A stretch of DNA of 64,000 nucleotides, taken from the NCBI GenBank assembly GCA_963748815.1, contig CAVVKJ010000010.1, positions 288,001 through 352,000 on the forward strand, in the 5' to 3' direction. How positions within the stretch are numbered: the stretch's first letter is position 1; each line of letters opens with the position of its first letter. Of this stretch, positions 1 to 64,000 are shown piece after piece. The DNA comes from an uncultured Gemmatimonadales bacterium (GTDB lineage Bacteria; Gemmatimonadota; Gemmatimonadetes; Gemmatimonadales; GWC2-71-9). Both the position numbers and the translations under genes were made by a program. The notes beneath the pieces were generated by a model, which worked only from the letters and a program-made list of their open reading frames with translations, did not search any database and was not told the DNA's origin.

Positions 1-149
1 CTGATCGTGGTCGGGGTCGGGAGGTCGAGGCGCCGAAACTGTGATTGATCGGTGGTCGGGGGCGGGACGGGCTTCGGTGGCGTGGCGGGGGTTTGGGCCG
101 CCAACGGGGCCGCCAAGAGAGCTGTAATGACGAACAGGCCTGCGCGCAC
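1..149 (-). CDS. 5' end of a secreted protein, probably M1-family metallopeptidase (runs off window)
   Basis: Read by hand: GTG at 149 with GGGAG SD at 156-160. MRAGLFVITALLAAPLAAQTPATPPKP...QFRRLDLPTPTTI has a signal peptide; the LDLPTP motif resembles M1 peptidase N-termini. Confidence 0.55.
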   Translation of the reverse strand, partial: MRAGLFVITALLAAPLAAQTPATPPKPVPPPTTDQSQFRRLDLPTPTTI

Positions 150-230
150 GGGACGCTCCCTGAGGTCGAGGTTGTCGGGGGTCGGGGGCGGGTCGATATT
201 TCCGCCTCACCTCACCTACGGGATGACGGC

Positions 231-2342
231 ATGATCCGTTTCCGATTCGTTCTGCTGCTGCTGCTGCTCCTGCCTTCCGGTGTCATGGCGCAATCGCTCG
301 CCGGGTTCAGCGCCGCGGATGCGGACCGTCAGCGGGCGCTGGAACGGATCATGGACACCGTCGTCACCGCGGCCAGCGTGCGGGATGACTCCCGGACGCT
401 GTCCGCGGTCCCCCACGTTGCCGGCACCTCCGCCCAGCGGCGCACCGCGCAGTACGTGAACAATGAACTCGCCGCGGCGGGATTCGACACCTCGAGCGTG
501 TCGTTCCGCGTGTACATCCCGTTCCAGGACTCGGCGGTCGTCGAGCTCGTCCACCCCGTGCGCAAGCGGTTCGCGCTCCAGGAGCCGGCGCTCCGGGAGG
601 ATCCCTCGACGCATGGCACCATCTGGCCCGCCATGAACGGCTACAGCGGGGTGGGGGACGTCTCCGGCTCGGTCGTCTACGTGAACTACGGCCTGCCGGC
701 GGACTACGTTCAACTCGATTCGATGGGTGTCTCGGTGCAGGGGAGGGTAGTGATCGCACGGTATGGACGGTCGTATCGCGGGATCAAGGCCCGCGAGGCC
801 GAGGCGCACGGGGCGGCGGCGTTGCTGCTGTACTCGGATCCCCAGGACGACGGCTACTTCGTCGGCCCGACATACCCGGCCGGTCCCATGCGGCACCCCG
901 ACTCCCCGCAACGGGGAAGCCTTGGCGACGGCAACACCCGGGGCGATCTGTCGACACCCGGCTGGCCGTCCACGGATGAGGCGAGGCGCCTCCCCCAGGA
1001 TTCGATTTCCGGGCCGAGAATCCCCGTGGTGCCGATCGGATATCGCAACGCGCAGGCCATGCTCCAGCCGCTCGAGGGCCCGGAAGTCCCGCAGTCGTGG
1101 CAGGGGGGGCTGCCCTTCCGCTACCGGGTCGGCGGGGGCGACGTCGTCGCCCGCGTCGCCGTGTGGGCCCAGCGTGGGGAGGCCGCCTACAAGACGATCA
1201 CCAACACCATCGCCGTCCTGCGCGGCAGCACCTGGCCCGATCGGTGGGTCATGGCGGGCGGGCATCGCGACGCCTGGGGTCCCGGCGCCGCCGACAACGT
1301 GAGCGGCGTCTCCACGATCCTCGAAGCGGGGCGGGCCATCGGCGCAGCGGCCTCGGCCGGCTACGGCCCCAGGCGGACGATCGTCCTGGCGACGTGGGAC
1401 GGCGAGGAATGGGGGTTGCTCGGATCCGTGGAGTACGTCGAGCTGATGGCGGACACCCTCCGCGACCGTGCGATCGGCTACCTCAACCTCGATGTCAGCG
1501 CCAACGGCCGGAACTTCCACGCCGCCGGCACCGCGTCGTTGCGGGCGTTCGTCCGCGAACTGGCGACCGCCGCCGAACAGCCGGGCGACACGGTCTCCGT
1601 CTACGATGCATGGCGCCGGGACACCCGCCGCGCCGACTCCGCGTCGGTGCCCTTCGGCGACCTGGGCGGCGGGAGCGACTTCGCGGGGTTCTACAATGTG
1701 CTCGGCATCCCCTCCTTCGATTTCGGCTTCGGCGGGCGCTACGGCGTCTACCACTCGGCCTACGACTCGTTCAACTGGATGGACCGGTACGGCGACCCGG
1801 GGTTCCTGAGCCACGCCGCGGCGGCGCGCATGTCGGCGATCGCGTTGACCCGCCTTGCCAATGCCGACCTGCTCCCCTACGACTACGCGGAATTCGGGCG
1901 GGCCCTCGGTGAGCTGGTGGCGACGCGCCGGGCACAGGCCTCGGCCGCCGGTATGGCGCTCTCGGGATGGTCCGAATTGGACAGTGCCGTCGCGCGCCTG
2001 GTGCGCGCGGGCGAATCGGTGACCGGCGGCGTCAGCCCCGCGTCGCGGCGGCCACCGACCCCGGTGGCGCTGGCCGCGGCCAACGATTCCCTCCGCCTGG
2101 CGGAACGGGCCTTCGTCCGGCCGGAGGGGATTCCCGGCCGGCCCTTCTACCTGCACGTGCTGTTCGCGCCTGGACGGGACGACGGGTACGGCGCGGTCGG
2201 GCTGCCGGGGCTGGAGGGGGCCATTGTGGATGGGGATGCCGCGCTGGCGGGCGCCGAGCTGGTCGACCTGACCGACCGAACGAACAAGGCCGCCGCCCTG
2301 GTGGAAGGCGCGGCGGCTGTTCTGGGTGCGTCGCGGCCCTAG
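231..2342 (+). CDS. M28 family peptidase (glutamate carboxypeptidase II-like; PA domain, TfR-like dimerisation domain)
   Basis: Signal peptide [11 protein letters not shown]; motifs [43 protein letters not shown]. Start chosen at ATG 231. Confidence 0.9.
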
Positions 2343-2918
2343 AGGCGCGGGAGCGTGACGCCGACCTGGCCCTGGTACTTGCCGGCCTTGTCCTTGTAGC
2401 TGACCTCGCACTCGTCGTCGGCGTCCGCCTCGAAGAAGAGCACCTGGCAGATGCCCTCGTTGGCATAGACCCGGGCGGGGAGCGGAGTCGTGTTGCTGAT
2501 TTCGAGCGTGACGAAGCCTTCCCACTCCGGCTCGAACGGCGTCACGTTGGTGATGATGCCGCAGCGGGCATAGGTGGACTTGCCGACGCAGATCGTCAGG
2601 ACGTTCCGGGGAATCCGGAAATATTCGATGGAGCGGGCGAGGGCGAAGCTGTTCGGCGGCACGATGCAGCTCTCCCCTTCGAACTCGACGAAGCTGCGGG
2701 CGTCGAAGTGCCTTGGGGTCGACGATGGCCGACAGCGCGTTGGTGAAGATCTTGAACTCAGGCGCCACCCGCATGTCGTAGCCGTAGGACGACACGCCGT
2801 ACGAAATGACCTGCCGGCCCTGGGCGTCCGTCTGGCGGACCTGTCGGTCCTCGAACGGTTCGATCATCGCGTGTTCGCGGGCCATGCGGCGAATCCAGCG
2901 GTCGGACTTGATGGACAT
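2339..2918 (-). CDS. dcd: dCTP deaminase (one apparent +1 error near 2710)
   Basis: [10 protein letters not shown]...[10 protein letters not shown] joins PPNSFAL...GKSTYARCG...EPEWEG...YQGQ after removing one base. Confidence 0.92.
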
Positions 2919-2955
2919 GACGAGCCTTGCCTCGGAGTGGGAGAAATCGCCGGGA

Positions 2956-2985
2956 AAGGTACCCGGCGCCGGGGCCTCGCCGCAA
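2956..2985 (-). promoter_or_regulatory. sigma70-type promoter of dcd (TTGCGG-18-TACCTT)
   Basis: Hexamers on the minus strand upstream of dcd, back-to-back with the nuo promoter. Confidence 0.45.
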
Positions 2986-3016
2986 CGCCTAGGTGCGCTT
3001 CGGGTCACGACTTGGG

Positions 3017-3044
3017 TTGACCTCGGTGAGGCCTCTGTTAACTT
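3017..3044 (+). promoter_or_regulatory. sigma70-type promoter of nuo operon (TTGACC-16-TAACTT, extended TG)
   Basis: TTGACC 3017-3022, TG 3036-3037, TAACTT 3039-3044. Confidence 0.6.
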
Positions 3045-3085
3045 TGTGTCGCTCTTCGGCCCAGCCCTTGTCCGGATGGTGCGCC

Positions 3086-3466
3086 CTGAACCTCACGCCC
3101 TACATCCCGCTGCTGTTCATCCTGGCCATCGTCGCCATCACGGCGGTCGCCATGCTCGGCCTGTCGCACGGTCTCGGCTTCCTGCTGGGCACCCGCCGCA
3201 AGACCGCCGTGAAGCAGTCGCCCTACGAGTCCGGGATGCCGGTGCTCGGCGACGCCCGGGAACGATTTTCCGTCAAGTTCTACCTCGTCGCCATGCTCTT
3301 CATCCTCTTCGACATCGAAACCGTCTTCATGGTCCCGTGGGCGGTGGCCTTCCAGCAGATGATCGCCGACCGGCTCTTCCTCCTGGTCGAGATGCTGGTC
3401 TTCGTGCTGATCCTCGCCGTCGGGTACCTCTACGTCTGGAAGCGGGGAGCGCTCCAATGGGATTGA
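3086..3466 (+). CDS. nuoA: NADH-quinone oxidoreductase subunit A (start uncertain: CTG 3086 or TTG 3068)
   Basis: [35 protein letters not shown]. Confidence 0.93.
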
Positions 3467-4080
3467 CCGTGCCCGAGGCGGGACCCCAGGTCGCCGAGAT
3501 GAGCGGGGAGTCGCCGAACTGGGTGACGGCCCGTCTCTCCGACCTCGTCAACTGGTCCCGCACCCGTTCCCTCTGGCCGATGCCCTTCGGCACCGCCTGC
3601 TGCGCCATCGAGTTCATGGCGACCGCCGCGGTCGCGCTACGACATCTCGCGCTTCGGCATGGAGCGCCAGAGGTTCTCGCCCCGCCAGGCCGACGTCCTC
3701 ATCTGCGCCGGCCGCGCTGCCGTTCAAGCTGGCGCCCGTCATCCGCCGCATCTGGGACCAGATGCCCCAGCCGAAGTGGTCCATCTCGATGGGCGCCTGC
3801 GCCTCCTCCGGCGGCATCTTCGACAACTACGCGATGGTGCAGGGCATCGACACCATCATCCCGGTGGACGTCTACGTGCCCGGCTGCCCGCCGCGGCCGG
3901 AAGGCCTGCTCTACGCGCATCTTCCTGCTCCAGAAGAAGATCCAGGGCGAGAGCCTGACCGACCAGTCGCTGCGCATCGAGCGGACGGTGGGCCCCGACG
4001 GGCTCTTCCGCGCGCCGGCCGTGATCGACGAGGTCTCGGAGCCGTTCGGCAACTCCGTGCACCAGACCCGCTCCTCATGA
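3457..4080 (+). CDS. nuoB: NADH-quinone oxidoreductase subunit B (3 apparent +1 errors near 3630, 3716, 3918)
   Basis: [34 protein letters not shown] found across frames. Confidence 0.93.
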
Positions 4081-4701
4081 CGGCCGCCACCGTGTCGCCG
4101 TCCGTTGCCGCGCTCCGGGCCCGGTTCGGCGCCGGCATCCTCCGGGATCGGGTGCTCTGCGGCGACACCATCGTCTGGGTCGCGCCCGACCAGGCGCACG
4201 CCATCCTCGCCTGGCTGCGCGATGAGCCGGCCCAGGAGTTCGACTACCTCACCGACGTCACCGCCGTCGAGTACCGCGACGGCGAGCTCCCGCTGGAGGT
4301 CGTCTACCAGTTGCGCTCGCTCGGGCGCCGCGCCGACCTCCGCGCTCAAGGTGGAGCTCGACAAGGCGCAGCCGCTGGAGGTCGAGAGCGTCAGCGACCT
4401 CTGGACGGGCGCCAACTGGCTGGAGCGCGAGGTGTTCGACATGTTCGGCATCACCTTCCGCGGCCATCCCGACCTCCGCCGGATCCTGATGTGGGAGACG
4501 TACGCCGAGGGGTTTCCGCTCCGGAAGGACTTCCCGCTGCGCGGGCACTTCAGCCGCTCCGAGCAGACCCGGCAGGCCCTGGCCGCCAATCCCGAGGCGC
4601 ACTACTCCCTCGAAGAGCTCTCCATCGCCTCGTCGTACCGCGAGCTGAGCGTGGACATGCGCGAGCGGCTCACCCGCGGCGAGCGCGGGGAGGTCGCGTG
4701 A
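4077..4701 (+). CDS. nuoC: NADH-quinone oxidoreductase subunit C (apparent +1 error near 4344)
   Basis: [42 protein letters not shown]. Confidence 0.93.
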
Positions 4702-5984
4702 GCACCCGGACCGTCGAATTTGCGCTGAGCACGCCGGGCGTCGACGCCGCCGGCCGGGACATTCGCGTGCCGCTCGGCGCGCCCGGCGGTCCGAGCGATG
4801 ATTTCGCCTCCGAGCACATGCTCATCAACATCGGTCCGCAGCACCCCGCCACGCACGGCGTGCTGCGGCTCGTGCATCGAGCTCGACGGCGAGACCGTCG
4901 TCCGCTGCATCCCGCACATCGGCTACCTGCACTCGGGCTTCGAGAAGCTGGCGGAGTACCGGCACTACAACCAGATCATCCCGCTGACCGACCGCACCGA
5001 CTACCTGGCGCCGATGGCGAACAACGTCTGCCTGGCGCTGGCGGTCGAGAAGCTGATGGACCTCGAGATCACCGAGCGCTGCCAGGTGCTCCGCGTCATC
5101 GCGTGCGAGATGAGCCGCATCATCTCGCACATCGTCTGGCTCGGCACCACCGGCATCGACCTCGGCGCGTTCACGCCGTTCCTGTGGCTGTTCTACCAGC
5201 GCGAGCTGATCTACAACCTGCAGGAAAGCTGGACCGGCGCGCGCCTGACCACCTCCCTCACCCGGGTGGGCGGCATGATGGCCGACGTGCCGGAGGGGTG
5301 GGAGGACGGCCTGCGGAAGTTCTGCCGGGACGTTCCCGAAGGTGCTCCACGAAGTGGACACCATGTTCACCAACAACGCGATCTGGTGCGGCCGGAACCA
5401 GGGCGTCGGCGTCATCAGCCAGGCCGACGCGGTGAACGGCTCGGCTGTCGGGCCCGCTGCTCCGCTCCACCGGCGTCGACTACGACGTGCGGAAGGACCG
5501 CCCGTACCTCGGCTACGAGACCTACGATTTCGACGTCCCGGTGGGCCAGCACGGCGACAACTACGACCGGTACCTCGTGCGGCTGGAGGAGATGTTCCAG
5601 TCCACCCGCATCCTCGAGCAGGCGCTCGACCGACTGGCCGGCCTCCGCGGGGCGCCGCTGAACGTCGCCGACCCGCGAGTCATCCTGCCGCCGAAGTCGC
5701 GGGCCATGAGCGACATGGAGTCGATGATCCACCACTTCAAGCAGGTCATGGAGGGGATCCACCCGCCGGCGGGCGAGGCCTACCTGGGCATCGAGAACCC
5801 GAAGGGCGAGCTCGGCTACTACTTCGTCTCCGACGGCACCGCCAAGCCGGTGCGCTGGCGCATCCGGCCGCCGTCCTTCATCAACCTCTCCGCGCTCCCC
5901 CGCATGTGCGAGGGCGCGCTCCTCTCCGACGTGATCGCCATCAACGCGAGCGTCGATATCGTCATGGGAGAAATCGACCGATGA
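4698..5984 (+). CDS. nuoD: NADH-quinone oxidoreductase subunit D (apparent errors near 4875, 5332, 5445)
   Basis: [41 protein letters not shown]. Confidence 0.93.
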
Positions 5985-6493
5985 GCGGCTCCACGCAGGG
6001 CCACGCCGACGCGCCACACGCGCCGGTGTTCACGGGAGCGGTCGGCGCGAGGCTCGAGGCGCTCTTCCCGGACTACCCGACGAAGCAGGCCTGCCTGCTG
6101 CCGGCGCTCTGGATGGTGCAGGAGGAGCGGGGATGGATTTCCGAGCCCGCCATGGCGGAGGTGGCGGAGGTGCTCGGCCTGACGCCGGCCTACGTGAAGG
6201 GCGTCGTGACCTTCTACACGATGTATCACACCCATCCCGTCGGCCGGCATTTCATCCAGGTCTGCACCACGTCGCCCTGCAACCTCTGCGGCGCGGAAGC
6301 GGTCATGGCGGCGCTGCTGCGCGAGACCGGTTGCGGCGAGCTCGGGGCCACCAGCCCCGACGGCCGGTTCACGGTGTCCGAAGTCGAGTGCCTCGGCGCC
6401 TGCGGCTTCGCGACACCGATCATGATCAACGATGATTTCATCGAGAGCGTGACGCCGGAGCGGGTCGCCGGCATCCTGCAGGGGTACAAGTAA
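5981..6493 (+). CDS. nuoE: NADH-quinone oxidoreductase subunit E
   Basis: VVTFYTMY; 2Fe-2S motifs CTTSPCNLC and ECLGAC. Confidence 0.95.
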   Translation: MSGSTQGHADAPHAPVFTGAVGARLEALFPDYPTKQACLLPALWMVQEERGWISEPAMAEVAEVLGLTPAYVKGVVTFYTMYHTHPVGRHFIQVCTTSPCNLCGAEAVMAALLRETGCGELGATSPDGRFTVSEVECLGACGFATPIMINDDFIESVTPERVAGILQGYK

Positions 6494-7800
6494 TGGGCTA
6501 CCCGCATCCGTCCCACCCGAAGGAAACGCCGGTGCTCTCGACGCACTTCGGCGACGCCGCGGCGCGGACCTACGACGGCTGGGTGCAGCGCGGCGGCTAT
6601 GCGGCGCTCCGCAAGGCGCTGGGCATGACGCCCGAGGCCATCATCGACGAGGTCAAGGCGTCGGGGCTGCGCGGCCGGGGCGGCGCCGGCTTCCCGACCG
6701 GCCTCAAGTGGTCCTTCATGCCGAAGGGCGACGGCAAGCCGCACTATCTCGTCTGTAACGCCGACGAGTCGGAGCCCGGCACCTTCAAGGACCGCGAAAT
6801 CATGCGGTGGACACCGCACCAGCTCATCGAGGGATGCGCCATCGCGGCGTACGCCATCGGGGCGGAGCGCTGCTACATCTACATCCGGGGCGAGTTCACC
6901 GAGCCGCTGGCCATGGTCAAGGCCGCGGTGGCGGAGGCCTACGCCAAGGGCGCCCTCGGCGCCGACGTGTTCGGCTCGGGCAAGCGCATCGACGTCGTGG
7001 TGCACCGCGGGGCGGGGGCGTACATCTGCGGCGAAGAAACCGCGATGATGAACTCGATCGAGGGGCGCCGCGGCAACCCGCGCATCAAGCCGCCGTTCCC
7101 GGCGCAGGCCGGCCTGTTCGCCATGCCGACCACCATCAACAACGTCGAGACCCTCGCGTCGGTGCCGCACATCCTCAATCGCGGCGCCGAGTGGTACAAG
7201 GGCCTCTGCCTCAGCAACCCCAAGTCCACCGGCACCAAGCTGATCTCCGTCTGCGGGCACGTGCAGCGCCCCGGCAACTACGAGATCACCATGGGCACGC
7301 CGATGAACGACCTCATCTTCGACATGTGCGGCGGGATGAAGCCGGGGCGCACGCTGAAGGCGGTCATCCCGGGCGGCTCCTCGGTGCCGATCATGACGGC
7401 GGCCGAGGTGGACGGGTGCCTCCTCGACTACGAGGGCGTCGTGGCGCGGGGGTCGATGCTCGGCTCCGCCGGCATGATCGTCATGGACGACTCGACCGAC
7501 ATGGTGTACCAGATCTGGCGCCTGGCCCGGTTCTACGCGCACGAGTCCTGCGCCCAGTGCACCCAGTGCCGCGAAGGCACCGCCTGGACCACCAAGATCC
7601 TCGAGCGCATCCTGGCGGGGAAGGGGAAAGAGGCGGACCTGCAGCTCCTGCTCGACCTCTCCGAGAACATGACCGGCAAGACGATCTGCGTGCTGAGCGA
7701 CTCCTGCGCCGCCCCGATCGTGAGCGGCATCCAGAAGTTCCGGTCCGAGTTCGACGCCTACCTCAGCGGCGCGCGCCAGCCGGCGCTCGCAATGGCCTGA
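6493..7800 (+). CDS. nuoF: NADH-quinone oxidoreductase subunit F
   Basis: GLRGRGGAGFPTG, NADESEPG, GAGAYICGEE, ESCAQCTQCREG. Confidence 0.97.
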   Translation: MGYPHPSHPKETPVLSTHFGDAAARTYDGWVQRGGYAALRKALGMTPEAIIDEVKASGLRGRGGAGFPTGLKWSFMPKGDGKPHYLVCNADESEPGTFKDREIMRWTPHQLIEGCAIAAYAIGAERCYIYIRGEFTEPLAMVKAAVAEAYAKGALGADVFGSGKRIDVVVHRGAGAYICGEETAMMNSIEGRRGNPRIKPPFPAQAGLFAMPTTINNVETLASVPHILNRGAEWYKGLCLSNPKSTGTKLISVCGHVQRPGNYEITMGTPMNDLIFDMCGGMKPGRTLKAVIPGGSSVPIMTAAEVDGCLLDYEGVVARGSMLGSAGMIVMDDSTDMVYQIWRLARFYAHESCAQCTQCREGTAWTTKILERILAGKGKEADLQLLLDLSENMTGKTICVLSDSCAAPIVSGIQKFRSEFDAYLSGARQPALAMA

Positions 7801-7804
7801 TCCG

Positions 7805-9371
7805 ATGACCGACCGTGTGAGCGTCACGATCGACGGGGCCCAGGTGAGCGTCCCCAAGGGCACGTCGATCATCGAGGCCGCCAAGCAGGCCGGCGTCCTC
7901 ATCCCGCACTACTGCTATCACCCGTCGCTGCCGTCGCCCGCGGTCTGCCGCATGTGCCTGGTCGAGGTCGAAAAGGCGCCGAAGCTGATGCCGGCCTGCG
8001 TCACCACGGTCACCGAGGGCCAGGTGGTGCACGTCAACAGCGCGCCGGCCAAGCAGGCCCGGGAAGGGGTGCTGGAGTTTCTGCTCGACGAACCATCCCC
8101 TCGACTGCCCGATTTGCGACCAGGCCGGCGAGTGCGAATTGCAGGACTACACCTTCCAGGAAGGCCGCGCCGCCGGCCGGCACGACGATTATCCGAAGCG
8201 GTACAACCCGGTGGAGGAGTTCGGGCCCGACGTGCTGTACGTGCCCAACCGCTGCATCCTCTGCACCCGCTGCGTCCGGTTCATGGAGGACGTCGCCGAG
8301 GACGGGGTGCTCAACGTGTCGGAGCGCGGCGATCGCGCCACGATCGGGATCTTCCCCGACCGCGAGCTCGACCACGCCTGGGCCGGCAACGTCGTCGACC
8401 TCTGTCCGGTCGGGTCGCTCATCTCCAAGGACTTCCTGCACAAGGCGCGCGCCTGGGACCTCGATCGCACCGCGAGCGTCTGCCCGGGCTGCACCCAGGG
8501 CTGCAACATCACCATCGACACCCGCGATAACACCGTGGTCCGGCTTCGCCCCCGCGCCAACCTCGAGGTCAACCGCCACTTCATGTGTGACGAAGGGCGG
8601 ATGCACTATCGCTGGATGAACCGGGGCGACCGGGTCGAGGCGCCGCTGGCGCTCGAAGGCGGGGCACAGCGGGCGGTCGATTGGGACGCCGCCCTGGCTC
8701 GCCTCGGTCAGATGGTCCGTGGTGGCGCGGGTGCCGCGGTGGTGCTGGCCTCGCCGCGCGCCAGCCTCGAGTCGCTCGGCTGGGTGGTCCGCCTGCTGGG
8801 GCGCTACGAGGTGACCGGCGCGATGCAGGTCCCGATTGGCGAGGAGGAGCCGCTGGCCGGCGTGCCCGGGCTGGCGCTGCGCGCCGAGCGGGCGCCGAAC
8901 CTGCAGGGCGCGCGGGCACTGGGCCTCGACGCCACCTGGGCCGCGGCGGTCGCCGCGGCGGGGAAGGCGTCCCTCGTACTCGTGCTCGATGCGACGCTCA
9001 CCGAGGCTGAGGCGGCCACGGTGTCCAAGGCGGGGATCGTCGTGGTGTTCGCCACGGTGGATGCCGAGGCGTGGGCCGGTGCGGGGCTGGTCCTTCCCGT
9101 CACCACCATGGCCGAGGAGCACGGCACCTGGATGAACCGGGATGGGCGTGTGCAGCGGTACCAGCAGGCCAAGGCCGGTCCCGGCCTCGCGCGTCCGGCC
9201 TGGTGGATCGCGGCGGCGGCAATGGACGGCCCCGACGAGGTGCCGGCGACCGCCGCCGCCGCGTTCGCCTCGCTCGGCCGGGACTGGCCGGCGCTGGCGG
9301 GCCTGTCCTACGCCGACCTCGGGCTCACCGGCAGGGTCGCCGGCGCCGAGATCGCGGAGGTGGCGCGGTGA
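7805..9371 (+). CDS. nuoG: NADH-quinone oxidoreductase subunit G, short form (~520 aa; apparent +1 error near 8088)
   Basis: HYCYH, CRMC, NHPLDCPICDQAGEC, CILCTRC, CPGCTQGC...MCDEG. Confidence 0.92.
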
Positions 9372-10609
9372 CCCCGGAACTCAAGGGCTTCCTGCTCGTC
9401 GCCGGGGCCAAGACCGTCCTGGTCTTCACCATCCTGATGTTGCTGGTCGCGTATTCCACGCTGCTCGAGCGGTGGATCGCCTCCTGGATCCAGGACCGGA
9501 TCGGCCCGAACCGCGCCGGCCCCAAGGGGCTCCTCCAGCCGATCGCCGACGGCATCAAGAATCTGCTCAAGGAAGAGGTCATTCCCGGCGGCGCCAACAA
9601 GGTGTTCTTCGTGATCGCGCCGGCCATCTCCCTGATGGCGGCGCTGATGATCCCGCTGACGATTCCGTGGGCGGCGCCGATCCCCCTGGAGTTTGATCTC
9701 ACCCTCCCCGTGCTCGGCCGGTTCGTGCACCACGGGACGACCCCCGCGGCCGTCACGGTGCTGCCGATCGGATTCCTGTACGTGCTGGCCATCAGCTCGG
9801 TCGGCATCTACGGGATCGCGCTGGGCGGATGGGCCTCCAACAACAAGTACAGCCTCATGGGCGGCCTCCGGGCGACGGCCCAGATGGTCTCCTACGAAGT
9901 CGCGATGGGCCTGAGCATTATCCCCGTGCTCCTCCTCGTCGGCAACGTCTCGTTCGTCGAGATCGTCTCCGTGCAGCAGCAGGGGCCGTTCGGCTGGCTC
10001 GTGCTCCCGGTCGCCCTCTCCGCCTTCATGTTCCTCGTCTCCGGCTTCGCCGAGACCAATCGCGTGCCGTTCGACATGCCGGAGTCCGAGTCCGAGCTCG
10101 TCGCCGGGTACCACACCGAGTACAGCGCCATGAAGTTCTCCGCCTTCATGATCGGGGAGTTCACGGCCATGGTGACGATTTCCATGATGTTCGTCACCCT
10201 CTTTCTCGGCGGCTGGGACATCCCGTTTACGCATTGGGACGAGGCGGGGGGCATGGCGCAGGTGCTCGCGACCTCCATCGTCTTCTTCCTGAAGATGATG
10301 TTCTTCCTCTTCCTGTTCATGTGGGTCCGCTGGACGCTGCCCCGCTTCCGGTACGACCAGCTGATGGCGCTGGGCTGGAAGGTGTTCATCCCGATGGGGC
10401 TGGCCTACATCATGTACATCGCGGTGGCCCTCTGGGTGGTCGAGGGTCCGCTCGGGGCCACCACCCCGGCGGCGCGGTCGGGCGCGCTCTTCCTCCTCAA
10501 CATTCCCGTGCTCGTGCTCGTGTTCCGGGTCCTGGACCGCGGGCGCCTGATCCGCGGGGTCTCCGTTCATTCACCGGTGCCGGCCTCGCGGCCGGCCGGC
10601 GCGGGCTGA
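9368..10609 (+). CDS. nuoH: NADH-quinone oxidoreductase subunit H
   Basis: QDRIGPNR, QPIADGIK, SNNKYSLMGG, ETNRVPFD, RFRYDQLM. Confidence 0.96.
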   Translation: MTPELKGFLLVAGAKTVLVFTILMLLVAYSTLLERWIASWIQDRIGPNRAGPKGLLQPIADGIKNLLKEEVIPGGANKVFFVIAPAISLMAALMIPLTIPWAAPIPLEFDLTLPVLGRFVHHGTTPAAVTVLPIGFLYVLAISSVGIYGIALGGWASNNKYSLMGGLRATAQMVSYEVAMGLSIIPVLLLVGNVSFVEIVSVQQQGPFGWLVLPVALSAFMFLVSGFAETNRVPFDMPESESELVAGYHTEYSAMKFSAFMIGEFTAMVTISMMFVTLFLGGWDIPFTHWDEAGGMAQVLATSIVFFLKMMFFLFLFMWVRWTLPRFRYDQLMALGWKVFIPMGLAYIMYIAVALWVVEGPLGATTPAARSGALFLLNIPVLVLVFRVLDRGRLIRGVSVHSPVPASRPAGAG

Positions 10610-10619
10610 GGGCTTCGTC

Positions 10620-11126
10620 ATGGCGATCGGCGTGAAGGTCATGGAACGGCCGGGGCGCGAGGCCAGCTACGTGCGCGCCACCCTGAAGGGGATGGCGCTC
10701 ACCTTCCGGCACCTCTTCCGCCCCAAGATCACCATGCAGTATCCCGAGGAGCGCAGCACCGACACGTGGACCATCAGTCCGCGCTGGCGGGGCACGCACC
10801 GGATGCTCACCGACGAGCAGGGCCGCTCCAAGTGCGTCGCCTGCGGGCTCTGCCCGCAGATCTGCCCCGCCAACTGCATCAAGCTGGTGCCGGGGGAGGA
10901 CGAGGAGGGCAACCGGTACCCGCTGATCTACGAGATCGACGAGTTCCGCTGCGTCTTCTGCGGGTACTGCCAGGAGGTCTGCCCGGAGGAGGCGATCCAC
11001 GTCGGCGTGCACTACGAGAACGCCGAGTATGAACGCGGGCGCTTCGTGTACGACCTGGAGCGGCTCTCGGCCCAGACGCATCCGGTCTCGAGCCTGTGGG
11101 ACCCGACGGATCCGAGGGGGGAGTAG
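10620..11126 (+). CDS. nuoI: NADH-quinone oxidoreductase subunit I
   Basis: Two CxxCxxCxxxCP motifs. Confidence 0.96.
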   Translation: MAIGVKVMERPGREASYVRATLKGMALTFRHLFRPKITMQYPEERSTDTWTISPRWRGTHRMLTDEQGRSKCVACGLCPQICPANCIKLVPGEDEEGNRYPLIYEIDEFRCVFCGYCQEVCPEEAIHVGVHYENAEYERGRFVYDLERLSAQTHPVSSLWDPTDPRGE

Positions 11127-11681
11127 GTGGCCGACACGATCTTCATGGCGCTGGGGACCATCGCGGTCCTCGCCGCGCTCTCCTGCGTGCTCCAGCGGAA
11201 CGCCCTGGCGGCCGCCATCTGGCTGGTCCTGACCATGCTGTCGCTCGCCGGGATGTACCTGATTCTCGGGGCGCCGTTCATCGCCGCCATCCAGGTGCTC
11301 GTGTACACCGGCGCCATCATGGTGCTGTTCATCTTCGTGATCATGCTGCTGAACCTCGGCGAGGGGGTTGGTGACATCCGCGGGCCCGGGGCGAAAGCCC
11401 TGGCGCTGGTCCTGGCCGTGGGGACTGGCACCTTTCTGCTCCGGCTCGCCGGGTACGACCCCGGCCGGCTCGCCTTCGACCTGACCGGCACCACCGACCT
11501 CTCGCCGTCCGCCGTCTTCGAGTCTGCCGAGCTCGCGCGCCGGGCCGCGGAAGGGCAGGGGGTGGTCGGCGCTGTCGCCGGCCCGCTCTTCTCGACCTAC
11601 CTGGTGCCGTTCGAGGTCACCTCGCTGCTGCTCCTCGCCGCCATCATCGGGGCCGTCGTCCTGGCCAAGAGGAAGATCTGA
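11127..11681 (+). CDS. nuoJ: NADH-quinone oxidoreductase subunit J
   Basis: [29 protein letters not shown]. Confidence 0.95.
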
Positions 11682-11977
11682 TGCTCCTCGGTCCCGCGCT
11701 CGCCTTCTCGGCGCTCCTGTTCTCGATCGGTGTGTTCGGGGTGCTGATCCGGCGGAACGCCATCGTGCTCTTCATGTGCATCGAGCTGATGCTCAACGCG
11801 GTCAACCTGACGTTCGTCGCCCTCGCCCAGTACCACGGCGTCGGCGGGCAACTGATGGTGTTCTTCGTGATGGCCGTGGCCGCCGCCGAGGCGGCGGTCG
11901 GGCTGGCCATCATCCTCGCGGTCTTCCGGCACACCACTTCGGTGGACCTGAAGACCAACACCCTGTTGCAGGGCTGA
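11681..11977 (+). CDS. nuoK: NADH-quinone oxidoreductase subunit K
   Basis: [18 protein letters not shown]. Confidence 0.96.
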
Positions 11978-11979
11978 CG

Positions 11980-13956
11980 ATGTACGTCTCCGCCGACCTC
12001 ATTTGGCTCGCCGTCGCCCTCCCGCTCGCCGGGTTCCTGGTCAACGGCGCCCTCGCGCTCTGGCGTCCGGGAGCCAAGACCGCCGTGAGCATCGTCGGCC
12101 CCGCCGTCCTCCTCGGCGCGTTCGCCGTCGTGGCGCTCATCTTCCGGAGTTACGCCGCCGCCGGCCTGGCCACCGCGCACGTCGTGCCGCTCTGGACCTG
12201 GCTGCCCGTCGGCTCGCTCACCATCGACCTGAGCTTCCTCGTCGACCGCTTGTCGCTCGTCATGCTCCTCGTGGTGACCGGCGTCGGGAGCCTTATCCAC
12301 CTCTTCAGCGTCGGGTACATGCGGAGCGACCCGGGCTACGCCCGGTACTTCGCGTACCTGAACCTGTTCGTGGTGTTCATGCTGGTGCTGGTGCTGGGGT
12401 CCAGCCTGCCGGTGCTCTTCATCGGCTGGGAAGGGGTGGGGCTGTGCTCCTACCTGCTCATCGGGTTCTGGTACGGTGACAAGGCCAATGCCGACGCCGG
12501 GAAGAAGGCGTTCCTCGTCAACCGGATCGGCGACTTCGGCTTCATGGTCGCGATGTTCCTCCTCTGGGCGGCGCTCGGGACGCTCAATTTCGTGGAACTC
12601 GGCGAGCTGGCCCCCGCGCACCTGGCGGCAGGGGGCACGCTGGTCACGGCCATCACCCTCTTCCTGTTCCTCGGATGTGCCGGCAAGTCCGCCCAGATTC
12701 CGCTGTACGTGTGGCTCCCGGACGCGATGGCCGGCCCGACCCCCGTCTCCGCCCTCATCCACGCGGCCACCATGGTCACCGCCGGCGTCTACCTGGTGGC
12801 GCGGACCAACGTCCTCTTCGCCATGGCGCCCCTGTCCAGCACGGTGGTCGCCGGCGTCGGCGCGCTGACGGCCCTCTTCGCCGCGACGATCGGCCTCCGG
12901 CAGTACGACATCAAGAAGGTCCTGGCGTACTCCACCGTGTCGCAGCTCGGGTACATGTTCCTCGCGGTCGGCACCGGCGCCTATGTGGCCGGGGTCTTCC
13001 ACCTGGTGACGCACGCCTTCTTCAAGGCGCTGCTCTTCCTCGGCGCCGGCAGCGTGATTCACTCGATGCACCACGCCTATCACGCCACGCATTCCCACGA
13101 GGACGCGCAGGACATGCGGAACATGGGCGGCCTCCGCCGCGCCATGCCGTGGACCTTCACGCTGATGGCCATCGCGACCCTCGCCATCGCGGGCATCCCG
13201 CCGTTCGCCGGGTTCTTCTCCAAGGACGAGACCCTCGCGGCCGCCTTCGCGCGCGGGGCGGAGATTCCCGCCTTCCGGGTCTTCTGGCTCTTCGGTGTCG
13301 TGGCCGCGGCCCTCACGGCCTTCTACATGGCGCGCCTGATGGCGATGACCTTCTTCGGCGAGAACCGGACCGGCGCGGAGGAGCAGAAGCACCTCCACGA
13401 GGCCCCGATGATCATGACGGCTCCGTTGGTGGTGCTCGGCGTGCTCAGCGCGGTCGGCGGGATGCTGAACCTGCCGGCCCTCTTCGGCGGCGACGCGAAG
13501 CTCGAGCACTGGCTCGACCCCGTCATCGAAGGGGCGCACCACTTCTTCCCGCTCGAAATGCCGCACGGACAGACCGAGTTCATCCTCATCGGTCTCGCGA
13601 TCGCCATCGCCGTGGGCGGGCTGATCGTCGGGTGGCGGGTGACGATGGCCCGGCCGATCCTGCCGGCCCGCCAGGCGGCGCCCGAGACGGGATTCTGGAA
13701 GGTGCTGTACCACAAGTATTACGTGGATGAGATCTACGCCGCGCTGATCGTTCGGCCACTGGTCCGCTTTTCCGAGCAGGTCCTGTGGAAGGACGTCGAC
13801 CAGCGGCTCATCGACCGCGGTGGCGTGGAGGGGTCGGCCGGGCTGGCGCGGACCCTCGGATGGATCGGCACCCGGCTGCAGACTGGCCAGGTCGGCGTCT
13901 ACCTGACGGTGTTCCTCGTGGGCGCGCTTGGCATCTTCTTCGTCGTGATGGGCTGA
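11980..13956 (+). CDS. nuoL: NADH-quinone oxidoreductase subunit L
   Basis: GWEGVG, NRIGD, KSAQIPLYVWLPDAMAGPTPVSALIHAAT, HAFFKALLF. Confidence 0.97.
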   Translation: MYVSADLIWLAVALPLAGFLVNGALALWRPGAKTAVSIVGPAVLLGAFAVVALIFRSYAAAGLATAHVVPLWTWLPVGSLTIDLSFLVDRLSLVMLLVVTGVGSLIHLFSVGYMRSDPGYARYFAYLNLFVVFMLVLVLGSSLPVLFIGWEGVGLCSYLLIGFWYGDKANADAGKKAFLVNRIGDFGFMVAMFLLWAALGTLNFVELGELAPAHLAAGGTLVTAITLFLFLGCAGKSAQIPLYVWLPDAMAGPTPVSALIHAATMVTAGVYLVARTNVLFAMAPLSSTVVAGVGALTALFAATIGLRQYDIKKVLAYSTVSQLGYMFLAVGTGAYVAGVFHLVTHAFFKALLFLGAGSVIHSMHHAYHATHSHEDAQDMRNMGGLRRAMPWTFTLMAIATLAIAGIPPFAGFFSKDETLAAAFARGAEIPAFRVFWLFGVVAAALTAFYMARLMAMTFFGENRTGAEEQKHLHEAPMIMTAPLVVLGVLSAVGGMLNLPALFGGDAKLEHWLDPVIEGAHHFFPLEMPHGQTEFILIGLAIAIAVGGLIVGWRVTMARPILPARQAAPETGFWKVLYHKYYVDEIYAALIVRPLVRFSEQVLWKDVDQRLIDRGGVEGSAGLARTLGWIGTRLQTGQVGVYLTVFLVGALGIFFVVMG

Positions 13957-13962
13957 CCCGCT

Positions 13963-15522
13963 ATGGCCGACTTGCTGAACCTCATCGGATACGAAGCCTG
14001 GGTCGTCCCGGTCCTTCTCATCCTCCCCGTCGTGGGGGCGCTGCTCGTCGTGGCGGCGCCCACCCCCCGCGCGCGCACCATCGCGCTGGCCGTGGCGCTC
14101 GCCGAATTCGTCGTTTCGGCAGGACTCTGGTGGAGCTTCCTGCCCGAGGGCGGGATGCAATTCACCGCCACGGTCCCCTGGATGCCGAGGTGGGGCATCG
14201 CCTACCGGGTGGGCATCGACGGGATTTCGCTCTTCATGGTGCTCCTCACCACGCTGACGATGCCGCTCTGCGTCCTCGGCAGCTGGAACTACATCACCCA
14301 GCGGGAAAAAGGCTTCTATGCGCTCCTGCTGGTCCTGCTGACCGGGATCCTGGGCGTCTTCATCAGCCTCGACCTCTTCCTGTTCTATGCCTTCTGGGAA
14401 CTGATGCTGATCCCGATGTATTTCCTGATCGGGATCTGGGGCGGGAGCAACCGGCTGTACGCCTCCATCAAGTTCTTCATCTATACGATGGTGGGCTCGC
14501 TGCTCATGCTGGTGGCGATCCTGGTGACGGTGTGGGTCGTGGGCGCCTCGACCGGTGTCCTGAGCTTCGGCTACGACCACATTCTCGGGAACGCCGCGGC
14601 GGTGGGCGGGCGGGCGCCCTGGCTCTTCGCGGCGTTTGCGCTGGCCTTTGCCATCAAGGTGCCGATCTTCCCGTTCCACACCTGGCTGCCCGACGCGCAC
14701 GTCGAGGCGCCGACCGCGGGGTCGGTCATCCTCGCCGGCGTGCTCCTCAAGATGGGAACCTACGGTTTCCTGCGGTTTGCCATCCCGTTCTTCCCGGATA
14801 TCGCCTTCAGCCCGGCGGTCACCACGGTGGCCGTGGTGCTCGCGGTGGTCGGCATCATCTACGGCGCGCTCGTGGCCATGGTGCAGCCCGACATCAAGAA
14901 GCTCGTGGCCTATTCCTCGGTGAGCCATCTCGGCTTTGTCATGCTCGGCATCTGGGCCGCCACCCTGCAAAGCGTCCAGGGCGCCCTGATGGTGATGATC
15001 AACCACGGCCTCTCCACCGGGGCGCTGTTCTTCCTCATCGGCATGCTGTACGAGCGACGGCACACCCGGGACATTGCCGCGTTCGGCGGGATCGCTCGCG
15101 TCATCCCGGTGTTCAGCCTGCTGTTCACCGTGGTCTCGCTCTCGTCCATCGGCCTGCCGGGGCTCAACGGGTTCGTCGGCGAGTTCCTGGTGCTGCTGGG
15201 AAGCTTCGGACGCTTCCCGTGGGCCACCGGCATCGCGACGACCGGGGTGATCTTCGCCGCGGCGTACCTCCTCTGGGCCCTGCAGCGCATCATCTTCAAC
15301 AAGCTCGACAAGCCCGAAAACGAGGCGTTGACCGACCTCACCCCCCGTGAGCTGGCGGTGCTCGCGCCGCTGCTCGCCGGCATCCTCTGGCTCGGCCTCT
15401 ACCCGGCGCCGGTCCTGCGTCGCATGGAGCCGACCAGTCGACAGTGGGTGGAGAGCGTCCAGCATGTCCTTCCCCAGGGCGCCCCGGCCAGTGCGGCGCC
15501 CCGCACCGAGGGCCACCCGTGA
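13963..15522 (+). CDS. nuoM: NADH-quinone oxidoreductase subunit M
   Basis: FWELMLIP, HTWLPDAHVEAPT, LLKMGTYG, YSSVSH. Confidence 0.97.
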   Translation: MADLLNLIGYEAWVVPVLLILPVVGALLVVAAPTPRARTIALAVALAEFVVSAGLWWSFLPEGGMQFTATVPWMPRWGIAYRVGIDGISLFMVLLTTLTMPLCVLGSWNYITQREKGFYALLLVLLTGILGVFISLDLFLFYAFWELMLIPMYFLIGIWGGSNRLYASIKFFIYTMVGSLLMLVAILVTVWVVGASTGVLSFGYDHILGNAAAVGGRAPWLFAAFALAFAIKVPIFPFHTWLPDAHVEAPTAGSVILAGVLLKMGTYGFLRFAIPFFPDIAFSPAVTTVAVVLAVVGIIYGALVAMVQPDIKKLVAYSSVSHLGFVMLGIWAATLQSVQGALMVMINHGLSTGALFFLIGMLYERRHTRDIAAFGGIARVIPVFSLLFTVVSLSSIGLPGLNGFVGEFLVLLGSFGRFPWATGIATTGVIFAAAYLLWALQRIIFNKLDKPENEALTDLTPRELAVLAPLLAGILWLGLYPAPVLRRMEPTSRQWVESVQHVLPQGAPASAAPRTEGHP

Positions 15523-17009
15523 GCCCGATCGACACGACTTCGCCGACGGGCGTCCTGCTCGCGCTCCTGCCCGAGGTAGTGCTCTCCCTGGCCGCCCTGG
15601 GCGTCCTCCTGGTGAACGCCTGGAGGCACGAGACCGCCGAGGACGCGCGATTGGCCGGCTGGCTGAGCCTTGCCGGCGTGGGCGCATCGCTCGCCGCGCT
15701 GGTCTGGCTCTGGGGCGCCGATGCCGGCGGGGCCGCGGGTATCCCGCAAATGGTCGCGCTCGACGGCTATCGCTACCTCGGCAGCTTCATCTTCCTGGTC
15801 GCCGCAGGGGCCACGATCGTCTTCTCGCTCGATTACCTCGAGCGCGAACAGATCCGGGGGCCGGAGTACTACACGCTGATCCTCCTCGCGACGGTCGGCA
15901 TGATGCTGCTGGGCGGGGCCAGCGACTTCGTCATGATCTTCCTCGGGCTCGAGGTGATGTCGGTCGCCGCGTACGTGCTGGCCGCCTACGACCGCCGCAG
16001 CCCGTTCTCCGCCGAGGCCGGGCTGAAGTACTTCCTGATCGGGGCCTTCGCCTCGGGGTTCTTGCTCTATGGCATCGCGCTTATCTACGGCGCGACCGGG
16101 ACGACGAATCTCGTGATGGCCGGCACGTTCTTCAGCGCGGGCAACCTCCCGGTCATGGCCTCGCTCGGCTTGAGTCTCCTGCTGATGGGCTTTCTCTTCA
16201 AGGTCTCGGTCGTCCCCTTTCACATGTGGGCGCCTGACGTCTACGACGGCGCACCGACGCCGGTGACCGGTCTGATGGCCACCGGCATCAAGGCGGCGGG
16301 GTTCCTCTCGCTCACCCGCGTGCTGTTCGTCACGTTCCCGGCCGATGCGGCCCTCTGGCAGCCGGTGCTCGGCGTCCTGGCCATCGCGACGATGGTCGCC
16401 GGCAACCTGATGGCGCTGTCGCAGCGGACCGTCAAGCGGATGCTGGCGTACAGCTCCGTCGCGCACGCCGGCTACCTGCTGGCCGCGGTCTGGACCGGGA
16501 GCCGGCTCGGGGCGGCGTCGGTGCAGGCGTATCTGGTGGCCTACTCGCTCACCAGCCTGGCCGCGTTCGGCCTGCTCGCGTCGCTCGGCCGGGGTGGGGA
16601 GCGCGATCTCACCGCCGACGACCTGGCCGGGCTCGCCCGGAGGCGGCCCTGGACGGCGGCCGCGTTTGCCATCGTGCTGCTTTCTCTCCTCGGATTCCCG
16701 GGAACGTTTGGCTTCATCGGCAAGTGGATGATTCTCTCGTCGCTCGTGGTCGCCGGCCAGTGGCTCATCCCGGTGGTGCTGGTCCTGGCCAGTGCGGTGT
16801 CGGCGGGCTACTACCTGCCGCTCATCATGGCGATGTACATGAAGCCGGCCCCGGACGGGGCGGCCGAGGCGCCTCGCCTGCCGCGAGGCACCGCCGTCGT
16901 CGTCGGCGGCATCGTCGCGCTGATCCTGTTCCTCGGCGTCTGGCCCGAGCCGGTGCTCGGCAGGACGCTCGAGGTTGCCGCTTCGCTCTTCGAGCGCGCC
17001 TTCCAGTAG
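15519..17009 (+). CDS. nuoN: NADH-quinone oxidoreductase subunit N
   Basis: EAGLKYF, PFHMWAPDVYDGAPTP, KRMLAYSS. Confidence 0.96.
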   Translation: MSPIDTTSPTGVLLALLPEVVLSLAALGVLLVNAWRHETAEDARLAGWLSLAGVGASLAALVWLWGADAGGAAGIPQMVALDGYRYLGSFIFLVAAGATIVFSLDYLEREQIRGPEYYTLILLATVGMMLLGGASDFVMIFLGLEVMSVAAYVLAAYDRRSPFSAEAGLKYFLIGAFASGFLLYGIALIYGATGTTNLVMAGTFFSAGNLPVMASLGLSLLLMGFLFKVSVVPFHMWAPDVYDGAPTPVTGLMATGIKAAGFLSLTRVLFVTFPADAALWQPVLGVLAIATMVAGNLMALSQRTVKRMLAYSSVAHAGYLLAAVWTGSRLGAASVQAYLVAYSLTSLAAFGLLASLGRGGERDLTADDLAGLARRRPWTAAAFAIVLLSLLGFPGTFGFIGKWMILSSLVVAGQWLIPVVLVLASAVSAGYYLPLIMAMYMKPAPDGAAEAPRLPRGTAVVVGGIVALILFLGVWPEPVLGRTLEVAASLFERAFQ

Positions 17010-17042
17010 TCGGGCCGACACTCCATCCGGCCGGGAGGCACG

Positions 17043-18419
17043 GTGCGCGTCCCACGATCCATTTTTCGGCAATATGACATCCGCGGCCTGGTCGGCGCGG
17101 AATTGACCCCCGACTTTGCCCACGCGCTCGGTCGCGAGTTCGCCGCGTTCGGCAGGGAACGCCTTGGCCGCGATCCGGTGCTGGCGGTCGGGCGCGACAA
17201 CCGCCCTTCCGGCATCTCGCTCGCCGCGGCGCTCCGGGCCGGGATGGCCGCCGCCGGCGCCCGCGTCGTCGAGGTGGGGGAACTTCCGACGCCCGCTCTG
17301 TACTTCGCCGTTCACACCCTCGCGGTGGACGGTGGCGTGCAGGTGACCGGCTCCCACAACCCCCCCGAGTTCAACGGGTTCAAGATGGTGCTCGCCGGCG
17401 AGTCGGTGCACGGCGACGAGATCCAGGATCTCTACGAGCGCATCACCCTCGAGCAGGGCACCGATCGTCCGGGAAGCGAGTCGGCGGACGGGTCCGTGCT
17501 CGGCCGGTATCGCGACGCCATCGTCGACCGCCACCAGCTCGCCCGGCCGGTCCGCGTGGTGGTGGATTGCGGCAACGGCGTCGGCAGCGTCATCGCGGTC
17601 TCGACCTTGCGCGCGCTTGGCGCCGACGTCATCCCCCTCTTCTGCGAATCTGACGGGACCTTCCCGAACCACCATCCCGACCCGACCGTCCCCGCCAACC
17701 TCGTCGACCTCCAGGTCGAGGTCCGGCGAAGCGGCGCGGAGCTCGGCATCGCCTTCGACGGCGACGCCGACCGGATCGGCGCGGTGGACGAGACGGGGCG
17801 GGTGCTGTTCGGCGACCAGCTGCTGGTCGTGTTCGGACGCGACGCGGTCCGGCGCTTCGGACCCGGCGCACGGGTCATCTTCGACGTCAAGTGTTCTGAC
17901 CTCCTCCCCGCCGCCCTGCGCGAGGCCGGGGCCCGGCCGGAGATGTGGAAGACGGGCCACTCGCTGATCAAGGCCCGGATGAAGGAACAGGGCGCCGTGC
18001 TCGCCGGCGAGATGAGCGGCCACATGTTCTTCGCCGGCGACTGGTTCGGGTTCGACGACGCGCTGTTTGCGGCCGCACGGCTGCTCGAGATCGTTTCGCG
18101 CGGGCCGCACGGACTGGCCGCGCACCTCGCTGACCTGCCGGAGACCTTCGCGACGCCCGAGATTCGAGTGGACTGCCCGGACGACCGCAAGTTTGACATC
18201 GTCGCCGAGGCGACGGCTTACTTTCGCGCCCGGTACCCGGTCAACGACATCGACGGGGTGCGGATGTCGTTCGCCAATGGCTGGGGACTGATTCGCGCCT
18301 CGAACACCCAGCCAATCCTGGTGCTCCGCTTCGAAGCCACGGACGAGGGATCCCTCGCGGAGTACCGGCGGGAAGTCCTGCAATGGCTCGCGGAGCGGGG
18401 CGTGCAAGGGGAGGGGTAG
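17043..18419 (+). CDS. phosphomannomutase/phosphoglucomutase (AlgC-like)
   Basis: FRQYDIRG, TGSHNP, FDGDADR, GEMSGH, RASNTQP. Confidence 0.93.
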   Translation: MRVPRSIFRQYDIRGLVGAELTPDFAHALGREFAAFGRERLGRDPVLAVGRDNRPSGISLAAALRAGMAAAGARVVEVGELPTPALYFAVHTLAVDGGVQVTGSHNPPEFNGFKMVLAGESVHGDEIQDLYERITLEQGTDRPGSESADGSVLGRYRDAIVDRHQLARPVRVVVDCGNGVGSVIAVSTLRALGADVIPLFCESDGTFPNHHPDPTVPANLVDLQVEVRRSGAELGIAFDGDADRIGAVDETGRVLFGDQLLVVFGRDAVRRFGPGARVIFDVKCSDLLPAALREAGARPEMWKTGHSLIKARMKEQGAVLAGEMSGHMFFAGDWFGFDDALFAAARLLEIVSRGPHGLAAHLADLPETFATPEIRVDCPDDRKFDIVAEATAYFRARYPVNDIDGVRMSFANGWGLIRASNTQPILVLRFEATDEGSLAEYRREVLQWLAERGVQGEG

Positions 18420-18424
18420 CCGGC

Positions 18425-20821
18425 ATGCGCGGACGCTGGTTCGTTGGCACGGTGGCCGCCCTCGTCCTTCTGCTCTTCGCCGGGCAATGGCTCGCCGACT
18501 TCCTGGCGGAACGCTGGTGGGCCGGTGCGCTCGTGCCGGAGGCGGCCGGGTTCGTATCGAGCGTGCGGCTCCTCCGCCTCACCGTCGACGCCGCGGCGGT
18601 GCTCATCGCCACGGCCTGGTTCACCGGACACCTGCTCGTCGTCCACCGCGCCATCGGTTCCGTCCAGATTTCCCGCCAGGTGGCCAATCTTGAAATCCGC
18701 GAGGCAGTCACCCCTGCCACCCTCCTTCCGCTGGCGCTCGGCGTCGGGGTGGCCCTGGGTCTGATCGCCGGCGTGGGGTCGGGGCGAGACTGGGCGACGT
18801 TTGCCCTGGCATGGCAGGGTGTGAGCTACGGCCTGGCCGATCCGCTGATGCACAAGGACTTGGGGGTGTTCGTTGCGCAGCTCCCCCTCTGGGTGCTGCT
18901 GCATGACTTCGCGCGCCTGCTCGCGTGGAGCGCACTCGTCGTCGTCGGGGCGCTGTATGCCGTGCTCGGGGCGGTCCGGTGGCAGCGCGGCCGCCCCGCG
19001 ATCTCCGATCACGCCCGGCGACATCTCGGCCTCCTGCTCGCCGCCGCCGCGCTCGTGCTGGCCTGGGGGTTCCTCCTCACGCCGTTCGAGGTGGCGGCGA
19101 CCTCCACCCCCGATGCCGCATCGTGGGACACCCTGGAGCTCGTGACGCTGGCTCTCGGTGGCGCGTCGTTTGCCGCCGCCGTGATCTCGATCGTCTGGGC
19201 CGTTCGCGGGCATCACCTCTTGCTCGTGGCCGGCTGGGGCGTCCTCTTGGCCGGTGGGGTGTTCGTGTGGATGATGCTGCCGGCCACGGTTGGGGCCGGT
19301 GGCGATGATTCCGCCGAGTCGTCCCGCGCCGCCCTCGACCGCACCGCCTACGGGCTCGAGGGACTCGATGATCGAGCGGCGCGGGTGACTCCCCCCGCCA
19401 GCGGTGCCGTGCCGTCGCTCTGGAGCGGGCTGAGCATCGAGCGGTTGGTGACCGCCGATTCGCAGATCCTTGAATCGGCCACCCAGACCACGATTTCGGT
19501 GGACGGGGCAGCCATGCCGGTCTGGCTGGTGTTGCGAGTCCCCGCAGCGGGGCTCCCCGCCGTGCTCGCGATTGCGGATGGCCGGACCGGAGCGAACTCG
19601 GTGCCGCTCTCCTATCGCGCCGGCGACTCGCTCGCCTACCCTGGACTCGTCACCTTCCGGACGCTCCCACCTTCGATCGTTCGGCCAGGCGCACCCCGGA
19701 TCGTGATCGATTCGGGAGTGGTCGGTCTGCTCGTGGGCGGCGCGGCCCGCCGTTCGGTCCTCGCGTGGGCGCTTCAGTCGGCTCGCCTTCTGGGAGCCGC
19801 CGGCCGCCCGACCCGGGTCCGTTGGCGCCTGGCCCCCCGCGCCAGGCTGGAAGCACTCGCCCCCTTCGCCTCCTGGGAACAACCACGCTTCCTCCTCGTC
19901 GACGGCACTTCGATGTGGGTCTCGCATGGGTACGTCGCCAGCGAGTATTTCGCCGGCTCGACCCGGCTTGGGAGCCTCGGCGCGCTCGAGGCGGGCCTGC
20001 TCGGGGCCATCGACGCCGTGACCGGGGAAACCACCATCTACCTCCTGCCCGACGCCGGTCCCATCACGCGGAGCTGGTCTCAAATCACCCAGGGAGTCGT
20101 CCGGCCGTCGGGTGAGACGCCGCCGGCGCTCGCTCGCGTGCTGCCCTATCCGACCCGGCTGTTCGAGGCGCAGTCGCGTCTCCTCGAGGCGGGCCACTGG
20201 CGGGCCGGCACTCTCGCGGGGCCGCCGGGAGCCCCGGCGCCGCCGGCGACCGTCTGGGAGGGCGGCCAGTCGCTCGCCCTCGTCACCGGTTACGAGCGGG
20301 GAGAGGACCGGCGGGTGCGCTCCCTGCTCGTCGGCCGCGTCACCGAATCAGGACGCCGCCTGGACCTGATCCGACTGAGCGAGGCGGGAAGTCTTCCGGG
20401 CGTGGCCAGTGCCCAGGCGACCTGGGATCGGTTTCCGTCCTACGAGCAGCTGCTCGATTCGATCGTGCGGCGGGGGGCCCGGTTCGAACGCGGCCCCTAC
20501 CGCATCCTCCCGATGGGCGATGCCCCGCTCGCCTACCAGCCCTGGTACGCCGTCGACAAGGATGGGCAGGTCACGGAGCCCTACGTGGCACTCGCGCAGG
20601 GGACGCGCGCCGGGGCAGGGCGCTCCTTTCCGGACGCCTGGGACAACATGCGCGGTGCCGGTGCGCCACTGCCGCCGGGCTTCGGGCCGACCACGCCGCT
20701 CGAGGAAGCGAGGCGGTGGATGCTCCGGGCGGACTCGGCCCTGCACGCGGGAGATTGGGAGGGGTTCGGACGCGCGTTCGGGGCGCTGCGGGAAGCGCTC
20801 GGTGCAGGGCAGGGGGAGTAG
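18425..20821 (+). CDS. UPF0182-family membrane protein (divergent)
   Basis: Multi-TM N-half; family-like motifs DPLMHKDLGVFVAQLP, ARRHL, PYPTRLFEAQ, AGDWEGFG. Confidence 0.7.
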   Translation: MRGRWFVGTVAALVLLLFAGQWLADFLAERWWAGALVPEAAGFVSSVRLLRLTVDAAAVLIATAWFTGHLLVVHRAIGSVQISRQVANLEIREAVTPATLLPLALGVGVALGLIAGVGSGRDWATFALAWQGVSYGLADPLMHKDLGVFVAQLPLWVLLHDFARLLAWSALVVVGALYAVLGAVRWQRGRPAISDHARRHLGLLLAAAALVLAWGFLLTPFEVAATSTPDAASWDTLELVTLALGGASFAAAVISIVWAVRGHHLLLVAGWGVLLAGGVFVWMMLPATVGAGGDDSAESSRAALDRTAYGLEGLDDRAARVTPPASGAVPSLWSGLSIERLVTADSQILESATQTTISVDGAAMPVWLVLRVPAAGLPAVLAIADGRTGANSVPLSYRAGDSLAYPGLVTFRTLPPSIVRPGAPRIVIDSGVVGLLVGGAARRSVLAWALQSARLLGAAGRPTRVRWRLAPRARLEALAPFASWEQPRFLLVDGTSMWVSHGYVASEYFAGSTRLGSLGALEAGLLGAIDAVTGETTIYLLPDAGPITRSWSQITQGVVRPSGETPPALARVLPYPTRLFEAQSRLLEAGHWRAGTLAGPPGAPAPPATVWEGGQSLALVTGYERGEDRRVRSLLVGRVTESGRRLDLIRLSEAGSLPGVASAQATWDRFPSYEQLLDSIVRRGARFERGPYRILPMGDAPLAYQPWYAVDKDGQVTEPYVALAQGTRAGAGRSFPDAWDNMRGAGAPLPPGFGPTTPLEEARRWMLRADSALHAGDWEGFGRAFGALREALGAGQGE

Positions 20822-20830
20822 GAAACCCGG

Positions 20831-20859
20831 TTGTATCCACCCCCCGGGGCGGGTAGCTT
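20831..20859 (+). promoter_or_regulatory. sigma70-type promoter of sucCD-ndk (TTGTAT-17-TAGCTT)
   Basis: Hexamers with 17-nt spacer upstream of the AGGAG SD. Confidence 0.55.
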
Positions 20860-20890
20860 TCCGCGCGGTTAACCACGTCCAGGAGAGATC

Positions 20891-22030
20891 GTGAATTTGC
20901 ACGAATATCAGGCGCGCGCGCTCCTCAAGGCCGCGGGCATGCCGGTGCCGGATGGCGACGTCGCCGCCACCCCAAGCGAAGTGGAGTCGGTTGCCAGACG
21001 GATCGGCGGAACGGTCGTCATCAAGGCCCAGGTGCACGCCGGCGGACGCGGCAAGGCCGGCGGGGTCAAGCTCGCCAAGACCCCGGCCGAAGCGGCCGAA
21101 ATCGCGTCGCACATTCTCGGCATGCAGATCAAGGGTCTGACGGTGCACAAGGTGCTGGTCGTGCCGGCGGCGGAGATCGCGACGGAGGCCTACCTCGGGC
21201 TCATTCTCGACCGCGACACGCAGCGCCCGGTCTTCATGGTGAGCCCGGCGGGTGGTATCGACATCGAGGAGGTGGCGGCCAGCACGCCGGAGAAGATCCT
21301 GCGGCTCCCGGTCGATCCGCGCTTCGGGCTTCTGCCGCACCAGGCCATGACGCTCGCGTTTTTCCTCTACCGCGACGTCAAGCAGGCGCGCGCCGCGGCC
21401 GACATCATGCATCGGCTCTACACGGTGTTCACCGAGAACGGTGCCTCACTGGCCGAAATCAACCCGCTCATCACGACACCGGCCGGCCAGGTGCTCGCCC
21501 TCGACGCCAAGATCTCGATCGACGACAATGAGCTCGACCGCCGGCCCGACCTCGCCGAGCTGCGCGACGAGACCGCGGAAGACCCGAGCGAGGTGGCCGC
21601 GCGCCGGGCCGGGCTCACCTTCATCAAGTTGGACGGCAACGTCGGCTGCGTCGTCAACGGCGCCGGTCTCGCCATGGCGACGATGGACCTCGTCAAGTAC
21701 TACGGGGGCGAGCCGGCCAACTTCCTGGACATCGGTGGCAGCTCGAACCCGGACAAGGTGGTCAACGCCCTGAAGATCATCACCGCCGACCCGAGCGTCC
21801 GGGCCATCCTGTTCAATATCTTCGGTGGCATCACTCGCACGGACGACGTCGCCAACGGGATCAAGACCGCGCTCGAGCAGTTCCCCGTGAAGGTGCCCAT
21901 CGTGGTGCGCCTGACCGGCACGAACGAGAAGGAAGCGGTGAAGATCCTGCAGGGCATCGGCATGACGGCGCTCTCCGACATGGACGAGGCCGTTTCCAAG
22001 GTGGTGGCTCTGGTCGGGGAGGCGGCGTGA
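20891..22030 (+). CDS. sucC: succinyl-CoA ligase beta subunit
   Basis: [39 protein letters not shown]. Confidence 0.97.
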
Positions 22031-22899
22031 GCATCTTCATCGGGAAGGACACCCGGCTCGTGGTGCAGGGCATCACGGGACGCGACGGTTCGTTCCACGC
22101 GAAGCAGATGATCGAGTACGGCACGAAGGTGGTGGCCGGCGTGACGCCCGGCAAGGGCGGCCAGACCTTCGAGGGCAAGGTCCCGGTGTTCGACACCGTG
22201 GCGGAGTCGGTGGCCAGGACCGGCGCCAACACGGCGGTCATCTACGTGCCGCCGATGGGCGCCGCCGGCGCCATCTTCGAGGCGGTCGACGCGGGCATCG
22301 CCATGGTCGTCTGCATCACCGAGGGCGTGCCCGTCATCGAGATGACCCGGGTCATGCCGTTCGTGCGGGAACGCGGCGCCCGGCTCATCGGCCCCAACTG
22401 CCCCGGCGCCATCACGCCGGGTGAGGCAAAGGTCGGCATCATCCCCGGCTCCATCTGCGCCCCGGGCCGTGTCGGCCTGGTATCCCGCAGCGGGACGCTC
22501 ACCTACGAGGTGGTCAACCTGCTGACCCGCGCGAAGATCGGGCAGAGCACCTGCGTCGGCATCGGCGGCGACCCGATCATCGGGACCAATTTCATCGACT
22601 GCCTGCGGGCCTTCGAGGAGGACCCGAACACCGACGCAATCGTCATGATGGGCGAAATTGGCGGGACCGACGAGCAGCGGGCCGCCGAATTTGTCCGCGA
22701 CCACGTGACGAAGCCGGTGGTGGGGTTCATCGCGGGGCAAACGGCACCGCCGGGGCGCCGGATGGGCCACGCTGGCGCCATCATCTCCGGCTCGTCGGGG
22801 ACCGCCGCCGAGAAGATGGCGGCGTTCGAGGAGGCCGGCATCAGCGTCATGAAGCGGCCGGCCGACGTCGTGCCGCTGCTCAAGGCCCGGCTCAAGTAG
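22027..22899 (+). CDS. sucD: succinyl-CoA ligase alpha subunit
   Basis: [28 protein letters not shown]. Confidence 0.97.
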
Positions 22900-22938
22900 C
22901 CGTCGCCACACATCGACTCACACCCAGAATTCGAGACC

Positions 22939-23361
22939 ATGCAGACTCTCGCCATCATCAAGCCCGACGCCATCGCCTCCGGCAAGGCCGGACTCATCCT
23001 GGCCCACCTCCAGCAGGCCGGGTTCGCCATGGAGGCCGCCCGCCTGGTGCGCCTCACCTTGCCGCAGGCGGAGGCGTTCTACGGGGTGCACAAGGGCCGG
23101 CCGTTCTTTCCCGAGCTGGTGGCGTTCATGACGAGCGGGCCTTGCATGCCGCTCGCCCTGCGCCGCGCCGACGCTGTGCCCCACTTGCGGACCGTCATCG
23201 GGGCCACCGATCCGGCGGAGGCCGCCGCGGGCACCATTCGGAAGCTCTATGCCGAGTCCAAGGGGCGAAACGCCATCCACGCCTCGGACAGCGATGAGAA
23301 CGCGGCGCGAGAAATCGCGTTCTTCTTCCCGGAAGGGGAGCTCGCCGGCCTGCACGGCTGA
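22939..23361 (+). CDS. ndk: nucleoside diphosphate kinase
   Basis: TLAIIKPDA, GTIR, NAIHASDS. Confidence 0.96.
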   Translation: MQTLAIIKPDAIASGKAGLILAHLQQAGFAMEAARLVRLTLPQAEAFYGVHKGRPFFPELVAFMTSGPCMPLALRRADAVPHLRTVIGATDPAEAAAGTIRKLYAESKGRNAIHASDSDENAAREIAFFFPEGELAGLHG

Positions 23362-23372
23362 GGGGCCCGGTT

Positions 23373-23404
23373 CGCTTGACCTAAGTCAAGCGCCCGGCTA
23401 GGTT
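23373..23404 (+). promoter_or_regulatory. sigma70 promoter (TTGACC-17-TAGGTT) with palindrome CGCTTGAC-CTAA-GTCAAGCG over the -35
   Basis: Perfect 8-bp inverted repeat 23373-23392; -10 at 23399-23404. Confidence 0.6.
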
Positions 23405-23412
23405 TAGTGGCT

Positions 23413-23883
23413 ATGCTCACGATTGCCATCCGAGACTTGCAGCAAGGCCCGGCCAAGACGGAAGGGGAGTTGGCGCCGTCGGACCCCGTCTTCGCGGGGC
23501 TCGAGTTGCCCTTGGAGGGTCCCATCACGGTGGCGGGCCAGCTCCAGGCCACGGAGGGCGACGACTTCCTGTGGCGCGGGGTCATCCGGGCGACGGCCAG
23601 GCTGGCCTGCCGCCGGTGCCTCGCCGAGGTGGATGTCCGCCTCGACCGGGATGTCGATGTATTGTTGACCAGCGATCCCGAGGTCGCCGATGATCCCAGC
23701 GTCTATCCGCTGCCGGCGGCGGCGCTGCAGATCGACCTGACCGGGGTGGTGCGGGAAGAACTGGTGCTCGAGGTCCCGGCGTTCGTGGTGTGCCGAGACG
23801 ACTGTGCCGGGCTCTGCCCGACGTGTGGTGCCGATTTGAACGCGGGTCCGTGCGCATGCGTGCGGTCCGCCGAACCAGCCTGA
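23413..23883 (+). CDS. yceD: YceD/DUF177 family protein
   Basis: CRRC, CRDDCAGLCPTCGADLN; canonical position upstream of rpmF. Confidence 0.9.
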   Translation: MLTIAIRDLQQGPAKTEGELAPSDPVFAGLELPLEGPITVAGQLQATEGDDFLWRGVIRATARLACRRCLAEVDVRLDRDVDVLLTSDPEVADDPSVYPLPAAALQIDLTGVVREELVLEVPAFVVCRDDCAGLCPTCGADLNAGPCACVRSAEPA

Positions 23884-23890
23884 GGAAACC

Positions 23891-24073
23891 ATGGCAGTCC
23901 CGAAGAGAAAACTCTCCAAGTCCCGCAAGCGCCTGCGGCGCGGCCATCACGTCGCCGCGAGCGTCAAGACGCAGGCCTGTCCCCGCTGCGGCGATCCGAA
24001 GCTCTCCCACCGCGTGTGCCCGAGCTGCGGGTACTATCGCGGCAAGAAGGTCGTCGAGGTCAAGGGCGACTGA
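23891..24073 (+). CDS. rpmF: 50S ribosomal protein L32 (Zn-binding form)
   Basis: MAVPKRK, CPRC, HRVCPSCGYY. Confidence 0.97.
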   Translation: MAVPKRKLSKSRKRLRRGHHVAASVKTQACPRCGDPKLSHRVCPSCGYYRGKKVVEVKGD

Positions 24074-24075
24074 GC

Positions 24076-25085
24076 ATGATCCGCGTGGCGCTGGACGCGA
24101 TGGGCGGAGATCACGCCCCGCAGGCGGAGGTTGAGGGAACCCTCGCCGCGCTCGCGCTCTTGCCCGGCGTCATCGTGCAGCTCGTGGGACAGGTCGACGT
24201 GATCGAGGCGGAACTGGCCGCGCATCCCGGGCTCGACCGGAGCCGGATCGAGGTCGTGCCGGCGACGGAAGTCATCGGAATGGCCGAAAAGCCCCTGGCC
24301 GCCGTCCGCAAGAAGCCGAACTCGAGCGTGGTGGTCGGCCTCGGCCTGCAGAAGGCGGGGCAAGTCCGACGCCTTCGTCTCGGCCGGCAACACCGGCGCC
24401 ATCCTGGCCGGCGTCGACCGTGCTGCTCGGCATCCACGCCGGCGTCGAACGGGCCACCGTGGCCACGCCCTTTCCGACCGCCGACCTCCCCGTCCTCGTC
24501 CTCGACGGCGGCGCCAACGTCGATTGCTCCGCCAAGGAGCTGGTCGGTTTCGCCCGCCTTGGCTCGGTGTACGCCCGCGACGTCCTCGGACGCGAGCGCC
24601 CGCTGGTCGGGCTCCTCAACATCGGCGAGGAAGACGAGAAGGGGAACGCCGCGTCCCGCGCGGCCCACGAACTCCTCAAGCAGGCCGCCGGCATCAACTA
24701 CATCGGCAACATCGAGGGACGCGACATCCTCGCCGGGCACTCGACGCACGGCCACGTCGACGTGGTCGTCACCGACGGCTTCGTCGGCAACATCGTGCTC
24801 AAGTTCTACGAGTCCGTCGCCCGGATGATCCTGCGCCTGGTCAAGCGCCACGCCCCCGACATCCTGGAGCGCGACGGTGTGCAGGAGGTCTTCCGGGTGC
24901 TGGACTACTCCGAGTACGGCGGCGCGCCGCTCCTCGGCGTGAAGGGCGTGTCCATCATCTGCCACGGCTCGTCCGGGAGCAACGCCATCAAGAACGCGAT
25001 TCGCGTCGCCGCCCAGATGGTGGAATCCAAGCTCAACCAGCACGTCGCCGCGGAGTTCGCCGCGAGCAGCGCCCCCGCCGCATGA
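24076..25085 (+). CDS. plsX: phosphate acyltransferase PlsX (apparent +1 errors near 24361, 24413)
   Basis: ALDAMGGDHAP, SAGNTG, DGGAN, LNIGEE, TDGFVGN, HGSS. Confidence 0.94.
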
Positions 25086-26074
25086 GCCGGCGCCCGATCG
25101 TCGAATTCGCGGGGCTCGGCGTGGCCGTGCCCGAGCGCATCGTCACCAACGCCGATTTCGAAAAGACTCTCGACACCTCCGATCAGTGGATCGTGGAGCG
25201 CACCGGCATCCGGGAGCGCCGCGTCGCCGGGCCGGAACAGTCGGTGGCCATGCTGGCCCGCGACGCCTCCCTGCGCGCGCTGGAGGCGGCGGGGCTCGGC
25301 CCCGAGGACATCCACGGCATCATCCTCGGCACCGCCTCACCCGACCGGCTCCTCCCCTCCACGGCGTGCGACCTCCAGGCGCTGCTCGGCGCGAAGAACG
25401 CCGCCGCCTTCGACGTGTCGGCCGCCTGTCCGGGGTTCCTCTTCGCGCTGAACGTCGCCGAGGGGCTCGTGGCCTCGGGCCACGGCGAGAACATGCTGAT
25501 CGTCGGGGCCGAGAAGCTGAGCACCATCTCCGATCCGACCGACCGGTCCACCGCCATCCTGTTCGGCGATGCCGCCGGCGCCGCCATCGTCCGGAAGGCG
25601 ACGGGGGGCCGGGGCGCCGTCCTCTCGACCTACATGAAGTCGGACGGAAACCTGGCCAACCTGCTCTATCGTCCCGGCGGCGGTGCCGTCGACCCGATCA
25701 GCGAGAAGGTGGTGGCGGAACGGTCGCACTTCATCAAGATGGCGGGGCGCGAGGTCTTCAAGTCGGCCGTCAAGACGATGTCGGAGGCGTGTGACAAGGC
25801 GCTCGAGCGCGCCGGTCTCACCACCGACGAGGTCGACATGCTGGTCCCCCACCAGGCCAACCTCCGCATCATCGAGGCGACGGCCAAGCACGCCGAGATG
25901 CCGCTCGACAAGGTGATGATCAACGTCGATCGATACGGCAACACCTCCTCCGCCTCGATTCCCCTCGCCCTCGATCAAGGGGTGAAGGAAGGCCGGATCA
26001 AGCCCGGGATGACCCTCCTGCTGGTGTCCTTCGGGGGAGGCTTCACCTGGGCCAGCGCGGTGGTCAAGTGGTAG
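25082..26074 (+). CDS. fabH: beta-ketoacyl-ACP synthase III
   Basis: WIVERTGI, AACPGF, PHQANLRII, GNTSSASIP. Confidence 0.96.
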   Translation: MSRRPIVEFAGLGVAVPERIVTNADFEKTLDTSDQWIVERTGIRERRVAGPEQSVAMLARDASLRALEAAGLGPEDIHGIILGTASPDRLLPSTACDLQALLGAKNAAAFDVSAACPGFLFALNVAEGLVASGHGENMLIVGAEKLSTISDPTDRSTAILFGDAAGAAIVRKATGGRGAVLSTYMKSDGNLANLLYRPGGGAVDPISEKVVAERSHFIKMAGREVFKSAVKTMSEACDKALERAGLTTDEVDMLVPHQANLRIIEATAKHAEMPLDKVMINVDRYGNTSSASIPLALDQGVKEGRIKPGMTLLLVSFGGGFTWASAVVKW

Positions 26075-26995
26075 CGGTCGTCATGTGCCCCGGACAGGGG
26101 GCGCAGAAGGTCGGTATGGGGAAGGACTTGGCCGACCGGTTCCCCGAAGCACGCGACACCTTCCAGGCCATCGACGAGGCGCTTGGCGTTGCCCTCTCCC
26201 GTCTCATGTGGGAGGGCCCGGAAGAGGAACTGGTTCTCACGCACAACACCCAGCCCGCCATCCTGGCGCACTCCGCGGCGGTTTTCGCGGTCGTCAAGGA
26301 GCGGTTGGGGGCGGTGGCGGCCGGGGCCGGGCACAGCCTGGGCGAGTACAGCGCGTATGTCGCCGCAGGGTCGCTCTCCGCGCCCGACGCGGCCCGGCTG
26401 GTCCGCCGCCGGGGCGAGTTGATGCACGAGGCCGGCACCAGGCGGCCCGGCGCGATGTCGGCCATCCTCGGGCTCGACCCGGAGGGCGTGGCTGCGGCCT
26501 GCGCCGAAGCCTCTGGCGCCGACGGCGTCGCAGTGGCCGCGAACCTGAATTCCCCCGACCAGATCGTCATCTCAGGTGACCCGGCCGCGGTGGCTCGGGC
26601 CGGGGACGGGTGCAAGGCGCGTGGCGCCAAGCGGGTGCATCCCGCTCAAGGTGTCCGGTGCGTTCCACTCCCCGTTGATGGAACCGGCGGTGCAGGGGCT
26701 GGAAACTGCACTCGCCGCGGCGCCTTTCGCCGCCCCCGCCTTTCCGGTCGTGGCCAACGCCTCGGCGGAGCCGGTGCGGTCCAGCGCCGACGCGGTGCGG
26801 CTGCTCGCGGCCCAGTTGACCGCCCCGGTGCGGTGGATCGAATGCATGCAGGCCGCGTCGCGCCTGGCTCCCGAGGCGACGTTCGTCGAGCTGGGGCCTG
26901 GCAGCGTGCTGTCCGGGCTGCTTCGCAAGATCGTCCCGGGCGCCAGGAGCATCACGCTCGGGACCGCCGCCGAGGTGGAGGCCTTTCTCGGATGA
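26068..26995 (+). CDS. fabD: malonyl-CoA:ACP transacylase (apparent +1 error near 26638)
   Basis: PGQGAQ, GHSLGEY, VSGAFHS, ELGPG. Confidence 0.95.
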
Positions 26996-27732
26996 CCACG
27001 ATTGACCTGACCGGCCGGACGGCGTTCGTCACCGGCAGCACGCGGGGCATTGGCCTTGCCGTCGCCCAGGCGCTGTACGCGGCCGGGGCCAGGGTGGCCA
27101 TCGTCGGCCGCGACGCCGCGCGGGCCCAGTCCGTGGCGGCGGGGCTCGGCGATCGGGCCGCCGGGGTTGGCTGCGATGTCGCCGACCGGGCGCAGGTCGA
27201 GGCCGCCCTGGCCGCCGCGGAGGCCGCCCTCGGGCCCATCGACATCCTGGTCAACAACGCCGGGCTGACGCGGGACAACCTCCTGCTCCGGCTCACCGAC
27301 GAGGACTGGGATGCGGTGCTCGACGCCAATCTCAAGGGGGCGTTCTTCACCACCCGGGCGGTCATCAAGGGAATGATGAAGCGGCGCGCCGGCCGCATCA
27401 TCAACATCACCAGCGTCGTCGGGCTGACCGGCAACAAGGGCCAGGCCAACTACGCCGCCAGCAAGGCGGGCCTCATCGGTTTGACCAAGTCGGTGGCCAA
27501 GGAATACGCCGCCCGTGGGGTCCTCGCCAACTGCGTGGCCCCGGGCTTCATCGAGACGGATATGACTGCCGCCTTGCCCTCTGAGGCGCGGACGGCATTA
27601 TTAGAGGACATTGCGCTGGGGCGACTCGGTCGGCCCGAGGATATTGCCGCCGCCGTGCTCTTCCTGGCATCAGATCTCGCGTCCTACATCACCGGGCAGG
27701 TCCTGGTGGTGGACGGCGGGATGGTCATCTAG
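26992..27732 (+). CDS. fabG: 3-oxoacyl-ACP reductase
   Basis: TGSTRGIG, NNAG, YAASKAG. Confidence 0.96.
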   Translation: MTTIDLTGRTAFVTGSTRGIGLAVAQALYAAGARVAIVGRDAARAQSVAAGLGDRAAGVGCDVADRAQVEAALAAAEAALGPIDILVNNAGLTRDNLLLRLTDEDWDAVLDANLKGAFFTTRAVIKGMMKRRAGRIINITSVVGLTGNKGQANYAASKAGLIGLTKSVAKEYAARGVLANCVAPGFIETDMTAALPSEARTALLEDIALGRLGRPEDIAAAVLFLASDLASYITGQVLVVDGGMVI

Positions 27733-27762
27733 CCCGACCCCCTACTCCTTTTCGAGGACGAC

Positions 27763-28002
27763 ATGAGCAACGTGGATGAGAAGGTCAAGGACATCATCGC
27801 CGAGGAACTGGGTGTGGAGCGCGAGAAGCTGACTCCCGAAGCCAGTTTCATGGAAGATCTTGGCGCTGACAGCCTCGACACCGTCGAGCTGGTCATGGCG
27901 TTCGAGAAGGAATTCGACATCGACATCCCGGACGAGGACGCCGAGAAGCTCCGGACGGTCGGCGAGGCCCTCAAGTACCTCCACGAAAAGACCGGGAAGT
28001 AA
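27763..28002 (+). CDS. acpP: acyl carrier protein
   Basis: [14 protein letters not shown]. Confidence 0.97.
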
Positions 28003-28003
28003 C

Positions 28004-29246
28004 TTGGCGAGTCGTGTCGTCGTCACCGGCATTGGGCTGGTGACCCCGCTCGGCAACAACGTCGAGGACACCTGGGCGGGCCTGCTTGCGGGCCGGTCCG
28101 GCGCCGCGCGCGATCACCAAGTTCGATCCGACGGCGTTTCAGGTGCAGTTTGCCTGCGAGGTGAAGGGGTTTGACGCGCTGCAGTTCATGGACAAGAAGG
28201 AAGCGCGCCGGTACGACCTCTTCGTGCAGTACGCGCTCGGGGCGGCCCACGAGGCGGTGACGCAGGCGGGGCTGGAGGGGAAATTCCCCTCCCCGGAGCG
28301 CACGGGGGTCATCATCGGCAGCGGCATCGGCGGCATGGTGACCTTCGAGGAGCAGACCAAGCTCCTCGTGACCAAGGGGCCGGACCGGGTCTCCCCCTTC
28401 TTCATCCCGATGTTCATCCCCGACATCGCCGCCGGGCTGGTCTCCATTCGCTACGGCCTCAAAGGTGCCAACTATGCCACGGTGTCGGCCTGCGCCTCGT
28501 CCGCGCACGCCATCGGGCAGTCGTACCAGCTGATCCAGTCCGGGCACGCCGACGCGATGCTGACCGGCGGGACCGAGGCGGCCATCAGCGAACTGGCCAT
28601 CGCCGGCTTCCAGAACATGAAGGCGCTCTCGACGCGGAACGACGCTCCCGAAGAGGCGAGCCGTCCCTTCGACAAGGAACGCGACGGGTTCGTCCTGGGC
28701 GACGGCGCCGCCATGGTCATGCTCGAGAGCCTCGAGCACGCCCAGGCCCGCGGCGCCACCATCCTCGGCGAGGTGATCGGGTACGGCCTGAGCGGAGACG
28801 CCTACCACATCACCTCGCCCGCTCCGTCGGGGGAGGGGGCGCAGCGCGCCATGCGCGATTGCCTCGCCGACGCCGGCGTGGGCATCGAGGCGGTCGACTA
28901 CATCAACGCCCACGGCACCAGCACCTTCCAGGGCGACATCGCCGAGACCGCCGCCGTCAAGGCGGTGTTCGGCAAGCACGCGAACGAACTCGTGTTCGGC
29001 TCCACCAAGTCGATGACCGGGCACCTCCTCGGCGCCGCCGGCGGCCTCGAGTTCGCGGTGTGCCTCCTGGCGGCGCGGGAGGGCAGGATTCCGCCGACCA
29101 TCAACCAGGTCACCGCCGACCCCGAGTGCGATCTCGACTGCGCCCCGAACACTGCGGTCGCCCGCGACATCGACGTGGCGCTCTCCAACAGCTTCGGGTT
29201 CGGTGGCCACAACGTGACGATTGCGGTGCGCGCCTGGAAGGACTGA
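28004..29246 (+). CDS. fabF: beta-ketoacyl-ACP synthase II (TTG start; apparent +1 error near 28110)
   Basis: [41 protein letters not shown]. Confidence 0.95.
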
Positions 29247-29282
29247 CCTCCGGTTGGGATCCCCAGCGCCTCGCAGTCGATT

Positions 29283-29314
29283 CGAGACCCCGGCAGCCCG
29301 CTTCCGGGGTCTCG
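29283..29314 (+). terminator. stem-loop after fabF (probable terminator, weak U-tract)
   Basis: CGAGACCCCGG...CCGGGGTCTCG 11-bp stem. Confidence 0.55.
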
Positions 29315-29399
29315 TCGTGTCCACGTGGGCCATCTGGCACCACCGGGCCGCTTCGGGGTAGATTCCCCGGGTAACCGACCATTGTTCAAGGAGATGAGC

Positions 29400-30605
29400 A
29401 TGCTTCCCACCCTCGACCTCGCCGGGCTGCGTGATCCGGCGCTTCGGCCGATCGGGGAAAAGGTGGAACGGGGCCAGCGGCTCGACCACGCGGACGGTCT
29501 GGCGCTGTATGCCACGAGCGACCTCCTTGGGCTCGGGCAGCTGGCGGACTTCGCGAACCGGCGCCGCAACGGCGACCGGGTGTTCTTCTCGGCCAACCAG
29601 CATCTCAATCCCACGAACGTGTGCGTCCTCCGCGCCACCTGCACTTTCTGCTCCTTCGCCCGGACGCCGAAAGAGGAGGGGGCCTACACCCGCTCGCTCG
29701 ATGAGGTGTACGCCGAGGCGGAGCAGGCGCGGGGCGCCCCGACGACGGAGTTCCATATCGTCGGCGGGCTCCATCCGAAGCTGAAGCTCGCGTACTACAC
29801 CGACATGCTGCGCGGGCTCAAGGAGCGCCACCCCGGCGTGCACATCAAGGCGCTCACCGCCGTCGAAATCGCGCACCTGGCACGGATCGAGAAGATGTCC
29901 GAGCGGGATGTGCTCATCGCGCTCAAGGACGCGGGGCTCACGAGCCTGCCGGGCGGAGGCGCGGAAGTTTTCAGCACCGCCGTGCGCGCCACCATTGCGG
30001 AGCGGAAGCTGACCGGCGAGGAGTGGATCCGCGTGCACCGGACCGCCCACGAGCTCGGGATCCCGACCAACTGCACCATGCTCTACGGCCACGTCGAGAC
30101 CGCCGACGACCGCCTGCAGCATCTCGCCATGCTCCGGGATCTCCAGGACGAGACCGGCGGCTTCCTCACGTACATCCCGCTCGCCTATCATCCCGACCAC
30201 AACGAGCTGGGCGAGGAACTGGGGCGGGTCGGGACCGCGACGACCGGGTTCGAGGACCTGAAGAACATCGCCATCGGGCGGCTCTTCCTCGACAACATTC
30301 CCCACGTCAAGACCCACTGGCCGATGGTCACCCCGGCGCTCTCCCAGATCGCCCTGAGCTTCGGGTGCGACGACGTGGAGGGGACCGTGGTGTTCGAGCG
30401 GGTGTATCACGAGGCGGGCGCGAGCACCGACATGGCCATGTCGTACGCCCAGCTGGTCGGGCTCATTCGCGACGCGGGACGCCGCCCGGTGGAGCGCAAC
30501 AGCCTGTACGAGGCCGTGCGCGACGCCTTCGACGATCCGCCGCCCGCGCCGCCCGCGCCCGCGGAGCCGCGGAAGCGCGCCCTCCCGGTGGTGCACGCCG
30601 CATGA
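29400..30605 (+). CDS. mqnE: aminofutalosine synthase (radical SAM)
   Basis: NPTNVCVLRATCTFCSF, HIVGGLHP, HIKALTAVEI, PGGGAE, TMLYGH; AAGGAG SD. Confidence 0.9.
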   Translation: MLPTLDLAGLRDPALRPIGEKVERGQRLDHADGLALYATSDLLGLGQLADFANRRRNGDRVFFSANQHLNPTNVCVLRATCTFCSFARTPKEEGAYTRSLDEVYAEAEQARGAPTTEFHIVGGLHPKLKLAYYTDMLRGLKERHPGVHIKALTAVEIAHLARIEKMSERDVLIALKDAGLTSLPGGGAEVFSTAVRATIAERKLTGEEWIRVHRTAHELGIPTNCTMLYGHVETADDRLQHLAMLRDLQDETGGFLTYIPLAYHPDHNELGEELGRVGTATTGFEDLKNIAIGRLFLDNIPHVKTHWPMVTPALSQIALSFGCDDVEGTVVFERVYHEAGASTDMAMSYAQLVGLIRDAGRRPVERNSLYEAVRDAFDDPPPAPPAPAEPRKRALPVVHAA

Positions 30606-31423
30606 GGCTCGGCCGGATTCCCTGGATCAACTGCTACCCGGTCACGGGGGCCATCGACCGGGGACTCGTCCGTCTCGACGCGGAGCTCGTGACCGGGACG
30701 GCATCGGAGCTCAACGACCTGCTCGCCGCCGGAGAGCTCGACGCCAGCGTCGTCTCGGCGGTCGAGTACGCCCGCAACGCGGCGGCATACCACCTGCTGC
30801 CCGATCTCGCCATCAGCGCCGATGGGCCGGTCCACAGCGTGGCGCTCTTCAGCAAGCGGCCGGTGGAGGCGCTCGACGGCGCCACCGTGCTCCGCACCGC
30901 GTCGTCGCGCACGTCGGTGCTGCTGCTCGAGTTGCTCTGCCGCCACCGGTGGGGCATCGCGCCGAAATTCGCCACCGTGCGCGCGGAGTCCGCCGATCTC
31001 GGCTCGCTGGCGGGGCTCCCGCACGAGGCGGTGCTCGTGATCGGCGATGCCGCCCTGCAGCTGACCGCCCGCGGGATCTACCCCGAGGTGCTCGACCTCG
31101 GCGCCGAGTGGAAGGCGTGGACCGGGCTGCCGTTCGTGTTTGCGGTCTGGGCCGCGCGTCGAGAGGTCCCGGCCGCCGCCGTACGCGGGCTGCACAGGCA
31201 GCTGCTCGCCTCGCGGGCGTGGGGCCTGGCGCACCTCGACCTGCTCGCGGCCGACGCGGCGGCGGTCACCGGGGTCAGCGCCGCGACCTGTCGCGCCTAC
31301 CTGGGGACCCTCGACTACGCGCTCGGCGGCGCCGAACTCGAGGGATTGACCACCTTCTTTCACCGCCTCGCCCAGGACAAGCTGGCGCCGGCGGGTTCGC
31401 TCTCGTTCATCACGGCGGCATGA
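30602..31423 (+). CDS. mqnA: chorismate dehydratase
   Basis: [42 protein letters not shown]. Confidence 0.92.
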
Positions 31424-32487
31424 CCATGTACCACGTGGACCGCGATACCCCGGAGTTCCGGGACTACCTGGCCCTCTACGAGAAGGGCGACCTGCTCGAT
31501 CTCGGGCGGCGGGCCGATGCCGTCCGCTGGGAACTCCATCCCGAGCCCGTCGTCACGCACATCATCGATCGCAACATCAACTACACCAACGTCTGCGTGG
31601 CGGACTGCGGATTCTGCGCCTTCTACCGGCGGCCGAAGGACAGCGAAGGCTACGTCCTGAGCTTCGAGGAGATCGGCGAGAAGATCGAGGAGTGCCGGGC
31701 CATCGGCGGCGCCCAGATTCTCCTGCAGGGCGGGCACAATCCGTACATCCCCTTCGAGTGGTACCTCGAGCTGATGCGCTACATCAAGGCGCACCACGCC
31801 ATCCACATCCACGGCTTCAGTCCCAGCGAGGTGGTGTTCTTCAGCGAGCGGTTCCGGATGCCGGTGCCGGAGGTCGTGCGCCAGCTGCGCGACGCGGGGC
31901 TCGACTCGATCCCCGGCGGCGGCGGCGAAATCCTGGTCGACGAGGTCCGCGAACGGGTGGCGAAGAAGAAGGCCCAGACCGAGGAGTGGCTCGGGGTGCA
32001 GGAGGAAGCGCACCGCCAGGGCATGCGCACGTCGGTGACGATGATGTACGGGATGGGGGAGACGCACGCCGACCGGATCGAGCACCTGCTCAAGATCCGG
32101 GACCTGCAGGCGCGCACCGGCGGCTTCACCGCGTTCATCTGCTGGCCCCTGCAGCCGGAGGGGACGCCGATGTTCGACGGCTGGGCGAAGACCGACGCCG
32201 TGACCTACCTCCGGACGCTCGCCATGGCGCGCATCATCTGCCGCAACATTCCGAACATGCAGTCGTCCTGGGTCACGATGGGCCACAAGGTCGGGCAGGT
32301 CGCGCTGCGATTCGGCGCCAACGACTACGGCTCGCTCATGATGGAGGAGAACGTGGTCTCGGCGGCGGGCACGACCTACCGCGCGACGCTCGAGGAGATG
32401 CACCGCGTCATCGCCGACGCAGGCTTCACTCCGCGCCTCCGTCGCCAGGATTACTCCCTGATCGAGGAGGCGGTGGCCGCCGCATGA
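31420..32487 (+). CDS. mqnC: cyclic dehypoxanthine futalosine synthase (radical SAM)
   Basis: [42 protein letters not shown]. Confidence 0.92.
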
Positions 32488-32960
32488 CCCGCAGCGGGAT
32501 TGGATACGACTCCCACCGGTTCGCCGAGGGCCGGCCGCTCATCCTCGGCGGGGTGTCCATTCCTCACACTCACGGGCTGGCCGGGCATTCCGACGCCGAT
32601 GCCGTGGCCCATGCGCTGACCGACGCCATCCTCGGCGCCGCCGCCGCCGGCGACATCGGCACCCATTTCCCCGATACCGATCCCCGCTGGAAAGGCGCCG
32701 ACTCCATGGCCCTCCTCCGCGCGGCCTGCGCGGTGGTGGCAGCTCGCGGCTTCCGGGTGGCACAGGTGGACGTGACCGTCATCCTCGAGCGGCCGCGCCT
32801 CGGCCCGCACGTCCCGGCCATGCGCGCCGCGGTGGCCGCCGCGCTTGGCCTCACGATCGACGAGGTGAGCGTCAAGGCGAAGACCAATGAGGGCATGGGA
32901 TTCATCGGCCGAGGAGAGGGAATCGCCACGCTGGCCGTGGCGACGCTGGAGGAGACCTGA
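32484..32960 (+). CDS. ispF: 2-C-methyl-D-erythritol 2,4-cyclodiphosphate synthase
   Basis: [28 protein letters not shown]. Confidence 0.96.
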
Positions 32961-33943
32961 TCGCGTCGCTGCTGGATTCGCTGACCACCCTGCCGCCCCT
33001 CGCGGCCTACGCCGTGCTCGCCGCGCTCTCCCTGATCGAGAACATCTTCCCGCCGGTCCCGGGCGATGTCGTGCTCGCGCTCGGCGCGTTCCTGACCGTG
33101 AACGGCCCACTCGACCCGGTCATCCTCTTCTTCGTCTGCTGGGTGCCCAACCTCCTCGGTTCCATCGGGGTGTACTTCCTCGCCCGGCGGGTCGGCGGCG
33201 GACTCTTCGAGTCGCGCATGGGCCGTCGGCTCCTCTCTCCCGAATCGATCGCGTCCCTCGAACGCGGCTACATCCGTTACGGACTCGCCGGCGTCTTCCT
33301 CGGACGGATCCTCCCCGGGGTGCGCGCCGTGGTCGCCCCCTTCGCCGGGCTCATTCGGCTCCCGCCGCTCCGTGCGCTGGTTCCGATCGGGCTCGCCTCC
33401 GCGATCTGGTTCGCGGGGATGATCGTCCTCGGCCGGTACATCGGTCAGAGCTGGGAGGGGATTCAGCGGGCCTTGCGCGACCTGAATGCTGGCCTCGCCG
33501 TGGTCGGCGTCCTGATCGTGGCGGGCGTCACCGTGAGTTGGTGGCGGGCGCGCGCCGCGCGCCGTGCCCGGCTCTGGGAGGCGCTCCGCGTCGCGCTCGA
33601 TCACGAACCCGCCGCACCGGGGTCGGTCGACCCCGCGCTCCAGGCGGTCGCCGCGTTCGTGCTGGAGATGGCCGAGGCCGATGAGCACCTCAAGTCCGCC
33701 GAACGCGAGGCGCTGACCGCCCGCCTGCGGGCGCGCTTCAACCACCTCCCCGGGCAGGTGAGCGCCGACCGCGCCGCCGTGGAAGCCGTGATCCTGCGCG
33801 CGACCTCCGCGTACGAGTCCGGGGAACGGCAGCGGCTGGTCGACCGGATGCGGCACGTGGCGGAGGCCGATGGGGTGGTGACCCCGGCGGAGGCGGCGAT
33901 GATTGCCCGGGCCGCGACGCTCCTGGGCGTCGAGCAGCGGTGA
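32957..33943 (+). CDS. DedA/VTT-domain membrane protein with C-terminal TerB-like domain (start CTG 32957 or GTG 33014)
   Basis: [11 protein letters not shown] and GRILPGVR (DedA); C-terminal AEADEHL...E and [11 protein letters not shown] (TerB-like). Confidence 0.82.
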
Positions 33944-34848
33944 GCGCCACCGACCTCGCGCGCCGGTTCTGGCTCGAGGGATTCCGCGATTTCCTCGCGC
34001 TGGAGGCGGGGCACAGCCCGAACACCGTCGACAATTACCTGCGGGACCTCCGCCGCCTCGCGGAATTTGCCGACGCCCGCGGACTCGACGATCCCGCCGG
34101 CCTGACCCGGCCGATCCTCCGTGATTTCGTCTTCGCACTGAAGGACCTCGGCCTCAGCGCCGCGACGATCCGGCGCCACGTGTCCGCCGTGCGCACGTAT
34201 TTCGGGTTCCTGCTCGGCGAGGGCATCGTGCGCGAGGACCCGAGCGATCGGCTCGAAAGCCCGCGGCTCGGGCGCACACTGCCGGAAACGTTGTCGGTGC
34301 CGGAGATCGAGGCGCTGCTCGCGGCGCCCTCCATCGACGAGCCGCTCGGATGGCGGGATCGAGCGCTGCTGGAGCTGGGATATGGCGCGGGGTTGCGGGT
34401 CTCGGAGCTCTGCGGCCTCGGCCTCAACGACCTGGTGCTCTCCGAAGGACTGGTGCGCGTGCTGGGGAAGGGAAGCAAGGAGCGGCTGGTGCCCATCGGG
34501 CGGAGTGTGCTGGGGGCGCTGTCGGTCTACCTGCACACCCTCAGGCCGACGCTGGACCGGGGTGCGTCGAAGCAGCGCGTCTTCCTCAACAATCGCGGGA
34601 CGCCGTTGTCCCGGGTCGGGGCGTGGGGCATCGTGAAGCGCGCGGCCACGCGGGCCGGACTCACCAAGGCCGTCACCCCGCACACGCTGCGGCACTCGTT
34701 CGCGACCCACCTGCTGGAGGGCGGGGCCGACCTCCGCGCCGTGCAGGAAATGCTGGGACACGCCGATCTCTCCACCACCCAGATCTACACCCACGTGGAC
34801 CGGGAGTACCTGCGCTCCGTCCACCGGCAGTATCACCCCCGCGGCTAG
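33940..34848 (+). CDS. xerD: tyrosine recombinase XerD
   Basis: SPNTVDNYLRD, GLRVSEL, GKGSKERLVP, HTLRHSFATHLLEGGADLR, LGH, TTQIYTHV, YHPR end. Confidence 0.92.
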   Translation: MSATDLARRFWLEGFRDFLALEAGHSPNTVDNYLRDLRRLAEFADARGLDDPAGLTRPILRDFVFALKDLGLSAATIRRHVSAVRTYFGFLLGEGIVREDPSDRLESPRLGRTLPETLSVPEIEALLAAPSIDEPLGWRDRALLELGYGAGLRVSELCGLGLNDLVLSEGLVRVLGKGSKERLVPIGRSVLGALSVYLHTLRPTLDRGASKQRVFLNNRGTPLSRVGAWGIVKRAATRAGLTKAVTPHTLRHSFATHLLEGGADLRAVQEMLGHADLSTTQIYTHVDREYLRSVHRQYHPRG

Positions 34849-34849
34849 C

Positions 34850-36091
34850 TCAGCCCTTCCGGCGCTCCGGCACGAGCACGTTGGCGAGCAGCAGTCCCGC
34901 CACGAGCCCGGCGCCGATGAGGACCATCGTGAACGCCGTCTCCACCCCCGTCACCACCTCCCGGTCGAGGAGCGAGGAGAGGCTCCGGAAGCCGATCGAG
35001 CCTGGCACCAGGAGGAGAATGCCGGGGACGAGGGTGACCGACGCCGGGCGCCGCAGCAGGTAGGCGTAGAGGTTGCTCGCCACGCCCACCGTGAGGGCGC
35101 CGACGAACGCGCCGAGTTCGGCGCCGAAGGTGGCAGCGCCGAGTCGGCTGCCGGCGATGCCGAGTGCGCCGGCCAGGAGGATCCAGATGGCGTCGCGCGC
35201 GTGAGCGCGGAAAAGGACGGCAAAACCGAGTGGCGCGGCCACCAGCGCCAGCCACCAGGTCCAGTCCGGCAGCACCTCCGGCCGGACCCGGCTGGCATAC
35301 TCGCCGAGGGTCAACGTCACCGTCTGGCTCCCGATGGCCACGCCGAATCCGATCACCAGGAAGAGCATCAGGGCGCCGCTCAGCCGCGCCGTGCCGCTGG
35401 CGAGATGGCCCGACGAGAGTTCGGTCATCGCGGTCGTCAGGGTGAGTCCGGGAATCAGGACGATGAGGCCGGCCAGGGTGCCGACGTAGACGCTGTAGTG
35501 CGGCAGGACCGTCGCCGCCGCCGCGGCGATGTATGAGGCGCTGAATGCGGCGAGGAAGGGAAAGACGCGCCCGAATCCTGGGAGGCGTCCCGCGAGGATC
35601 AGCAGCACTCCGATCACCAGGCCGACAAGGCCCGCGACGAGCGCCTCGCGCAGGCCGCCGCCAAGGAACCGGGACGCGGCGGCCGAGCTGAAGCCGAAGG
35701 CGAGCATCGTCGTCACCGGCCCGTACCGGGGCGGCGCGGCATGCACCCGCTCCAGATCGGCGGAGCCCTGCGCCAGGGTGACGCGCCCCTCGACCACCTC
35801 GCGGATGATATCTTCGATGTCGGCACTCTTGCCGAGATCGACGTCGCCCGGCTCGACGCGGATGAGGTAGGTGTTCTGCCGCTCCAGGATGCCGAAGGAC
35901 GCCATGAACGACGTCGGGGTGGAGAAGAACTGGGCGGTGAGGCTCAGCCGGCGGGCGACCTCTCCGAGGGCGCCCTCGACCCGATGCGCCGGGTAGCCGT
36001 AGGCGTGCATCGCCCGCGCGAGCCGCAGGACAAATCCCACGGCATCCCGGTTTTCGGTGGGCAGTGGGTCGCGTTCGATCGAATCGGTCAT
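34850..36091 (-). CDS. ThrE-family threonine/serine exporter (two-domain)
   Basis: YGYPAHRVE, LIPGLTLTTAMTEL...SGTARL, LLVPGS; multi-TM. Confidence 0.87.
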   Translation of the reverse strand: MTDSIERDPLPTENRDAVGFVLRLARAMHAYGYPAHRVEGALGEVARRLSLTAQFFSTPTSFMASFGILERQNTYLIRVEPGDVDLGKSADIEDIIREVVEGRVTLAQGSADLERVHAAPPRYGPVTTMLAFGFSSAAASRFLGGGLREALVAGLVGLVIGVLLILAGRLPGFGRVFPFLAAFSASYIAAAAATVLPHYSVYVGTLAGLIVLIPGLTLTTAMTELSSGHLASGTARLSGALMLFLVIGFGVAIGSQTVTLTLGEYASRVRPEVLPDWTWWLALVAAPLGFAVLFRAHARDAIWILLAGALGIAGSRLGAATFGAELGAFVGALTVGVASNLYAYLLRRPASVTLVPGILLLVPGSIGFRSLSSLLDREVVTGVETAFTMVLIGAGLVAGLLLANVLVPERRKG

Positions 36092-36193
36092 GGCGGCCTG
36101 GCGTGTGTGAGCGTAAGTCTTGGCGGGGCAAACATATAACCGTGTGGGCGTCTCCACCAAGTGGGACGGTGACCCACGGGCTCCACCTCATTC

Positions 36194-36251
36194 TGAAACT
36201 TTGGCGGCGATTCTTTCGTCACTATCTGAAACGTTGCATTCCCGACGCGAC
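36194..36251 (+). promoter_or_regulatory. tandem ECF-sigma-like promoters (TGAAAC-N17-CGTC; TGAAAC-N15-CGAC)
   Basis: Direct repeat TCTGAAAC at 36192 and 36225, each followed by CGTC/CGAC. Confidence 0.45.
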
Positions 36252-36268
36252 TTATCCCGGGGGAGTCC

Positions 36269-36826
36269 ATGACTCGTTACTGGCTCAAGATCGTCCTCGG
36301 CGCCCTGCTGATTTTCGTCGTCGGCATGGCCGCCTGGATGGGTGTCCGCAAGAGTGTCAGTACCGTGCATACCCTCCTCGACACCGCCGATCCCATCACC
36401 ATCCCCATCAAGGTCGTCCACTTCCGGGTCGACGGCGCCACCCTGGGTCGCGTTGAGCGGCTCAAGCTGCTCCGGAGCGCTCCCAAGGCGATCGAGTCGA
36501 TCGAAGTGACGGTGCGCCTCGACAGCGCCGCGTCGGCGGACCGTCTCCGCGGGTGCTCGATGCGCATCGACGATGTCGAGCGCCTCGACGAGCAAAGCAC
36601 GTTCGTGTGCGTGACCGGCGACAGCATCTCGGTGGCGGGCCAGTTCGAGACGTTCGGGAGCGTCCTGGTCGAGGGCACCGATATCGTGCTCCCGCTCCTG
36701 CTGCCGGCCGCGGCGGTGCGCGATCTCCAGCGCCAGGGCTGGCAGGGCGCGGATTCGTTGGCACCGCCCGCTCCGCTCGATGTTCCGCCGGTCCCGTCGC
36801 CGAAGGCCACGGTCACCGTGCCCTGA
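36269..36826 (+). CDS. hypothetical membrane-anchored protein (weakly MCE-like)
   Basis: GGAG SD, N-terminal TM helix, FRVDGATLGRV...IEVTVRLD segment, Pro-rich tail. Confidence 0.7.
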   Translation: MTRYWLKIVLGALLIFVVGMAAWMGVRKSVSTVHTLLDTADPITIPIKVVHFRVDGATLGRVERLKLLRSAPKAIESIEVTVRLDSAASADRLRGCSMRIDDVERLDEQSTFVCVTGDSISVAGQFETFGSVLVEGTDIVLPLLLPAAAVRDLQRQGWQGADSLAPPAPLDVPPVPSPKATVTVP

Positions 36827-36926
36827 GGTTTCGCCCCTCCGTCTCCCGCGTTATACTCTCCTCAACGGCCCGCCCCTCACCGGGGCGGGCTCGCTTCGTC
36901 CTCCACCCTTCGACCGGGATTCCCGC

Positions 36927-38954
36927 ATGCTGCTGAACGCCGTCGTCCTTCTCGCCGCGCTCCAACAGGGCGCCCCGCAGCCGGCCGCTGCCGCCGCGCA
37001 GGCGCCCTCTCCCATCGCCAGGCTCGAGGTTCTGCCCGGCACCTCGCTGCAGATGCCGGCCGGCGATTCGATCCAGCTCTCCGCGAAGGCGTTCGACAAG
37101 GACGGGGCGGCGGTGCCGGACGTGTCGATCCGGTACTTCGGCGCGGGCGGCCGGTTCGAGGGCACGGTGGACTCCACCGGCATGGTCCGTTCCGGTGCTA
37201 CGGGGACGCTCGCGGTCTCGGTCGTGGCCCGCGCGGCCGGCACCAAGCCGGTGATCGAGCGTGTCGAGGTCCAGATGGTCCCGGGCCCGGCCGCCAGCGT
37301 GACGGTCGCGCCGATGGTGACGAAGCTCGTGGCAGGGCAGCGCCTCCGCCTGACAGCCACCAGCTATTCCAAGGCCGGTGATACGCGTGACGACAAGATC
37401 GCCTGGAAGAGTTCGGCGCCAGGCGTCGCGAAGGTGTCGGAGGACGGCGTGGTGAGTGGGGTGGCGCCTGGGCGGGCCACGATCACCGCCGGCGCCGGTG
37501 CGGCGATGGCGTCGATGCCGGTGCAGGTCGTTGCCAACACGATTGCACGGGTGGAGCTGTCGCCGTCGCGCTCCGAGGTGCGCACCGGCGACGTGGTGCA
37601 GTTCACGGTCAAGGTCCGCGACGCGGGCGGGAAGGAAATCACGGGCCTGGTGCCCTCGTGGACCTTCGCGCCGGGCGGCGGCGAAGTGACGCCCTCGGGG
37701 CAGTTCGTCGGGTACGTGGCAGGCGACTATTTCGTGACCGTGAACTACGGCGTCGCGAGCGCGGAGGCAGCGGTCACGTTGCGGCCGCGTGACGTCCGCC
37801 GTCCCGCCGAGGTGGTCGGCCGGCTGCCGCGCACCCGCTTCACCACGGAGGAGGTGTGGGTCATGCCCGACGGAAAGCACGCCTTCCTCGGCAGCGGTTC
37901 CGGCGGCGATGTGCTGTACGCCATCGACATCAGCAATCCGGCGGCGCCGACCGTGACCGACTCGCTTGTGCTCAACACCCGGCGGGTGAACGACGTGATG
38001 TCCACGCCCGACGGGAAGTTCATCGTGATGACGCGTGAGGGGGCGGCGGACCGGAAGAACGGCATCGTCATCGCGTCCACCGATGACCCGGCGCATCCGA
38101 AGGTGATCGCGGAGTTCACCGACGGCGTCACCTCCGGCGTGCACTCGGCGTTCGTCTACAAGCAGGACAAGTACGGCACCAACGTCTTCCTGACGAACGA
38201 CGGCACCGGCGCCATGCACGTCATCAACATCGACGATCCCTACCATCCGAAGGAAATCGCGCAGTGGCGCACCGAGCGCCCCGACGCGGGCCGCACCCTG
38301 CACGACATCGACGTGCAGGACGGGCTGGCCTACCTGAGCTACTGGAACGACGGGCTGGTGGTGCTGGACGTCGGCAACGGAATGAAGGGTGGCACGCCGA
38401 GCAACCCGGTGCTGGTCACGCAGTACAAGTACGATCTCAACGCGCTCTATGCCGACGTGGAAGCGGTGGGCGGCCCCGGCTTCATCCGCGGGACGCACAC
38501 GGCGTGGCGGCACAAGAACTACGTCTTCATCGCCGACGAGGTGTTCCCGGCGTCGGGGGTCAAGGGCGCGAAGGACGCGTCGGCGTTCCGCGCGTACGGG
38601 CGGCTGCAGGTGCTCGACGTGAGCGATCTGGCCCGGCCGAAGTCGGTGGCGTGGTACGAGCCGGAGTTCGGCGGCGTGCACAACATCTGGGTCGCGGGGG
38701 ACACGCTGTACATGGGCGCGTACAACGGCGGCTTCCGCGCGTTCGACGTGTCGGGCGAGCTGCTGGGCGACCTGCGCGCGCAGGGCCGGGAAATGGTGCA
38801 CGTGAACACGGCGGACCTGGACGGCCAGACGAAGAACATGGCGATGACATGGGGGGTGGTGGTGAAGGATGGCCTCGCGTACGTCAACGACATGCTGAAC
38901 GGGCTGTGGATCATCCGCATCCAGCCGAAGAAGGGCGAGCCCGCGACACCGTGA
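36927..38954 (+). CDS. secreted protein with tandem Ig-like (Big_2) domains and an LVIVD-repeat beta-propeller
   Basis: Signal peptide; WKSSAPGVAKVSEDGVVSGVAPGRATITA; LYAIDISNP, LVVLDVGN, LQVLDVSD. Confidence 0.85.
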   Translation: MLLNAVVLLAALQQGAPQPAAAAAQAPSPIARLEVLPGTSLQMPAGDSIQLSAKAFDKDGAAVPDVSIRYFGAGGRFEGTVDSTGMVRSGATGTLAVSVVARAAGTKPVIERVEVQMVPGPAASVTVAPMVTKLVAGQRLRLTATSYSKAGDTRDDKIAWKSSAPGVAKVSEDGVVSGVAPGRATITAGAGAAMASMPVQVVANTIARVELSPSRSEVRTGDVVQFTVKVRDAGGKEITGLVPSWTFAPGGGEVTPSGQFVGYVAGDYFVTVNYGVASAEAAVTLRPRDVRRPAEVVGRLPRTRFTTEEVWVMPDGKHAFLGSGSGGDVLYAIDISNPAAPTVTDSLVLNTRRVNDVMSTPDGKFIVMTREGAADRKNGIVIASTDDPAHPKVIAEFTDGVTSGVHSAFVYKQDKYGTNVFLTNDGTGAMHVINIDDPYHPKEIAQWRTERPDAGRTLHDIDVQDGLAYLSYWNDGLVVLDVGNGMKGGTPSNPVLVTQYKYDLNALYADVEAVGGPGFIRGTHTAWRHKNYVFIADEVFPASGVKGAKDASAFRAYGRLQVLDVSDLARPKSVAWYEPEFGGVHNIWVAGDTLYMGAYNGGFRAFDVSGELLGDLRAQGREMVHVNTADLDGQTKNMAMTWGVVVKDGLAYVNDMLNGLWIIRIQPKKGEPATP

Positions 38955-39093
38955 TCCGGCGGGGGCGCGGGGCAGTCGGGGCGCGGCGTGCCGCGCCCTT
39001 GCTGTTTGGGGCACCGTGGCGGCGGACTGATGGAGACCAGGGCGCTCGGGCGCCCGGGGAGAAGAGGCCCCGAACCTGGGCCGCGCTCCCCCC

Positions 39094-39240
39094 TTGCGTG
39101 GTGTCTGGGAGCCGCTTAGGTTTGCGCTCCCTCCGAGGTCGGGTAAGGTGTTGGGGGCAGGGTGGTTTGGGTGGCTCAGGCAGGTGGTATTCACCGCTGG
39201 TTGCGCCCCACTTGACTCCCCGCCAGACACCGACTAAGAT
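39094..39240 (+). promoter_or_regulatory. tandem rRNA promoters P1 (TTGCGT-17-TAGGTT) and P2 (TTGACT-17-TAAGAT)
   Basis: P1 39094-39122, P2 39212-39240. Confidence 0.65.
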
Positions 39241-39281
39241 TGGGGGCTCGCCAGTAAATGGTGAGACGAACGTGATACGAA

Positions 39282-39293
39282 TGCTCTTTGACA
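39282..39293 (+). promoter_or_regulatory. rrn leader boxA antitermination site
   Basis: TGCTCTTTGACA; identical copy in the ITS. Confidence 0.8.
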
Positions 39294-39435
39294 AATGATG
39301 TGAACCAGAGGTGATCGGAGTGCGGACCCTATGATCCGGACGGCACAGAGGTCGGCCGGGGATGGGTACAAATACTCTGACCATTGATTCGGACGACAAG
39401 AACACAGTCGTTCGGCATGAGTCGATCTAAATTCT

Positions 39436-40960
<1,525 letters not shown>

Positions 40961-41055
40961 GGAGCATCGAGTAGGCACGGCCCGTCGGGTGCCGTTCGAA
41001 AGATCTCAAGAATCGCCCGCACTGTCGGCCCTCTGGTCTCATGTCATTTGTCTTC

Positions 41056-41067
41056 TGCTCTTTGACA
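41056..41067 (+). promoter_or_regulatory. ITS boxA
   Basis: TGCTCTTTGACA. Confidence 0.8.
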
Positions 41068-41171
41068 ATTGAGATGATGGATGTGCGTGTCCATGGCCGC
41101 AAGGCGTGGACAGGGTGTGAGGAATCAACACCGAATTATTTGCATGAATTTGTGCATACAAAACGAATTGA

Positions 41172-44131
<2,960 letters not shown>

Positions 44132-44216
44132 TCTCCAAGTTGTTTCCCGCATGACAAACACATCCATCACTCAATTGCCAAGTTGCTGGCTCCCGGCACG
44201 CCGGGAGCCCTCAGAT

Positions 44217-44336
44217 TGGCTGACGACTAGCGCGCAGGGGCCACACCCGTTCCCATTCCGAACACGGCAGTTAAGCCCTGTAGCGTCGATGGTACTTGGC
44301 TCGAGAGGGCCTGGGAGAGTAGACCGTCGCCAGCCA
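44217..44336 (+). rRNA. rrf: 5S ribosomal RNA
   Basis: CCCATTCCGAACAC, GATGGTACT, GGGAGAGTAG; complementary termini. Confidence 0.97.
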
Positions 44337-44343
44337 TCCCTTT

Positions 44344-44383
44344 CACAGCGCCCGGGCTCCTTGGAGTCCGGGCGTTGTGCGTT
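44344..44383 (+). terminator. rrn terminator hairpin
   Basis: CACAGCGCCCGGGCTCC-TT-GGAGTCCGGGCGTTGTG directly after 5S. Confidence 0.75.
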
Positions 44384-44451
44384 CCAGGCTCTCCGGCCCC
44401 GCAGCCCCGCTGCCGCCCGGCCCCGCTGACGAAAGGCACTACCTTTCCCCC

Positions 44452-45321
44452 ATGCCCAAGACCGGCCACATCGCCCTTGCCGGCGTCCCCAACGTCGGAA
44501 AGTCCTCCCTCCTGAACACCCTGGTGGGGCAGCATCTCGCCATCGTCTCCCCCAAGCCCCAGGCCACCCGCCTGCCCACCGTCGGGCTCCGGACCGAGGG
44601 CGACACCCAGTTCGTCTTCCATGACCTCCCCGGACTCCTCGAGCCCCGCTACATGATGCAGGCCCGCATGCGGCAGGCGGCTCTCGACCAGCTGGCCCGG
44701 TGTCACGCCATCCTCCACCTGCATCCGGCGCCCGCCGGCCCCGCGCCGGCCTTCGCCTCCCTCGCCGGCCTCGAGGCGCCGCCGAGCGCGCCGGTGTTGA
44801 CCGTCTACACCAAGGCCGACCTCGTTCCTCCCGCGGCCCGAACGGCGCTTGGCGCCGACGCCCTCCTGGTCTCTGCCGAGACGGGGGAGGGGATCCCCGG
44901 GCTCCTGAAGCGCATCGAGGCCATGCTGCCCGAGGGCGAGTTCGAGTTCGACGCCGACGACGTCGGCACCCAGCCGCTGCGGTTCTTCGTGGTGGAGTAT
45001 CTCCGCGAGGCGGCCTTCGAGCTGCTGGAGGACGAGCTCCCCTATGCCTTCACCGCCGAGGTCGAGGAGTTTCGCGAGAACTCCTCGCCGGTGTACATTC
45101 GAGTGACGCTGCTGGTGGAGCGTGAGAGCCAAAAAGGCATGATCATCGGGCAGGGGGGTCGCACCATCAAGGCGATCGGCTCGCACGCGCGCGCCCGGCT
45201 CGAGGCGCTGCTCGGCGGGCCCGTCTACCTCGATTGCTGGGTCAAGGTACTGCCCAACTGGCGGCGGAACGCCGTCTCGCTCTCCCGGCTCGGATTTCCC
45301 GACGACCCCGCGCCGTCGTAA
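44452..45321 (+). CDS. era: GTPase Era
   Basis: GVPNVGKS, IVSPKPQATR, ELPYA, SQKGMIIGQGG (KH domain), VYLDCWVKV. Confidence 0.94.
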   Translation: MPKTGHIALAGVPNVGKSSLLNTLVGQHLAIVSPKPQATRLPTVGLRTEGDTQFVFHDLPGLLEPRYMMQARMRQAALDQLARCHAILHLHPAPAGPAPAFASLAGLEAPPSAPVLTVYTKADLVPPAARTALGADALLVSAETGEGIPGLLKRIEAMLPEGEFEFDADDVGTQPLRFFVVEYLREAAFELLEDELPYAFTAEVEEFRENSSPVYIRVTLLVERESQKGMIIGQGGRTIKAIGSHARARLEALLGGPVYLDCWVKVLPNWRRNAVSLSRLGFPDDPAPS

Positions 45322-45348
45322 ACCGGTCACCCTGCAACCCCACTTGCC

Positions 45349-45519
45349 ATGACCCTCGCGCCCGAACTGCTCGAAATCCTGGTCTGTCCGAAGTGCAAGG
45401 GCGACCTCGAATACCGCACGGAACCCGCCGAGGCGCTGGTCTGCCACGCCTGCGCGCTCGTCTACGCCGTCGAGGACGGGATCCCCGTGATGCTCGTCGA
45501 CGAGGCGAAACCACTGTGA
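45349..45519 (+). CDS. Trm112-family (YcaR-like) protein, 56 aa
   Basis: Read by hand: [18 protein letters not shown]...CHAC...[15 protein letters not shown]. Confidence 0.92.
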
Positions 45520-45535
45520 CTTCGTTTCGGGCCGC

Positions 45536-47378
45536 ATGACCGAACCCGCATCCACCGAGGGCGCCGGCCGCATTCTCGCCACCGCCCGCGAAGAGGCCGA
45601 GCGCCTTGGACACGCCCAGATCGGCACCGAGCACCTCTTGCTCGCGCTGCTGCGCGAACGGGAGAGCCTTCCCCCGGACGCCGCGGCCCAGTTGCCGAAG
45701 GACGTGGAAAACGCCGGCAAGCGGTTGATGAGCGCCGGCAAGCGGGGCACGCCGCCGGAAGAGGGGCTCGCGCTTTCCAGCCGCGCACGCCGCATCATGG
45801 ACGAGGCCGCCGCCGAGGCGGGGCGCCAGGGGGGCTCGACGATCACCCCCGAGCACCTCCTCATCGCGCTGCAGGGCGAGAATAAGGGCATCGCCGCCGC
45901 CATTCTGCGCGAAGCCAGCGGCAAGAAGAAGGGAGAGCGAGGGGGCCGCCCGCAGGGCGACACCCCTGCCGACCCCGATCGGTCCGGTCAGCGTGAGCGG
46001 CAGCGCGACCGCCAGCGGCAGGAGGCGGGGGAGGAGCCGGCCGAATCCCCGACCGAGGCAGCCGTCACCCCCGCGAGCCCACCCGAGCGCCCAGCACGCG
46101 CCGAGCGACCCGAACGCCCCGAACGGGGCGAGCGCGGCCGCGGTCGGGACCGGGAGAAGCGCGGGCCGGCGGCGCCCGAGAAGGGCCGGGAGCGCCGGGA
46201 CCGCAAGCCAGACGGGAAGGCGCCCTCCGCGCCGACACCGCCGCCCCATCGCGGCGCCGCCTCGGAACCAGCGGCACCGGAGGCGCCACCGCTCCCGCGG
46301 CGCGTCGCGCCGGTGGTCGGCGACCCCTTCCGGCTCAAGCTGCGGCACCTCCTCCTCCCCGCCGTTCCAGCCGCCATCTGGCTGGCGCGCCAGGGCGCCG
46401 ACCCGTACCTCGTTTTCGCGGTGGCCTGCCTGGCGGTCCTCCCGCTCGCCCAGTATCTCGGCGAAGCGACGGAGCATCTCGGGGAACGGACCGGGCCGAC
46501 GATCGGCGGGTTCCTGAACGCGACCTTCGGCAACGCCGCCGAACTGATCATCGCCATCTTCGCGCTGCAGGCCGGGCTCATCGAGCTGGTCAAGGCGTCG
46601 ATCATCGGCAGCATCCTCGGCAACCTGCTGCTCATTCTTGGACTGTCGCTGATGGCCGCGGGGATGAACAAGCCGCTGTTCGCATTCAATCGCACCGCCG
46701 CCGGCATGGCGCGGCGCCATGCTGGCCCTGGCGGTGGCGGCGCTGGTCTTCCCGGCGCTCTTCCACGCGACGCATCCGGAGGCGTCGCTGCTCGTGGAGC
46801 TGCACCTCTCCGAAGCGGTGGCGATCGTGCTCGGGGCGGTCTACCTCCTGTCGCTGCTCTTCTCCCTCCGGACCCACCGCCGTCTGCTCGGGGGCGATCC
46901 ACACCCCACGGTGCACCCGGTCTGGGGGGTGCCCAGGGCGCTCGGCGTGCTGACCCTGTCCACCGTCGGCATCGCCGTCGTGTCGGAAATCCTGGTCCAT
47001 GCCATCGGCCCGATGACCGAGGGGGGCATCTTTTCCCAGGCGTTTCTCGGCCTGATCATCATCCCGGTCATCGGCAACGCGGCCGAGCATGCATCGGCGG
47101 TAGTGGTGGCCCGGAAGGGAAAGGTCGACCTCGCGATCCAGATCGCGATGGGCTCGAGCACCCAGGTGGCGCTCTTCGTGGCGCCGGCCCTGATCGCCAT
47201 CGGTGTTCTTGTCGGAGCGGACATGAACCTGGTGTTCACGCCCTTCCAGGTCCTGGCACTCGCTCTGGCGACCGGTGTCAGCGCCCTCATCACGCTGGAC
47301 GGCGAATCGCACTGGTTCGAGGGGGTGCAGTTGCTGGCCCTCTACGTCTTGGTCGGCATTGCGGCGTATTTCATTTGA
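45536..47378 (+). CDS. Clp N-terminal (Clp-R) domain + charged linker + Ca2+/H+ antiporter (CAX) fusion, ~613 aa (apparent +1 error at ~46712)
   Basis: AREEAERLGHAQIGTEHLLLALL and SSRARRIM...PEHLLIAL Clp repeats are in frame with NATFGNAAE, GSILGNLLL; after the shift come GNAAEH, GSSTQVALF, DGESHWFEG. Confidence 0.85.
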
Positions 47379-47415
47379 CTTCGCCGGGGCACGCTCCTAA
47401 GTTAGTTGTGGATAA
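47375..47415 (+). promoter_or_regulatory. sigma70 promoter (TTGACT-17-TAAGTT) with consensus DnaA box TGTGGATAA at 47407-47415
   Basis: -35 at 47375-47380, -10 at 47398-47403; minus strand reads TTATCCACA. Confidence 0.6.
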
Positions 47416-47435
47416 ACTCTTACGGGGTGCCTTGG

Positions 47436-48419
47436 GTGCGTAACCGCCCGACGATTCTCTTCCATTCGCCGGACGCGCGCCCAGTGCCAGCAGTTCTCCG
47501 GCGCTGGGCCGAGGCCCGGGGCTTTCCCACACTGGAGTTTCGGGGTGGGGCGGAACTGGAGTCCATCGTGCTCCGCGGCGCCTCGTGCCTGATTTTTCTG
47601 GACGGCGACGAGTCCGGCGGGGAGGGACTCGCGATGGTGCGGCGCCTGAAGGCCGACGCCTTCACCGCGATCGTGCCGGCGGTCGTCCTATCGGGCACGC
47701 ACGCGCCGGAAAAGGTGGGGGAGTGGTTTGCGGCCGGTGCCGACGAGGTCATCACCGGGTTCTTCGCCCCGGCGGAGCAGCGCGCGCGGCTCGACGCGAT
47801 GCTGCTGCGGACTGAGCGCGACGTCTCGGTGCATCCCTCGACCCGGCTGCCGGGGACGACGGAAATCGAGCGGGCCATCCGGGTGCAGCTGGAGTCGGGC
47901 GACGAGTTCGCGGTGTGCTACGCCGACCTCGACCATTTCAAGGAGTACAACGACCGGTACAGCTACTACGACGGCGACCGGGTCATCTTCATCCTCTCGC
48001 GGATCCTGCACGACGTGGTCCGTGGCATGACCGGTTCGGCGGGGTTTGTCGGGCATATCGGCGGCGACGACTTCATCTTCGTTATCCCGTCGGCCCACGT
48101 GGCCGAGGTGTGCGGCGAGATCCTGTCGGTGTTCGACACCCTGATCCCGCTGCAGTACAACGACCAGGACCGGCGGGCGGGGTACTTTTTCGGCAAGGAT
48201 CGTCGGGGGCAGCTGCACCGGGTGCCGTTGATGACGCTTTCGATCGGGATCGTCACCAACCGGAACCGCCGGTTCGCGCACCCGGCGCAGGTGAGCGAGC
48301 TCGCGACGGAAATGAAGAGCTACGCCAAGACCCTTCCGGGCTCGGTGTTCGTGGTTGACCGCCGTCATGCGCCCGAGGGCGAATCGCCGGCCACCGGCGA
48401 AGGCCGGGACAAGCGTTGA
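47436..48419 (+). CDS. degenerate receiver domain + GGDEF-family domain (GGDDF)
   Basis: AGADEVI REC remnant; YADLDHFKEYNDRY, GDRVI, GHIGGDDF, TLSIG. Start uncertain. Confidence 0.87.
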   Translation: MRNRPTILFHSPDARPVPAVLRRWAEARGFPTLEFRGGAELESIVLRGASCLIFLDGDESGGEGLAMVRRLKADAFTAIVPAVVLSGTHAPEKVGEWFAAGADEVITGFFAPAEQRARLDAMLLRTERDVSVHPSTRLPGTTEIERAIRVQLESGDEFAVCYADLDHFKEYNDRYSYYDGDRVIFILSRILHDVVRGMTGSAGFVGHIGGDDFIFVIPSAHVAEVCGEILSVFDTLIPLQYNDQDRRAGYFFGKDRRGQLHRVPLMTLSIGIVTNRNRRFAHPAQVSELATEMKSYAKTLPGSVFVVDRRHAPEGESPATGEGRDKR

Positions 48420-48429
48420 GGACGCCGCA

Positions 48430-49143
48430 ATGAACGTGACCTGCCCAGGCTGTTCGACCGTCTTCCGGGTGGACCCCGCCAAGGTCCCCGCCGGTGGCGT
48501 GCGCGCGCGCTGCTCCGTCTGTCGCGCGGTGTTCCGGGTGGAATCCGAGGCGGCCGCGCCGGTCGCGTCCGCCGCGCCGGCCCTGGCGTCGACGCATGTG
48601 CCTCCGCCCCCTCGGACGGCGCCGTCCATTCCGTCGGCGCCCGCCGCCGCTCCGCCGCCGCCCCGTGCGTCCGCCCCGGCGCCGGCCTACCCGTCCGACC
48701 ACGGTGTCGGTGCGCCGCCGTTCGTGGTCCCCCCGCCGAGCCCGGTCGTGCCGCGACCCGCGGCGCCGACGTATCCGCCCGCGCCGTCCGCCGGCGCCCC
48801 GCACGTGCGGCCGCCGTTTTCCTCGCGGCCGGTGAGCATCGCCACGCCGTCCGCGCCACGGACCGCGTCGCCCCGCCCGTCGGTCAACCCCTTCCTCTCC
48901 AAGGACCCGGGGCAGAAGGCGCGGCGACTCGCCCGGGCGCTCGTGTCCGACATCGCGGTGTACCACCCCGAGAAGCGGCTGGAGGGGCTCCGGCACGGCA
49001 CCCTGAAGCAGATCTTCGACGACGAGATCAAGAAGAGCTGGGAAGAGTACGCCGGACAGGTGGGCCGCGACCTGGCGGAGTCCACCACCCACTTCAACGA
49101 CGCGCTGAACGAGATCCTGGGAGACGGCAGCAAGATCTTCTGA
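48430..49143 (+). CDS. MJ0042-type zinc-ribbon protein with Pro/Ala linker and helical C-terminal domain
   Basis: MNVTCPGCSTVFRVD...RCSVC; KARRLARALVSDI. Confidence 0.85.
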   Translation: MNVTCPGCSTVFRVDPAKVPAGGVRARCSVCRAVFRVESEAAAPVASAAPALASTHVPPPPRTAPSIPSAPAAAPPPPRASAPAPAYPSDHGVGAPPFVVPPPSPVVPRPAAPTYPPAPSAGAPHVRPPFSSRPVSIATPSAPRTASPRPSVNPFLSKDPGQKARRLARALVSDIAVYHPEKRLEGLRHGTLKQIFDDEIKKSWEEYAGQVGRDLAESTTHFNDALNEILGDGSKIF

Positions 49144-49155
49144 CTTGGCACGCCC

Positions 49156-49219
49156 GGCGTGAAACGCGGAACGGCGGCGTGTGTGCGCACCGGTTCCCGT
49201 TTCACGCCTTCTGTTTTCT
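49156..49219 (+). terminator. long imperfect hairpin with U-rich tail upstream of prfB
   Basis: GGCGTGAAACG...CGTTTCACGCC followed by TTCTGTTTTCT. Confidence 0.55.
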
Positions 49220-49246
49220 GGCACCACGGACCGACCGAGGACGGAC

Positions 49247-50353
49247 ATGGCTGGAGTGACCGAACGACTCGAGGCGTTGCAGGCCCAGGCCGACGAACTG
49301 CGGAGATTTCTTTGACGTAACGCGCCGGCAGTCCCGCCTCTCGGAGCTGGAATCGGCCCAGATGGACCCGACCTTCTGGTCCAACCAGGAGCGGGCGCGG
49401 ACCATCGTCCAGGAAATCAAGCAGCTCAAGTCGTGGATCACGCCGTTCGCCGACCTGTCCGGCCGGCTGGCGGACGCCGTGGACATGGCGGAGCTCCTCG
49501 ACGCCGAACCGGATGCGGCGATGGCCGCGGAGCTCGAGGCGGAGGTGGACCGGCTGGAGCGGGCCGCGACCGCGCTGGAGGTGCGCGGGATGCTGCAGGG
49601 CCCCGACGACGCGCGCGACGCCATCCTGACCATCCACCCCGGTGCCGGCGGCACGGAGTCGCAGGACTGGGCCGAGATGCTCATGCGGATGTACGTGCGC
49701 TGGGCCGAGCGGCGCGGGTACGCCGTCAGCGTCCTCGACCTGGTCGAGGGGGAGGAGGCGGGGATCAAGTCGGTGACGCTCGAGCATCGCCGGGGAGTTC
49801 GCGTACGGCTACCTCCGGGCGGAGAAGGGGGTGCACCGCCTGGTGCGCATTTCCCCCTTCGATTCGCAGGCGCGCCGCCACACCTCGTTCGCCTCGGTTT
49901 TCGTCTATCCCGACATCGACGACACCATCGAGGTGGACCTGCGCGACGAGGACATCCGGATGGACGTCTACCGTGCCTCCGGGGCCGGCGGCCAGCACGT
50001 GAACAAGACCTCGTCGGCCGTGCGGCTGACGCACGAGCCGACCGGCATCGTGGTCGCCTGCCAGCAGGAGCGCAGCCAGGGGAAGAACAAGGCGACCGCC
50101 ATGAAGATGCTGCGCGCCGCGCTCTATCAGCGGAAGCTGGAGGAGCAGGAGGCGGCCAAGGCGGCCGTCGAGGCCACCAAGACCGACAACTCCTGGGGCA
50201 ACCAGATTCGGTCGTACGTATTCCAGCCCTATACCATGGTCAACGACCATCGCATCGGAACTGAAGGTCGGCGATGTGCATCGCGTCATGGACGGGGACA
50301 TCGATGCCTTCATCGAGGCGTACCTGAAGAGCGCCGGAGGGACAGCCGCGTGA
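49247..50353 (+). CDS. prfB: peptide chain release factor 2 (programmed +1 frameshift at 49310-49316; additional apparent errors near 49785, 50254)
   Basis: ELRRFL* then DVTRR...; [17 protein letters not shown] (SPF), [16 protein letters not shown]. Confidence 0.96.
49301..49316 (+). other. RF2 autoregulatory +1 frameshift cassette (GGAG SD-like + CTT TGA C)
   Basis: CGGAGA TTT CTT TGA C at codon 22-23. Confidence 0.93.
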
Positions 50354-51858
50354 CGGATGAGACCCGCTCCTTCGTGGAGGACGCGCGCCGGGCCAAGCTC
50401 GACGAGCTCCGCGCCGCCGGCATCGAGCCCTTCGGCTACTCGTTCAAGCGGACCTTCACCGCCGCCGCGGCGGTGGCCGCCTACGACGATGCGATGGGCG
50501 ACGACGGCCCCGAGGTGTCCGCCGCCGGTCGGCTCGTGTCGTACCGCCGTCAGGGGAAGACCGCCTTTGCCCACCTGGAAGACGTCTCCGGCCGGCTGCA
50601 GCTGTACTTCCGCCAGGACGCCCTGGGCGCCGCCTGGGGGCTGGTGCAGCTGCTCGACCTCGACGACCACGTCGGCGTCCACGGGAAGCTCTTCCGCACC
50701 CGCACCGGGGAGATCACGGTCCGGGTGACCGCCGTGGAGCTGCTCGCCAAGTCGCTCCGCCCGCTGCCCCGCGGCAAGACGCAAGTCGGCGAGTCGGGGG
50801 AGACCGTCACCTTCGGGGGGCTCGCCGACTCCGAGGTCCGGTATCGCCAGCGGTACGCCGACCTGGCCGTGCATCCGGAGGTGCGGGAGGTGTTTCGCCT
50901 GCGGGCGCGCGCCGTGTCCTGGCTCCGGCGCTTCCTCGATGAGCGGGCCTTTCTCGAGGTGGAAACGCCCATCCTGCAGCCGCTCTACGGCGGCGCGGCG
51001 GCGCGCCCCTTCGTGACGCACCACAACGCCCTCGACATGCCGCTCTACCTCCGCATCGCCGACGAGCTCTATCTCAAGCGCCTGCTGGTCGGCGGGCTCG
51101 AGCGCGTCTACGAAATCGGGCACGACTTCCGGAACGAGGGGATGGACCGCACGCACAACCCCGAGTTCACGATGCTGGAGTGCTACCAGGCCTACGCCGA
51201 CTATCGCGACATGATGGACCTGACGGAGGCGATGGTCAGCGGGCTGGTGGAGCACTGTTGCGGCACGCTGCGACTCGAGCGCGGCGACGAGGTCCTCGAC
51301 TTCGCGACGCCGTGGCCCCGCGTGTCGTTCGTCGAGGGCATCCGCCTGCGGAGCGGGCTCGATGTCTGCGAGGCCTCGGAGGCGGACATGCGAGCCCGCC
51401 TCGTCCGCACCGGCGTGCCGGCGGAGGAGGCGGCCACGTTCAGCGGGGGCAAGCTGCAGGACGAGATGTTCAAGGCGTTCCTCGAGCCGCACCTCATCCA
51501 GCCTACCTTCGTGGTGGACTACCCGCTGCCGCTCTCCCCGCTGGCGAAGCCGCACCGCGCCGATCCACGCCTCACCGAACGGTTCGAGCTCTTCGTCCAG
51601 GGCCGCGAGATTGCGAACGCCTTCAGTGAGCTGAACGATCCGGACGACCAGCGCCGCCGGTTCGAGGACCAGGCGCGCCAGCGCGCCGACGGCGACGACG
51701 AGGCGCAGCTCTACGACGGCGACTACATCCGGGCGCTGGAGTACGGCATGCCGCCGGCCGGGGGCCTCGGCGTCGGCCTGGACCGGCTGCTGATGGTGCT
51801 CACCGGCTTGCCGTCCATCCGGGACGTGATCCTCTTTCCCGCCATGCGCCCCGAATGA
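50350..51858 (+). CDS. lysS: lysine--tRNA ligase (class II)
   Basis: [53 protein letters not shown]. Confidence 0.97.
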
Positions 51859-53159
51859 AGCCCGTCGCGCGCTCGGCCGTCCCCCTGCGGGAGCTGCTCC
51901 GGCTTCCTTCCCGCCTCGAGCGGCACATTGCGGTGCGCTACCTGCGCAGCCGGCGGGGGCGGCGCGGGGCCTCGCTCGGCACCACCATTTCGGTCGGCGG
52001 CGTGGCGGTCGGGATCATGGCGCTCATCGTCGTTCTCGGCGTGATGAACGGGCTCCGGGATGATCTCCGCGACCGGATCCTCGTCGTGAGCCCGCACCTC
52101 CGGATGCTGGCCTATGGCAGCAGCCTCCGGCTCGACAATTGGCAGGGCGCGCTGGCGCGCATCCGCGAGGCGCCGGGGGTCGTCGCCGCCGCACCGGAGG
52201 TCATCACCCAGTCGCTCATCATCAACGAGGCGGGGTACCCTGAGGCGGTCAATGTCCTCGGGCTCGACACCACCGCCGCGTCGCTCGCCGTCACCCCGCT
52301 CCCTGCGCACGTCGTCACCGGCGACCTGAAGTTCCAGGTGACCGATACCTCCGTCGACGGCGGGGTCGTGCTCGGTCGCCGGCTCTCCGAACGGCTGGGC
52401 GCCCTGCCCGGCGACATCGTCCATCTCGTGCCCCCGACTGCCGCCCGCATCAATCCCGCGCTCGGCATGCCGATGCCACGGTTCTGGAAGCTGCAGGTGA
52501 CCGGGACCTTCGAGACCGGGATGTACCAGTACGACAACCAGTTCGTGGTCATGGAACGGGTGCTGGCCCAGGAGTTTGCCGGGCTCGACAGCGCGGTGAC
52601 CGGCATCCAGGTCCGGGTTGGCGACCCTTGGGAGGCGCCGCGCATCGGTGCAGAGTTGGAGGACTTGCTGGGGGTCCTGCAGTACCGGAGCCTCGACTGG
52701 CAGCAGCAGAACGGGGCAATGTTCGCGGCGCTGCAGCTCGAGAAGCTCGCGATGGGCCTGGTCATCTTCTTCATCATGATCGTGGCGGCGTTCAACATCG
52801 TCGGCACGCTGACCATGCTCGTCACCGACAAGACCAGGGAAATCGGCATCCTCGAGGCGATGGGTCTGCCGGCCGGGTCGATCGGTCGGATCTTCCTGGC
52901 GCAGGGCGCCATCATCGGGGCGATCGGTGTGGCGATCGGGCTCGTCGCCGGGCTGGCCATCGCGTTCATCGTGGACAAGAGCGGGTTGATCCGCATCGAG
53001 GCGGCCATTTACGGGATCGACCGCCTCCCGGTCCACATCGAGTTGGTGGATCTCCTCGTGGTCATCGCCGCCGGCTTCGTGGTGACGGTGGCCGCCACGC
53101 TCTACCCGTCGCGCGCCGCCACCCGGCTCACGCCGGTCGACGCGATCCGGCACGAATGA
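51855..53159 (+). CDS. lolE: lipoprotein-releasing ABC permease LolC/E
   Basis: [38 protein letters not shown]. Confidence 0.88.
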
Positions 53160-53857
53160 GCGTCGTGCTGGAGGCCCGCGGACTGCGGAAGACCTATCTC
53201 GGCGGCGACGGCGCGCCGATCGACGTGCTCGCGGGAGTGGACCTGAGCGTCTCCCGGGGTGAGTTCGTCGCGATCGTCGGGGCGAGCGGGGCGGGAAAGA
53301 GCACGCTGCTGCACCTCCTCGGCGCGCTCGACGAGCCGACGGCGGGAGAGGTCCTGCTTGACGGGGCACGGTACGCCGATCGGAGCGCCGCGGAGCTCGC
53401 CGCCCTCCGCAACGCGCGGATCGGCTTCGTCTTCCAGTTTCACCACCTGTTGCGGGAGTTCACCGCGCGCGAAAACGTCATGATGCCGCTCTTGATTGCG
53501 GGGGCGGCGGATGCCGAGGCGGGCGCCCGCGCCGACACGCTGCTCGAGGCGGTGGGGCTCTCGGCGCGCCGGCTGCACCTGCCGACGCAGCTTTCCGGTG
53601 GCGAGCAGCAGCGGGTGGCGGTGGCGCGCGCGCTCGCGAACGCTCCGGCGGTGGTGCTGGCCGACGAGCCGTCGGGGAATCTCGATCACGCGCACAGCGA
53701 GAATCTGCACACGATCTTCGCCGGGCTGGCGCGCGACTTCCAGACCGCCCTCGTGGTGGTGACCCACAACCGGCATCTCGCCGCCCGGGCCGACCGTCTC
53801 CTCGCCGTGGAAGGCGGACTCCTGGTGCCCGCCGGACGGGAGGAGGGACCGACGTGA
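53156..53857 (+). CDS. lolD: lipoprotein-releasing ABC ATPase
   Basis: GASGAGKS, GFVFQFHHLL, LSGGEQQR, ADEPSGNLD. Confidence 0.9.
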   Translation: MSVVLEARGLRKTYLGGDGAPIDVLAGVDLSVSRGEFVAIVGASGAGKSTLLHLLGALDEPTAGEVLLDGARYADRSAAELAALRNARIGFVFQFHHLLREFTARENVMMPLLIAGAADAEAGARADTLLEAVGLSARRLHLPTQLSGGEQQRVAVARALANAPAVVLADEPSGNLDHAHSENLHTIFAGLARDFQTALVVVTHNRHLAARADRLLAVEGGLLVPAGREEGPT

Positions 53858-54354
53858 CCTGCCAGCAGTGCGAGGAACGCGAGGCGGTCGTCCTCCTGAA
53901 GAAGGTCGAGGGGGGCGACGTGCGCGTGCTGCACCTCTGCGAGAAGTGCGCGGCGGAACGGGGGGTGCCGGAGGGGGAGGAGTCGGCCAAGACGCCGCTC
54001 GGTGCCTTCCTCGCCGCGATGGGGACCGATCTCGCCGCCGAATCGCCCCTCAGCAGCGGCGCCGCCCTCGCGGAGTGCCCGGGGTGCGGGGCCACGCTGC
54101 AGGACTTCCGGCGGACCGGCCGCCTGGGGTGCGCCACCTGCTGGACCACCTTCGAGGGACCGCTCCGGGGGCTCACCCGCCGGGTGCACGGCGCCACGCG
54201 GCACGTCGGCGAGCACTACGTGGAGCCGGGTGCGGCGCCGACCGATCAGATTGCGCTCGTGCGGCGGCTGCGGGAACAGCTGGCGGCGGCGGTCAGCGAT
54301 GAGAATTTCGAGCAGGCCGCCGAGCTGCGGGATCGCCTGCGGGGGCTCGAATGA
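53854..54354 (+). CDS. mcsA: McsA, activator of protein arginine kinase
   Basis: Four CxxC motifs, GRLGC, C-terminal UVR motif ENFEQAAELRD. Confidence 0.92.
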   Translation: MTCQQCEEREAVVLLKKVEGGDVRVLHLCEKCAAERGVPEGEESAKTPLGAFLAAMGTDLAAESPLSSGAALAECPGCGATLQDFRRTGRLGCATCWTTFEGPLRGLTRRVHGATRHVGEHYVEPGAAPTDQIALVRRLREQLAAAVSDENFEQAAELRDRLRGLE

Positions 54355-55430
54355 TCGACCTGACGCTCCTGGCGGACGGCGGAATCGGCTGGATCGACGC
54401 CTCGGGCCCGGCAAGCCCGCTGGTGTTGTCCACCCGGATCCGCCTGGCGCGTAATCTCGCCGGGCGACCCTTCGCGACGCGGAATGGCGCGAGCGATCGG
54501 GAGGCGATTGCGGAGGCGGTGAGCGGGGCGGTGGCCGGCACGGAGGCGCTGGGGCAGGCCGCCAGCTTTCGGCTCGACCGGCTCGATCTGCGCGACCGGC
54601 TCCTGCTGCACGAGCGGCACCTGGTCAGCAAGGAACTCGCGGGACTGGGTGGGGAACCGGTTCCGGTGGGGGCGGCGCTGCTGGTGCAGGACCGGGTCGG
54701 GGCGATGGTCAACGAGGAGGATCACCTCCGGTTGCAGGGGGTGGTTTCAGGGTTCGCGCTGGAGGCGGCGTACGCCGAGGTCGACCGGCTGGACAGTGAA
54801 CTGGGGCAACGACTTGCCTTCGCATTTCACCCTGAGTTTGGTTACCTTTCCGCCTGTCCAACCAACGTCGGAACCGGGCTGCGCGCCTCTGTTTTGATCC
54901 ATCTGCCCGGGCTGGTGTTGACCAAGGAAATCTCGAAGGTGCTGCAGGGGCTGGCCCAGGTCGGGCTCGCCGTGCGGGGCCTGTACGGCGAGGGCAGCGA
55001 GGTCGTCGGCAATTTCTTCCAGCTGTCGAACCAGACGACGCTCGGCAAGTCGGAGCGTGACCTCCTCGATCACCTTGGCAAGATGGTGCGCGAGGTGATG
55101 ACCTACGAGGACGAGGCGCGTGCGGTGCTCTTGCGGGATGCGCGCGCGGTGATCGAGGACAAGGTGTGGCGCGCGTACGGGCTGCTGCGATACGCCCGGG
55201 CGCTATCCTACGAGGAGGCGATGAACCTCCTCAGCGGCGTGCGACTCGGCGTGGGACTGCAGGTGATTCCCGACGTCGGATTCTACGCCCTCAACAAGAT
55301 GCTGGTTCACACGCAGCAGGCGCATCTGGCCTCGGCGCACGGCGTGGCGCTCGACGATCCGTCGCTCGCCGTCCGACGCGCTGACTTTGTGCGAACGCTG
55401 CTGCAAGACGAAGGACGGCGAGCAGGGTGA
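54351..55430 (+). CDS. mcsB: protein arginine kinase McsB
   Basis: STRIRLARN, ERHLVS, NEEDHLR, CPTNVGTGLRAS, RGLYGEG, SNQTTLG. Confidence 0.95.
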   Translation: MIDLTLLADGGIGWIDASGPASPLVLSTRIRLARNLAGRPFATRNGASDREAIAEAVSGAVAGTEALGQAASFRLDRLDLRDRLLLHERHLVSKELAGLGGEPVPVGAALLVQDRVGAMVNEEDHLRLQGVVSGFALEAAYAEVDRLDSELGQRLAFAFHPEFGYLSACPTNVGTGLRASVLIHLPGLVLTKEISKVLQGLAQVGLAVRGLYGEGSEVVGNFFQLSNQTTLGKSERDLLDHLGKMVREVMTYEDEARAVLLRDARAVIEDKVWRAYGLLRYARALSYEEAMNLLSGVRLGVGLQVIPDVGFYALNKMLVHTQQAHLASAHGVALDDPSLAVRRADFVRTLLQDEGRRAG

Positions 55431-55434
55431 CCCC

Positions 55435-57909
55435 ATGAACGGCTACAACTTCACTGACCGCGTCCGGAAGGTCCTGCAGATGGCCCGCGAAGAGGCGGCC
55501 CGCCTGCACCACGAGTACGTCGGCACCGAGCACATTCTCCTCGGCCTCATCCGCGAGGGGGAGGGCGTCGCTGCCGGCGTGCTGCAGAACCTGAATGTGG
55601 ACCTCGAGGACATCCAGCAGAAAATCGAGGAGACGGTCAAGCGCGGGAAGGCGGCGGCCGCCGCCGGCCCCGACCTGCCGTACACCTCGCGCGCCAAGAA
55701 GGTGCTCGAACTGGCGATGGTCGAGGCCCGCGAGCTGAACCATTCCTACGTCGGCACCGAGCACCTCCTGCTCGGGCTGCTGCGCGAGGAGAAGGGCATC
55801 GCCGCGCAGGTGCTCGCCGACGCCGGCGTCAGCCTGGAGCAGTCGCGCGCCGAGACGCTCCGGCTCCTCGGCAGCGACCTGCCGGCGCCGACCAGCGCCG
55901 CGCCGACCGGGGCAGCCGCAGCCGGCCGCCAAGTCCGAGAAGAAGTCCAAGACGCCGGCGCTCGACCATTTCTGCCGCGACCTGACGCAGCTCGCCGCGG
56001 ACAGACCAGCTCGACCCCACGATCGGCCGCGCGACCGAGATCGAGCGGGTCATGGAAATCCTGGCGCGCCGCAAGAAGAACAACCCGGTCCTCATCGGCG
56101 AGCCCGGCGTCGGCAAGACGGCCATCGTGGAGGGGCTCGCGCTCCTCATCGCGAGCGGCCAGTGCCCCGACGTCCTCCGGGATCACCGCGTCCTGTCCCT
56201 CGACATGGCGGCGGTCATCGCCGGCACGAAGTACCGGGGGCAGTTCGAGGAGCGGCTCAAGGCGGTCATGAACGAGATCGCCCAGAACCGCCACGTCATG
56301 CTGTTCATCGACGAGCTGCACACCCTCGTGGGGGCGGGCGCCGCCGAAGGCGCCATCGACGCCTCGAACATGCTGAAGCCCGCGCTGGCCCGCGGCGAGC
56401 TCCAGTGCGTCGGCGCGTCGACGCTGAACGAGTACCGGAAGTACATCGAGAAGGACGGTGCCCTCGAGCGCCGGTTCCAGACGGTCGTCGTGGAGCCGCC
56501 CTCGATCGACGAGACCTTCGAGATCCTGAAGGGGCTCCGCAAGAAGTACGAGGACCATCACCGGGTGAGCATTCCCGACGAGACCCTCAAGGCCGCGGCG
56601 CAGCTCTCCGAGCGCTACATCACCGACCGGTTCCTGCCGGACAAGGCCATCGACGTCATCGACGAGGCGGGCGCCCGCGCCCGGCTCGCCTCGCAGGCGC
56701 CGCCGCCCGAGGTGGCCGCGCTCAAGGGCGACCTCGACAAGGTCAACACCGACAAGGAAGAGGCGGTCCGCGACCAGAACTTCGAGCGCGCCGCGTCGCT
56801 GCGCGACCGGGAGCGCGACCTCCAGAACCAGATCCGCCTCCGGCAGGAGGAATGGGAGAAGGACCGGCAGACCCGCCGCCCGATCATCGACGAGGAGGCG
56901 ATCGCCTTCATCGTCTCCCGCTGGACCGGCATTCCCGTGACCCGGATCCAGGAGGCGGAGGCGTCGCGCCTGCTCCGGATGGAGGAGGAAATCCACGAGG
57001 CGGTCGTCGGCCAGGACGAGGCGATCCGGGCGGTGTCCCGGGCCATCCGCCGCTCCCGCGCCGGCCTCAAGGATCCCAACCGTCCGATCGGGTCGTTCAT
57101 CTTCTCCGGCCCCACCGGCGTCGGCAAGACGGAACTGGCGCGCGCGCTGGCCAAGTTCCTCTTCGCCGACCCGTCGGCGCTCATCCGGGTCGACATGTCG
57201 GAGTACATGGAGAAGTTCTCCGTCTCCCGCCTGATCGGCGCCCCGCCGGGCTACGTGGGCTACGAGGACTCGGGCACGCTGACGAAGCGGTGCGGCGCAA
57301 GCCGTACTCGGTGGTCCTCCTCGACGAGATCGAGAAGGCGCACCCCGACGTGTTCAACATCCTGCTGCAGGTGCTCGACGAGGGGCACCTGACCGACAAC
57401 TACGGCCGCGTCATCGACTTCAAGAACACCGTGGTCATCATGACCTCGAACGTCGGGGCCCGGGACATCACGCAAGGCCAAGACGCTCGGCTTTCACACG
57501 CAGGACGCCGCGGCGTCGTTCGAGACGATGGCCGGACAAGGTCAAGGAGGAGATGGCGAAGGTCTTCAACCCGGAGTTCCTCAACCGCCTCGACGACGTG
57601 ATCGTCTTCCACCCGCTCGGGCGGGAGCACATCGCCGAGATCGTCAGCATCCTGCTGCGCGAGGTCGCGCGGCGCCTCGGCGACGAGGTGCGGCTGACGC
57701 AGGCGGCGACCGACTTCCTCGCGGAGCAGGGCTACGACCAGCAGTACGGCGCCCGCCCGCTCAAGCGCGCCATTCAGAAGTTCGTGGAGGATCCGTTGAG
57801 CGAGAAGATCCTGCTCGGCGAGATCGGCCGGGGCGACGAGATCGAAGTCGATCTCGCGGCCGACGGCAAGTCGCTGGCGTTCCGCGCCCTGACCGGAACC
57901 CAGGCCTGA
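55435..57909 (+). CDS. clpC: ATP-dependent Clp protease ATPase ClpC (apparent indel errors near 55912, 56003, 57287, 57473, 57534)
   Basis: FTDR...GTEH x2, [18 protein letters not shown]-domain, [11 protein letters not shown] loop, GARPLKR. Confidence 0.95.
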
Positions 57910-57974
57910 GTCGTGCGAGGCCGGTCGCCCTCACGGTGGGGGCGGCTGACCGCGCGTCCGGACGCCCTCCCCTG

Positions 57975-60350
57975 ATGCTTCGTCGCTGCATCCCCCTGCT
58001 GGTCGTTCTCGTCCTGGCAGCGCACCCGCTGCGCGGCCAGGACATGTCGTCGCCCCCGGTGGACAGCCTGGTGGTCGAGGGCAACGCCCGCATCACCACC
58101 GAACAGATCATCGGGACCTCCGGCCTGGTCCTCCACCAGCCGGTCACCTACCGCGACATCCAGCGCGCCATCAACGGGCTCTACCAGACCGGGCAGTTCG
58201 ACGACGTGCGGGTGGAACAGCGCGAGGCGAACGGCCTGCTGATCCTGGTGATCGTCGTGAAGGAGCGCCCGATCCTCTCGGGCTGGAGCCTGCTCGGCGT
58301 CCGGCAGCTGTCGGAGCAGTCGGTGCGCGACCGGATCACCCTCGTCATCGGTCGCCCGCTCGACCGCAGCGCCGTGGCGCACAGCCGGGCGAGCATCGAT
58401 TCGGCCTACGCCGACCGGGGGTTCTTCCAGGCCCGGACCACCGTCACCGAGTTCGCGCAGCCGGACGGGTCGGTGCAGCTGGTCTTCCAGGTGATCGAGG
58501 GGATGCGGATCACCATCAGCCAGATCCTGGTCGAGGGCAACGAGCGCTTCACCGACAAGGAAGTCGCCAAGCACATGTCGACGAAGCCGGAAGGCTTCCT
58601 CTGGTACAAGAAGGGCAGTTACGACGAGGATCAGGTCGAGTCGGACATCCGGCAGCAGTTGCCGCAGTTTTACGGCTCGAAGGGCATGATCGACTTCCAG
58701 GTGGTCCGCGACACCGTGCTCGCTGACCCGGAGACCGGCAAGGCCGCGCTCTCCCTGACGGTGGAGGAAGGTCGGGTCTATTACGTCGGCACGATGGACC
58801 TGATCGGCAACCGTCGCTATTCCGCGGATGAGATCGGGGCCTTCTACCCCTTCGGCGGCGCCGAGGCCCTGCGGTCCGGGAAGCCGGTCGCGAGCACGCC
58901 GTTCGACCGGTCCGCCTGGGAGGCGGCCACCACGCGGCTCAAGGATCTCTACCTGAACACGGGGTACATCTATTCGCGGGTGACGCCCGAGGAGAGCCGC
59001 CGGATTGCGGAGGACGGCACCCCCACCGTCGACCTGCGGTGGCGGATCGAGGAGGGCGCGCCGGCTACCGTCAACCGGATCATGATCGTCGGCAACGACG
59101 TCACGCACGAGTCGGTTATCCGGGCGGCAATCGTCATCCTGCCCGGCTCGGTGTTCAACCGCGACCTGTTGATTCGCAGCTACCAGAACATCATGAATCT
59201 CGGCTTCTTCCAGCCGCTGCCGCCGCCCGACGTGGCGCCGTCGGAGAACGGCCAGGACGTCGACATCACCTTCACCGTCATCGAGAAGCGCACCGGCAAC
59301 GTCAACTTCGGCGCCTCGCTGGGACAGGGGACGGGGCTGGGCGGCTTCCTCGGCCTCGAGGAACCGAACCTCTTCGGCCTCGGCAAGCGGGGCAAGTTCC
59401 AGTGGCAGTTCGGCAAGAACATCAACGACTTCAACCTGTCGTACACCGACCCCTCGATCCAGGGGTCCCGGGTCTCCGGCACCATCGCGCTCTTCAATTC
59501 GCGCCAGCGCTACATCATCGGCGACCTCGGGCGCCGGCAGCAGGCGGGCGGCTCGCTCCAGGTGGGCTTCCCGGTCTTCGGCTCCCGGTACACGCGCCTC
59601 TTCACCTCGTACAGCCTGATGCAGATCAGCTACATCGGCGGGTCGGTCAGCCTGCGGGAGCGCTACAGCTGCGATCAGTGCGGCAAGTCGACCCTCGGCT
59701 TCAGCCTGGTGCGCGACACCCGCGTCGGGCTGCCCTTCGCCACGGGCGGCACCCGGACGACCACCAACCTCGAGTTCACCGGCGGAATCCTCGGCGGCGA
59801 CGGCGACTTCCAGAAGCTCGAGTACGAGGGCCAGTGGTACGTGCCACTCGGCGGCATGGGCGGGACGCCGCAGCTCGGGACCGGGATCAAGTTCGTGCTC
59901 GGGCTCACGGCCAAGGCGGGGTGGATCTTCGGCGACGCCGGCCCGTTCTTCACGGACCTCTACTCCATGGGCGGCGTCCAGTACGGCATCCCGCTCCGCG
60001 GTTACGAGGAGTTCTCGATCACGCCGGACGGGTACAACCCCTTCTCGAGCTCCAGCCGGGCCAGCCCCAACGCGTTCGGGCAGTCGTATGCCGCCTTTAC
60101 CGCCGAACTCGGGGCGCGGATGAGCCAGTCGCTCTACGTCAACGCCTTCTTCGATGCCGGCAACGTCTACCGGACCCCGTCGCAGTTCGACCCGGCCCGC
60201 CTCTACCGCGGGGTGGGCGTTGGAGTAGCTTTGATCTCACCGCTGGGACCGATCGGCATCGACCTGGCCTACGGGATCGACCGGCTGGACATCCAGGGCC
60301 AACCGGCCCCGGGGTGGAAGTTGCACTTCAAGATCGGCAACATTTTCTGA
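57975..60350 (+). CDS. bamA: outer membrane protein assembly factor BamA
   Basis: Signal peptide, five POTRA-like repeats, NLFGLG, LRGY, SPLGP, terminal Phe. Confidence 0.95.
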   Translation: MLRRCIPLLVVLVLAAHPLRGQDMSSPPVDSLVVEGNARITTEQIIGTSGLVLHQPVTYRDIQRAINGLYQTGQFDDVRVEQREANGLLILVIVVKERPILSGWSLLGVRQLSEQSVRDRITLVIGRPLDRSAVAHSRASIDSAYADRGFFQARTTVTEFAQPDGSVQLVFQVIEGMRITISQILVEGNERFTDKEVAKHMSTKPEGFLWYKKGSYDEDQVESDIRQQLPQFYGSKGMIDFQVVRDTVLADPETGKAALSLTVEEGRVYYVGTMDLIGNRRYSADEIGAFYPFGGAEALRSGKPVASTPFDRSAWEAATTRLKDLYLNTGYIYSRVTPEESRRIAEDGTPTVDLRWRIEEGAPATVNRIMIVGNDVTHESVIRAAIVILPGSVFNRDLLIRSYQNIMNLGFFQPLPPPDVAPSENGQDVDITFTVIEKRTGNVNFGASLGQGTGLGGFLGLEEPNLFGLGKRGKFQWQFGKNINDFNLSYTDPSIQGSRVSGTIALFNSRQRYIIGDLGRRQQAGGSLQVGFPVFGSRYTRLFTSYSLMQISYIGGSVSLRERYSCDQCGKSTLGFSLVRDTRVGLPFATGGTRTTTNLEFTGGILGGDGDFQKLEYEGQWYVPLGGMGGTPQLGTGIKFVLGLTAKAGWIFGDAGPFFTDLYSMGGVQYGIPLRGYEEFSITPDGYNPFSSSSRASPNAFGQSYAAFTAELGARMSQSLYVNAFFDAGNVYRTPSQFDPARLYRGVGVGVALISPLGPIGIDLAYGIDRLDIQGQPAPGWKLHFKIGNIF

Positions 60351-60394
60351 TGGCTGCAGGTTCATATTCACGGACAATCATGCAGGAGTACACG

Positions 60395-60934
60395 ATGGGA
60401 CGTCTTCTCACTACGCTTTCTCTTGCCGGGCTCGTGACCGGCCTGGTGGCGGCGCCGGCGACGGCGCAGCAGACCGCCGGCAAGGTCGCCTTCATCAACT
60501 CCCGGCTCGTGCTGGCTGCCGCCCCCGGATACGCCAAGGCGGAGTCGCTCTATGCCGGTGAAGTGGCCGGCTATCGGATCGAAGTCCAGAAGCTCCAGGC
60601 CAGCCTCGATTCCTCGGTGCAGGCCTTCCAGCAGAGCTCGGTCGTGCTGAGCCCGTCGGCGCGCACCGCCAAGCAGAAGGACCTCGAGGCCCAGCAGCAG
60701 CGGCTGGAGCAGCGGATGCAGGAGCTGCAGGACAAGGCCGTGCAGCGCGAGCGCGACCTGCTCGAGCCGATCCAGCAGCGGGTGACCTCGGTCGTCGAAG
60801 GGGTGCGTGCCGCGGGCGGCTACGCCATGATCTTCGATGTCGGGGTGCAGAACTCCGGGGTCGTCGCGGCCGACCGCTCGCTGGACCTGACCCAAAAGGT
60901 CATCGACCAGCTGAAGGCCGGCGGCGGCAGCTGA
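60395..60934 (+). CDS. skp: Skp/OmpH periplasmic chaperone
   Basis: AGGAG SD, signal peptide, KVAFIN, coiled coil, DLTQKVI. Confidence 0.9.
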   Translation: MGRLLTTLSLAGLVTGLVAAPATAQQTAGKVAFINSRLVLAAAPGYAKAESLYAGEVAGYRIEVQKLQASLDSSVQAFQQSSVVLSPSARTAKQKDLEAQQQRLEQRMQELQDKAVQRERDLLEPIQQRVTSVVEGVRAAGGYAMIFDVGVQNSGVVAADRSLDLTQKVIDQLKAGGGS

Positions 60935-60938
60935 GAAG

Positions 60939-61974
60939 GTGACCATCACCACCCTCACGGCACAGGCGGTCGCTGACCTTGTCGGCGGCCGCCTGCTTGG
61001 CAATGGGGCGCTCCCGCTCTCCGCGATCGGCCCGCTGGACCGGGCCGACGGCCGCACGCTGTCGTTCCTGAGCGGCCCCCGGTACCTGGCGATGTTCCAT
61101 CGCTCGGCGGCCGGCGCGGTGCTGCTGCGCGAGGACGACGCCGACGCACGCCGAGGGTCCCGCCACCCGGATCGTCGTGGAGGATCCGGCGCAGGCGCTG
61201 TTGCGCGTCGTGCCCGCGCTCTTTCCGGAGTCCTCACCGACGTGGGGGGTGGATCCGACGGCCGTCATCGGCCGCGGGGCGCGCTGGGAGGGCGAGGTGT
61301 CCATCGGTCCCCACGCCGTGCTCGGACGGGACGTCCGGCTCGGCTCCCGCTGTCGGATCGGGGCGGGGGTCGTGCTGCACGACGGCGTCGTGGTCGGCGA
61401 TGACTGCGACATCGGGACCAACAGCGTGTGCCACGAAGGCACCCGTCTCGGCCACCGGGTGCGGCTCAAGGCCCTCGCGGTCGTCGGGGGCGACGGGTTC
61501 GGCTTCGCCTCCGGCCCGGAGGGCCATCGCGCCATCCGCCACATCGGCGGCTGCATCCTCGAGGACGATGTGCAGGTCGGCTCGCACTCGGCCATCGATC
61601 GCGGGAGCCTGGACGACACCGTCATCGGGGCCGGCACGAAAATCGACAACCAGGTGCACATTGCGCACAACGTCCGGATGGGCCGCGGCTGCCTGATCAT
61701 GGCCGGGGTCGGTGTCGCCGGAAGCACTCGGCTCGGGGACGGAGTCATCCTGGCCGGCCAGGTCGGGGTGGTCGGGCATGTGACCCTGGGCGACGGGGTG
61801 CGTGTCAGCGCCCAGTCCGGCATCGGGCAGGACGTGCCTGCCAGGACGGACATGGGGGGAAGTCCGGCGCGCCGTCAGCGCGACTATCTCCGTGCCCAGT
61901 CCGCCCTCTACCGGGTGGCCAAGATCATCAGCCAGCTCGAAGAACTTGTCGCGAAGCGAGGTGACCGTGGCTAG
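60939..61974 (+). CDS. lpxD: UDP-3-O-acylglucosamine N-acyltransferase (apparent +1 error near 61149)
   Basis: Hexapeptide repeats, GGDGFGF, IDRG, KIDNQVHIAHN. Confidence 0.94.
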
Positions 61975-63244
61975 ACGTACGATTGCGCGGGAGGCGGTGC
62001 TCAGCGGAGCCGGACTCCATACTGGCGCCCAGGTGACCGCCACCTTCCGCCCGGCCCCCGCGGGGCGGCGGGTGGTCTTCCGCCGCACCGACCTGCCGGG
62101 GACCCCGGAAATTGCGGCGCGTCTCGAGGAGGTTGAAGCTACCGACCGGCGCACCGTCCTTGGCCAGGGCGACCAGGCGATCCACACCGTCGAGCACGTT
62201 CTGGCGGCGGTGGCTGCGCTCGGCCTCGACGACCTCTATATCGACCTCGACGGCCCGGAGCCGCCTGCGCTCGACGGGTCCTTCCAGCCCTGGTTCGAGG
62301 CGCTGCAAGGCGCCGGTGAGCAGATGCAGGACGGCGACCCGGTCACCTACCGGGTCCTCGCCCCGTTTACCGTCACGGAGGGGGGCTCGAGCTACGTCGT
62401 CTCCCCCGCCGGCGTCGGCCGGGTCACCGTCGCCATCGACTTCCCGCATCCGCTGATCGGCTCCCAGGCCGGCAGTTACGAAGTCACTCCGGACGTCTTC
62501 GGGCGGGAGCTGGCCGGCGCCCGGACCTTCGGGTTCGTGCACGAGGTCGAGGGCCTCAAGTCGAAGGGGCTGATCCAGGGGGCGACGACCGCCAACGCGG
62601 TCGTGCTGACCGACACCGGGCTGGTGGAGGGGACGACGCTTCGCTGGCCCGACGAATTCGTCCGCCACAAGGCCGCCGATCTCATCGGCGACCTCGCCCT
62701 GATCGGCGGACGGGTGCAGGCCCACATCGTGGCCACCCGCCCCAGCCACCAGGGGAACATCGCACTCGCCCGTGCCATTGCGCGGACCGGACAGCGGGAG
62801 GGTGGGATCGCGATGGACATCGGTCGCATCCTCGACGTCATTCCGCATCGCTATCCGTTCCTCCTCGTCGATCGCATCATCGAGATCGAGGGGAAGAAGC
62901 GCATCGTCGGCATCAAGAACGTCACCATCAACGAGCCGTTCTTCCAGGGGCATTTCCCTGGGCACCCGATCATGCCCGGCGTGCTCATCATCGAGGCGAT
63001 GGCCCAGGTGGGCGGGATGCTGGTGCTCGGTTCGCTGGTCGAGATGAACGAGGAGAAGGTCATCTACTTCATGTCGCTCGACAAGGTGAAGTTCCGGCGG
63101 CCGGTGCTGCCCGGAGACCAGCTGCGCTTCGAACTCGAGATGGTGCAGTTCCGCGGCAAGACCTGCAAGATGCAGGGCGTGGCCTACGTCGACGGCAAGG
63201 TGGCCGTCGAGGCCGAGATGATGGCGGCCGTGGTGGACCGGTGA
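61967..63244 (+). CDS. lpxC-fabZ: bifunctional LpxC/FabZ
   Basis: [19 protein letters not shown] (LpxC); [29 protein letters not shown] (FabZ). Confidence 0.95.
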
Positions 63245-64000
63245 CTTCCCGCATCCACCCCACGGCTCTGGTGGATGAGGGCGCGCAGCTGGGGCAGGGG
63301 GTCGAGGTGGGGCCGTTCGCGATCATCGGCCCGGATGTCGTGGTCGGGGAGGGATGCCGCATCGGTCCGCACGCCGTCCTGGAGCGCTATGTCCGGCTCG
63401 CGCCGCGTGTCTCGGTGGGCGTGGGGTCGGTGCTCGGCGGCCCCCCGCAGGACTTCAAGTTCAAGGACGAGGAAACCTGGGTGGAGGTGGGGGAGGGGAC
63501 CGTCATCCGCGAGTATGTCACGGTCAACCGGGGCACGGCGGCCACCGGCAAGACGGTCATCGGCGGCAGCTGCTTCCTGATGTCCTACGTGCACGTGGCC
63601 CACGACTGTCGGGTCGGCGACCGGGTCATCATCGCGAACAGCACCCAGATCGCCGGTCACGTCACCATCCACGACTACGCGAACCTGAGCGGTTTGGCCG
63701 CGGTCCACCAGTTCGTGACCATCGGGAGCTACGCCTTCGTCAGCGGGTGCACCCGGGTCAACCAGGACGTCCCGCCATACGTGAAAGCCGCCGGCAATCC
63801 GATGGAGCTCTACGGGCTCAACTCGATCGGCCTGCAGCGCGCCGGCTTTGCCCCGCAGACGATCGCCGGGTTGAAGCGCGCCTACCGGTTGTTCTTCAAC
63901 TCCGACCTCAACCTCGGCCAGGCCATCGAGCGGGCCCGGCTCGACCTTCCGGATCTTCCCGAAATCGACCGCTTCATCGGGTTTGTCGAGTCCTCGGCGC
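63241..64000 (+). CDS. lpxA: UDP-N-acetylglucosamine O-acyltransferase (3' truncated)
   Basis: Read by hand: IHPTA, PQDFKF, IREYVTVNRGT, HVAHDC, AVHQF, QDVPP, GLNSIGL. Confidence 0.95.
   Translation, partial: MTSRIHPTALVDEGAQLGQGVEVGPFAIIGPDVVVGEGCRIGPHAVLERYVRLAPRVSVGVGSVLGGPPQDFKFKDEETWVEVGEGTVIREYVTVNRGTAATGKTVIGGSCFLMSYVHVAHDCRVGDRVIIANSTQIAGHVTIHDYANLSGLAAVHQFVTIGSYAFVSGCTRVNQDVPPYVKAAGNPMELYGLNSIGLQRAGFAPQTIAGLKRAYRLFFNSDLNLGQAIERARLDLPDLPEIDRFIGFVESSA

Follow-up and report, generated by a model that had tools for sequence, protein, structure and literature searches.

Does a reading frame that runs from a Clp N-domain into a Ca2+/H+ antiporter encode a real protein, and what might its first part do for its second? 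This question is raised by a gene of an uncultured Gemmatimonadales bacterium at 45536–47378, on the forward strand of the window—the whole 64,000-nucleotide stretch of DNA that was analyzed. With an extra base of the assembly discounted, the gene encodes 613 residues comprising a Clp N-domain, a linker and a CAX antiporter. A sequence-only reading had proposed that phosphoarginine (pArg) written by McsB engages the N-domain and switches Ca2+/H+ exchange. What is known of phosphoarginine mostly concerns its role as a tag for degradation, in Firmicutes and Actinobacteria.

A conserved fusion and its range

The frame at 45536–46711 encodes 392 residues: Pfam Clp_N in two stretches (E 5e-17), then a linker of low complexity, then the first of the Na_Ca_ex repeats. 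The remainder of the CAX, the second half of a Na_Ca_ex protein, is encoded by the frame at 46713–47378. In the window copy, neither a stop nor a frameshift separates Clp-N from CAX. The two frames are separated by an extra base at 46711–46712: contigs (not reads) from all four public runs, belonging to two studies, omit one letter at either position. A single contig of run X1 spans 45300–46448 free of gaps—the whole N-domain, the linker and the start of the membrane part—and hence bridges 45900–46350, the stretch whose continuity had been put forward for checking. Within the genus, residues 1–392 are matched stop-free in 14 of 16 genomes, the remaining two stopping at contig edges, and both CAX repeats are in frame with the N-domain in 13 of those 14. 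Intact homologues have 548–631 residues, and relatives do not encode two separate genes as a rule: PF02861 and PF01699 occur in one chain in 116 of the best 120 of 4584 matches. The earlier description of one frame joining Clp-N, linker and CAX, broken only by a single extra base, is borne out by the frames and the run contigs.

The frameshift in the fusion gene is an assembly error, in an assembly that is error-prone. Additional frameshifts relative to the G008 locus are found in prfB (window 49200–50350) and clpC (55435–57909), and these are probably assembly errors as well. As the copies in G001 and G149 are likewise frameshifted, one might regard the fusion as an artefact of assembly or gene calling, or as a pseudogene. 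This is extremely improbable and was rejected, since homologues are single-chain, the genus copies are in frame, independent contigs lack the extra base and the gene is under purifying selection. Within the genus (12 genomes, 66 non-independent pairs), dN/dS is 0.10 for the N-domain, 0.146 for the CAX and 0.51 for the linker; the N-domain itself is under purifying selection. The Clp-N–CAX fusion is confirmed as real, conserved and selected.

Among the loci sampled, a profile of the N-domain located it in frame with CAX in 44 genomes, counting that of the window. They belong to 19 coded genera of a single family (f1); both counts are lower bounds, as the loci were drawn from some of the 132 genomes of the family that have a close CAX. 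Among the best 80 of 560 named GTDB loci, the N-domain occurs in 23, with Gemmatimonad* names except for one 'uncultured bacterium', and no fusion outside Gemmatimonadota names was found among these 80. Of the single-chain proteins among the best 120 of 4584 matches, those that carry a source organism belong to Gemmatimonadales or Gemmatimonadota. Two clusters of the ESM Atlas, with 76 and 101 members, are of the Clp-repeat/Na_Ca_ex type, and Gemmatimonadota is their commonest phylum. The architecture is already in databases, under machine-made names. In the published literature, searched by listings and abstract starts and also with the pocket residue names, no paper describing a Clp-N–CAX architecture was found, in line with the sequence-only reading, which knew of no described transporter of this kind.

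A tree of the CAX domain with 58 rows—41 fused and 17 unfused, with duplicates, frameshifted and truncated loci excluded and G032 and G405 missed by the motif filter—needs four changes of fusion state, of which at least three are forced by well-supported branches. The branch that holds all fused rows has an SH-aLRT of 89 in a quick tree. On the simplest reading, the N-domain was gained once and lost at least three times (G194; G084/G077; G275/G396). An intact CAX directly follows trm112, with no Clp-N nearby, in G194, G084, G077, G275, G032 and G405; the contig of G396 ends too early to judge this junction. Going by these loci, the N-domain is shown to be dispensable in sister lineages; the losses are clean and leave an intact CAX beside trm112, as the loss of a regulatory add-on would. 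In the outgroup loci L032–L038 and L047–L050, the slot of the N-domain, between trm112 and CAX or GGDEF, is taken by a PorV-like gene (weak Pfam match), often together with a second gene. Neither gene occupies this slot in fused loci or in the unfused loci nested among them.

The N-domain and its two pockets

Residues 1–128 (45536–45919) form a double Clp repeat, with a PF02861 score of 62.2 bits against a cut-off of 20.7. The model of this domain (pLDDT 89.8) has seven helices, the eighth helix of ClpC not being formed in this genus, and matches B. subtilis ClpC (5HBN) with Z 14.7 and rmsd 3.0 over 124 residues. Fold scores are similar for the N-domains of ClpC, ClpA and ClpB (Z 14–15.6), and ClpT is also among the matches. 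Mean sequence identity is 30% to the local ClpC, 25% to a stand-alone paralogue and 21% to ClpB; S82 and K117 are common to the N-domain and Gemmatimonadales ClpC, and B. subtilis has P82 and E117. Sequence comparison thus places the N-domain as a derivative of ClpC, and its origin is likely a copy of the 5' end of clpC, 10 kb downstream. Residues 7–126 of 5HBN align to it ungapped, and the B. subtilis numbering is therefore transferable. While the fold and—in this genus—the pArg2 residues are shared with ClpC (5HBN and Gemmatimonadales ClpC alike), the fusion proteins differ from it by the absence of the AAA+ ring, the loss of the pArg1 pocket, the missing helix 8 in this genus and an identity of only ~30% across the fusion family. 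AAA+ modules are absent altogether, Clp_N and Na_Ca_ex being the only domains.

Hereby, the residues of the two pockets deserve a closer description. T31, T81 and R83 are taken to be pArg2 residues, an assignment to which the repeat symmetry also leads. According to PMC12583610, E32 marks pArg2, and E106, T7 and R9 mark pArg1; the ClpC2 preprint describes a pocket formed by a helix start and two loops (PMC13345244). By the 74-residue symmetry of the repeats, we infer that pArg2 comprises 30–32, 81–83 and 115–119, and pArg1 comprises 104–106, 7–9 and 41–45. In the window protein, the putative pArg2 pocket would thus consist of G30-T31-E32-H33 (45623–45634), the helix cap S81-S82-R83-A84 (45776–45787) and, as its third element by repeat symmetry, the loop E115-x-K117-G118-I119 (45878–45892), with the set T31, E32, S81 and R83 complete. 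The putative pArg1 pocket retains only the degenerate helix cap T7-E8-G9 (45554–45562) and the degenerate second TEH motif T104-P105-E106-H107 (45845–45856), G9 and P105 being the altered residues.

For a family-wide count, 175 fusion N-domains were reduced to 75 representatives below 80% identity (33 at 60%), with 27 ClpC N-domains as controls. Retained among the 75 are G30 (99%), E32 (75/75), H33 (99%), S82 (91%), A84 (99%), K/R117 (94%) and G118 (73/75). Decayed are R9 (0/75), T105 (1%), E106 (23/75) and G44 (23%), and residues 7–9 are missing in about one-third of the representatives; the pArg1 site (T7, R9, T105, E106) is intact in none. Both residue sets are kept in all 27 controls, and the neighboring ClpC shares this two-site pattern. 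The alignment hence upholds the earlier by-eye view that one pocket is kept (GTEH and SSR) and the other degenerate (TEG, TPEH), with the neighboring ClpC keeping both. The conserved set crosses the repeats—G30/E32/H33 of repeat 1 (99–100%) with S82/A84 (91–99%) and K/R117-G118 (94–97%) of repeat 2—and the symmetry mates of these residues at 7–9, 41–45 and 104–106 have decayed. This crossover argues that one assembled pocket is kept, rather than that a whole repeat has decayed. From these alignments, the pArg1 pocket is shown to be lost across the fusion family, with selection acting on the E32 pocket, that is, the putative pArg2.

Family-wide, E32 and G118 at the core of the pocket are kept, and the residues on its phosphate side drift. 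The canonical set T/S31, E32, T/S81 and R83 is complete in 8 of the 75 representatives (2 of the 33 at 60%), namely in this genus and its nearest relatives. The cap is RSG or [ST]SH in most other genera: R81-S82-G83 is found in at least 35 of the 75 and H83 in 18, while position 31 is Ala or Val in about one-fifth. Arg stands at 81 or 83 in 47 of the 75 and His at 83 in 18 more; the movement of Arg between these two positions may be a compensating swap.

Is the E32 pocket kept for a ligand, or for the fold? E32 and G118 might serve as a helix cap in folding, with the domain acting via another surface—for instance in oligomer assembly or through the hydrophobic groove—or being only weakly useful. 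The ClpB and the stand-alone Clp-N paralogue of this genome lack E32 and keep E106. Hence E32 is not required for the fold as such; in none of the Clp-N domains examined in the genome are both Glu missing, though, so that one of them may be needed and the cap is perhaps stabilizing. The drift of the phosphate-side residues, the loss of the domain at least three times on the tree and its average identity of 30% to ClpC also speak for a folding role. We nevertheless judge it unlikely, because the exposed S82, K/R117 and Arg/His at 81/83 are constrained as well, and because of the N-domain dN/dS of 0.10 within the genus. A kept pocket does not by itself name its ligand, since the same pockets also accept MecA, the M-domain and acidic helix ends, as described in PMC13345244 and PMC12583610.

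Further ClpC N-domains are found in the order on other proteins. In G034 (contig C82; L186:1709-2587, + strand), one with both pArg pockets intact is joined to a GntR-family HTH (PF02861 and PF00392), possibly a ClpC2-like pArg-sensing regulator outside Actinobacteria. The genome of the window itself (G000:C8; L183:2462-3070, − strand) and G055 (L184:1798-2367, + strand) encode a stand-alone double repeat followed at the C-terminus by one hydrophobic helix, likely membrane-anchored ClpC N-domains; in the G000:C8 copy, E106 is kept and E32 lost. Two family f2 genomes (L185:1746-2405, − strand; L187:1458-2174, + strand) have a double repeat with GTQH as the second motif and a small C-terminal domain without a Pfam match. 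As copies occur on a GntR HTH, a hydrophobic helix and a small domain, the ClpC N-domain is used as a module in Gemmatimonadales.

Antiporter, linker and gene neighborhood

The CAX domain (46340–47378) is identified by its fold matches and by the intact homologue P0003 (86% identical), which scores 324.3 bits with TIGR00378 against an equivalog cut-off of 211.15. Top fold matches of the model are Vcx1 (Foldseek E 3e-20), YfkE (TM-score 0.94 by target, rmsd 2.3–2.5) and AtCAX1—the CaCA fold with two inverted repeats. The alpha-1 repeat GNAAE (46529–46543; YfkE G68, N69, E72) and the alpha-2 repeat GNAAEH (47073–47090; YfkE N252, E255, H256) are present in 112 of 112 homologues. The window protein has equivalents of YfkE G68, N69, E72, N99, N252, E255, H256, S278 and Q281; among the 112, the Glu, His and Asn are invariant, and S541 and Q544 are each kept in 111. 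YfkE uses these residues for Ca2+, H+ and phosphate, as stated in PMC10227063. The alignment shows the transport residues to be intact, and the CAX part is predicted to be a working Ca2+/H+ exchanger. The same genome carries two more distant CaCA/CAX paralogues without an N-domain match (G000:C3:1541-3018 and G000:C19:52608-53586), both apparently broken in the assembly. Another regulatory fusion, P0141, joins a Ser/Thr kinase domain to a CAX in 666 residues; it is a single representative and might be an artefact of gene calling.

An acidic central loop, which is typical of CAX proteins without strictly defining them, is absent from the window protein. In its place stands the short, weakly acidic THRRLLGGDPHPTVHPVW (46872–46925), which holds a single acidic residue; YfkE and Vcx1 carry runs of them here. 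Its earlier description as a short His/Pro loop proved accurate. The median number of acidic residues in the loop is 2 both for 53 fused proteins and for 7 unfused close relatives, and 6 (range 1–8) for 45 CAX of other phyla. Since all seven unfused close relatives keep the same His/Pro-type loop, it is a trait of the clade and not a partner of the N-domain; as a docking site for the N-domain or a mark of the fusion, it was rejected. YfkE has an intracellular Ca2+ mini-sensor, which we take to lie in this central loop.

The linker (45920–46339), which ends in RRVAP (46298–46312), is predicted to be disordered, with pLDDT under 50. Across 74 representatives, linkers range from 25 to 198 residues and are net positive throughout; Arg makes up about one-fifth of them (median ~20), with only 2–9 Arg in some members, and an R/K-hydrophobic-(A)P motif lies near the end in 47. 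The window linker has 23 Arg in frame versus 31 and 27 in the two other frames, and 24 Glu/Asp versus 3 and 7 out of frame. Hence, Arg-richness alone does not point to McsB, as the DNA is GC-rich and its other two frames have no less Arg. The linker had been characterized as Arg/Glu/Pro-rich; its mixture of Arg with Glu/Asp is specific to the frame, its Arg-richness is not. The full-length model, with the linker disordered, has a pTM of 0.64, as for two independent domains, and a complex prediction of N-domain 1–134 with CAX part 245–609 (alignment A1) scored 0.00, which is weightless either way.

Such a long, variable and disordered linker would also suit a decoy or scaffold tethered to the membrane: the Clp-N domain would catch pArg proteins, McsB or a ClpC partner, and the CAX would work independently as a mere anchor. 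Tethering of this kind is likely to exist in the order, in the Clp-N proteins with a single C-terminal hydrophobic helix of this genome and of G055. A similar decoy role has reportedly been proposed for ClpC3. For ClpC2, sequestration of pArg proteins is proposed in the preprint (PMC13345244). Against such a role stands the cost of the anchor, a 350-residue transporter with invariant transport residues, and the retention of the fusion with the same single CAX across at least 19 genera, which makes it a somewhat unlikely explanation.

The fusion gene lies between a Trm112-like gene (45349–45519), its upstream neighbor in fused and unfused loci, and a receiver-like/GGDEF gene (47406–48419), its downstream neighbor in fused, unfused and CAX-less loci. 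The conserved string era-trm112-(X)-GGDEF-zinc ribbon-prfB-lysS-lolE-lolD-mcsA-mcsB-clpC-bamA is alike in all three types of genomes. It includes mcsA-mcsB-clpC at 53854–57909 (starts at 53854, 54351 and 55435; all these genes on the forward strand), of which clpC—frameshifted in the assembly—probably gave rise to the N-domain. Of 20 loci, 18 have mcsB in the same string (5 of them fused, 7 unfused and 6 without CAX there), and in the other two, the contig ends before mcsB. All 20 loci also have, as a fixed member of the string placed after the GGDEF gene and before prfB (48355–49143 in the window), a gene for a zinc-ribbon protein of the MJ0042 type, with a long linker of Pro and Ala and a conserved C-terminal domain.

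Of the 251 genomes of the family, 234 have McsB-type matches and 132 have a close CAX; for the 165 good genomes, the numbers are 161 and 86. The genus-match, paralogue and McsB tallies include the unpublished genomes G030, G076, G177, G272, G329 and G423, from which no locus, alignment or tree row was taken. Synteny with mcsAB-clpC was rejected as support for a link, the same string being present in unfused and CAX-less loci, and the joint occurrence of CAX and mcsB was discarded as a criterion, McsB being present in 161 of 165 good genomes. With the string and McsB near-universal in the family, both are uninformative on the pArg idea. The downstream position of mcsA-mcsB-clpC given in the sequence-only reading is hence correct and carries no specific link to the fusion, and the co-occurrence it had suggested examining lends no support.

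The genome could nevertheless have a set of pArg writer, eraser and reader available, judging by gene content: McsA/McsB-like genes, which are best NCBIfam matches below the curated cut-offs (364 versus 385, PRK01059); a YwlE-like phosphatase with CTGNTCRS after a Sua5/YwlC-like gene (L181:1468-1965, + strand; G000:C10:267710); and ClpC. ClpS and CtsR were not found in this genome (86% complete), nor a CIRCE-like site or a sigma-70-type promoter in the window region. Heat-shock control is hence not supported by these searches. With writer, eraser and a two-pocket ClpC present, and with a disordered linker of ~20 Arg in the median, McsB might mark the linker with pArg for turnover: the pocket would mask or present the mark and thereby set the rate of removal by ClpCP, transport itself being ungated. 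ClpC activation requires pArg together with an unfolded stretch, according to PMC12583610. As linker Arg is not above that of other frames and falls to 2–9 in some members, we hold this to be quite unlikely.

Precedents and a candidate mechanism

Compared with the CAX antiporters YfkE (4KJR/4KJS), Vcx1 (4K1C) and Arabidopsis CAX1 (9VSA/C/D), the fusion has the same fold, 37–43% identity and the same site residues; it differs by the folded Clp-N domain and the linker of 25–198 residues before the membrane part, and by its short, weakly acidic central loop. PMC13591097 reports that control of plant CAX1 comes from its cytosolic N-terminus. The regulator there is 36 residues long and responds to phosphorylation of serine; the fusion has a folded Clp-N domain instead.

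The other precedent is ClpC2 of Actinobacteria, in which a Clp-N domain detached from the unfoldase keeps one of two pockets. ClpC3 and plant ClpT are presumably Clp-N domains detached from the unfoldase as well. In the preprint, the retained pocket of ClpC2 binds pArg at ~5 uM and requires its Thr for binding, and the protein acts, in competition with an acidic helix, as an allosteric pArg switch on a non-proteolytic effector (PMC13345244). By the description given there, the pocket left in ClpC2 is the one where helix 1 starts, opposite to that of the fusion (PMC13345244). Its effector is a DNA-binding repressor, not a transporter, and its Clp domain is C-terminal to a DNA-binding part, whereas that of the fusion is N-terminal; pArg binding was measured for ClpC2 and is a prediction for the fusion. 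In the literature searched, ClpC2 is the sole non-proteolytic pArg reader found, and no study of pArg signaling in Gemmatimonadota was found. By its domains, the fusion is a CAX family member carrying a Clp_N family member, and neither ClpC nor ClpC2. By analogy, its mode of action may resemble that of ClpC2 in the single pocket and the non-proteolytic output, and that of CAX1 in being controlled from the N-terminus.

Our main reading, with a probability of roughly 0.4, is that an optional, tethered one-pocket reader regulates a working exchanger. In the proposed mechanism, the E32 pocket would bind an arginine-bearing ligand. In this genus, the ligand would most likely be pArg that McsB places on the linker of the protein itself or on damaged proteins; where the caps are altered, as in other genera, it may be unmodified Arg or an acidic peptide. 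Depending on whether the pocket is occupied, the N-terminal tether would be in a restraining or in a released state, and the exchange rate would change accordingly. In favor of a one-pocket reader, conservation crosses the repeats in the way one pocket assembles, the ClpC controls keep both pockets, E32 is not needed for the fold, and dN/dS of the N-domain is below that of the CAX; Arg or His is kept at 81/83 in most representatives, McsA/McsB-like and YwlE-like genes are present, ClpC2 and CAX1 offer precedents, and relatives reuse the ClpC N-domain on a GntR HTH. Against gating stand the variable linker with its inconstant end motif, the model resembling two independent domains and a loop change in the CAX that does not track the N-domain; neighborhood and McsB co-occurrence give no support.

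As to the ligand, gating by pArg is plausible by the ClpC2 precedent, and with pArg as ligand the one-pocket reader seems doubtful overall; with another peptide, it is improbable. Against the pArg form stand the full canonical set in only 8 of 75 representatives and Ala or Val at position 31. Furthermore, in S. aureus ClpC, the pocket important for activation by pArg is the E106 one (PMC12583610), which is the pocket lost in the fusion N-domain. The pArg-gated exchanger of the sequence-only reading thus stands in part: it gains from the selected fusion, the single pocket, the writer, eraser and reader genes and the ClpC2 precedent (PMC13345244), and it is weakened by the drifting phosphate-side residues, the old mcsB string, the shared loop and linkers with as few as 2 Arg. 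That this would be the first ion transporter gated by arginine phosphorylation, with McsB-written pArg switching Ca2+/H+ or perhaps Ca2+-phosphate export, is accordingly worded here as a tentative and rather doubtful proposal.

A selected Clp reader domain on a transporter would extend signaling through pArg or Clp pockets to ion homeostasis and to a phylum for which the searches found no study of it; protein-damage signals may thus tune calcium export. If so, the fusion would be one of several plug-in pArg sensors of Gemmatimonadales—on a CAX, on a GntR regulator and on a membrane anchor. Even with a ligand other than pArg, the natural series of pocket variants (SSR, RSG, TSH) would be informative on the ligands of Clp pockets, and the unfused sister proteins provide natural controls for the effect of the N-domain.
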